39,585 nt of DNA. Source: Kiritimatiellia bacterium. GTDB lineage: Bacteria > Verrucomicrobiota > Kiritimatiellia > CAIKKV01 > CAITUY01. This document shows, piece by piece, positions 1-39,585 of the stretch. Under the pieces are notes generated by a model, which did not search any database, was not told where the DNA came from, and saw only the letters and a list, made by a program, of their open reading frames with translations. The stretch spans positions 1 to 39,585 of the forward strand of contig JBIJCW010000003.1 of NCBI GenBank assembly GCA_044344495.1. Reading direction: 5' to 3'. Numbering within the stretch: position 1 is the stretch's first letter; each line of letters opens with the position of its first letter. A program made the translations under genes and the position numbers.

Positions 1-608
1 TCCGGATAGGCTTCACTGGCCTCCTCAGGATGGAATTGCACACCATAGATCCGCTTGCGCCGGTGAACAAACGCCTGCACACGACAATCCCGCGAACTGG
101 CCAGCAACACCAGGTCCTTACCAAGCCGCTTGAGTTCACTCCGGTGGAACTGTTGCACACGGATTTTCCCGCCGAGCCCGGCAAAAAGAGGGTCATCCTG
201 CACTACGTTGACCGTATAAACCCCCCACTCCTTGTACTCGCCCGCATGGTATTTCGGATTATGGTCCGGTTCGTCATTCCGGATCTTGCGCATCAAACCC
301 AACGTACCCCCATGAAAATAGCCAATCAATTGATGCCCGCCGCAAATGCCCAACTGCGGAATGGCCGATTTCAACACCACCTCACGATAACCCGCCGACC
401 GACGGATGTCATAGTCCTCAAAAGGCGTCGACACACCACTGTGACAAATGGCCCATGGCTTCAACTCGCGTAACACCTTCAGACTCACCTGCTTGTAGTG
501 GAGCACCAGACAGAAATCACCCGAGGTTTCTTCCAGCGCCAACTTCTGCGCCTGCCAGTTCCCCACCTTGTACTTTTCCGCCGTCTCCGTGACGATATAC
601 AGGATCAT
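1..608 (-). CDS. Class I glutamine amidotransferase (GMP-synthase-subunit-A / gamma-glutamyl hydrolase-like), 3' end runs off the window
   Basis: Not in the ORF track. Manual translation from ATG at 608 gives MILYIVTETAEKYK..., the nucleophile elbow PQLGICGGHQ and IYGVQFHPE (Cys-His-Glu triad). GGGAG lies upstream. Confidence 0.85.
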   Translation of the reverse strand, partial: MILYIVTETAEKYKVGNWQAQKLALEETSGDFCLVLHYKQVSLKVLRELKPWAICHSGVSTPFEDYDIRRSAGYREVVLKSAIPQLGICGGHQLIGYFHGGTLGLMRKIRNDEPDHNPKYHAGEYKEWGVYTVNVVQDDPLFAGLGGKIRVQQFHRSELKRLGKDLVLLASSRDCRVQAFVHRRKRIYGVQFHPEEASEAYP

Positions 609-670
609 GACGCTCGTTCTCCCGTTGACACTGAATAACAAAGCGGCAATTATGAGCCATCAACCCATCT

Positions 671-1816
671 TTGACCAGTCTGTTGAAAACGTATCCACAT
701 CTTCGATGCTTCATGGGCCTCACCGGACTTTGGCTGCTCTTTGCCCCCACTGCCGCCCATGGGGCCCCCGAACGCTTCGCCCGATTTTCAACCCAACCAA
801 CCCGCCTCTATGCCGGCCAGTTATTCGACCTCACCCTTGCCATCTACATCACGGGCGACACCCTCGACAAATCCATCACCATCTCCGGCATGCCCCCGCC
901 GAACGCCCTCCACTGCAATCCCTTCCAGGAGCTTCCCGTCCAACAGGAAGCCGTGGAGGACCGCCTCTATGAAGTCCGCCGCTTCCGTGCCCGCTCCATG
1001 GCCCCCGCCGCCGGCCCCCTTGTCATAGCCCCCACCCTACAAGGCACCCTCCTCCGGGAAACCCGCTCCTATTTCTTTGTACAGCGCCAGACCTTCCCGA
1101 CCGCCTTTTCCACTGAACCCTTCGTCCTGACCATACTCCCGCTCCCGACCCAGGGCTGCCCACCGACTTTTTCAGGAGCCATCGGCGATTTCCGCCTTGT
1201 CGCGAAAGCCAGCCCGGTTGACATCGCCGTTGGCGATCTCGTCACCATTGAAGTCGTCATCGAAGGCATTGGTCTGCCTGAAGCACTCACCCCACCCACT
1301 CTGCCTCCCGTGAATGGCGTTAAAGCCTACGAGGTAAAACCCGTCCCTGCTGAAGACTCCGCATCGACCCGCACGTTCCGCCAAACCGTCGTCCCAACAG
1401 ACCCCTCCGTCTCCGCCTTGCCGGCACTGTCGTTTACCTTCTTCAATCCTCGCACCGGCCAGTACGAGACAAAAACCGTCGGCCCCTTCCCACTGACCTT
1501 CCACGCCGAACGCGCCCCTATCCAATCCGTCTACACGCCACGCACTAACGCCACCAGCACCCCGCCACCCCAGCCTCCAAACACTGTTTCTCCCGAAATC
1601 TGGAAACGATTCCTTCTGCGCTTTGTCCGTACCCCCGCCGAACAGATCAACGTTCCGCGGGACACGGAAGTCCGCCTGGCCCCGACGATGGGCGCCATCG
1701 TCCTCTTCACGTTGAAATACGATACTGCCGCCAAGGTGGAATCCCGCTCGGAAGATTGGACCCGTATCGAGTCACCCGAAGGCACGGGCTGGATCCACAC
1801 GCCTCCCGGCCCTTAA
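671..1816 (+). CDS. BatD-family exported protein with C-terminal SH3b-like domain
   Basis: Signal-like N-terminus, LPLP..GCPPTFSGAIGDF and LPALSFTFFNPRTGQY BatD-like motifs, C-terminal WTRIESPEGTGWI. Start may be ATG 713. Confidence 0.75.
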   Translation: MTSLLKTYPHLRCFMGLTGLWLLFAPTAAHGAPERFARFSTQPTRLYAGQLFDLTLAIYITGDTLDKSITISGMPPPNALHCNPFQELPVQQEAVEDRLYEVRRFRARSMAPAAGPLVIAPTLQGTLLRETRSYFFVQRQTFPTAFSTEPFVLTILPLPTQGCPPTFSGAIGDFRLVAKASPVDIAVGDLVTIEVVIEGIGLPEALTPPTLPPVNGVKAYEVKPVPAEDSASTRTFRQTVVPTDPSVSALPALSFTFFNPRTGQYETKTVGPFPLTFHAERAPIQSVYTPRTNATSTPPPQPPNTVSPEIWKRFLLRFVRTPAEQINVPRDTEVRLAPTMGAIVLFTLKYDTAAKVESRSEDWTRIESPEGTGWIHTPPGP

Positions 1817-2517
1817 AGCCCCCTCAACCCGTCCTTCTTGCGTGACGCTTTGGCGCGCTCGGCGGCCATGTAGTCAGCCCAGGCGGCAATGGCCGGCACC
1901 GCATCGCACGAACACAACGCAACTCCACCTCCGATGCGGAAAGCAAACTCCTTTGACCCGTTGTGGGCAATATCCTTCGGAGCAGAGCCATTCATCACCC
2001 TCTTGTGGGGCGGATACAACACTTCATAGGCTTGCTTCACAACCGAAGACGCCGAATTTCGATTCTTGGTCGTGGGGGTAAGCATGCCGCCAAGGGCAAT
2101 CACCTTGTCCGGGCGTCCCACCAACGATGGCGGAGGCGCATAATCCTCCCATCGCCCGGGCATCATCCCCAACAGGGTCGCCTGCTCGTTCGTGGTGATC
2201 TCGCCTGCCGGCAAGACCACGGACCGCCCTTCAGCCTGCACAGGGGCCGGCGGTTCAGACTGTACCTCGGGACGAAGCCGGGAATAGATCACCAGCCCAC
2301 ACCGCGCGTCCTGACCGGTAGTCCTGACAAAAAAAAGACTGACGGCAATGTCATCCTTCATGTAGACATCCACACCCGTCAGATTGCCGATACCCGGCAA
2401 ACTCGCGATGGCCTGGCCATACCGATCCATGCATTCCAATTTGGTTTCGCCCAGGCGCGCCCAGGCGGTAACGGAAAGAGCCATCCAGAGAAACACGATG
2501 CTTGTTTTCGTATTCAC
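1813..2517 (-). CDS. Hypothetical exported protein
   Basis: Signal peptide (IVFLWMALSVTAWA) followed by RLGETKLECMDRYG. GTG start at 2517 chosen, track ORF extends to 2550. Fills the gap between batD and pdxA. Confidence 0.65.
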   Translation of the reverse strand: MNTKTSIVFLWMALSVTAWARLGETKLECMDRYGQAIASLPGIGNLTGVDVYMKDDIAVSLFFVRTTGQDARCGLVIYSRLRPEVQSEPPAPVQAEGRSVVLPAGEITTNEQATLLGMMPGRWEDYAPPPSLVGRPDKVIALGGMLTPTTKNRNSASSVVKQAYEVLYPPHKRVMNGSAPKDIAHNGSKEFAFRIGGGVALCSCDAVPAIAAWADYMAAERAKASRKKDGLRGL

Positions 2518-2676
2518 TCCTTCGTTTCCTATCACACGCTTCCTCACCACCGCAACCAGAAAAGATTCTCACACCCATTCATAATGCACCAGTCACGGCC
2601 CACACCGCCCGTTTCAGGCGCCCCTCATAACGCCGCTCTTGACTCTAATGGCTATTTTTATGACAAGGATACTGCC

Positions 2677-3699
2677 ATGACCACCACAAACCGACAACCG
2701 ACCGCCCCTTCCCGCCCCATCATCGCCCTTAGCATGGGCGATCCGGCCGGTATCGGCCCCGAGTTGTGCCTCACCATGCTGACCGATCCAACCGTTCTGG
2801 CCGCCTGCACCCCTGTCCTCTTCGGTGACGCCACCCTCCTGACGCAAGTCGCCAAAGCCACCCACATCCCCATCCGCCATCCAGTGATCCCATTCAAGGA
2901 ATGGCCCGGCGCCTGCAACCATCAGGCCTGCATCGTCGACATGGACTGCCTGGCAGGCCAAATTATCACCCCCGGTCAAGGCTCCGCCGCCTCTGGCTCC
3001 GCCGCCCATCGTTGCGTAGTCACCGCCGCCACCGAGGCCATCTCCCGCCGCGTCAACGCAATCGTCACGGCACCTCTCAGCAAAGAGGCCCTTCATCTCG
3101 CCGGTGTCCCCCATCCCGGTCATACCGAACTCCTCGCCGCCCTCACCGGAACCCGCCACTACTGCATGATGCTCAGCTCGGAGCCCATCACCACCACCCT
3201 CGTTACCACTCACACCGCTCTTGCCAAGGTACCCACCCTGCTGACACGGGACCGGATCTTGACCGTCATCCGTTTGACCGCCGCCGCCATGAAGACCATG
3301 CGGGGATCAAGCCCCCGTCTGACCGTCTGTGGCTTCAACCCGCATGGCGGCGAAAACGGACTCCTGGGCACCGAGGAACGCGACATCATCGCCCCGGCAG
3401 TCTCAATGGCGCAATCCGAGGGATACCTGGTCGAGGGCCCCCTCCCTCCAGACACGGCTTTCCTTCCCGCGCCCCTCGGCCGCACCGACGCCTACGTCTG
3501 CATGTATCATGACCAGGGGCTCATCCCTTTCAAAATGCTCGCCTTCGAAACCGGCGTGAACATCACCCTCGGCCTACCCATCATCAGGACCTCCCCCGAC
3601 CACGGCACCGCCTTCGACCTCGCCTGGACGGGGCGTGCCAACCCCTCCAGCATGCGAGCCGCCATTCTCTGCGCCATTCGCCTGGCTTCCTGTCGCTAG
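2677..3699 (+). CDS. pdxA: 4-hydroxythreonine-4-phosphate dehydrogenase (PdxA/PdxA2 family)
   Basis: Motifs MGDPAGIGPE, PGHTE, NPHGGE, YHDQG, RTSPDHGTAFD. True start is ATG 2677 inside the long track ORF 1963..3699. Confidence 0.93.
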   Translation: MTTTNRQPTAPSRPIIALSMGDPAGIGPELCLTMLTDPTVLAACTPVLFGDATLLTQVAKATHIPIRHPVIPFKEWPGACNHQACIVDMDCLAGQIITPGQGSAASGSAAHRCVVTAATEAISRRVNAIVTAPLSKEALHLAGVPHPGHTELLAALTGTRHYCMMLSSEPITTTLVTTHTALAKVPTLLTRDRILTVIRLTAAAMKTMRGSSPRLTVCGFNPHGGENGLLGTEERDIIAPAVSMAQSEGYLVEGPLPPDTAFLPAPLGRTDAYVCMYHDQGLIPFKMLAFETGVNITLGLPIIRTSPDHGTAFDLAWTGRANPSSMRAAILCAIRLASCR

Positions 3700-3724
3700 A
3701 TCCATAGATGACCCCTTGACACTC

Positions 3725-4600
3725 ATGAAAATCGATTCCATCACTGCCCTGCTCCTTGCAACTCTCCTTGGCGCCGGGTGCGGCAATCCGCAACCCACCC
3801 CTCCCCCGGTCACGGGCACCAAGGCACGCGTTGCCTCCCTCGCCCCCAGCGTCACGGAAATCGTGTATGCCCTCGGCGGAGCCGATCAACTCGTCGGCCG
3901 ATCCTCCGCCTGCGACTACCCCCCCGCCCTCGCCGCCCGCCTGCCCGTCGTCGGTGATTTCGGCGCCCCCTCCATGGAACGCCTTCTGGCCACCCGGCCG
4001 GATCTGGTCCTCTACACCGACCTCGCCGACGCGTCCATCCCCACCCGGCTGACCCGTGCCGGCCTCAACCCTGTCTGTATCCCCTGCGCACAACTCGACG
4101 ACATTCCCCCGGCCATCAGGACCGTCGGCCACCTGCTGGGGCGCGACTCCATCGCCACGAATCTTGCCTCCACCATGGAATCGCACATCGCCTCCTATCG
4201 CCGCCAGATCCCCCCGCCGGAACAACGCCCCCGCGTCCTCGTCCTCATCTGGAACGATCCCTTGACGGCCGCCGGAAATAAGAGTTTTCTTACGGAACTT
4301 ATCACGCTGGCCGGTGGAAAAAATGTGGCCGACACCATCCAGCGCGACTATTTTCAGGTCTCCGGGGAATGGGTCGTAAGTCGTGACCCGGATGTCATTC
4401 TCTGTTTCTTTATGGCAAGCACTGTACCCGCACGCGAAATGATTCTTAACCACCCCGGCTGGAGCGGCGTCAAAGCCGTCCGGTCTGGCCGGGTCTATGC
4501 CGGCATGGACAACAACCTGGTCCTCCGTCCGGGGCCGCGCCTGATTGAAGGCATCGAGACCATCCAACGCTGCCTGCGGGAGTCCCATGACAAGCCGTGA
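3725..4600 (+). CDS. Cobalamin/Fe-siderophore ABC transporter substrate-binding lipoprotein (BtuF-like)
   Basis: Lipobox LGAGC, RVASLAPSVTEIVYALG, CDYP, and RPGPRLIEG helical-backbone receptor motifs. Confidence 0.88.
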   Translation: MKIDSITALLLATLLGAGCGNPQPTPPPVTGTKARVASLAPSVTEIVYALGGADQLVGRSSACDYPPALAARLPVVGDFGAPSMERLLATRPDLVLYTDLADASIPTRLTRAGLNPVCIPCAQLDDIPPAIRTVGHLLGRDSIATNLASTMESHIASYRRQIPPPEQRPRVLVLIWNDPLTAAGNKSFLTELITLAGGKNVADTIQRDYFQVSGEWVVSRDPDVILCFFMASTVPAREMILNHPGWSGVKAVRSGRVYAGMDNNLVLRPGPRLIEGIETIQRCLRESHDKP

Positions 4601-5558
4601 TCGTCATTTTTATCTGGTCGTCGGAATCAGTCCCGCTATCCTCATCCTGTGCCTCCTCATGGGCCCCGCCGGCATCGGCCTGCCTGACTGGACCACGCAG
4701 CACGAGATCCTTCTCCTCCGGGTGACCCGCATCCTCGCCGGATTGATCGTCGGCGCCGCCCTCTCAACAGCCGGTGTTGTACTCCAGGCCATCCTGCGGA
4801 ATCCGCTGGCCGAACCCTATGTGCTGGGAGTCAGCAGTGGCGCGGGCCTCGGCGCCGCCCTGGCCATCCTCACCGGGTTCTCTGCCCTGGGCCCGTTCAC
4901 GCTTCCTTTCACCGCCTTTCTTCTGGCCGTCGCCACCCTGATCGCCGTCTACGCCCTGGCCTCGAACTCCGGCGCCACCCCGTCGCTCTACGGCCTCATT
5001 CTCAGCGGCGTCATCGTCAGTTCGGTGTGCTCCAGCCTCCTGATGTTCCTGGTCTCAGTGGCCCCGGTGGAAGGCATGCACAGTATTCTCTGGTGGATGC
5101 TGGGGAACCTGGACATCGCATCGAACGCCCTGCTGGCCGCCACCGGCGGCGTGGTGCTGGCAGGTTGCATCGGCATCTGGCTCCTCGCGCCGGAGTTCAA
5201 CGCCCTGACCCTCGGCCATGATATGGCCCACTATCTCGGCATCCGTGTCCGCCTGGCCATCGGCGCCGGTCTCCTCCTGGCCACCTTGATCACCGCCGCT
5301 TCCGTCGGCATTTCCGGATTGATCGGCTTTGTCGGCCTGGTTGTCCCGCATATCATGCGCAATCTCGTGGGTCCCGATCACCGTCGCCTCATCCCCGCCT
5401 CGGCCTTGGGCGGCGGCGCCTTCCTCGCCGCCTGCGACGCCCTGGCTCGCACCCTCCTGTCCGCCGAAATCCCGGTGGGTGTCGTCACCGCCCTCGTCGG
5501 GGGCCCCTTCTTCCTTTTCCTGCTCCGGAAACGCCAGAAGGACCAGTGGTTATCATGA
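4587..5558 (+). CDS. FecCD/BtuC-family ABC permease
   Basis: LRNPLAEPYVLGVSSGA, GLIGFVGLVVPH, EIPVGVVTALVGGPFF; very hydrophobic. Confidence 0.93.
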   Translation: MTSRDRHFYLVVGISPAILILCLLMGPAGIGLPDWTTQHEILLLRVTRILAGLIVGAALSTAGVVLQAILRNPLAEPYVLGVSSGAGLGAALAILTGFSALGPFTLPFTAFLLAVATLIAVYALASNSGATPSLYGLILSGVIVSSVCSSLLMFLVSVAPVEGMHSILWWMLGNLDIASNALLAATGGVVLAGCIGIWLLAPEFNALTLGHDMAHYLGIRVRLAIGAGLLLATLITAASVGISGLIGFVGLVVPHIMRNLVGPDHRRLIPASALGGGAFLAACDALARTLLSAEIPVGVVTALVGGPFFLFLLRKRQKDQWLS

Positions 5559-6841
5559 AAACCGCCCTCCACCTCAACCACGTCACCGCCGGCTACCGGA
5601 ACAACGCCGTGCTTCACGATGTTTCCCTGCAGGTCCTCGAGGGGGAAATGATAGGCATTCTTGGCCCAAACGGCGCCGGAAAATCCACCTTGTTCAAAGT
5701 TCTATCCGGCTGGCTCGCCCCTCAATCAGGCACCGTCTCCATCTTCGGGAATCCCATTCAACGCATCCCCCCGCAGGAACGAGCCCGCTACCTCGCCGTG
5801 GTTCCCCAGGAACTGGATATCCCCGTCCCCTACTCAGTCGAGGAAGTTGTCATGATGGGACGAACCGCCTCCATCGGCCGCCTCGCCAGCCCCTCCGCGA
5901 AGGACTGCCAGATCGCCGAACGTGCGATGGCCTACACCGATGTGGCCGACATCCGCCACCGCCCCCTGAACGAACTGAGCGGCGGCGAACGCCAACGGGC
6001 CATCGTGGCCATGGCCCTCGCACAGGAACCGCGCATCATCCTGATGGACGAGGCCACGTCCCGGCTGGATATCAACCATCGCCTGGAAATCATGCAACTG
6101 GTTGAACGTCTGAACGCCGAGAGCGGCGTCACCGTCATGATGATCAGTCATGACCTCCAACTTGCCGCCGAATTCAGCCACCGGTTGATCATGCTGGATC
6201 ATGGACGGATCGTCGCCGATGGACGCCCCGCCGGGGTCCTGACCGAAACCGCCCTGCGTCAGGTCTATCACTGCGACGTACGTGTTCATGAGGACACCCG
6301 CACCGGATCGCTCAGCATCCTGCCCGCCCCCCGGTTGCACGGCGGCAAAACCGGCAACGGCATCTCCATCCACGTCGTCGCCGGCGGCGGCTGTGGCGAG
6401 GAAACCTTACGCCGCCTGGCCCTGAGCGGCTATACCCTCACCGCAGGCGTCCTGAACCAGGGTGATCTCGATGCCGACGTTGCCACCGCCCTCGGCGCCC
6501 GGGTCGCCCTGGAACAACCCTTCTCCCCCATCAGCCCCGCGGCACTGGACAAGGCCATGGAATTGGTCACCGCAACCACCGCCGCCGTCCTGACTCCCGT
6601 CCCCTTCGGATCCGGCAATCTGGCCAACCTGGCTCTGCTGGAACGCATTCAAGCAGCAGGCCAGCCTGTCTTTCTGGCCACGGGAATCGAAACACGGGAT
6701 TACACACTGCACAAGGAAGCCGTCACCAGGGTTAACGCCCTCCTGAACCGGGGTGCAATCCCATGGCATGATGTGGCCGAACTCGCCGCCTTGCTTCCCC
6801 ACACCACCCCTCATCCCCCCGCCGTCTCCGGAAACAAATAG
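5555..6841 (+). CDS. Corrinoid/iron ABC transporter ATPase (BtuD-like) with C-terminal extension
   Basis: Walker A GPNGAGKST, LSGGERQR, ILMDE, SHD, then an extra domain IHVVAGGG...TAGVLNQGDLD...PFSPI. ATGA overlap with the permease stop. Confidence 0.9.
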   Translation: MKTALHLNHVTAGYRNNAVLHDVSLQVLEGEMIGILGPNGAGKSTLFKVLSGWLAPQSGTVSIFGNPIQRIPPQERARYLAVVPQELDIPVPYSVEEVVMMGRTASIGRLASPSAKDCQIAERAMAYTDVADIRHRPLNELSGGERQRAIVAMALAQEPRIILMDEATSRLDINHRLEIMQLVERLNAESGVTVMMISHDLQLAAEFSHRLIMLDHGRIVADGRPAGVLTETALRQVYHCDVRVHEDTRTGSLSILPAPRLHGGKTGNGISIHVVAGGGCGEETLRRLALSGYTLTAGVLNQGDLDADVATALGARVALEQPFSPISPAALDKAMELVTATTAAVLTPVPFGSGNLANLALLERIQAAGQPVFLATGIETRDYTLHKEAVTRVNALLNRGAIPWHDVAELAALLPHTTPHPPAVSGNK

Positions 6842-7749
6842 TCCAAGAACCGCCGGGCCACTTCCGCTCCCTCCGGCGGCGATATAGCCAAATCAGGACT
6901 TAATTCGATAATCCAGTGCCGCCCCGTCCTGGCGTTCACCAGAAAATCTATTCCAATGACCGGAATCTTCAAGGCTCGCACCGCACACCCAGCCACCCGG
7001 ATCAATTCACGCGGAACACGGTCGGTGACAATCTCTATTGTTCCACCCGTGTGATAGTTGGACGTCAACCGTACCTGCACACGCTGGTTCCGTCGCGGAA
7101 CATCACCCCAAGCCCACCCCAGAACCCTGAGATGCCGCTCGGTTTCAACATCCACCGGAATCATGTTGCTCCGATCCCGGACACGCGCCTCCCGGTTCCA
7201 CGCCATTACCAACCGCCTCACGGTGTCTACCCCGTTACCCCGCACTACCGCCGGCCTCCGGAGGATGGCAGCGACATAACGGTAATTCACAAAGATCAGA
7301 CGATAGTCCTCGCCCTGCACGCTTTGCTCCAGAATGATCTCCTCCTCAAAACGCTTCGCCATGTTCACGGCCTTGCGCAACTCCGCAACCGTACCCACGG
7401 CCACCGACACCCCGCGCCCGCCCCACTGCGTGCAGGGCTTGACGACGATCCGCCGGTGGCGCCTCAGGAAGTCCTCCGCCTGTTCCATCCCCACGAACAA
7501 TTCCTGATCAGGAACGGGAAATCCCCGGGCATGCAGGAAGTGGTTCGCCAGCCGCTTGTTCTGGGCCAGATGAAACGACACCGCACCCACCCGGTCGGTC
7601 AGCGAGTTGTAGCAACGGATTTCCCGCCCCCCATGCCGCAAAAGGAAGATCGGGGTACGCGACTCAATCACCCGGACAGCAATACCCCGCCGCCGCGCCT
7701 CGTCGGTGATCGTCGTTGTATAGATGCTCTCCATGCGACTATCGTACAC
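6811..7749 (-). CDS. Stand-alone ATP-grasp ligase, Ngg/cyanophycin-synthetase-like domain
   Basis: DEARRRGI, QNKRLANHFL...GFPVP, VVKP...GGRGVSV, EQSVQGEDYRL, SNYHTGG, IGIDFL, RFLDYLFP. Start may be ATG 7734. Confidence 0.8.
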   Translation of the reverse strand: MYDSRMESIYTTTITDEARRRGIAVRVIESRTPIFLLRHGGREIRCYNSLTDRVGAVSFHLAQNKRLANHFLHARGFPVPDQELFVGMEQAEDFLRRHRRIVVKPCTQWGGRGVSVAVGTVAELRKAVNMAKRFEEEIILEQSVQGEDYRLIFVNYRYVAAILRRPAVVRGNGVDTVRRLVMAWNREARVRDRSNMIPVDVETERHLRVLGWAWGDVPRRNQRVQVRLTSNYHTGGTIEIVTDRVPRELIRVAGCAVRALKIPVIGIDFLVNARTGRHWIIELSPDLAISPPEGAEVARRFLDYLFPETAGG

Positions 7750-7814
7750 TTTGTCTCTGTCCTGTCATTTCATAAATCTTGTTCCGAACCCCGGAACGGT
7801 GATATCAATGTGCC

Positions 7815-9770
7815 ATGCCAATCCGGATCATGGGAGACACCTTTTTCGCCAGGGACCCCGGCGGGAAACTCAAGTCCCGCATAGGAACCATTTTCCCTCA
7901 CACCCGTACCTTGGTCACCCTCCCCGGCATCCACGCCACCCAGCGCATGGCCTATGTGGCGGCCATCAATGCTGAACGTAACGCCAGCGGCTTGTCCCCA
8001 CTCACCGATGAAGAGGAAATGGTCGAGTGGCAACAGTCCGTGGACCTGATCATGGATGAGGACACCGTCCTCATCCGCCCTGACCCCGAGAATATGCCCC
8101 TGGCTTTCGAAGCCGACGAACTTTTGCAGGAACTTGTCTCCAAGCGGCAGATCAAGTTCCTGAATGCCATGAACGATCAGATTCGCCAGGCCATCAAAGT
8201 CCGCGGCGAAAACTGGAGAATCGCGCCCTGGCCCCACTGCCCCGATGAAATGAAGCAGATGATCCTTGCCTCCATGATCCCCATAGGCGGCCGTTCCATT
8301 TACTACTACAGCCACATCTGCGGCACCCGCTACCTGACCTTCCAGCAGTTCTCCGAACTCGGAGCCCTGCCGGACGCGGAACTACTCGCCCATCTGCTCG
8401 AAATCCGCGACTTTTCAGGACGCTATAACCGGATGGGCCGCCCCGAAGTCTCTTTCTTCGCCACCAAGGGCTCGTTCTCCCATGCCGACATCCCCCAGTG
8501 CGACGCCAGCCAGATGACCCCCGATAATGTCCGCCACTGTTACGAGGCCCTTAAGGCCCACTTCGCGGCCGCCGTCCCCCCGGACATGCTTGAGGACAAC
8601 CCCGATCACACCGAGTGGCGCAATCTCATGTTCTCCGCCTTGATTGGACAGGACGAGCAAGTCGTACCCGAGGAAGTCATGTTTGGCATGAGCTCCGAAT
8701 TCTTCATGCAGATCGAGTGGCTCCCCGGTGGCCGCATCGAGGAAGGTGAACTGCTGTTCGACTCGATCTTCGAGGAACTGGACCGCACCCCCATCCCGCC
8801 GGAACTCCGGTCCCTGTGCGACGAGAAGGCCCGAGGATTCATTTTTAACTTCCTCCGCGAATTCGGCGACATTGAATATGTCAACGTTGGAAAGATCATC
8901 AGCACCCTGTCCCGCCGCCCCGCCAGCGCCGGACGCCGCGACGTTTATGTCGCCGAGATCAAACAGCGACAAACTGAACACCCCTTCGTCCGCGTCATCC
9001 GCATGCAAAAATGGGGAATCCGCGAGCATCTCGAGGAGCAAAAGGACCTCCTCGCCGCCATCATGCAGGCCGAGGAATACACCGACTACATTATGGATCG
9101 ACGTCTGGGGTGCCGCCAACTCGGCATGAATCTCCCGCCTCGCACCACCACCCGCAAGATCTCTGAGCGCTACTATGGATCCCGCCACGAATACGAAGGC
9201 CAGATGATCTGGTCCACCTATTTTGAACGCGAATATGTTCCCGGCATGGCCACCGACAAGATCCCGCGATCCCGCTTCATTGACCCGGGATACAGTCTCA
9301 AGTTTGCCGAGGTCCTGGGCCGCGCCGCCGCCCCCAACATCATTGTCGGACGAATGAATCTTGCCGATCAGGTCCTGTTCGACGATGGCGACGAGGTCCT
9401 CCTGGAAGACGCCGCCGGCCTGCCGCGTGACATCATTGTTTCAGACCACACGGGAACATTCGTTGAATATATACACCCTTTGGAACAACAAGCCCCCGGC
9501 TATGCCGCGCCGATCAACCGACGGCTCTCATTCATCGCCTGCCCCAAGGACGTGGTAACCACCTACGTCGAGGCCTTTCTCGAACGTTTCATTTACATAC
9601 AACAGGAATACCGCAAGCGGAAACGCGCGTTTGACACACTCTTCAAACAACGCCGCCGCGATGAACAGGGGAGTTTCGCCTATCGCTGGGAACGGGTACT
9701 GGACCGGCTTAACCGCACCGACCCCACCACCCTGGCCGACCGCATCCGCCGGAACATCCACCTGCCCTGA
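7815..9770 (+). CDS. Conserved-looking hypothetical cytoplasmic protein (651 aa); C-terminal half possibly an atypical kinase fold
   Basis: Long ORF with normal globular composition and codon usage, no signal peptide. Function is inference only. Confidence 0.85.
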   Translation: MPIRIMGDTFFARDPGGKLKSRIGTIFPHTRTLVTLPGIHATQRMAYVAAINAERNASGLSPLTDEEEMVEWQQSVDLIMDEDTVLIRPDPENMPLAFEADELLQELVSKRQIKFLNAMNDQIRQAIKVRGENWRIAPWPHCPDEMKQMILASMIPIGGRSIYYYSHICGTRYLTFQQFSELGALPDAELLAHLLEIRDFSGRYNRMGRPEVSFFATKGSFSHADIPQCDASQMTPDNVRHCYEALKAHFAAAVPPDMLEDNPDHTEWRNLMFSALIGQDEQVVPEEVMFGMSSEFFMQIEWLPGGRIEEGELLFDSIFEELDRTPIPPELRSLCDEKARGFIFNFLREFGDIEYVNVGKIISTLSRRPASAGRRDVYVAEIKQRQTEHPFVRVIRMQKWGIREHLEEQKDLLAAIMQAEEYTDYIMDRRLGCRQLGMNLPPRTTTRKISERYYGSRHEYEGQMIWSTYFEREYVPGMATDKIPRSRFIDPGYSLKFAEVLGRAAAPNIIVGRMNLADQVLFDDGDEVLLEDAAGLPRDIIVSDHTGTFVEYIHPLEQQAPGYAAPINRRLSFIACPKDVVTTYVEAFLERFIYIQQEYRKRKRAFDTLFKQRRRDEQGSFAYRWERVLDRLNRTDPTTLADRIRRNIHLP

Positions 9771-9817
9771 GGAACAATGGCTTGCCATCGGCAGTACCGC
9801 GCCAGCGGCACGAAGAA

Positions 9818-9894
9818 TGGTCGGGCCGTCGGGATTTGAACCCGAGACCTTCTGCACCCCAAGCAGACGCGCTACCAGTCTGCGCTACGGCCCG
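9818..9894 (-). tRNA. tRNA-Pro (GGG)
   Basis: Reverse complement CGGGCCGTAGCGCAGACTGGTAGCGCGTCTGC-TTGGGGT-GCAGAAGGTCTCGGGTTCAAATCCCGACGGCCCGACCA: cloverleaf, C1:G72, A73, encoded CCA. Confidence 0.97.
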
Positions 9895-9973
9895 ATTAGG
9901 AAGTCACCATGTGAGAAAACAGCGCTTCTCCAAGGAGTTGGGGTCTTCCTTCCGGCTGCCTTCAAACGCGGGG

Positions 9974-10002
9974 AAGCTATCAACTGGGCTTCTGTCCGTC
10001 AA
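9974..10002 (-). promoter_or_regulatory. Sigma70-type promoter for tRNA-Pro(GGG), overlapping the 3' end of the PPIase gene
   Basis: TTGACG-17 bp-TAGCTT with extended -10 TG and a GC-rich discriminator CCCCGCG. Confidence 0.65.
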
Positions 10003-10924
10003 GGAACGAATCGAAAACCCGCTCCCAGATGTCCTGCCCCCCCTCAGGCACATCTTCAATCTCCGCCTTGCCTCTCAACTGGTCCACATACTCCGACAGC
10101 GCCTTGCCCTTGCGCTCATGAATCAGCAACTCATGAATACGCTCTTTGACCTGATCAAAGGTCATCGGCTCACCCATCGCTTCATCCGTCTTTTCGACAA
10201 TATGAAACCCCGCCGACGTCTCCACCACATCACTGATTTCACCGATATCCATGCCGAAAATGATGTTGTCAAACTCCGGCAACGTCGTCCCCCGCACAAT
10301 CCACCCAAGGTCCCCACCCGCCTCCTTGCCACTCGGACACTCGGAGTGCACTGCCGCCAGTCCGGAGAAATCCTCACCCTCCATCGCCTTGTGGCGCAAC
10401 GACAGCAGTAGCGATCGTGTTGTCGCCTTGTCATCTTCCCGGTCCGAAGCCGGCTTGACCAGGATGTGCCGCACCTGGACCTGGTCCGGCGTCGCATAGC
10501 GCTCCTGATGCTCCTCATAGTACGCCCGCAGTTCCTCCTCCGAAATGTCCTGCACCCCCGAGGTGACCCGATTCACAAGCTGGTCCAGTTGCTTCCCCGC
10601 CCTGACACTTGCGCGAAACTGATCCATCGTTAACCCCTGTTTCGTGAGTAGCACCACCAGTTGATCCGCACCCCCAACCCGTTGCGCCATGCCCTGCACC
10701 CCCTTATCAACCTCGGCCTCCGGCACCTCAATATGCCGACGCTTGACCTCGTCGATCAACAACTGGGTCCCCACAGCGTGTTCACGGGCTTTTTCCACCA
10801 ACTCATCGGCATGTTTTCCTACTTCAGCACGGGAAAGATGCTGACTGTAAAAATCCAGCAACCGCTTGAGTTCATTCAGAATGGCCGCTTCAGGAATACT
10901 CTTCCCATTTACTTTCAGTGTCAT
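9980..10924 (-). CDS. Parvulin-type peptidyl-prolyl isomerase (SurA_N-like domain plus rotamase, NifM-like), no signal peptide
   Basis: VRHILVK, FSGLAAVHSECPSGKEAGGDLGW, PEFDNIIF, SDVVETSAGFHIV. Confidence 0.9.
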   Translation of the reverse strand: MTLKVNGKSIPEAAILNELKRLLDFYSQHLSRAEVGKHADELVEKAREHAVGTQLLIDEVKRRHIEVPEAEVDKGVQGMAQRVGGADQLVVLLTKQGLTMDQFRASVRAGKQLDQLVNRVTSGVQDISEEELRAYYEEHQERYATPDQVQVRHILVKPASDREDDKATTRSLLLSLRHKAMEGEDFSGLAAVHSECPSGKEAGGDLGWIVRGTTLPEFDNIIFGMDIGEISDVVETSAGFHIVEKTDEAMGEPMTFDQVKERIHELLIHERKGKALSEYVDQLRGKAEIEDVPEGGQDIWERVFDSFLDGQKPS

Positions 10925-11643
10925 GACGTCCCCTTCATCTCCTTATGTTCAGCCTGTTTACCTTTCGATCCCGGCGCCACCGCCACGGCGGGATGCACAT
11001 ATACCGGAACCAGCGGTTCCGTGGATACGCCCGCTTCCTGTTTCACCACCCCAAGCCAGCCAACATGCCGGGCCTTGGGAACCATACAACATTCAACCAA
11101 CCCGACCTCCGGCAACCTTATCGCCTTCAATCGGGGCCCGATCCGCTCCCAGTCGGCCGTCACCCACAGCGACTTCTCCCTCGCCCAACCCTCTGGAATC
11201 ACACCAAACCCTCCAACCATCAACTCGCTGCGCCATTCCGGCCATTGAGAGCCGCGCCCAAATCGCATTGCCCAAAGTTCATTTCTCCGGGCATCCCCCC
11301 AGACAACCACCTCGTCAATATCGCTCCCGGCCATAGCCTCCCATGCCACGGCCTCCGCGCTTGAAATACCGGCTACACGCTTCCCGCCCGGCGCCGCCAG
11401 ACCGCAGGCCGCCGACACCGCCATCCGCAGGCCCGCAAACGACCCGGGTCCCACCCCAACCACAAAATTATCCACCTCCGCCAAGACAAGCGTCCCTTCC
11501 CCGGCAAGCGCCTGGAGTAAGACAAAGAAACCCTGTCGCTCGGCCCGGCTTTCCACCCATTGCCGCTCAAACACGATATCCCGTCCCTCCAACAGGGCAA
11601 TACTCCCGACATCAGTTGCTATATCAATGGCCAGCGTTTTCAT
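10921..11643 (-). CDS. tsaB: tRNA threonylcarbamoyladenosine biosynthesis protein TsaB
   Basis: LAIDIAT, VGVGPGSFAGLR, DARRNE, LVPVYV. Confidence 0.88.
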   Translation of the reverse strand: MKTLAIDIATDVGSIALLEGRDIVFERQWVESRAERQGFFVLLQALAGEGTLVLAEVDNFVVGVGPGSFAGLRMAVSAACGLAAPGGKRVAGISSAEAVAWEAMAGSDIDEVVVWGDARRNELWAMRFGRGSQWPEWRSELMVGGFGVIPEGWAREKSLWVTADWERIGPRLKAIRLPEVGLVECCMVPKARHVGWLGVVKQEAGVSTEPLVPVYVHPAVAVAPGSKGKQAEHKEMKGTS

Positions 11644-11709
11644 CGCTCAATTATTTTTCTTGATCCAAACCCTTCCGGCGTGGATGATTCGCGACTGCTT
11701 ATTCATCGT

Positions 11710-11786
11710 GGCGAATGTAGCTCAGTTGGTAGAGCGCCAGATTGTGATTCTGGTGGTCGCGGGTTCGAGCCCCGTCATTCGCCCCA
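11710..11786 (+). tRNA. tRNA-His (GTG)
   Basis: G-1 GCGAATG...CCAGA-TTGTGAT-TCTGG...GGTTCGAGCC...CATTCGC C CCA; G-1:C73 His identity element. Confidence 0.97.
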
Positions 11787-12404
11787 TCCCTTGCCATCCT
11801 CCAGGATTTCAGTCCATTCCTTTTGCTCCTTATCGATCCCTTGGCGCACCCTTGCCCCGTCAGAAGTCCCGCTAATCCACTTCATCTCCCGCTCGGCATT
11901 GGTGAAGTCCCCAACTTGAGCGTACATCGCCGCCAGTTCCGCATGGTTGTAGGGCTCCCAGAACTGCCAATCTGTGAACACGCGCCAGAACCGGATAGCC
12001 TCCGATGGGGATTGCTCCCACAAGAATCGCACCTTGAGCCGGCGCAGTTGCCCTTTCCATCCATTCTGCACCAACCCGCGATCGCACCACACCGCCGCCT
12101 GATCCATCCGCCGCTTCCTTGCCCCTGGCTCCACCGCCCCCGCCGTGTAATACGCCTTCTCAGCCGCCAAAATGCTGAAGTAATAGTTTTCCGGGTACAA
12201 CACGTAGGCTCGGCGACAAAGCTCCAAAACCTGTTCCGTATCAGACCCGGCCTTCCCGTACCTGGCCGCATGGTAGTAGCACTGCGCCACCCCGGCACGC
12301 AGACTGTGCCACACCCCGGCCAAAGCCACCATTACCATAAAGACCCCAACCAGGGCCATAAACCATGGATCGTTGGTGCTACGCTGTAACATATTCATGG
12401 TCAA
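11775..12404 (-). CDS. Membrane-anchored TPR-like hypothetical protein
   Basis: One N-terminal TM helix (WFMALVGVFMVMVALAGVW), then helical repeats (YPENYYFSILAAE, WEPYNHAELAAMYAQVGDFTNAE). Confidence 0.7.
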   Translation of the reverse strand: MTMNMLQRSTNDPWFMALVGVFMVMVALAGVWHSLRAGVAQCYYHAARYGKAGSDTEQVLELCRRAYVLYPENYYFSILAAEKAYYTAGAVEPGARKRRMDQAAVWCDRGLVQNGWKGQLRRLKVRFLWEQSPSEAIRFWRVFTDWQFWEPYNHAELAAMYAQVGDFTNAEREMKWISGTSDGARVRQGIDKEQKEWTEILEDGKGWGE

Positions 12405-12422
12405 CCGGAAAGCTCACCTGCC

Positions 12423-12456
12423 AAACAAAAGAGCCCCATCCGCTCGGACAGGGCTC
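12423..12456 (-). terminator. Intrinsic terminator after the Thr-tailed protein gene
   Basis: Minus strand GAGCCCTGTCC-GAGC-GGATGGGGCTC followed by TTTTGTTT. Confidence 0.8.
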
Positions 12457-12486
12457 TCTCAACGTCCAATTCAACCACCTTCTCGA

Positions 12487-13074
12487 TTAACGACGCCCAA
12501 CCGGAGTCGGACTCGGCTTTGTGGTCGTCGTGGTGGTTGTCGTGGTAGTTGTCGTCGTGGTCGTCGTCGACCCGCCTGGGCCTTCCGGCGGCTTGGAGAT
12601 GATCTCGTTGATCTTTTCGGAAATCATCTTGGCTTTCGCCGCTTGCTTGGCGGCTTCGGCCGCCGCCTTCGCCGCATCTTCTTCATTGCCTGCCGCTTTG
12701 GCGGCTTCGGCCGCCGCCTTCGCCGCATCCGCCACCACACGCAGTTTCTCCAATAGCAGCTTCAGTTTTGCCACCTTCTTCTCTGCCACCATCAGCGCCT
12801 TCCGGGCATCCGCTAGCACCTTCTTGGCCTCCTTGATCTTTTCAGGATCATTGGATAGATCAGCCTGCTGCAGATCGGCTTCGGCTTGCTTTACCGCCAC
12901 CCCTGCTTTCTCAACGTCTTTCTCGGCATTGGTCAGGGCATCGTGCCCACTCTTCAACAGCACTGCGGCTTCTTCCGCCGACTTGGCTGCCGCATCCGCC
13001 GCTGCCCCCGCCTTGACCACCAACGGCACCATCACCATCATCGCCACCAGACTCATTGCTATCCACTTGCTCAT
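12487..13074 (-). CDS. Secreted Ala/Lys/Glu coiled-coil protein with poly-Thr tail ending KPSPTPVGRR
   Basis: AGGAG RBS, signal peptide, helical body, 16 consecutive Thr encoded by all four Thr codons, own promoter and terminator. Confidence 0.85.
   Translation of the reverse strand: MSKWIAMSLVAMMVMVPLVVKAGAAADAAAKSAEEAAVLLKSGHDALTNAEKDVEKAGVAVKQAEADLQQADLSNDPEKIKEAKKVLADARKALMVAEKKVAKLKLLLEKLRVVADAAKAAAEAAKAAGNEEDAAKAAAEAAKQAAKAKMISEKINEIISKPPEGPGGSTTTTTTTTTTTTTTTTKPSPTPVGRR
12647..12729. repeat. 32-bp direct repeat (2 copies, 51-bp period) encoding DAAKAAAEAAK
   Basis: ttggcggcttcggccgccgccttcgccgcatc at 12647-12678 and 12698-12729. Confidence 0.85.
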
Positions 13075-13119
13075 GTCACATCTCCTATTGAAACATCGAT
13101 GCCCACACTAACCTTCAAA

Positions 13120-13148
13120 AGTATCCTTGAAGCCCCGCCCACCGTCAA
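13120..13148 (-). promoter_or_regulatory. Sigma70-type promoter of the Thr-tailed protein gene
   Basis: TTGACG-17 bp-GATACT in the wza to Thr-protein spacer. Confidence 0.6.
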
Positions 13149-13163
13149 GCACTTCACACACCC

Positions 13164-13871
13164 TCAGTACCATGTCTTTGGCACTTCGATCACATCACCC
13201 GGTATGACCATGATGTCCTTCTGCTTGCCTTTGCGGATATCATCCGCATTAATCACCAGAATCTCGGTTCCTCGGATCAAACGAATCTTGGTCGGATTGG
13301 CATACTCGGTAAAACGCCCTCCACGCCCCAGCGCCTGTAGCACCGTCAGGTTCCGCGTCAACGGATAGGGACCGGGCCGCAACACCTCCCCGGCCAGCGA
13401 GTACTCGCTCTCGGGCGGAACGATAACCACCGTGACCACCTTGTAATACTTTTCATCAATGTACTTCCGCTCGATGATTCGCTGGGCATCGGCACAGGTT
13501 TTACCAGCCACCTGCATGGCGCCGATCAACGGCAGATTGATCCGCCCCTGCTCATCAATCACATGCGCACAGGTGAACGGCTCGGGCGGCGCATAAATTG
13601 TCACCTGCAACCGGTCACCACTCTTAAGGACCCGACTGGTGTTGAAAAACGTGGCCTCCACCTCATTCGTCCCGATGGCCACCGCCGGCGGGGGATTGAC
13701 CGCCGAGGGGGAGGTTCTCAGAAGATCAACGGATACCGGTTCCACCTGCGGCCGATAGGGAGGCAGGGACTCCTCCGAGGAGGGCAGGGACACACAGCCG
13801 GACAACACCGCCACCAGCATGACGCCAGCCAGCTCCATCATCGTCATTGATTGCTTCATCTTGGAAATCAT
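13164..13871 (-). CDS. Short OPX/Wza-family polysaccharide export lipoprotein (Poly_export domain plus one SLBB)
   Basis: Lipobox LSGC, LKSGDRLQVT, IDEQGRINLPLIG, GEVLRPGPY, PGDVIEVP. No C-terminal outer-membrane helix. Confidence 0.9.
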   Translation of the reverse strand: MISKMKQSMTMMELAGVMLVAVLSGCVSLPSSEESLPPYRPQVEPVSVDLLRTSPSAVNPPPAVAIGTNEVEATFFNTSRVLKSGDRLQVTIYAPPEPFTCAHVIDEQGRINLPLIGAMQVAGKTCADAQRIIERKYIDEKYYKVVTVVIVPPESEYSLAGEVLRPGPYPLTRNLTVLQALGRGGRFTEYANPTKIRLIRGTEILVINADDIRKGKQKDIMVIPGDVIEVPKTWY

Positions 13872-13892
13872 CCGATCACCAGATACTCCTCG

Positions 13893-16082
13893 TCAACCCT
13901 TGTCGCCCGTTCCACCGGATGCCGCCGGTGCCGGAGTGGGCATCTGCCCTTCCTTCACATCACGCCGATCACGCGACTTGCCGTAGGAGTAGTTGTAATA
14001 CGAATTGTAGTAGTAGTAGTAATCCCGGGATACATTCAGATTATTCAACACCACCCCCAGGAAATTGGCACCCACATTCTCAATCATGGCCTTCGCCCGA
14101 CTCGACACCGCCTTGGGATAGCTGCGGTGTTGCACCACCAGCAGAACGCCATCCACTTCACTCGCCAAAATCGACGCATCACTCACCCCCATGATCGGCG
14201 GCGAATCAAAAAAGACATAGTCATACCGACTCTTGACCTGCGCCATGATATCCCGCAGGTGGCGCGCCGTCAGAATCCCGTGCGAAATGGACGGCAACTT
14301 GCCACTGGGCATGAAATCAATGTTCGGCACCGCATCTCTCAGGATCGCCTCATTCACCCCGATCTTTCCCAGCAGGACATCCGTCAACCCCTGCTTGTTC
14401 GGAACCTTGAACATCTTGTGCTGGGTGGGCCGCCGCATGTCGGAATCAATAACCAGTATCTTCTTGCCCGTCTGGGCACAAACGCAGGCCAGATTGAAGA
14501 GCGTCAGCGACTTACCTTCGCCTGCCCCGCCACTGGTAAAACACAACGCGTTCCCGCCACCCAACTTCTTGGATAGCTCCATGTTCATCCTCAATACCCG
14601 GTAGGCTTCCGCATGAGGACTCTCGCTGCCCTCATCCGTCAACGGCCGCACCTTCTGGGGAATGACCCCGATAATCGTGGCGCCCAGGAAACGCTCAATG
14701 TCCTCCACGGTCTTCACCGACGTATCCACGTATTCGATGAAGAACACCAAACCGATACCGCAGGCAAGGCCAAGAACAATACTCAACACGATATTCAATG
14801 CCATCTTCGGACTGACCGCATCGCGCTCATCCGGAACTTCGGCGAAATCAACGACATCCACGGGCGTCCTCGGCAGTTCAAGCTCGATAGCCTCCTGCAC
14901 CAACCTCGTTTCCAGCGTGTCACGGATTTGCCGCTGGCGTGTCAATTCACTCTCCGCCTTGGCAAACGGCAGGTAACGTTCGCCTTGCGCGTTGATATCG
15001 CTCTTCTTGGCGTCCTCAATATCCTTCTCCGCTGCCTCAAAATCGCGACGGGCAATATCATAATCCGTCTGCAACCCCATGACCTGCCCTTTGAGTGTTT
15101 CATCAATCTTCTTTATCAGGTCGGCCACCACACCTTGCGCACTGATCACATCCGGATGCTTTTCGCCATAGGTTTCCTGACGCCGCTTCAATTGCGTCTC
15201 CGCTTCAGTCAGCTGCTGCCGCAGTTGCGTCAGCGTCGGGTCCTGAATCACATAGGCGGCCGAATAGAGTAGATCGCGCCCTTCCAACCGATTGAGAGCC
15301 TCCAGCCGCGTCTGCCGCTCCAGCATGTTCTTGCGGGCTTGAATACGGTTAAGCTCCAGCCGTTCCAACTTGGCATTGTCCAGCGAAGACACGGACCCCG
15401 GCTGGCTCCCCGCCAACACACTCACCTTCAATTCCTTGCGCAACACCTCGACATTCGCCTCAGCCTCAACAACCTTCTTCTGCTGGGCTTGATAAGCCTC
15501 GCGCAAAGCCACCACACCCTGCTCGGTCTCGGACCGGTTCTTCTGCATCCGGTGATCCCGGTACACATTCGCAATCTCATTGGCAATCTTGGCCGAATCA
15601 TCCCGGGCCGTCGCCCGATCACCCCGCCGGCTACTGCGATAGATCCTGACTTCAATCAGGTTCGTGTCCCGATACTGCTGCACCTTCATGCTGTCCATCA
15701 GGATCTTGTAGGCATCTGACAGCGACAAGGGCATCCCGTCATCCGAATACAATTTTCCAAAATGATCCCGCAAGGAAAGATTCTGAATGACCTTGTAGAG
15801 AATCGGACGCGATTGAATGATCTCGAACTGCGTCCGCAGAAAATACATGTCGTTGACGGTCATCATCTGCTGTTGCTGCTTGTACTGGAACGGGGTCACG
15901 CTGGGCACGTCCTGACGGACGGCGATTCGCGTGGACGCCATGTACACTTTCGGCAACGACAGGGTGGTCACCACCCCCGCCAGCACCACAAATAGAAATA
16001 CGGCAATGACCACTTCCTTGCGGGATCTGACCATCCGCCAATAATCCATGAAATGCGCATTTTCCTGTGGAGTTTCCGCCAT
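13893..16082 (-). CDS. Polysaccharide co-polymerase / BY-kinase (Wzc/GumC family)
   Basis: Two TM helices flanking a coiled coil, Walker A GAGEGKS, A' DSDMRRP, B FFDSPP, Tyr cluster DYYYYYNSYYNYSY. Confidence 0.93.
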   Translation of the reverse strand: MAETPQENAHFMDYWRMVRSRKEVVIAVFLFVVLAGVVTTLSLPKVYMASTRIAVRQDVPSVTPFQYKQQQQMMTVNDMYFLRTQFEIIQSRPILYKVIQNLSLRDHFGKLYSDDGMPLSLSDAYKILMDSMKVQQYRDTNLIEVRIYRSSRRGDRATARDDSAKIANEIANVYRDHRMQKNRSETEQGVVALREAYQAQQKKVVEAEANVEVLRKELKVSVLAGSQPGSVSSLDNAKLERLELNRIQARKNMLERQTRLEALNRLEGRDLLYSAAYVIQDPTLTQLRQQLTEAETQLKRRQETYGEKHPDVISAQGVVADLIKKIDETLKGQVMGLQTDYDIARRDFEAAEKDIEDAKKSDINAQGERYLPFAKAESELTRQRQIRDTLETRLVQEAIELELPRTPVDVVDFAEVPDERDAVSPKMALNIVLSIVLGLACGIGLVFFIEYVDTSVKTVEDIERFLGATIIGVIPQKVRPLTDEGSESPHAEAYRVLRMNMELSKKLGGGNALCFTSGGAGEGKSLTLFNLACVCAQTGKKILVIDSDMRRPTQHKMFKVPNKQGLTDVLLGKIGVNEAILRDAVPNIDFMPSGKLPSISHGILTARHLRDIMAQVKSRYDYVFFDSPPIMGVSDASILASEVDGVLLVVQHRSYPKAVSSRAKAMIENVGANFLGVVLNNLNVSRDYYYYYNSYYNYSYGKSRDRRDVKEGQMPTPAPAASGGTGDKG

Positions 16083-16184
16083 GCTTGCCTTCCTAAAATG
16101 CTGACGAGGCTTGGACAGCCTCACCAGTCTCCGTCATCATTGCCTTCCCAGCAGCCTGCCGACCGTAGCCGACAACCGATTGGA

Positions 16185-17372
16185 TCAGAACGAGGCCCTC
16201 ACTCCCATATCGCAGATGCTACGATCAAACGATTCGCGCACGTCGGAATCCCAGTTCTCATAGGTGTATCCGCCGGTCAAGGACCAGATGCGATCCATCT
16301 TGAAACTGCCCCGCAAAGACACCGACTCAAGCTTATCAGACCCGCCCGGCAGATCCGCCCCTTCATTATCATAGTCACCATTGCTGAACTGTCCATGGAG
16401 CGTCAGGGTCAGACGAGCCGTAACATCGTGCTCCACTTCCCCCCAGATGCTTGTCAACTGCTGGACTGAGTAAGGACGGACATACGGCGCAAAAAACCCG
16501 TACATCGCTCCGAGACGGACCCGGGTCGGCGACGCCGCACGAAGCGTAACATCGGCGGAACCATAGGCGGAGTCCCCTGACTCCAGATCAGCAGCATCAT
16601 ACGTCGCCGTCTGGTAACCGCCCATCACCTTGCCCGTAAAATCAGGACTGAACATCCGCTCGGCCCCCGCTGCATACGTCATCACCTGTGACCCGCGACT
16701 CCTTGCCTTGGATTCGTTGCTAAAGTCGCTCACCCCGATCACCCCGAACACGTTCACTCCGGAACCCATGAGATACTTGAGATAGGCATCCCCCTTCAGA
16801 ATGTCCTCATCCTGCTCATCGGCGACCACCTGCTCATCGAAGCGTTTCACAACACTTTCACCCTGCACATAGGTGCCCACTTTTTGAGTCAGTTCCGCCG
16901 TAACGCCGGCCCGCGCCGTGTTCAGCCAATAGTTCGCGCTCTGCCGCACACTGGCGCCTCCGACCGTGATATCAGGATCATCGGTGTACATCACGACATC
17001 CGACAGATCCACATTCACACGGCGGGTTACCATCTGCTTCAGATCCACCCCCAGCGAGCCGTAGAGCTCCTGGTCGTTCTGGGGGTTGCCTTCCTCGGTC
17101 GAGCGTGGATTGCTGTGCCATTTGACACCAGGCGACAGGAAAAGATTCAGCAGGGTACGGTCACCATCTCGCCACCGCAGATCACCCCGAACGTCAGCGG
17201 TAATATCCGCATTGGATTCCTTGTTCGCTTTCGCGCCGTCGCGGTTATCGGTATACTGCGCCCCCACCCCCGCCGAAAAGGCCCAAGGATCGCTCGCCAG
17301 GTCCTGCGCAAGCGTAGCCGAAACCAACAACAACATACCCAACGCCACTACAACCGCTTGCGTCCATTTCAT
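16185..17372 (-). CDS. Outer-membrane beta-barrel protein associated with EPS export
   Basis: GAGGAG RBS, signal peptide, alternating beta-strand pattern, C-terminal beta-signal MGVRASF, first gene upstream of wzc. Confidence 0.85.
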   Translation of the reverse strand: MKWTQAVVVALGMLLLVSATLAQDLASDPWAFSAGVGAQYTDNRDGAKANKESNADITADVRGDLRWRDGDRTLLNLFLSPGVKWHSNPRSTEEGNPQNDQELYGSLGVDLKQMVTRRVNVDLSDVVMYTDDPDITVGGASVRQSANYWLNTARAGVTAELTQKVGTYVQGESVVKRFDEQVVADEQDEDILKGDAYLKYLMGSGVNVFGVIGVSDFSNESKARSRGSQVMTYAAGAERMFSPDFTGKVMGGYQTATYDAADLESGDSAYGSADVTLRAASPTRVRLGAMYGFFAPYVRPYSVQQLTSIWGEVEHDVTARLTLTLHGQFSNGDYDNEGADLPGGSDKLESVSLRGSFKMDRIWSLTGGYTYENWDSDVRESFDRSICDMGVRASF

Positions 17373-17435
17373 ACGTAATTCTCCTCTATTCCTAGATATC
17401 AATAACTAATTCTCTTATCCAAGTAAGGCATCATG

Positions 17436-17504
17436 ATTGTTACGAAGCAGGCCTCTTAAGTCAATGGAAAACTCCTTGTCATAACCACCTCGATGGCATA
17501 GCAT
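17436..17504. promoter_or_regulatory. Back-to-back sigma70 promoters: beta-barrel/wzc/wza operon (-) and lytic transglycosylase (+)
   Basis: Minus: TTGACT(17464-17459)-17-AACAAT. Plus: TTGTCA(17476-17481)-17-TAGCAT(17499-17504). AT-rich spacer. Confidence 0.55.
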
Positions 17505-17515
17505 TATCACCTTCT

Positions 17516-18295
17516 ATGAAGCTAATCATCCAGCAATTCTTCTACATGGTCGTCATGGGATCTGCCTCCATGGCCTTGGCCGGAGGGGTGATGGAACTCT
17601 ACCCCTCCGCTCCCATCGCCGAGACCACCCTCGCCACTGAGTCTCCCACCGAACCCTCCGCCATCCGGAATGCCAACGCCGTTTTCGGCGTCCAGGGTCC
17701 TTGGGCACCGCCCAACACCAGCGCCTCCGATGAATCCTTCGGCATGCGGCGGTTGCCGTCGATTCTAAAATCGATCGCCTGGGGCAGGAAAATGGCCTCC
17801 ACGCCCCGTCCGGCAGGTGCCGAGACCTTGATGCCGAAGTTGAAGGCCGTCTTTGCCAGCGAAGGCGTCCCTCCCGAACTGGCATGGATCGCTGAAGTTG
17901 AGTCCAGTTTCGACCCTGCGGCCACCAGTCGCTCCGGCGCCTGCGGACTCTTCCAGTTTATGCCAATCACCGCCAAACGCTTTGGCCTGCTGACCGAATC
18001 AGCCGACCAGCGCACCGACCCCGAACCCTCAGCACGGGCCGCCGCCCGCTACCTGTCGCTCCTCTATAAACGCTTTCAGAACTGGCCCCTCGCCCTCGCC
18101 GCCTACAACGCCGGGGAAGGTCGCGTTGAGCGCCTGCTGAAAAAGCACAACGCCGGCTCCTTCAGCGAAATCGCGTCAGATCTCCCTGTCGAAACCCAGG
18201 AATACGTCCCCAAAATCATGATCACACTGGTCCTGCGGGAAAGAACCCATCTGGGCGCCCTGCCCTCCCCGGAAATCAGTCCCACATTGAACTGA
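17516..18295 (+). CDS. Lytic murein transglycosylase (SLT/MltD-type catalytic domain, no LysM)
   Basis: AEVESSF (catalytic Glu), GACGLFQFMP, ALAAYNAGEG, ETQEYVPKI; signal-like N-terminus. Confidence 0.9.
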   Translation: MKLIIQQFFYMVVMGSASMALAGGVMELYPSAPIAETTLATESPTEPSAIRNANAVFGVQGPWAPPNTSASDESFGMRRLPSILKSIAWGRKMASTPRPAGAETLMPKLKAVFASEGVPPELAWIAEVESSFDPAATSRSGACGLFQFMPITAKRFGLLTESADQRTDPEPSARAAARYLSLLYKRFQNWPLALAAYNAGEGRVERLLKKHNAGSFSEIASDLPVETQEYVPKIMITLVLRERTHLGALPSPEISPTLN

Positions 18296-20315
18296 TTTCG
18301 CGCCGCACACGACCGACAATATCCCCCGTGTAGACATCCTGGTCCTCCGGGTACGCACTGACCCCGTAAGCCAACAACGTACAGGTTGCCCTCACGTCAT
18401 CGGAAAGAAAACGGGAAATCTGCGCGTAGTTGTGGTTGTCTCCGAATTTCGACCGGCGATGGTAGTACCGCATCGGCCAACTCACATAGAGGAAGTTCTT
18501 TGCCCGGGTCATCGCCACATAGGCCAGACGCCGCTCCTCCTCCAACTCCTTGTCACTACCCGATGCCATATCGGACGGCAACCAGCCGTCCGCCGCATGG
18601 ATCAGGTAGACCACATCCCACTCGCATCCCTTGGCGGAGTGAATCGTGGAAAGAACCAGCCAGTCTTCATCCTTCATGGGCGGCCCGGCCAGATCACTGG
18701 TCGAACTCGGCGGATCCAGCGTCAAATCGGTCAAAAACTGCCGCCGTGACGTATAGCCGGAGGCAATTTGCTCGATATGCTCGATATCCCGCTTGCGCTG
18801 CGGCGAATTCTCATAGCGTGCCGCCAATACGTCATCGTAAAATGCCCGTATGCGCTGCACCTGCCCGGAAGGATTGGTCTCTCCCTGCGCGACCAGGTCA
18901 TCCATCAATCCCGATAGCCCCTTCATTCCAGCCCGCCCCGCCGGGGGTGCCTCAAAACTCCGGATCGCCCGCGGATCGCGCGCCCTGCTCACATGGACGA
19001 TGGCCCGCGCCGCTGTCGCCGGCCCAATGCCATCAATCAACTGCAGCACCCGATACCAGGCAATCTCATCCAATGGGTTTTCCACCACGCGTAAAATACT
19101 AACCATATCCTTCACGTGCGCCGCCTCCAGGAACCGCAGCCCGCCGTACTTGTGGTAAGGAATGTTCTTCCTCGCCAGCTCAATCTCCAGGGAGTCCGAC
19201 AAATGCCCCACCCGGAACAAGACCGCCTGCCGGTGCAGCGGTATCCCCTGCTCATAGTGCTCCAGAATGCGCTCAACCAGAAACTTGTCCTGCGACGCCT
19301 CATCACGGCAAGTCACCAACACCGGTTTCTGCCCCTCCTTGCGGCTGGACCACAAGTCCTTCGTAAACCGCTCACGCGCGTGCGAAATCAACGTGTTGGT
19401 CGTATCCAGAATCGGTACCACCGACCGGTAGTTCTGCTCCAGAGTGATGACGGTAGTCCCCGGGAACTGCTTCGGAAAGTCGAGAATATTTCGCACGTTG
19501 GCCGCCCGGAAACTGTAGATACTCTGGGCGTCATCACCCACCACCATGATGTTCGGATTGTAAGTCCTCATCCCGCGCAAAATATCCGCCTGCACCGTGT
19601 TCGTGTCTTGGTACTCATCCACCAGCACATGGTCGAACCGCCCCCCCAATTCCCGCACCATGGCGTCATCCGCCAGCAACTGCCGCCAGTAAAACAGGAG
19701 GTCGTCATAGTCCAGCACGCCACGCTCCTGCTTGCGGATCACGTAACTGGTGAACAATGTCTTCAGCTGATCCTTCCACTCCAGACACCAGGGATAGAAC
19801 TGACGAAGCACCGCCTCGAGTGGATCCCCGCCGTTCAGGCAACGGGAATAGATGGAAAGACAGGTGCCTTTCCGTGGAAACCGTTTCTCGCCCTTCGCCA
19901 GATTGAGTTCATGCCGGACCACGTTCATAAGGTCCTCTGCATCCGCTTCGTCCATGACGGTAAAGTCCGACGTCAACCCCGCCTGCTTGGCATAGGTCCG
20001 CAGAATCCGATTGGCAATGGCATGAAAAGTCCCACCCCAAACCCGCGCCGTGATCGCCGGACCGCGTTCGCAGATGGCCGAAGCCCGTTTGACCATCTCC
20101 TCCGCAGCACGACGCGTGAACGTCATTAAAAGGATACGTTCGGGTAGAACACCCTGGGCGATCAGGTATGCCACGCGATAGGCCAGTGTCTTGGTCTTGC
20201 CGCTGCCTGCACCGGCAACAACCAGAAGTGGACCCTCGCCGTGGGTAACCGCCTGTCGCTGCTGGGCATTCAAATCCGCCAGCCAGCTCAAATCATTTTC
20301 TTTCACCGTTGCCAT
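18276..20315 (-). CDS. UvrD/PcrA/Rep-family SF1 DNA helicase
   Basis: AGAGSGKT, TFTRRAA, DEYQD, VGDDAQSIYSFR, QNYRS, STIHSAKGCEW, EERRLAYVAMTRA. Confidence 0.95.
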   Translation of the reverse strand: MATVKENDLSWLADLNAQQRQAVTHGEGPLLVVAGAGSGKTKTLAYRVAYLIAQGVLPERILLMTFTRRAAEEMVKRASAICERGPAITARVWGGTFHAIANRILRTYAKQAGLTSDFTVMDEADAEDLMNVVRHELNLAKGEKRFPRKGTCLSIYSRCLNGGDPLEAVLRQFYPWCLEWKDQLKTLFTSYVIRKQERGVLDYDDLLFYWRQLLADDAMVRELGGRFDHVLVDEYQDTNTVQADILRGMRTYNPNIMVVGDDAQSIYSFRAANVRNILDFPKQFPGTTVITLEQNYRSVVPILDTTNTLISHARERFTKDLWSSRKEGQKPVLVTCRDEASQDKFLVERILEHYEQGIPLHRQAVLFRVGHLSDSLEIELARKNIPYHKYGGLRFLEAAHVKDMVSILRVVENPLDEIAWYRVLQLIDGIGPATAARAIVHVSRARDPRAIRSFEAPPAGRAGMKGLSGLMDDLVAQGETNPSGQVQRIRAFYDDVLAARYENSPQRKRDIEHIEQIASGYTSRRQFLTDLTLDPPSSTSDLAGPPMKDEDWLVLSTIHSAKGCEWDVVYLIHAADGWLPSDMASGSDKELEEERRLAYVAMTRAKNFLYVSWPMRYYHRRSKFGDNHNYAQISRFLSDDVRATCTLLAYGVSAYPEDQDVYTGDIVGRVRREISSMWD

Positions 20316-20413
20316 CGTCTTCCCCCGTTCACAATGATCATCCCCTTGCGCCCTGCTGTCCCGGAACCGCCGGACACCTGCGGATCGCTGTGATGCCGAA
20401 CGCAGGGTTGGGC

Positions 20414-20442
20414 TTGTGTCCTGCGCGCCGCCGTGCTAGCTT
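20414..20442 (+). promoter_or_regulatory. Promoter of tRNA-Pro(TGG)
   Basis: TTGTGT-17 bp-TAGCTT with extended -10 TG and GC-rich discriminator; same -10 as the other tRNA-Pro promoter. Confidence 0.55.
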
Positions 20443-20487
20443 TCCCGCCGCTCTATCCACGGGGGCTTCCCCGGGTGAGCATTCAAT

Positions 20488-20564
20488 CGGGGTGTAGCGC
20501 AGCCTGGTAGCGCGTCAGCCTTGGGCGCTGAAAGTCGGGGGTTCAAATCCCCCCGCCCCGACCA
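20488..20564 (+). tRNA. tRNA-Pro (TGG)
   Basis: CGGGGTGTAGCGCAGCCTGGTAGCGCG-TCAGC-CTTGGGC-GCTGA...GGTTCAAATCC...CGCCCCGACCA. Confidence 0.97.
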
Positions 20565-20568
20565 CCTC

Positions 20569-22353
20569 TCACACGGAACCATCCAGCGTCCTGCGTACAT
20601 TATCAGCCAGAATTTCCTGCGTGTAGGGCTTCGTGATGCAGCGATCATGCTTAAAATCAAGCCCGTGATGAGCAACCGCCTCCTGGCCAAAACCGGTCAC
20701 ATACAACACCTTGAAATCCTGCCTCATCTTGCGCGCCGTCGCCACCAGTTCCAACCCACTGATTTCCGGCAGCACCACATCCGTCAGGATCAGATGCAAC
20801 GGCTCCGCGCGTTCCTCACAAACCTTGAGGGCGTCTTTCGCGCTAGTCGCCTCAATCACCGTGTATCCCAGGAAAGAGAGCGCACGCCCGGCAAAGGCAC
20901 CCACTGCCTGGTCATCCTCCACCACCAGCACCGTCTCGCAGCCACGGGGCAGGCTCTTGCTTACCCCCCCTTCGGGAGGAGTAACCTCTGAAACAATGCT
21001 GCGGAAGAATATCCGGAATTCCGATCCCATCCCCATCTTGCTTTCCACCTCAATACACCCCTGGCACTGCCGGACAATCCCGTACACCGTCGACAACCCC
21101 AGTCCCGTCCCCTTTCCTTTTTCCTTGGTCGTGAAAAATGGCTCGAAAATCCGCTCCCGGACATCCGAACTCATGCCACATCCATAATCCTTCACCACCA
21201 GTACCCCGTAGGTCCCCGCTTCAACAGCGACATGCATCCGGCAATACTCTTCGTCGAGCACCGCCCTCCGCGTGCTGATCGCAAGGGTACCGCCCTGTGG
21301 CATCGCGTCACGCGCATTCACGGCAAGATTCAAGATGATTTGTTCCACACCACCGGAATCCCCCTCCACCAACCCCACGTCATCCGCCAGTTGGATGTTA
21401 AGCGACACATCCTCCCCCAACGTCCGCTTCAGCAGAAGCACCATGCTGCTGACAACCTCATTCAAATCCAAGGCCTTGATTTGCAATGCCTGCTTCCGCC
21501 CAACCGCCAGCAGTTGCGCCGTCAACTTGGCAGCCCGTTCCGCCCCGTTAATGACCTCCTTGATATCCTCGCGGACCGGATGATCTTCGGCCAATGACTC
21601 CAACGCCAGGTTGGAAAACCCGAGAATCGATGTCAGCAGGTTGTTGAAATCATGAGCCACCCCGCCGGCCAGAAGGCCCAAGGCCTCCATTTTCTGTGCC
21701 TGCCTCAACTGGGCTTCCCGCTCAAGCAGCAACTCCTCCACATTCTTGCGTTGCGTCGCATCCCGCAGAAGCAGCACGCTGCCGCCATGGCTTTTCAACA
21801 GACCCGTAACAATCTCCAACGGGAAGGTCTTGCCGTCTTTCTTCCGCCCCGTCGCCCAGCCGATATGAAACCCCTCCCTCTCCAGCGCATCATAGATTTC
21901 ATGCTTGGCCCCAGGCACACGCCGCCGGTCAAAATACAGCAACTCTGTCTTGCGACGGATAACCTCTTCCATCGCGTAGCCAAACATGCGACACACCGAC
22001 GCATTCACCATCAGGATGTTGCGATTGGCATCCACCACGAGAAGCACATCCGGATTGATACTGTCGATAATGTCTTCAAGTTCCTGATTCCTCATAGCCT
22101 CGGCACGCCATCGAAGGTAGGACGTCACCAGCATGATGATTAGCCAGAGCGCGAGGAAATTTGTGACAAGCACAACCGCCGGTTGTTCGGCGTGTGGCTT
22201 GAAAAACGCGATGAGGCGCTCATTGAAGTTGATGGCGGCCCCCACCATCGTGACCACGAAGGCCAACACCAGGGAGAACGTCAATGTTCGCCATTCCCGC
22301 CGACTCCATGCCAACAACCGCATGGGATCCCTGTTCCTTCTCACTATATTCAT
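20569..22353 (-). CDS. Membrane hybrid sensor kinase (2 TM, PAS, HisKA, HATPase, receiver)
   Basis: GGVAHDFNNLL, NLAVNARDAM, DYGCGM, FFTTKEKGKGTGLGL, receiver VEDD/LTDVVLP/TKP. Confidence 0.95.
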   Translation of the reverse strand: MNIVRRNRDPMRLLAWSRREWRTLTFSLVLAFVVTMVGAAINFNERLIAFFKPHAEQPAVVLVTNFLALWLIIMLVTSYLRWRAEAMRNQELEDIIDSINPDVLLVVDANRNILMVNASVCRMFGYAMEEVIRRKTELLYFDRRRVPGAKHEIYDALEREGFHIGWATGRKKDGKTFPLEIVTGLLKSHGGSVLLLRDATQRKNVEELLLEREAQLRQAQKMEALGLLAGGVAHDFNNLLTSILGFSNLALESLAEDHPVREDIKEVINGAERAAKLTAQLLAVGRKQALQIKALDLNEVVSSMVLLLKRTLGEDVSLNIQLADDVGLVEGDSGGVEQIILNLAVNARDAMPQGGTLAISTRRAVLDEEYCRMHVAVEAGTYGVLVVKDYGCGMSSDVRERIFEPFFTTKEKGKGTGLGLSTVYGIVRQCQGCIEVESKMGMGSEFRIFFRSIVSEVTPPEGGVSKSLPRGCETVLVVEDDQAVGAFAGRALSFLGYTVIEATSAKDALKVCEERAEPLHLILTDVVLPEISGLELVATARKMRQDFKVLYVTGFGQEAVAHHGLDFKHDRCITKPYTQEILADNVRRTLDGSV

Positions 22354-23297
22354 ATCGCCTTCTCCCTTGCAAACCGGGGCTCCGGACTCATCCCCACCTT
22401 CAACACGGCCTTCTCAACGGCCCCGGGCTGTACCCATCGGACACTGCCCATGCTGTTCATGGCATTCGGGAACCCCATCCAGGGTTCCACGCAAAAGAAT
22501 GGACGATCCGACAGGGTGTAGAGTTGCAGGAATGGAAACATGCGCCGAACCCCGTCACCTTCCGCCTCCAGCCGCAACGCCATCCCGTCAGGAAATCGCA
22601 GGGTCGCCACGCAAGGATCGTCGACCTCTATCAACCGCTCATGAATGGCCGGACTACTGACGCTGGATGGAAAATCCGGCGGAGCTTCACGCCCGGCAAT
22701 ATCGGACAAATTCGCGTTGTACCGCCACTGGGATAATGCCGGAACCTCCACCACAGTGGTGTCCTTGCCTTCCCCCACCGGAGGCGTCAGGAAATAGGGA
22801 TGAAACCCTGCATAATAGGGCAATGGGTCCGTACCATTATTCTCATACTCCTGTTCCACCCGCAACCCTCCACCACCCAACTTGAACCTCAGAGTGACCC
22901 GGAACTTGAATGGGTAAGACTCCCGAGTGCCGTCCGTATCCCTCAGAGTAACCGCCAGCGTGTCAGTCCCCTCATGATCCACCGCCCAAGGCATACGCAT
23001 GCTAAACCCGTGAATCTTGATCTGATAAATCCGTCCCCTGTGAAGATAGGCGCCAGCTACCCCATCCCGTTCCATCCGGCCACACACAGGGAACAGAAAA
23101 GGCAATCCGCCCCGCGTCCGCTCCGCCTGCCGTTCCCAGAAAAAGGGATGCTGAAACAGAACCTCTCGCAACTCCTTGTTCCAAAGCAGTTTAAGCGAGC
23201 TGACAATCGCACCAAGCTCCGGAACAATCTCCGCACTCACCGTCCCATCGGACGATTTCAACCGATAAACCTTGAACCCGTTATGTTTCGTTTCCAT
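22350..23297 (-). CDS. Aldose 1-epimerase / galactose mutarotase-like protein
   Basis: RGGLPFLFPVCGR, HGF, YPFKF, GFHPYF, FCVEPW. ATG 23297 chosen. ATGA overlap with the kinase start. Confidence 0.88.
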   Translation of the reverse strand: METKHNGFKVYRLKSSDGTVSAEIVPELGAIVSSLKLLWNKELREVLFQHPFFWERQAERTRGGLPFLFPVCGRMERDGVAGAYLHRGRIYQIKIHGFSMRMPWAVDHEGTDTLAVTLRDTDGTRESYPFKFRVTLRFKLGGGGLRVEQEYENNGTDPLPYYAGFHPYFLTPPVGEGKDTTVVEVPALSQWRYNANLSDIAGREAPPDFPSSVSSPAIHERLIEVDDPCVATLRFPDGMALRLEAEGDGVRRMFPFLQLYTLSDRPFFCVEPWMGFPNAMNSMGSVRWVQPGAVEKAVLKVGMSPEPRFAREKAI

Positions 23298-23504
23298 CAG
23301 TGCTATCGTTCCAGCCGAATACTTGTGGCTCAATCTAGACCTCATTCATTGAAAACAAAAGACGAAAAACCAATCCCCAGAGCCATGCCCTGTATCTACC
23401 CGACCTCCCGCCACTCACACTAACCTTCCAACACCTCCGTATTTCAGATTGGCTAATGACGGGGGTTAACGTATGCTTCGCCAAGTCTCCCGAAGGAAAG
23501 TCGC

Positions 23505-24122
23505 ATGCGCATACTATTAACCGCCAACCTCACACTCGCCAACCGCATCACCTTGGGACGTTTCCTCCTGATTCCGGTTTTTATTCTCCTGACGCTCTAT
23601 TATATGCGTAGCGCCGCCATCGACGCACCCAACGAAATGCTCCGCTGGGCGGCCCTGATGGTGTTCGTTGTCACATGCCTTTCCGATGCACTGGATGGAT
23701 ATTTTGCGCGGTCCCGCAATGAGCGCACCCGCCTGGGCACCCTGCTCGACCCTCTGGCCGACAAGTCCCTGCTCCTCTCCGCCCTCATCCTCCTCACGGG
23801 CCCCTGGGGCGCATGCTTCAATCCCCACCTCCCCGTCTGGTACGTGCTTCTCGTCATCAGCCGCGATGTCACCCTCATTGCCGGCGCAATCCTCATCCAC
23901 GTCGCCGTAGGACACACCGAAGTCCAACCTCGCGTCTCAGGAAAGCTTTCAACTTTCTTCCAAATGGGCCTGATCTTCTGGGTTTTGGCCCAGGGCCCTG
24001 CCCGGTGGTTCCCCTGGCTGCTCTGGCCCGCCGCTGCTTTTACCCTCCTGTCCGCCCTCCAATACATCACGGATGGAATCCGTCAACTTGAGAAAACCCA
24101 TGCCCACGAAAAAAAATCCTGA
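23505..24122 (+). CDS. CDP-alcohol phosphatidyltransferase (PgsA-like)
   Basis: ANRITLGR and SDALDGYFARSRNERTRLGTLLDPLADK signature. Confidence 0.92.
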   Translation: MRILLTANLTLANRITLGRFLLIPVFILLTLYYMRSAAIDAPNEMLRWAALMVFVVTCLSDALDGYFARSRNERTRLGTLLDPLADKSLLLSALILLTGPWGACFNPHLPVWYVLLVISRDVTLIAGAILIHVAVGHTEVQPRVSGKLSTFFQMGLIFWVLAQGPARWFPWLLWPAAAFTLLSALQYITDGIRQLEKTHAHEKKS

Positions 24123-25521
24123 CCTCCCTTCGCCGCCCGGATTGCCGGTCGTTTCAGTCGTCGGCAGACCCAATGTCGGCAAATCGGCCCTCTTTAATCG
24201 ACTTTTGGGACGTCGCCTGGCGATCGTCCACGAAGAGTGCGGCGTCACTCGTGACCGGCTGATCGCCCACGCAACTTGGGATGATATACCCTTCGAACTG
24301 GTGGATACTGGCGGCCTCACCGCATTCGGCAGGCAGGCAGCCGGAAACTTCCTCGACGCGGAAACCCGACGTCAATCGGAAGCCGCCATCAAGGACGCTT
24401 CCATCGTAATCCTCGTCACAGATGCCGAAGCCGGCTTGAACCCCCTGGATGAATCGGTCGCACGCCTCATACGCCAGAAGGGCGTGCGCGCCATCGTGGC
24501 AGCCAACAAGTGTGATCATCCCGACCGCGACCTGCAGGCATCGGCCTTCGAATCGCTGGGCTTTCCCGTTTTCGGAGTCTCCGCCTTGCACAACCGCGGC
24601 ATCGAGGAGTTGATGAAGGAGGTGACAGACGGTTGGGAACCGGTCGACATATCCAAACAGCCCGCCCCTTTACGAATCACCGTGGTTGGAAAGCCGAATG
24701 TCGGCAAGTCCTCATTCCTCAATCGCGTGGTCCGCCAGGAACGCCTGATCGTTTCCGATACTCCAGGGACCACCCGTGACACCATTGATATCCCTTTCCA
24801 GATCGGCGAAGGCCCCACGGCGCGCCACTATCTGCTCACTGATACCGCCGGCATGCGCCGCATGGGCAAGGTGGATGGCGCCGTGGAACGCTACAGCCTC
24901 TTCCGCGCCGAAAGCAGCATTCGACAGGCCGATGTCGTGGCCCTCATGCTCGACGCCTCTCAGGGACCAACCGCCCAGGATAAGGCCATCGCCAACACGA
25001 TTATCGCCGCCCACAAAGGTTGCCTTGTGGTGGTGAACAAGTGGGACCTGTTGAAGGGCCACAGTTCGGAACGGGAATATCGCGAAGCTCTGTCGCACAC
25101 CATCGGATTCCTGAAGTGGGTCCCGTTCGTCTTTGTCTCAGCCAAGGAAGGCTTCAACGTCAAACAGTGCCTCGAGACCATCGATTACGTCGCAGGACAA
25201 ATCCAGACTCAAATTCCCACCGCCACCCTTAACCGCGTCCTGTCGGATGCCGTTGAACGCGTCCAGCCCCCCATGCTGAAAGGCAAGCGCTTCAAGATCT
25301 ACTACGCTACACAAACATCAACCAATCCCATCCGGATCAACCTGTATGTCAACGATCCAACCCGCCTGACCGACGCCTACCGGGAGTACCTGTTGCACGC
25401 CCTCCGCCGCCACTTCGGACTCGAGGGCGCCCCCGTCCTCATTATGCTCAAGGAACGCCCAAGGCAACGCTTTGTGCCGCAAGCCGACTCCCGAAAGCGC
25501 CGCCAACGATCTTCACCGTAA
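24100..25521 (+). CDS. der: Ribosome biogenesis GTPase Der
   Basis: Tandem G domains (GRPNVGKS/DTGG/NKCD; GKPNVGKS/DTAG/NKWD) and KH-like C-terminus (KIYYATQ). Confidence 0.96.
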   Translation: MPTKKNPDLPSPPGLPVVSVVGRPNVGKSALFNRLLGRRLAIVHEECGVTRDRLIAHATWDDIPFELVDTGGLTAFGRQAAGNFLDAETRRQSEAAIKDASIVILVTDAEAGLNPLDESVARLIRQKGVRAIVAANKCDHPDRDLQASAFESLGFPVFGVSALHNRGIEELMKEVTDGWEPVDISKQPAPLRITVVGKPNVGKSSFLNRVVRQERLIVSDTPGTTRDTIDIPFQIGEGPTARHYLLTDTAGMRRMGKVDGAVERYSLFRAESSIRQADVVALMLDASQGPTAQDKAIANTIIAAHKGCLVVVNKWDLLKGHSSEREYREALSHTIGFLKWVPFVFVSAKEGFNVKQCLETIDYVAGQIQTQIPTATLNRVLSDAVERVQPPMLKGKRFKIYYATQTSTNPIRINLYVNDPTRLTDAYREYLLHALRRHFGLEGAPVLIMLKERPRQRFVPQADSRKRRQRSSP

Positions 25522-27186
25522 CGCCAGCTTCCTGTACTTGCCCCGGCGATGCAGAAGCCGGTCCTGGTTGCGCACCAGCACCTTCTCCTCGTAGTCCGCA
25601 AAATTACCTTCAAACCACCGAAGCTTACCCTCGCCTTCAAAAATCAACAGGTGGGTGCAGATCCGGTCCAAAAAGTAACGATCATGACTGATCACCATCA
25701 CACACCCGGGGAACTGGTTGATCCCCTCCTCTAACACGCGCATGGTGTTCACATCCAGGTCGTTGGTCGGCTCGTCCAACAGCAGTACGTTCCCCCCCCG
25801 CTTTAACAGTTTCGCCAGATGCACCCGGTTGCGCTCCCCGCCGGAAAGTTGACCAACCTTCTTCTGTTGTTGCGCTCCCCGAAAATTAAAACGCGAAAGG
25901 TAGGCCCGGGCGTTCATCCTGCGATCCCCGAGTTGAACCTCATCCTCCCCGCCGGTGATTTCTTCAAAAACAGTATTCCCGTCCCCTAAAGCATCGCGAT
26001 GCTGGTCAACATAGGACAACATCACGCTCTCACCCAAAGTCAGACACCCCTTGTCCGGCACCTCCTGTCCGACGACCATGCGGAATAGCGTCGTTTTTCC
26101 GCAGCCGTTCGGCCCCACAACACCCACCACCCCGCCCCGGGGAAGATTGAACGAGGCATTATCCAGCAACGAAATCCCGCCATACCCCTTACTCACCCCT
26201 TCCAAGGTCAGCACTTTGTCACCCAAGTGCGGCCCCGGGGGAATCTGGATAAGCACATCATCCTTCTCCACCTCAAATCGTTCACCAGCTAATTCCTCAT
26301 AGCGGGTGATACGGGCCTGCCCCTTCTTCCGCCGTCCCTCGGGAGAACTGCTGATCCATGCCAACTCATGCGCCAAGACCTTCTGCCTCTGGCTCTCCTT
26401 CTTTTCCATCTGCCTCAGCCACTCCGCCTTCTGCTTGAGCCACGATGAGTAGTTCCCTTCAAACGGAATCCCCCGCCCATTCTCCATCTCAAGGATCCAC
26501 TTGGTAATGTGATCCAGAAAATACCGGTCATGCGTCACAACAATGACCGTGCCGTGATAGTCCCTTAACGTTTTCTCCAGCCATACCACCGTCTCCGCAT
26601 CCAGATGATTGGTGGGTTCATCGAGCAACAGCAGGTCGGGCTTCTCCAGCAGAACCTTGCACAAAGCCACACGCCGCCGCTCTCCGCCGGAAAGCGTGCT
26701 CACGTCGGCGTCGTCGGGCGGCAGCACCAAGGCATCGGAAGCCACATCCAACAACCGGTCAACCTCCCAGGCATCCATGGCATCGATCTGCTCCTGCAGG
26801 CGGCTCATCTCATCCATCAACTTGTCCATTTGGTCTTTCGGACGCTTCTCACCCATGGCATCCGCCACCTCGTCGTAGCGCCGGATCAGGGCATGCACGG
26901 GCTCCAACGCCTCCTCTAGATTGCCTCGCACCGTCTTGCCGGGATTCAACTTCGGCTCCTGGGGAACATAGCCAACCCTCATCCCCTTCGCCAATTGTGC
27001 CGTCCCCATGTAGTCCTGATCCATACCCGCCATGATCCGCAGCAAACTGGTTTTTCCGGTCCCATTCTCGCCAACAATGCCGATCTTGGCACCGTAAAGA
27101 AACGAAAGACTCATCCCTTCAAAGATAGTCTTTTCAGCGTAATTCTTGGCCAGATTCTGGGTCTGAAAGACAAATTGTGGCGGCAT
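25513..27186 (-). CDS. ettA: Energy-dependent translational throttle ABC-F protein EttA
   Basis: LSFLYGAKIGIVGENGTGKT, two ABC cassettes, LSGGERNRVHLAK, FEGNFADYEE, basic C-terminus. Confidence 0.93.
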   Translation of the reverse strand: MPPQFVFQTQNLAKNYAEKTIFEGMSLSFLYGAKIGIVGENGTGKTSLLRIMAGMDQDYMGTAQLAKGMRVGYVPQEPKLNPGKTVRGNLEEALEPVHALIRRYDEVADAMGEKRPKDQMDKLMDEMSRLQEQIDAMDAWEVDRLLDVASDALVLPPDDADVSTLSGGERRRVALCKVLLEKPDLLLLDEPTNHLDAETVVWLEKTLRDYHGTVIVVTHDRYFLDHITKWILEMENGRGIPFEGNYSSWLKQKAEWLRQMEKKESQRQKVLAHELAWISSSPEGRRKKGQARITRYEELAGERFEVEKDDVLIQIPPGPHLGDKVLTLEGVSKGYGGISLLDNASFNLPRGGVVGVVGPNGCGKTTLFRMVVGQEVPDKGCLTLGESVMLSYVDQHRDALGDGNTVFEEITGGEDEVQLGDRRMNARAYLSRFNFRGAQQQKKVGQLSGGERNRVHLAKLLKRGGNVLLLDEPTNDLDVNTMRVLEEGINQFPGCVMVISHDRYFLDRICTHLLIFEGEGKLRWFEGNFADYEEKVLVRNQDRLLHRRGKYRKLALR

Positions 27187-27286
27187 GACGTCCTCTTCTT
27201 CCGTCGGTTATCGGGCAAACGGCTGGTACAATACGCACCTGCTCGCGACAACTCAAGCCCTGTTGTCGCTTTCATTCCAATGCGTC

Positions 27287-27691
27287 TTACCAGGGCAAAA
27301 CGTAACACCGGTCCAGGAGAAAGGCGTTCTCAATATGGCGCACGACCGGCAACTCTCCATCCGGCCCGCCGACAATCTCCACCACATCGAACCGGAAATT
27401 CACCGGCTGCTTCAGACGCTGGAGATAGCGAACCGCCGCCCGCGACAACGCATGTCGCTTGCGCCTGTCTACGGATTCGAAAGGCCTGCCGTACCTCTCG
27501 CTCTTGCGGGTTTTAACCTCCACAAATACAAGCGTCTCCTGCTCCCGGGCCACCAGGTCAATTTCATCCCTCAACCCGACTTTCATGCGTCGACCGATGA
27601 TTTTGAATCCCTTGCTTCGCAGGTACAGTTCCGCCTGTCCCTCTCCCCATAAGCCGGCGCGCAAATGAAATGGCAGAAAGGACAACTTCAC
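27287..27691 (-). CDS. YraN (UPF0102) family protein
   Basis: GLWGE..AELYL, EIDLVA, LVFVEVKTR, RFDVVEI, HIENAF. GTG start overlaps the rnhB stop (GTGA). Confidence 0.9.
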   Translation of the reverse strand: MKLSFLPFHLRAGLWGEGQAELYLRSKGFKIIGRRMKVGLRDEIDLVAREQETLVFVEVKTRKSERYGRPFESVDRRKRHALSRAAVRYLQRLKQPVNFRFDVVEIVGGPDGELPVVRHIENAFLLDRCYVLPW

Positions 27692-28359
27692 TGCCCTCCC
27701 TCCCCCTGCTCCACGCCCCCTCCACGAGACCCAACCATCCGAATCACTTCCTGCACAGGCCGGAATGACCGGCGATGCTCCCGACATGGCCCATACTCCA
27801 GAAGTGCCTGCAGGTGGGCCTTGGTGCCGTATCCTTTGTGCCGCGCAAATCCGTACTGCGGATAAACCCGGTCAAGTTCCAGCATGGTGCGGTCACGGGC
27901 AACCTTCGCAATGATACTGGCGGCGGCAATACTGAGACTGCGCGCATCCCCTCCCACAATCGCCTGCGAGGGACAAGGTAAACCCGGAACAGGAAGCCCA
28001 TCCACCAAGGCGAAATCAGGCGCAGGAATCAACCCGGCCAACGCTCGACTCATTGCCAGATGCGTGGCCCGAAGGATATTCCGATCATCAATTTCGTCAA
28101 CGCAGGCAACACCAACGGAATAAGCCAAACAGGGCGAATTCGTCAGGAAGGCGAATAGATCATCGCGCAGCGTTGCCGAAAGACGCTTGGAGTCGTTGAC
28201 TTCACGAAGCAGTCCGTATTGCTCCGCCTCAAGAAAATCGCGATCGAACACCACGGCTGCCGCCATGACGGGCCCCGCTAACGGACCCCGCCCGGCCTCA
28301 TCAACGCCTGCCAGCCGCTTGTGCCCCTGAATCCAAGCCTGACGCTCGTACTGGAGCAA
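27688..28359 (-). CDS. rnhB: Ribonuclease HII
   Basis: GVDEAGRGPLAGPV, DSK, DG, SIAAASIIAKVARD, HKGYGT, HRRSF. Confidence 0.97.
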   Translation of the reverse strand: MLQYERQAWIQGHKRLAGVDEAGRGPLAGPVMAAAVVFDRDFLEAEQYGLLREVNDSKRLSATLRDDLFAFLTNSPCLAYSVGVACVDEIDDRNILRATHLAMSRALAGLIPAPDFALVDGLPVPGLPCPSQAIVGGDARSLSIAAASIIAKVARDRTMLELDRVYPQYGFARHKGYGTKAHLQALLEYGPCREHRRSFRPVQEVIRMVGSRGGGVEQGEGGQ

Positions 28360-28370
28360 CCGGCTTCTCC

Positions 28371-28736
28371 TCAGGCTTCAGAAGCCCTGGTCTTTTCGCG
28401 CAACTTGGCACTCTTGCCGGCACGCTCACGCAGATAGTAAAGCTTGGCGCGGCGCGACTTGCCGGAACTCTCAACCTCAAGCTTGGCAATGTTGGGCGAA
28501 TGAACCGGGAAAACCCTTTCCACTCCAACACCATGCGAGATTCTCCGGACGGTAAACGTTTCGGTAGCCGCATGCCCGTCACGGGCAATAACCGTCCCCG
28601 TATACGCCTGCAACCGTTCCTTGCCGCCTTCACGGATCCGAACCTGGATCTTGACGGTATCACCTACACTGAACGAGGGAAGGATATCCTTCCTCAGGTT
28701 TTCCTTGTGAATCATGGCCAATGCTTTAGCAATCAT
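28371..28736 (-). CDS. rplS: 50S ribosomal protein L19
   Basis: [40 protein letters not shown]. Confidence 0.98.
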
Positions 28737-28744
28737 AGTCACCT

Positions 28745-29422
28745 CTACTCCAACAAGTCCGGTCTCTTCTCCCGGGTCCGACATTCCGACTGATCACGCC
28801 TCCACCGGGCAATTTCCTCGTGGTCCCCCGAGACCAGAATTTCGGGAACCGCCAATCCTCTGTACTCCCTCGGTCGCGTATACTGCGGATACTCCAGTAA
28901 TCCCTCCGCAAACGACTCCTCACTCGTCGCACTATCGTTGCCCAACACCCCGGGCACCAACCGGACCACGGCATCAATCACCACCGCCGCCGGCAACACC
29001 CCGTTGGTCAACACATAGTCGCCAATCGAAATCTCTTCTGTCACCAGATGGGTCCGAACCCGCTCATCCACCCCCTCATAGTGACCACACACAAATATCA
29101 AGTGCGATTCCTGCGCCAACCGCACCGCCTTCGCCTGCTCAAAACGCCGCCCTTGCGGCGTCATCAATATCACCTTCGAGGCAGGAGTCCTGATAGACTC
29201 CACCGCCTCAAACAGCGGCTCAGGCTTCATCACCATGCCCGCTCCCCCGCCAAACGGCCTGTCATCGGTCGTCTGATGCCGATCCTTCGTGAACCGGCGC
29301 AAATCCATCGCCTGAATACTCGCTAACCCCTTCTGCACCGCCCGCTTCACAATGCTCTCTTCCAGGAACCCTTTCAGCATTCCTGGAAAAATCGTGATGA
29401 CATCAATCCGCAACGGCTCCAT
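28745..29422 (-). CDS. trmD: tRNA (guanine-N1)-methyltransferase
   Basis: [41 protein letters not shown]. Confidence 0.98.
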
Positions 29423-29429
29423 GGCCCCC

Positions 29430-29660
29430 TTATTCCGCCACTTCCAGAACCGCACGACGCCCTTCCTTGGACGCCAGATTGCTTAACAACACGCGCAGGG
29501 AACTGATCGTTTTCCCGCTCCGCCCTATCAGCCGTCCCACATCCTTGGGATGGCACCGGAGCTCAAGAATCGTCGTCTGTTTCCCCGCCACCTCGGTGAC
29601 CGCCACATCGCCCGGATGGTCGAGCAATGCACGGGTAATATACAATACAAACTGCTTCAT
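29430..29660 (-). CDS. khpA: KH-domain RNA-binding protein (KhpA/YlqC)
   Basis: DVGRLIGRSGKTI GxxG motif; canonical position after rpsP. Confidence 0.9.
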   Translation of the reverse strand: MKQFVLYITRALLDHPGDVAVTEVAGKQTTILELRCHPKDVGRLIGRSGKTISSLRVLLSNLASKEGRRAVLEVAE

Positions 29661-29914
29661 GCGTTTGACTTGGCCGCAGCACGGGACTTGCGCAACAGAC
29701 TCTTCACTGTATCACTAACCTGAGCGCCCTTGCTCATCCAGTACGCAATCCGATCCATTTTAAGGTTGAAATTCAGACCCTTCTGCTTCGGATCGTACCA
29801 CCCGACCACTTCCAGATTCTTCCCGTCCCGCGGGCAACGACTGTCTGCGGCGACCACACGATAAGCAATATCCTTGTTCGCTCCCGTGCGGGTCATTCTT
29901 ATTTTTACTGACAT
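29657..29914 (-). CDS. rpsP: 30S ribosomal protein S16
   Basis: VKIRM, YRVVAADSRCPRDG, GWYDP, GAQVSDTV. Confidence 0.98.
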   Translation of the reverse strand: MSVKIRMTRTGANKDIAYRVVAADSRCPRDGKNLEVVGWYDPKQKGLNFNLKMDRIAYWMSKGAQVSDTVKSLLRKSRAAAKSNA

Positions 29915-29996
29915 CCCGACCTCCCTTGAATCAATGCCTGCACCTAGGCTAAGTCAGCCCCGACTACAGACGTAAAAAGCGCGGCACTATTACACA

Positions 29997-31331
29997 TTAC
30001 CGCCGAGGACGCAACTTCTTTTGTAAAGACCCCATTCGCTTGGCCATCTGGCGGGCTTGTTCAAACTGCTTAAGCAGTTCATTGACATCCTGAACCTGCG
30101 TGCCACTACCCTTCGCAATGCGCCGTTTGCGACCCGCATTGAGAATCTCCGGACGGCGCCGCTCTTTCGGCGTCATACTCCGAATAACAGCTTCGGCGCG
30201 CTTGCTAAACCGCTCAAAATCACGCCCGGCGCCCGCGGCATCCTTCATTTTCGCTTTCACCTGCCCCCCCATGGGCAGCAGGTCAAGCAGGTTTTCTAAC
30301 GGCCCCATCTTGCGCAGTTGCGCCAGTTGCCCCAGAAAGTCCTCCAAGTCCAACCGGCTCGAACGGATCTTCTTCTCCATGTCAGCTACCTGGACGACAT
30401 CAACAGCCATCTGAACCTTCTCAACCAGGCTGACAATGTCACCCATGCCGAGAATTCTGGAAGCCATGCGCTCCGGATGGAAGACATCCAAGTCGCCCGT
30501 ATGCTCACCGGTTCCTGTATACAGAATCGGGCACCCGGTAACCGATTGAATCGACAACGCCGCACCACCCCGGGCATCACCATCCAGCTTCGTAAGAATC
30601 AGCCCTCTTAACTCAAGCGCCTTGTGGAAAACATCGGCTACATGAACCGATTCCTGACCAATCGCCGCATCCACCACCAACAAGGTGTTCCGACACTTTA
30701 CGACTTCCCGTAACTCCTTCAGTTCTAGAACCAGTTCTTCGTCAATCTGAAATCGCCCGCCCGTATCAAACAGAACCACATCCCGCCCGCTCCGTTCCGC
30801 CAAATCCATGGCCCGCCGTCCAAGGACCGGCACCGCTTCACCGCTTTCCGGCCCCAGCATATCAACGCCCACTTGCCCGGCCAACTGGCGCAACTGGTCA
30901 ACCGCCGCCGGCCGCCGTATATCAGCCCCCACCAGCAAAACACTCTTTCCGTCCTTCTTCCACAACGACGCCAGTTTGGCCGCCGTGGTTGTCTTCCCTG
31001 AACCATGCAACCCCACCAGGATTACCGGCGCCGGCTTTGGATTAAGCTCCACACGCCGGTTTTGTCCGCTTCTCAGCAGCACCACCAACTCATCGTGCAC
31101 CCTTTTGACAACCTGCTGCCCTGGAGTAAGGCTGGCCAGCACCTCCTGCCCCACACACCGTTCACTGACCCTGGCCACGAAATCACGTGCCACTTCATAG
31201 TTGACGTCCGCCTCAAGCAACGCCATCCGGACTCCACGCATGGCATCGCGGATATTGGCTTCCGACAAATGGCCGTACCCCCGCAGTTTGCGGAACACCT
31301 GCTCCAGAGAATTACTCAGCGAATCAAACAC
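29997..31331 (-). CDS. ffh: Signal recognition particle protein Ffh
   Basis: ALLEADV, GLHGSGKTT, DTGGR, TKLDGDARGG, RMASRILGMGD, M-domain SMTPKER. Confidence 0.98.
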   Translation of the reverse strand: MFDSLSNSLEQVFRKLRGYGHLSEANIRDAMRGVRMALLEADVNYEVARDFVARVSERCVGQEVLASLTPGQQVVKRVHDELVVLLRSGQNRRVELNPKPAPVILVGLHGSGKTTTAAKLASLWKKDGKSVLLVGADIRRPAAVDQLRQLAGQVGVDMLGPESGEAVPVLGRRAMDLAERSGRDVVLFDTGGRFQIDEELVLELKELREVVKCRNTLLVVDAAIGQESVHVADVFHKALELRGLILTKLDGDARGGAALSIQSVTGCPILYTGTGEHTGDLDVFHPERMASRILGMGDIVSLVEKVQMAVDVVQVADMEKKIRSSRLDLEDFLGQLAQLRKMGPLENLLDLLPMGGQVKAKMKDAAGAGRDFERFSKRAEAVIRSMTPKERRRPEILNAGRKRRIAKGSGTQVQDVNELLKQFEQARQMAKRMGSLQKKLRPRR

Positions 31332-31422
31332 GGTTACCCCATAAAATCATGTGCGCGCCACTGGATGGCGCGCACCCTTGCCCGGCAGCCGACGGATCCA
31401 TTCCTGCCCCTGCAACGGATCC

Positions 31423-33900
31423 TTAGGCTCTTACCTTCGCCCCGGCAACAATCCGGAACGCCAAGCCTCCATCCGCTTTGACAACCTCGACCTTCTCCGC
31501 CCCCTGCAAATCGCCGCGCAGAATCTCTTCGGCTAACGGATCCTCCAGATAACGTTGCACCGCACGCCGAAGCGGTCGAGCCCCCATAGCCACATCAAAC
31601 CCTTTCTCCAGCAGGAATTCCTGCGCAGCGGTGGTCAGCACCAGGTCAATCCCTTTCGCCTCCACCCGTGCGTGAACTTTGGCCACCTCCAGGCCAAGAA
31701 TCTTGACAGTATCCTCTCTGGACAGTTGACGAAAGACCACGATTTCATCCAGCCGGTTGATAAACTCCGGCTTGAACACCCTTTTTACATCGTCCAGCAT
31801 GCGTTGCTTGAGCGATTCGTAATCAATCGCACCACTGGATTCAGTGAATCCAAGTCCCGCCTTTCGGCCAAAATCAGCCCCGAGATTGGTGGTCAATATG
31901 ATCACCGTATTGCGGAAATCGATGTGCCGTCCAGAACTGTCGGTCAACCGCCCCTCTTCCATGATCTGGAGCAACATGTGCATGACGTCGGGGTGGGCCT
32001 TTTCAATTTCATCAAACAACACTACTGAATACGGACGACGACGCACCTTCTCCGTCAGTTGCCCTCCCTCCTCGTATCCCACGTAGCCCGGCGGAGACCC
32101 CGCCAGTCGCGAAACAGTGAATTTCTCCATGTACTCAGACATATCAAGTTGAATCAAGGCATTCTTATCGTCGAACATGAACTCAGCCAATGCCTTCGCC
32201 AACAAGGTCTTGCCAACCCCGGTCGGCCCCAGAAAAACAAACGAACCAATCGGTCGCTTTGGATCCTTCAGGTCGGCACGCGAGCGCCGCAGCGCCTTGG
32301 AGATCGCCGTGATAGCCGGATTCTGCCCCACCACTGTTTCGCCTAGCTCCTCTTCCATGTGAAGCAGACGGGCTAGCTCCTTGCCCTCCATCTTCTTCAG
32401 AGGCACCCCCGTCCACTTGGAAACCACCGCCATGACTTCATCCGCCGTGACTTTCACCTTGCGCTTTTGGGACGATTCTCGCCATTTTTTGACGCTTTCT
32501 TCAAGCGCCTCACGCTCCCGGCGCTCCAAATCGCGCAATTGGGCCGCTTCCTCAAACTTCTGGGCCTTGATCGCCGCTTCCTTCTGGATCCTGATCTTCT
32601 CGATTCCCTGTTCCTTCTTTCGTAAATCGGGCGAGCGAGTCGTCGCCTGGATCCGCGCCCGAGCCCCAGCCTCATCAATGGTATCAATGGCCTTGTCCGG
32701 CAGGTGACGCCCTGTAAGATATCGGTCCGTCAACCGGGCCGCCGCTTCAAGGGCATCATCGGTAATCTTAACCCCATGGTGCTCCTCATACTTGTAACGG
32801 ATTCCTTTCAGAATCCGAATGGCCTCATCCACCGTCGGCTCGTTAACCTGCACAGTTTGAAAACGCCGTTCCAGCGCGGCATCCTTCTCGATGTGCTTAC
32901 GGTACTCGTCCAGCGTCGTCGCCCCAATACACTGCAGCTCACCCCGCGCCAGAGCCGGCTTGATGATGTTCGAGGCATCCATGGTCCCTTCCGCTGAACC
33001 CGCCCCCACAATCGTATGCAATTCATCGACGAACAACATCACGTTCGCTGAACGGCGGATCTCATCCATCACCGCCTTGATCCGTTCTTCGAACTGTCCA
33101 CGATACTTGGTGCCAGCAATCATCAGTGCCAGATCCAGAGCAATGACACGCTTGTTCCGGAGAATATCGGGGACCAATCCCTGTGCAATCACCTGGGCAA
33201 GCCCCTCGACAATCGCCGTTTTCCCCACCCCGGCATCACCAAGCAATACCGGATTGTTCTTGGTCCGCCGACAAAGAATCTGAATAACGCGCTCCAATTC
33301 CGGCTCACGTCCGATCATCGGATCCAATGACCCCTTCCGCGCCATCTCCGTCAAATCCCGCCCAAAGGCATTCAAGGCCGGAGTCTTCTGCTTGACCGAC
33401 GGGGGTGCCTGCTTGGTCTTGGGCTCCGGGGCCGCAGATTCCTCTCCAGGCTCGAAATTAGGATCAAGTTCCTTCATGACTTCGACACGCGTCGTATCAA
33501 CATCAACATTCAAGGCCCGCAACACTTGAGCCGCCACCCCTTCGCCTTCCCGTAACAACCCCAGCAGGATATGCTCGGTTCCGATATAGGAATGATTCAA
33601 GGTGCGGGCTTCGGCCGCCGCCAACTGCAGGACCTTCTTCGCCCGCGGCGTGAAGGGAACATTGCCAACCGTCTTGGTTTCCGGCCCTTGCCCAACCGCC
33701 TTTTCAACCTCCATCCGCAAGGCCTCGAGGGATATACCCATCCGATCAAGAACCGTCACCGCAACCCCCGACCCCAACGCCACCAACCCCAGTAGAATAT
33801 GCTCCGTCCCCACATAGGGATGATTAAATCGTTCCGCCTCAGACCTGGCCAATTGAATGACCTGCTGGGCCCGTGGCGTGTAGTTTCCTGAGTTTCCCAT
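31423..33900 (-). CDS. clpC: ATP-dependent Clp protease ATPase ClpC
   Basis: Two Clp-N repeats, [11 protein letters not shown] middle domain, [21 protein letters not shown] ClpP-docking loop. Confidence 0.96.
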
Positions 33901-33922
33901 GATTTCACCCCATCCTCGCGGA

Positions 33923-34984
33923 TTAACCTTCTATGGTAGCCCGCCTGACAACTTCCCTCACTCTTGACGCCCTCAACTCATCCCGATCTTCCGGCTTCAC
34001 ATGCTGTCCCGCCGACTTTTGAAGATGCCCGGGCTGCGAACATAACGTCAACCTGTTAATATCCGACATTCCCAACCCCTTAATCATACCAAGATCGAAC
34101 CCAAGGCGCAATCCGGAGAGCAGATCAAGGGTCTCACACGAGGTCAGCACGCGCGCATGGCACAAAACACCATAGGCCCGTCCAATAAAATCCCGAATCC
34201 GATTCTCCCGCTGCTCCATCAGACGGGCCCTGGCATTCCGCTCATGGTTGGCAATTTCATTCACAATCTGAACCAACCGCTCGATAATCACAACCTCGGC
34301 TTCACCCAGCGTGGTTTGATTCGAAATCTGAAACATGTTCCCGGACGCTTCCGTCCCTTCCCCCAACAGGCCACGCACCACCAGTCCGATCTTGCCCAAC
34401 CCTTTGATGATCGGCTCGATTTCATTCGTTAGTCGCAAGGCCGGAACATGCATCATCACACTGGCTCGCAACCCGGTACCAACATTCGTCGGACACGCCG
34501 TCAGATATCCAAGTTCAGGCGAAAAAGCATAGCGAACCTTCTCCTCAATCTCCGAATCCAACGTGTTTATCTCACTCCAAAGCTCATGCAGATGGAATCC
34601 AGGCCGCATTGCCTGCAGACGAAGATGATCCTCTTCGTTCACCATAACCCCAAGCACCTCATCCTGTCGCACCACGAGACAACTCCCCCGTGACTTCCGC
34701 GCCAACTCCAAACTAATCAGATGACGCTCATGGAGGAAGTCCTTGTCGTGGAGCGGAATGGCCGCCATGTCTACACCCATGGCCGGGTCAAGGGCCTTCA
34801 CCACTGCCAGCACTTCCTCCACTTGCCGCTGAACCCGCAAACACTCATCTTCCCCTGCCCATCCCGGAAAGGCCAACCCATGCAGATTGCGAGCCAGCCG
34901 AATCCGACTGCTGATGACAACCATGTCGCGCCCGTCTTCGGGCAACCACGCCCCGGGCCTGCCTGCCAAGTCATCCAGCGTCAT
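33923..34984 (-). CDS. mcsB: Protein-arginine kinase McsB
   Basis: [39 protein letters not shown]. Confidence 0.95.
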
Positions 34985-35456
34985 GCTCGGTCTCCTGAAT
35001 CATATCCCGCACACGGGCGGCACCTTCGTAATCTTCACGCTTGATCGCCGCTTCGAGATCAGCACGTAGCTTCAACACACGCGCTGTCGCCTCCATCCCT
35101 CGCCGGTCAAGTCCAGGAACTTTACCTTTATGCACCACCCCTTTGTGCATCGCCGCCAACATCGGCTTGAGATCCTCACCAAACGCTTCATAACAGCGTT
35201 CACACCCCAATCGCCCAGTCTTCTTGAAATCCGTGCCTCGAAGATGGCAATGCGGACAACTGCGCTGCAGCAGACCCGAAATCTCGTCGCCACCCGCCAG
35301 ACCAAAGAGAATCTCAGGAATGGACATGACATTCTGAACATTCAGCCCGCTTTCCTCCGCGCATTCCTCGCACAAGTGCAGTTCCCGACTGTTACCATCC
35401 ACTATCTGCGACACATGGATGGATGCCTCATTTTGATGACAACTATCGCACTGCAT
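34971..35456 (-). CDS. mcsA: McsA activator (four CxxC motifs plus UVR domain)
   Basis: CDSC, CEEC, CPHC, CERC, HKGKVP, EDYEGAARVRD. Confidence 0.93.
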   Translation of the reverse strand: MQCDSCHQNEASIHVSQIVDGNSRELHLCEECAEESGLNVQNVMSIPEILFGLAGGDEISGLLQRSCPHCHLRGTDFKKTGRLGCERCYEAFGEDLKPMLAAMHKGVVHKGKVPGLDRRGMEATARVLKLRADLEAAIKREDYEGAARVRDMIQETEHDAG

Positions 35457-35702
35457 ACACTACGCACTCCTCTTTAACCCCGCACACCTTGGCTTGACAC
35501 CGCCTGCTACAGAAGACAGCTACTGCACGGCTCCAAGGGCAGATATGCCCATACAAAATGAGCTCATATTAGTCGCGCTTCTATGCCAAAACAACCTGAT
35601 TCTGTCACTCGGCAACATTGGTCAACATTTCGCAGATAAACTATCCCCTTCTGGCACGGTCTTTTAGCACATCTTCTGTCTGCCACGCCGCGAATCCCAT
35701 GA

Positions 35703-35731
35703 TTGACATCCATCCTTACTTCGCGTACCGT
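35703..35731 (+). promoter_or_regulatory. Sigma70-type promoter for the secreted protein gene
   Basis: TTGACA-17 bp-TACCGT; GGGAGG RBS before ATG 35797. Confidence 0.55.
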
Positions 35732-35796
35732 ATTATCTAGGATTATTGCTGGGGGTTGAACGAGTGAGTGTTTATGCATGTTACAGGGAGGACAAT

Positions 35797-37230
35797 ATGA
35801 AGAAAATCGCCGGTATGCTTGTTACACTTGCCTTGGCTAAGGCGGCATCCGCCGCTGTCGGCTTACCCTACAGCATAGCGTTTGAAACCAATGCACCAGT
35901 CGGTTCAACCATTCTGAGCAACGCCAACGCCGGGGCTTGGAACGGAACGGACGGCGCGGTGGCCATCATAACCAACATCAGCTACTCATCCGATCGCCAA
36001 TCCCCTGTCGTACAGTACCCGCTGAACGATGAATCGCACAGCAATGTGCTTATGTTTTCAGACGGCACAATCTCCAACATGGTCTCCGCGACGGGGATCA
36101 CTCAAGTGTGGCTGGACGCCATGATCCAACCGATTTTTACAGAAACCATGCCCACAAATGAGGCCGTTACTAACTCCCAAATGTCCATATGTTTCGACAC
36201 AAACGGGTACATGAATGTGTACCATGGAGTGAGAACGAATGCAGGTTGGGGAAGCCCTAACTATGGACAATGGAGTGTCGTCAGCAATAGTTTTGGTCCC
36301 GTTGCACCAAGTAAATGGATCCGTGTCACCGTCGTCATGAAACACGACACTGTTGGCGACGAAGCCTCATTTATGTCCTTCTTTAAAGTGCAACTGAACG
36401 GAATTGATTTCACAAATGCCTTGGCATACTCCAACCCAGACGGGACACTTAACCCAACAGGGCCATGGTTCCTCTGCGCTAACTATATCGGCAACGAAAT
36501 GCATCAGGTCGACCTCTCCGGCAGCGGACTGTTAGACGACTTGGTGATATCCACCAATGCTGGAAGTTACGGCGCATCATTGCCCTCCATCTATGTATCA
36601 TTTGTCGGGAACGGATCAGTGTCGCCCTCTGGCACTGTCGCCCTCCCTGCTAGCCCTGGCACAACCAACTTCAACATTCTCGCCTCAACCTACTACCAGA
36701 TTGCCTCGGTCTATACCGGGGTCGTCGCCGGCGTCTCCAATGCCATCGTAACGGCACAGGGCGCAGGAAACTACAACTTGGTCTGGTCGAACATCACCGT
36801 AGATTCCACGTTGTTCGTCAGCTTCGAAGCCCAAATGGCCACCAATAGCACCCCTGTATACTGGATGGCCGGAAATGGCCTCATGACCAATGGACTCCAC
36901 CTTACGTGGAATGACGTCGCGCTCTACGACGAGGATGGCGACGGCATGATCACATGGCAGGAATATCTGGCAGGCACAAATCCCGACAACTCGAACTCGG
37001 TGTTGAGGCTCCTGCGCCAAACCGTCAGTAATGGAATTCCGCGCATCGTCTGGCTGAGCAGCACAAGCGCCGTGGCACCCTACCTGGTTCAACTGTCAAC
37101 GAACCTTCCGAACGCAATCTGGAGCAACGTGGCCGCCAATGTGTCAGCCATGGAGGGAGGCACAAACACGCTCGACCTGCCGGCACCCGGTTCAGTCCCT
37201 GCATTCTATCGTGTAACGATCACCAACTGA
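35797..37230 (+). CDS. Secreted beta-rich protein: LamG-like N-domain, InlB-B-repeat-like domain, DxDGDG Ca-binding motif and FYRV C-terminal domain
   Basis: Signal peptide MKKIAG...AASA, WIRVTV...LDDLVIS, GNGSVSPSG, DEDGDGMITWQEYLAGTNP, YLVQLSTNL..W...FYRVTITN. Domain names are inference. Confidence 0.85.
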   Translation: MKKIAGMLVTLALAKAASAAVGLPYSIAFETNAPVGSTILSNANAGAWNGTDGAVAIITNISYSSDRQSPVVQYPLNDESHSNVLMFSDGTISNMVSATGITQVWLDAMIQPIFTETMPTNEAVTNSQMSICFDTNGYMNVYHGVRTNAGWGSPNYGQWSVVSNSFGPVAPSKWIRVTVVMKHDTVGDEASFMSFFKVQLNGIDFTNALAYSNPDGTLNPTGPWFLCANYIGNEMHQVDLSGSGLLDDLVISTNAGSYGASLPSIYVSFVGNGSVSPSGTVALPASPGTTNFNILASTYYQIASVYTGVVAGVSNAIVTAQGAGNYNLVWSNITVDSTLFVSFEAQMATNSTPVYWMAGNGLMTNGLHLTWNDVALYDEDGDGMITWQEYLAGTNPDNSNSVLRLLRQTVSNGIPRIVWLSSTSAVAPYLVQLSTNLPNAIWSNVAANVSAMEGGTNTLDLPAPGSVPAFYRVTITN

Positions 37231-37245
37231 TCGCCTAACCACAGC

Positions 37246-37284
37246 AAACAAAAAGGACGCCTCCTCGAGGCGTCCTTTTTGTTT
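37246..37284. terminator. Bidirectional intrinsic terminator
   Basis: Perfect 18-bp inverted repeat AAACAAAAAGGACGCCTC-ctc-GAGGCGTCCTTTTTGTTT between convergent genes. Confidence 0.9.
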
Positions 37285-37305
37285 ACCGGTGATCCCGAAG
37301 TGGTC

Positions 37306-38562
37306 TCAGTGTTTGAAACAACGCTGCCCAGTAAACACCATGGCCACATTGGCCTCGTTACAGGCCTCAATGACCTCAAAATCCCGCTCGGATCCACCCG
37401 GTTGAATCACAGCCGAAATACCTTCCCGAATCCCAACCTCCACCCCATCGCGGAACGGAAAGAACGCATCCGACACCATGCAGGAACCTTTCAGCCCCCC
37501 CTTACGAACCACCGTCTCCTCATCGATGGCAGATTTCTTGTTCTCTTCCGTTAGCGTGTTGTACGGCACTCCGTACCGTTCCCGCGATATCCGGTCAGCC
37601 AGATTGCGGTAAGCCTTGTCACGGGCATACTGGGCCATGCCAACACGATCCTGCCCTCCCGCCCCAATGCTGACCGTCACTCCATCCTTCACATAAAGGA
37701 CGGAGTTGCTCGTTACCCCGCACTCCACCAACCACCCAAACATCAAATCCTCGTACTCCTTCTCCGTTGGCATGCGCCCCACCTTATACTCCTTGCCCTT
37801 GTATAGGGTCTCAGCCTGTGTCAGCCCTGCTTTGTTTCGCGTGATCGGCACAAACGACGTCTGGACAATAATCCCTCCATCCACCAGGGACTTCAAATCA
37901 AGAGTCACCGCCCCCGCAAACTCCCGAAGCCGAGCCATGTTTCCGATCCGCATCACCCTCAGATTCTTCTTTCTGGCAAATACATCCATGACCCCGTCGC
38001 CAAATTCAGGAGCCACAACCACCTCAGCGTAGTTCTCGGTGATCAGCCGGGCTGTCTCGATATCAACAGTCCGGTTCAAGGCGATAGCGCCACCAAATGC
38101 CGCCACACGGTCCGCCATGTTGGCTTTGTCATAGGCATCGGCGAGGGACTCAGCCCGGGCCGCACCGCATGGATTGTTGTGCTTTACAATGACCGCGCAA
38201 GGCGTGTCCATCAAATACCGCATGATGTTGAGGGCATTGTCGGCATCCGTGATGTTAGTTTTGCCGGGATGCTTGCCAGACTGAAGAAGCTCAACATCCG
38301 ATGCCAGATAACGCCCGGACTGGATACAACTCACCTCGCCAATCGTCAGGTTACCCCCAACCAACTTGAACAGGGCCGCCTCCTGTCCAGGATTCTCCCC
38401 ATAACGCAACCCTTTGCGGACACCTTCAATTAACCAGGAGACCTTTTCATAGGTAAGCGCCTGCCGCCGACCGCTTTCATCAATAAATGCGATCTCCATG
38501 CAGGGCGGGAAATGATCGTCCATGATCGTCTTGTATGCTGACTTGAAGTCGTGTGTGGCCAT
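37306..38562 (-). CDS. PurH-like AICAR transformylase (lacks the N-terminal MGS-like IMP cyclohydrolase domain)
   Basis: LRYGENPGQ, VKHNNPCG, AFGG, SNSV, GQDRV, SDAFFPFRDG, QPGGSERD, FTGQRCFKH. AGGAGG RBS before ATG 38562. Confidence 0.88.
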   Translation of the reverse strand: MATHDFKSAYKTIMDDHFPPCMEIAFIDESGRRQALTYEKVSWLIEGVRKGLRYGENPGQEAALFKLVGGNLTIGEVSCIQSGRYLASDVELLQSGKHPGKTNITDADNALNIMRYLMDTPCAVIVKHNNPCGAARAESLADAYDKANMADRVAAFGGAIALNRTVDIETARLITENYAEVVVAPEFGDGVMDVFARKKNLRVMRIGNMARLREFAGAVTLDLKSLVDGGIIVQTSFVPITRNKAGLTQAETLYKGKEYKVGRMPTEKEYEDLMFGWLVECGVTSNSVLYVKDGVTVSIGAGGQDRVGMAQYARDKAYRNLADRISRERYGVPYNTLTEENKKSAIDEETVVRKGGLKGSCMVSDAFFPFRDGVEVGIREGISAVIQPGGSERDFEVIEACNEANVAMVFTGQRCFKH

Positions 38563-38631
38563 GCCATGCCTCCTGAAATAGGCCTTGCGCACAGAATGGC
38601 TCATCCATCCTGCGCCGCTTGTACGGCTGTT

Positions 38632-38660
38632 ACCATACCCTACTTCCAATCCGGAAACAA
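38632..38660 (-). promoter_or_regulatory. Internal promoter for the purH-like gene
   Basis: TTGTTT-17 bp-TATGGT just downstream of the folD stop. Confidence 0.45.
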
Positions 38661-38666
38661 CAAGAC

Positions 38667-39551
38667 TTACAACCCGTTCGCTCGTTTCGCAGACTCGACG
38701 GTATTATAGAGAAGCATGGTGATCGTCATTGGGCCAACACCACCGGGAACCGGCGTGACCATGCTGGCTTTCTTCATGCACCCATCAAAATCCACATCGC
38801 CAACCAGACGGAACCCCTGTTTCTTGGTAACGTCGTCCACCCGGTTGACTCCGACATCAATGACCACAGCACCTTCCTTGATCATGTCGGCCGTCACGGT
38901 GTTCGGCCGCCCTGCCGCTGCGATCACAATATCCGCCTGACGTGTGAAATAGCCAATGTCCTTGGTCCTCGTGTGGCATACAGTGACCGTGGCGTTGGCG
39001 CTCTTGCCCTTTGCCATCAACATGTTGGCCAACGGCTTACCGACAATGTTGCTACGCCCGACAATCACAACATGCGCCCCTTCAATCGGTACGCCGCTCC
39101 TCGCAAGCATCTGCACCACCCCATGCGGCGTACATGGCAAAAAGGCCTCTTCCCCGACCACCATTCGCCCGACGTTCATTGGATGGAAGCCGTCAACATC
39201 CTTGTCAGGATCAATGGTCAGAAGCACCTCGCTCTCATCCAGATGCTTCGGCAGCGGCAATTGAACCAAGATGCCGTTGATCCTGGGATCAGCATTCATC
39301 TTCTTGACCAGTGTAATCAGACTATCTTGGCTGGTCGTCGCAGGAAGACGGTTGTCATCCGAGAAAATACCAATTTCATGACAGGCTGTTTCCTTGGCTG
39401 TGACGTAGGATCGTGACGCCGGATCATCGCCGACAAGGATGACGCCAAGACCGGGAATAATCCCCTTTTCCTTCATGCGTCTTATCTCCACCGCCAACTC
39501 GCCTCGAATCGTCGCCGCTATCGCCTTGCCATCAATAATACTCGCCATCAT
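38667..39551 (-). CDS. folD: Methylene-THF dehydrogenase/cyclohydrolase
   Basis: [48 protein letters not shown]. Confidence 0.98.
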
Positions 39552-39585
39552 TAGTCACCCTCTTCCTTTTTCAGTGTACTGCTTT

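Follow-up and report, generated by a model that had tools for sequence, protein, structure and literature searches.

The last two genes of a five-gene locus in a Kiritimatiellia bacterium, encoding the proteins P4 and P5, are conserved together with a known polysaccharide export triad and are the new element of the locus. We think it reasonably likely that the locus is an export and chain-length-control operon of the Class-3 type for a Wzx/Wzy-dependent exopolysaccharide, in which P5 would serve as a docking scaffold and P4 would bind to P5.

The window (the whole stretch of DNA that was analyzed) comprises 39,585 nucleotides and belongs to a MAG that is 85.7% complete and divided into 270 contigs. 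An ORF check located all five ORFs of the module on the minus strand, in one orientation, at the place where an earlier note, made from the sequence alone, had put them. The two boundaries that it gave were likewise confirmed. The features are:

16185–17402, minus strand: outer-membrane β-barrel, Wzp/EpsX-like (PF10082, BBP2_2), with a probable start ATG at 17372
13893–16124, minus strand: Wzc-type PCP-2a co-polymerase with fused BY-kinase (Wzz, GNVR, AAA_31, TIGR01007)
13164–13871, minus strand: short Class-3 (D1D2) OPX lipoprotein (Poly_export, one SLBB, lipobox)
12487–13074, minus strand: P4, secreted coiled-coil protein, Thr16 run, conserved PSPTPVGRR end (from sequence and ortholog alignment)
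11775–12404, minus strand: P5, a single membrane helix followed by a Trp-rich TPR-like solenoid, with a probable periplasmic location (from AlphaFold2 and hhalign)
11711–11786, plus strand: tRNA-His(GTG), convergent operon boundary (ARAGORN)
17516–18295, plus strand: SLT gene, the other boundary (Pfam scan)

The tRNA gene shares the last 12 nt of P5, and in relatives, too, the P5 frame runs into the tRNA complement. No glycosyltransferase, Wzx, Wzy, phosphatase or exosortase was found among the 29 ORFs of the window scanned against Pfam, in agreement with what had been said of the locus.

The barrel protein matched BBP2_2 (E = 3.3e-16, residues 46–404), and its AlphaFold2 model (pLDDT 87.5) has 18 long strands. 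Its gene heads the module in every related locus examined. The 47 PDB matches listed by Foldseek were generic porins and TonB-dependent receptors, 18-stranded Occ channels having a TM-score of ~0.5; none of those listed was AlgE, PgaA or BcsC. Wzc contains Wzz, GNVR and AAA_31 domains and matched TIGR01007 (E = 1.4e-48). It has the properties of a PCP-2a/BY-kinase, with a Wzz/GNVR periplasmic region between two membrane helices, Walker A (GGAGEGKS at 532), A' (ILVIDSDMR at 556) and B (VFFDSPP at 637) motifs, and a C-terminal cluster of ten Tyr in 13 residues from 702, which bears out the intact kinase motifs read from the sequence before. A Wzc ortholog is present in 56 of 61 relatives (E ≤ 1e-60), with 38–96% identity in the full-length matches. 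The OPX protein is indeed short, as had been claimed: it stops at residue 235, has a lipobox (LSGC), and consists of Poly_export (81–149) and a single SLBB (158–230), with no Wza_C or GfcC domain in the Pfam scan. It ends in Trp-Tyr, and the OPX proteins of relatives end in WY, RW, AF, SW or LV.

In the available parts of PMC9601211, PMC9603273 and PMC12819527, D1D2 or Class-3 OPX proteins are described as pairing with an 18-stranded barrel and a PCP. The D1D2 group is defined there by Poly_export followed by one to n SLBB domains, without Wza_C or GfcC (PMC9603273), which is the composition found here; WzaB docks on its porin through a C-terminal Phe-Phe (PMC12819527). Judged from the genes, the barrel, Wzc and OPX are this known composite Class-3 OPX/β-barrel translocon, with the assembled complex as a prediction. 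Like the EpsY/EpsX/EpsV and WzaB/WzpB/WzcB systems of Myxococcus xanthus, the locus encodes a short Poly_export-SLBB OPX lipoprotein without an outer-membrane-spanning helix, an 18-stranded barrel and a PCP, and the aromatic C-terminus of its OPX resembles that of WzaB. In M. xanthus, however, the barrel gene is immediately adjacent to the OPX gene, whereas here, as in all related loci, it lies near it in the same operon with wzc in between. Furthermore, PCP and kinase form one fused protein here, the module stands apart from all glycosyltransferase genes, and two additional conserved genes, P4 and P5, come after the OPX.

In a term search of the available text of PMC12819527, neither TPR nor coiled-coil nor accessory proteins turned up, and the TPR passages in the available part of PMC9601211 concern synthase-dependent pathways. 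Of these, AlgK/AlgE, PgaA, BcsC and PelB, as described there, combine a periplasmic TPR with a 16- to 18-stranded polysaccharide barrel, as appears to be the case here. However, P5 is predicted to be anchored by a helix, and is neither an outer-membrane lipoprotein nor fused to a barrel, and the locus has Wzc and OPX and no synthase.

All 44 related loci with P5 and a contig of sufficient length share the order barrel–Wzc–OPX–(P4)–P5 (20/20, 8/8 and 16/16). Because the same order recurs in all of them, the arrangement is not due to chance. A gene in the P4 position lies between OPX and P5 in 29 of the 44; the other 15 have P5 without P4, and P5 therefore cannot depend on P4. P4 aside, P5 directly follows OPX across many families, while the flanks on the barrel side vary. 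Conservation of the Thr-tailed and TPR genes beside wza/wzc, on which the earlier note had staked its reading, was thus found for P5 throughout and for the P4-position gene in the 29 loci. P5 occurs as a single copy in 72 of the 301 genomes of the class.

P5 had no Pfam or NCBIfam match, including none to a Pfam TPR model or Wzy_C. Its AlphaFold2 model (pLDDT 92.5) starts with a long hydrophobic helix, followed by a TPR-like solenoid, which agrees with the single-TM, TPR-like protein proposed before; in the PDB, it best matches a consensus TPR (8cqp_C, E = 1.5e-3, TMt 0.76). The protein is represented by 237 clusters at 50% identity among 1.84 billion representatives, 160 of them at E ≤ 1e-30. 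Residues invariant in 19 sequences (27–86% identity) include W140, W146, W149, N153 and H154. In most of these sequences, the helix has more positive charge on its N-terminal than on its C-terminal flank, and the TPR domain is probably in the periplasm, with the N-terminal helix as an anchor, presumably in the inner membrane.

Ten class-level loci lack P5, and in eight of these a Wzy_C protein is encoded right after OPX, with TPRs in the same ORF in seven of the eight. An HMM of P5 matched two of these Wzy_C-TPR proteins (E = 2.1e-11 and 5.1e-4), and hhalign placed P5 residues 20–191 on the last helix and tail (97.8%, E = 9.5e-13), although profile matches between TPRs are inflated by repeat similarity and the plain HMM found only two of the seven long forms. 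P5 thus corresponds to the final helix and TPR tail of these proteins, which occur in other families of the class and occupy the same slot; the correspondence implies no direction (split or truncation versus fusion). The long forms have a polytopic Wzy_C domain (PF04932), whereas P5 has one helix and no Wzy_C, only the tail being common to both, and the Trp-rich block of P5 is not conserved in them. P5 was rejected as a Wzy_C polymerase/ligase-like protein because it has one helix and no PF04932 match. It looks like the detached tail of a sugar polymerase.

P4 has a signal-peptide-like N-terminus, an Ala/Lys/Glu-rich helical region and a tail of exactly 16 Thr (residues 170–185) followed by KPSPTPVGRR, so that its description as a secreted coiled coil with a Thr16 run stands. 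It is the sole ORF of 19308 in the genome with seven or more Thr in a run, and an antisense poly-Val ORF mirrors its biased composition. The T-run and TP.G are invariant in an alignment of 13 orthologs, and orthologs at 30–88% identity retain the signal peptide, helical blocks and C-terminal motif. In the positional orthologs L085, L087, L090 and L126, the Thr run is short or absent, and PTPxVG and basic residues remain. By this comparison, the conserved part of the tail is the PTPVG-basic end, not the Thr run. The tail is modular: a T-run with an SPTPVG[DE]R end is also found on FecR-domain secreted proteins in three other genomes. In other genomes, genes for such tail-bearing FecR-domain proteins adjoin a putative PpiD-like gene (with a hydrophobic N-terminus), and no OPX gene lies beside them. 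Pfam has a YjbE/GfcA family. In a Pfam scan at E ≤ 0.01, P4 gave two sub-threshold matches only (SSP160 and DUF1090) and none to YjbE/GfcA or PEP-CTERM, and it was rejected as a GfcA/YjbE family member on this ground.

A predicted P4–P5 complex reached an ipSAE of 0.65, compared to 0.00 for the best of three controls; 116 of 157 solved complexes attain the pass mark, as do 2 of 215 mismatched pairs. The runs had at least 66% of contacts in common and a partner pLDDT of at least 81. The modeled contacts are made by the P4 helices, and the conserved tail is in no confident contact. The model thus supports binding of P4 to P5 through its helices rather than its tail.

The earlier note had also drawn an analogy to PEP-CTERM/exosortase EPS loci, whose set comprises an EpsL barrel, an EpsE OPX, an EpsF/G PCP-kinase and a PrsT TPR lipoprotein. 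The module gave weak sub-threshold matches to EpsL, EpsE, EpsF/EpsG and PrsT-like TPR models, and none to an NCBIfam model at its curated cut-off. P4 was rejected as a PEP-CTERM substrate: it has no PEP motif, membrane helix or Arg cluster, and only two residues follow PTPVG. The analogy fails on structure, and the exosortases are on other contigs of the genome, where three exosortase matches and one PEP-CTERM match were found. Nor is the absence of biosynthesis genes a special feature of the module, as had been supposed. On contig C61, this genome has a complete Wzx/Wzy locus, with genes for a phosphoglycosyl transferase and WecG, four GT2 genes, and genes for Wzy_C, Wzx and an exosortase/EpsI; the module does not lack a biosynthesis pathway. 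LMW phosphatases are located elsewhere in the genome, and P5 itself aligns with a Wzy_C-TPR tail. Two more OPX genes are present in the genome, as is another barrel/Wzy/PCP module, on C32. C61 is the best candidate source of repeat units, by elimination only. Of the earlier reading as a whole, the locus and the linkage of P4 and P5 by synteny stood, whereas the premise of missing biosynthesis and the PEP-CTERM analogy did not.

We considered the possibility that the Thr/Pro tail of P4 is O-glycosylated or bears the polymer, the triad exporting or anchoring P4 with P5 as an accessory, in a surface-glycoprotein or EPS-anchoring system. The closest precedent would be E. coli GfcA. According to the available part of PMC8592465, gfcA (30% Thr) shares its operon with genes for a barrel, an OPX and a BY-kinase, and the authors propose that GfcA may be modified with glycan and leave via GfcD; gfcABCDE-etp-etk and yjbEFGH both encode a small Thr-rich secreted or membrane protein (GfcA/YjbE) in such company, as here. 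P4, however, has about double the length, consists largely of coiled coil and carries a defined motif at its C-terminus, and GfcD (a 26-strand or multi-barrel protein) and GfcE (a full-length Wza) are unlike the barrel and OPX of this locus. A role as glycan carrier would fit with a P4-type gene beside OPX in 29 loci, with the modular tail on FecR-domain proteins, and with a GT-C (PMT_2/ArnT-like) gene beside a Wzy_C gene on contig C240, although the GT-C match is weak. Of the 72 genomes with P5, 13 contain the strict tail pattern, compared to 1 of the 229 without, but this is confounded by kinship, 11 of the 14 tail-pattern genomes being from one family. The Thr run is short or absent in the four positional orthologs that keep the PTPxVG-basic end, the locus has no oligosaccharyltransferase, and the tail takes no part in the modeled P4–P5 contacts. 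Moreover, the known cargo of Wzc/OPX is an undecaprenyl-phosphate-built polymer (PMC12802240, in the part available), and the literature compared, as far as available, describes no protein cargo. We regard this explanation as doubtful.

Another explanation, which we find quite unlikely, is that P4 and P5 are envelope-architecture proteins, for example an Lpp-like strut or tether in the periplasm, and co-transcribed by chance with no direct role in export. It would suit the secreted coiled coil of P4 and its short basic C-terminus, the putative PpiD-like neighbors and lack of adjacent OPX at the FecR-domain tail genes, and the housekeeping genes (tRNA-His, TsaB and a SurA-like PPIase) that adjoin the module within its family. 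However, P5 directly follows OPX in all 44 loci and in many families while the barrel-side flanks vary, and a Wzy_C-TPR gene fills the slot where P5 is missing, which ties the position to polymer assembly. It is very unlikely that neither gene is functional, P5 being what is left of a truncated, decaying Wzy gene and P4 a spurious low-complexity ORF. The absence of Wzy_C from P5 and the biased composition of P4, mirrored by the antisense ORF, could be read that way, but P5 has invariant residues at down to 27% identity, a high-confidence fold, 160 clusters at E ≤ 1e-30 and a single intact copy in 72 genomes, and in P4 the signal peptide, the helical blocks and the C-terminal motif persist at 30–88% identity.

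In the export operon that we favor, an inner-membrane Wzc octamer would pass the polymer to a ring of the short lipoprotein OPX beneath the outer membrane, from which it would exit the cell via the 18-stranded barrel. The repeat units would come from genes on other contigs, C61 foremost. P5 may be a free-standing scaffold at the Wzc/OPX machine that retains the docking role of the Wzy_C-TPR tail. The coiled-coil helices of P4 would bind to P5, with a flexible Thr/Pro linker leading to the PTPVG-basic end.

A bolder idea, which we consider unlikely, is that the Thr-run, P(S/T)PTPVG and basic end together are a new portable C-terminal tag that marks unrelated secreted proteins, namely the P4 coiled coils and the FecR-domain proteins, for O-glycosylation or polymer attachment, with P5 as a polymerase tail turned TPR receptor that couples them to the Class-3 OPX. 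If this were true, the locus would do more than secrete free EPS: it would build a glycan layer anchored by protein.

The five genes of the module were found as ORFs in tandem on the minus strand, from 17402 to 11775, with intergenic gaps of 60, 21, 89 and 82 nt. This bears out the five co-oriented genes of the earlier note. The window is one of the 270 contigs of a metagenome-assembled genome (2.30 Mb, 85.7% complete). The genes and their neighbors are:

16185–17402, minus strand: barrel, matching PF10082 (BBP2_2; E 3.3e-16)
13893–16124, minus strand: Wzc, with Wzz, GNVR and AAA_31 matches, TIGR01007 (E 1.4e-48), Walker A, A' and B motifs and a Tyr cluster
13164–13871, minus strand: OPX, 235 aa, with Poly_export, a single SLBB domain and an LSGC lipobox
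12487–13074, minus strand: P4, with a signal-peptide-like start, Ala/Lys/Glu helices, 16 Thr and a KPSPTPVGRR end
11775–12404, minus strand: P5, without any family match
11711–11786, plus strand: tRNA-His, covering the final 12 nt of P5
past the barrel end of the module: an SLT gene

Terminator-like sites in the operon showed no excess (4, against a shuffle mean of 4.4) and none lay between genes, while the promoter-like sites were consensus matches only. A 196-residue antisense ORF with a poly-Val run (12521–13111, plus strand) mirrors P4; it was rejected as a gene because it arises from reading the Thr run on the opposite strand. At the end of the operon, the final three P5 codons and the stop codon (11775–11786) overlie the 3' end of the opposite-strand tRNA-His, so that the complement of the tRNA acceptor end encodes the C-terminal GWGE common to many P5 orthologs. 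In one relative (locus L067) the P5 frame continues through the tRNA, and in several others the stop falls immediately upstream of the overlapping stretch.

Class-3 OPX systems are the commonest polysaccharide exporters of diderm bacteria, and their link to inner-membrane polymerisation is still being worked out. The AlphaFold2 model of the barrel, built from 19 sequences, had a pLDDT of 87.5 and 18 long strands. A Foldseek comparison with the PDB gave generic porins and receptors only among the 47 matches listed, and AlgE, PgaA and BcsC were absent from these. The composite D1D2, or Class-3, OPX translocon, which has been described in Myxococcus xanthus and reported as widespread (PMC9601211, PMC9603273, PMC12819527), is defined by a short lipoprotein OPX that lacks an outer-membrane-spanning domain, together with a PCP and an 18-stranded barrel beside the OPX. 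The barrel, Wzc and OPX of the module are a triad of this kind. The OPX ends in Trp-Tyr; WzaB ends in the Phe-Phe that is reported to be required for porin binding (PMC12819527).

The gene order of the module was conserved in relatives. A Wzc ortholog was present in 56 of 61 relatives (E ≤ 1e-60), mostly as a single copy, and single-protein queries recovered P5 in 44 and P4 in 31 of the 61. Gene order was counted in the DNA around P5 from three sets of loci, leaving outside the count two loci (L081 and L082) that end before the slot. The order barrel–Wzc–OPX–(gene)–P5 was kept in 44/44 loci (20/20, 8/8 in L083–L090, and 16/16 that were more distant). The interval between OPX and P5 held a secreted protein of ≈190–290 aa in 29 of the 44, the six most distant of these being candidate P4 counterparts by position, and P5 followed OPX directly in the other 15.

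A P5 profile (E ≤ 1e-20) matched 72 of 301 sampled genomes of the class, with one short copy in each. Several large families had none (f14, 0/15; f19, 0/33; f23, 0/14; f24, 0/21; f30, 0/19; f31, 0/12). Among 1.84 billion representative proteins, the profile matched 237 clusters (E ≤ 1e-3), 160 of them at E ≤ 1e-30, and the best 150 of the 237 were all 132–249 aa long. None of 61 database matches to P5 bore a functional name, those named being "hypothetical protein" except for two JGI TPR repeat labels. A locus search with a single P5 protein returned one true relative and one weak match, and the ESM Atlas only generic short TPR hypotheticals. The conservation of P5 led us to reject the possibility that it is a pseudogene.

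The AlphaFold2 model of P5 (19 sequences; pLDDT 92.5) has a long hydrophobic helix (residues 13–49) running into a helical repeat solenoid, for which the best PDB matches were consensus TPR proteins (E 1.5e-3, TMt 0.76). Positive charge is greater on the N-terminal than on the C-terminal side of the helix in most of the 19 sequences, and this bias suggests that the N-terminus is cytoplasmic and the TPR domain periplasmic. For comparison of the slot after OPX, we took ten loci from across the class that have the triad but lack P5. In eight of these a Wzy_C protein (E 1e-21 to 1e-26) is encoded in the slot, and in the remaining two the slot holds other genes. Seven of the eight Wzy_C proteins are 628–667 aa long with C-terminal TPRs; in the eighth, the putative TPR-like part is a separate ORF. 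The P5 HMM matched the tails of two of the long Wzy_C-TPR proteins (E 2.1e-11 and 5.1e-4), and in a profile–profile comparison P5 residues 20–191 aligned with the final membrane helix and the entire tail (97.8% probability, E 9.5e-13), scores that TPR repeats inflate. Because the operon position is common to both and the helix is part of the alignment, homology between P5 and the Wzy_C-TPR tail is the better reading of these sequence comparisons. P5 is not a Wzy protein, yet it would have its tail in common with one. The short form may derive from a long one whose Wzy domain was lost or split off, or fusion may have produced the long form. An invariant Trp/Asn/His block is peculiar to P5 and missing from the long forms, the membrane part of which has its best match in the window's genome in a tail-less Wzy_C protein on contig C240 (23–30% identity, E down to 4e-15). 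Our literature search found no description of the function of Wzy_C-TPR tails, though a dedicated study may exist.

Thirteen P4 orthologs have in common a signal peptide, a Thr run and helical blocks, with TP.G placed two to three residues before the C-terminus. The length of the Thr run differs among families, from 16 to none, while PTPxVG and the basic residues after it are retained. Among the 19308 stop-to-stop frames of at least 60 aa in the genome, P4 alone has a run of at least seven Thr. The same tail occurs on secreted FecR-domain proteins in three genomes from two other families, ending in a T-run and SPTPVG[DE]R (L100, 763–1614; L113, 631–1548; L114, 1491–2396), and on a second coiled-coil copy in one genome. 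The tail is portable. In each of the three FecR loci the gene after the FecR gene codes for more than 430 aa, is cut by the locus end, and has a hydrophobic N-terminus and a putative PpiD-like identity. A strict DNA pattern of the tail was found in 14 of 301 class genomes, with none for the reversed control. Thirteen of the 14 are within the 72 that carry P5, the exception being 79% complete; 11 of the 14 come from one family, so this co-occurrence is not independent evidence. A search with the tail alone (residues 150–195) against a set of 5.8 billion proteins gave three candidates, none significant.

The P4–P5 complex was predicted from P5 residues 35–209 and P4 residues 24–195. Three runs gave ipSAE scores of 0.65, 0.66 and 0.65, compared to 0.00 for the highest-scoring of three controls, with contact agreement of at least 66% and a partner pLDDT of at least 81. 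In the calibration of the tool, 116 of 157 solved complexes passed the mark, as did 2 of 215 mismatched pairs, counts that hold only roughly here because the alignments were user-supplied. The model supports binding of P4 by P5, with confident contacts from P5 residues 132–135, 163–165 and 196–203 to the P4 helices at 106–120 and 147–154. We considered the possibility that the TPR groove of P5 holds the conserved C-terminal peptide of P4, but this was unsupported: the contacts fall on those helices, and no tail residue is among the confident contacts of the model.

A Pfam scan of 29 window ORFs found no glycosyltransferase, flippase, polymerase, phosphatase or exosortase, in agreement with the earlier note on the locus. 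The biosynthesis genes lie elsewhere in the genome. Outside the window there were three matches each for exosortase, Bac_transf, LMW phosphatase and Wzy_C (the last on contigs C240, C61 and C32) and one each for Wzx and PEP-CTERM; Poly_export had three matches, including the window's own. Contig C61 (18.8 kb; locus L095, 143–17154) carries a Wzx/Wzy locus for EPS synthesis that is complete, with a phosphoglycosyl transferase, an exosortase, an EpsI/DUF3485 ORF, WecG, four GT2 genes, Wzy_C, Wzx and a methyltransferase, and OPX, PCP and barrel are absent from this contig. Export and synthesis loci are therefore split, which explains the main puzzle raised in the earlier note; we infer only tentatively any assignment of the module to one particular biosynthesis locus. 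A second export-type module on C32 (L097, 2485–7947) includes its own Wzy gene, in the order BBP2_2 barrel, a 173-aa ORF without family match, Wzy_C, a GNVR/AAA_31 PCP-kinase and a hybrid histidine kinase. On C240 (L096, 2653–5707) the Wzy_C gene is divergent from an adjoining GT-C enzyme (PMT_2/ArnT-like, weak matches), and a DUF6785/DUF6784 protein lies downstream.

Several other features of the window were observed. A hybrid PAS histidine kinase/receiver (20569–22353) lies ≈3 kb from the barrel, and the paralogous C32 module likewise ends in a hybrid kinase. A ClpC/ClpB-type AAA+ chaperone adjoins an ATP:guanido phosphotransferase (McsB-like; 31423–34984), a pair best known from Firmicutes. 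In a 578-aa ORF (1963–3699) the PdxA domain occupies residues 281–571 only; the long stretch before it may reflect a wrongly set start or an extra domain.

Taken as a whole, the module is most likely an exporter that includes a TPR scaffold and a tethered coiled coil. TPR scaffolds partner with barrels in synthase-dependent pathways (PMC9601211); P5 may recall these functionally, but differs in its N-terminal helix anchor. The suggestion in the earlier note that P4 is a glycan carrier, by way of its Thr tail, is a live minority view. The same suggestion came from the authors who described the E. coli gfc operon, in which barrel, OPX and BY-kinase genes accompany that of a Thr-rich small protein (PMC8592465). 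P4 is not a member of the GfcA/YjbE family by Pfam scan, and its architecture led us to reject it as a PEP-CTERM substrate or as the bearer of a PEP-CTERM-like sorting signal.

The pairing of barrel, OPX and kinase with a Thr-rich protein, known from E. coli gfc, has a second and independent instance in the module. Two unrelated protein types carry the P4 tail, a candidate new C-terminal tag. In at least 72 genomes, a free-standing TPR protein matching a polymerase tail adjoins the OPX gene, making P5 a concrete candidate for the link between Class-3 OPX export and polymerisation at the inner membrane.
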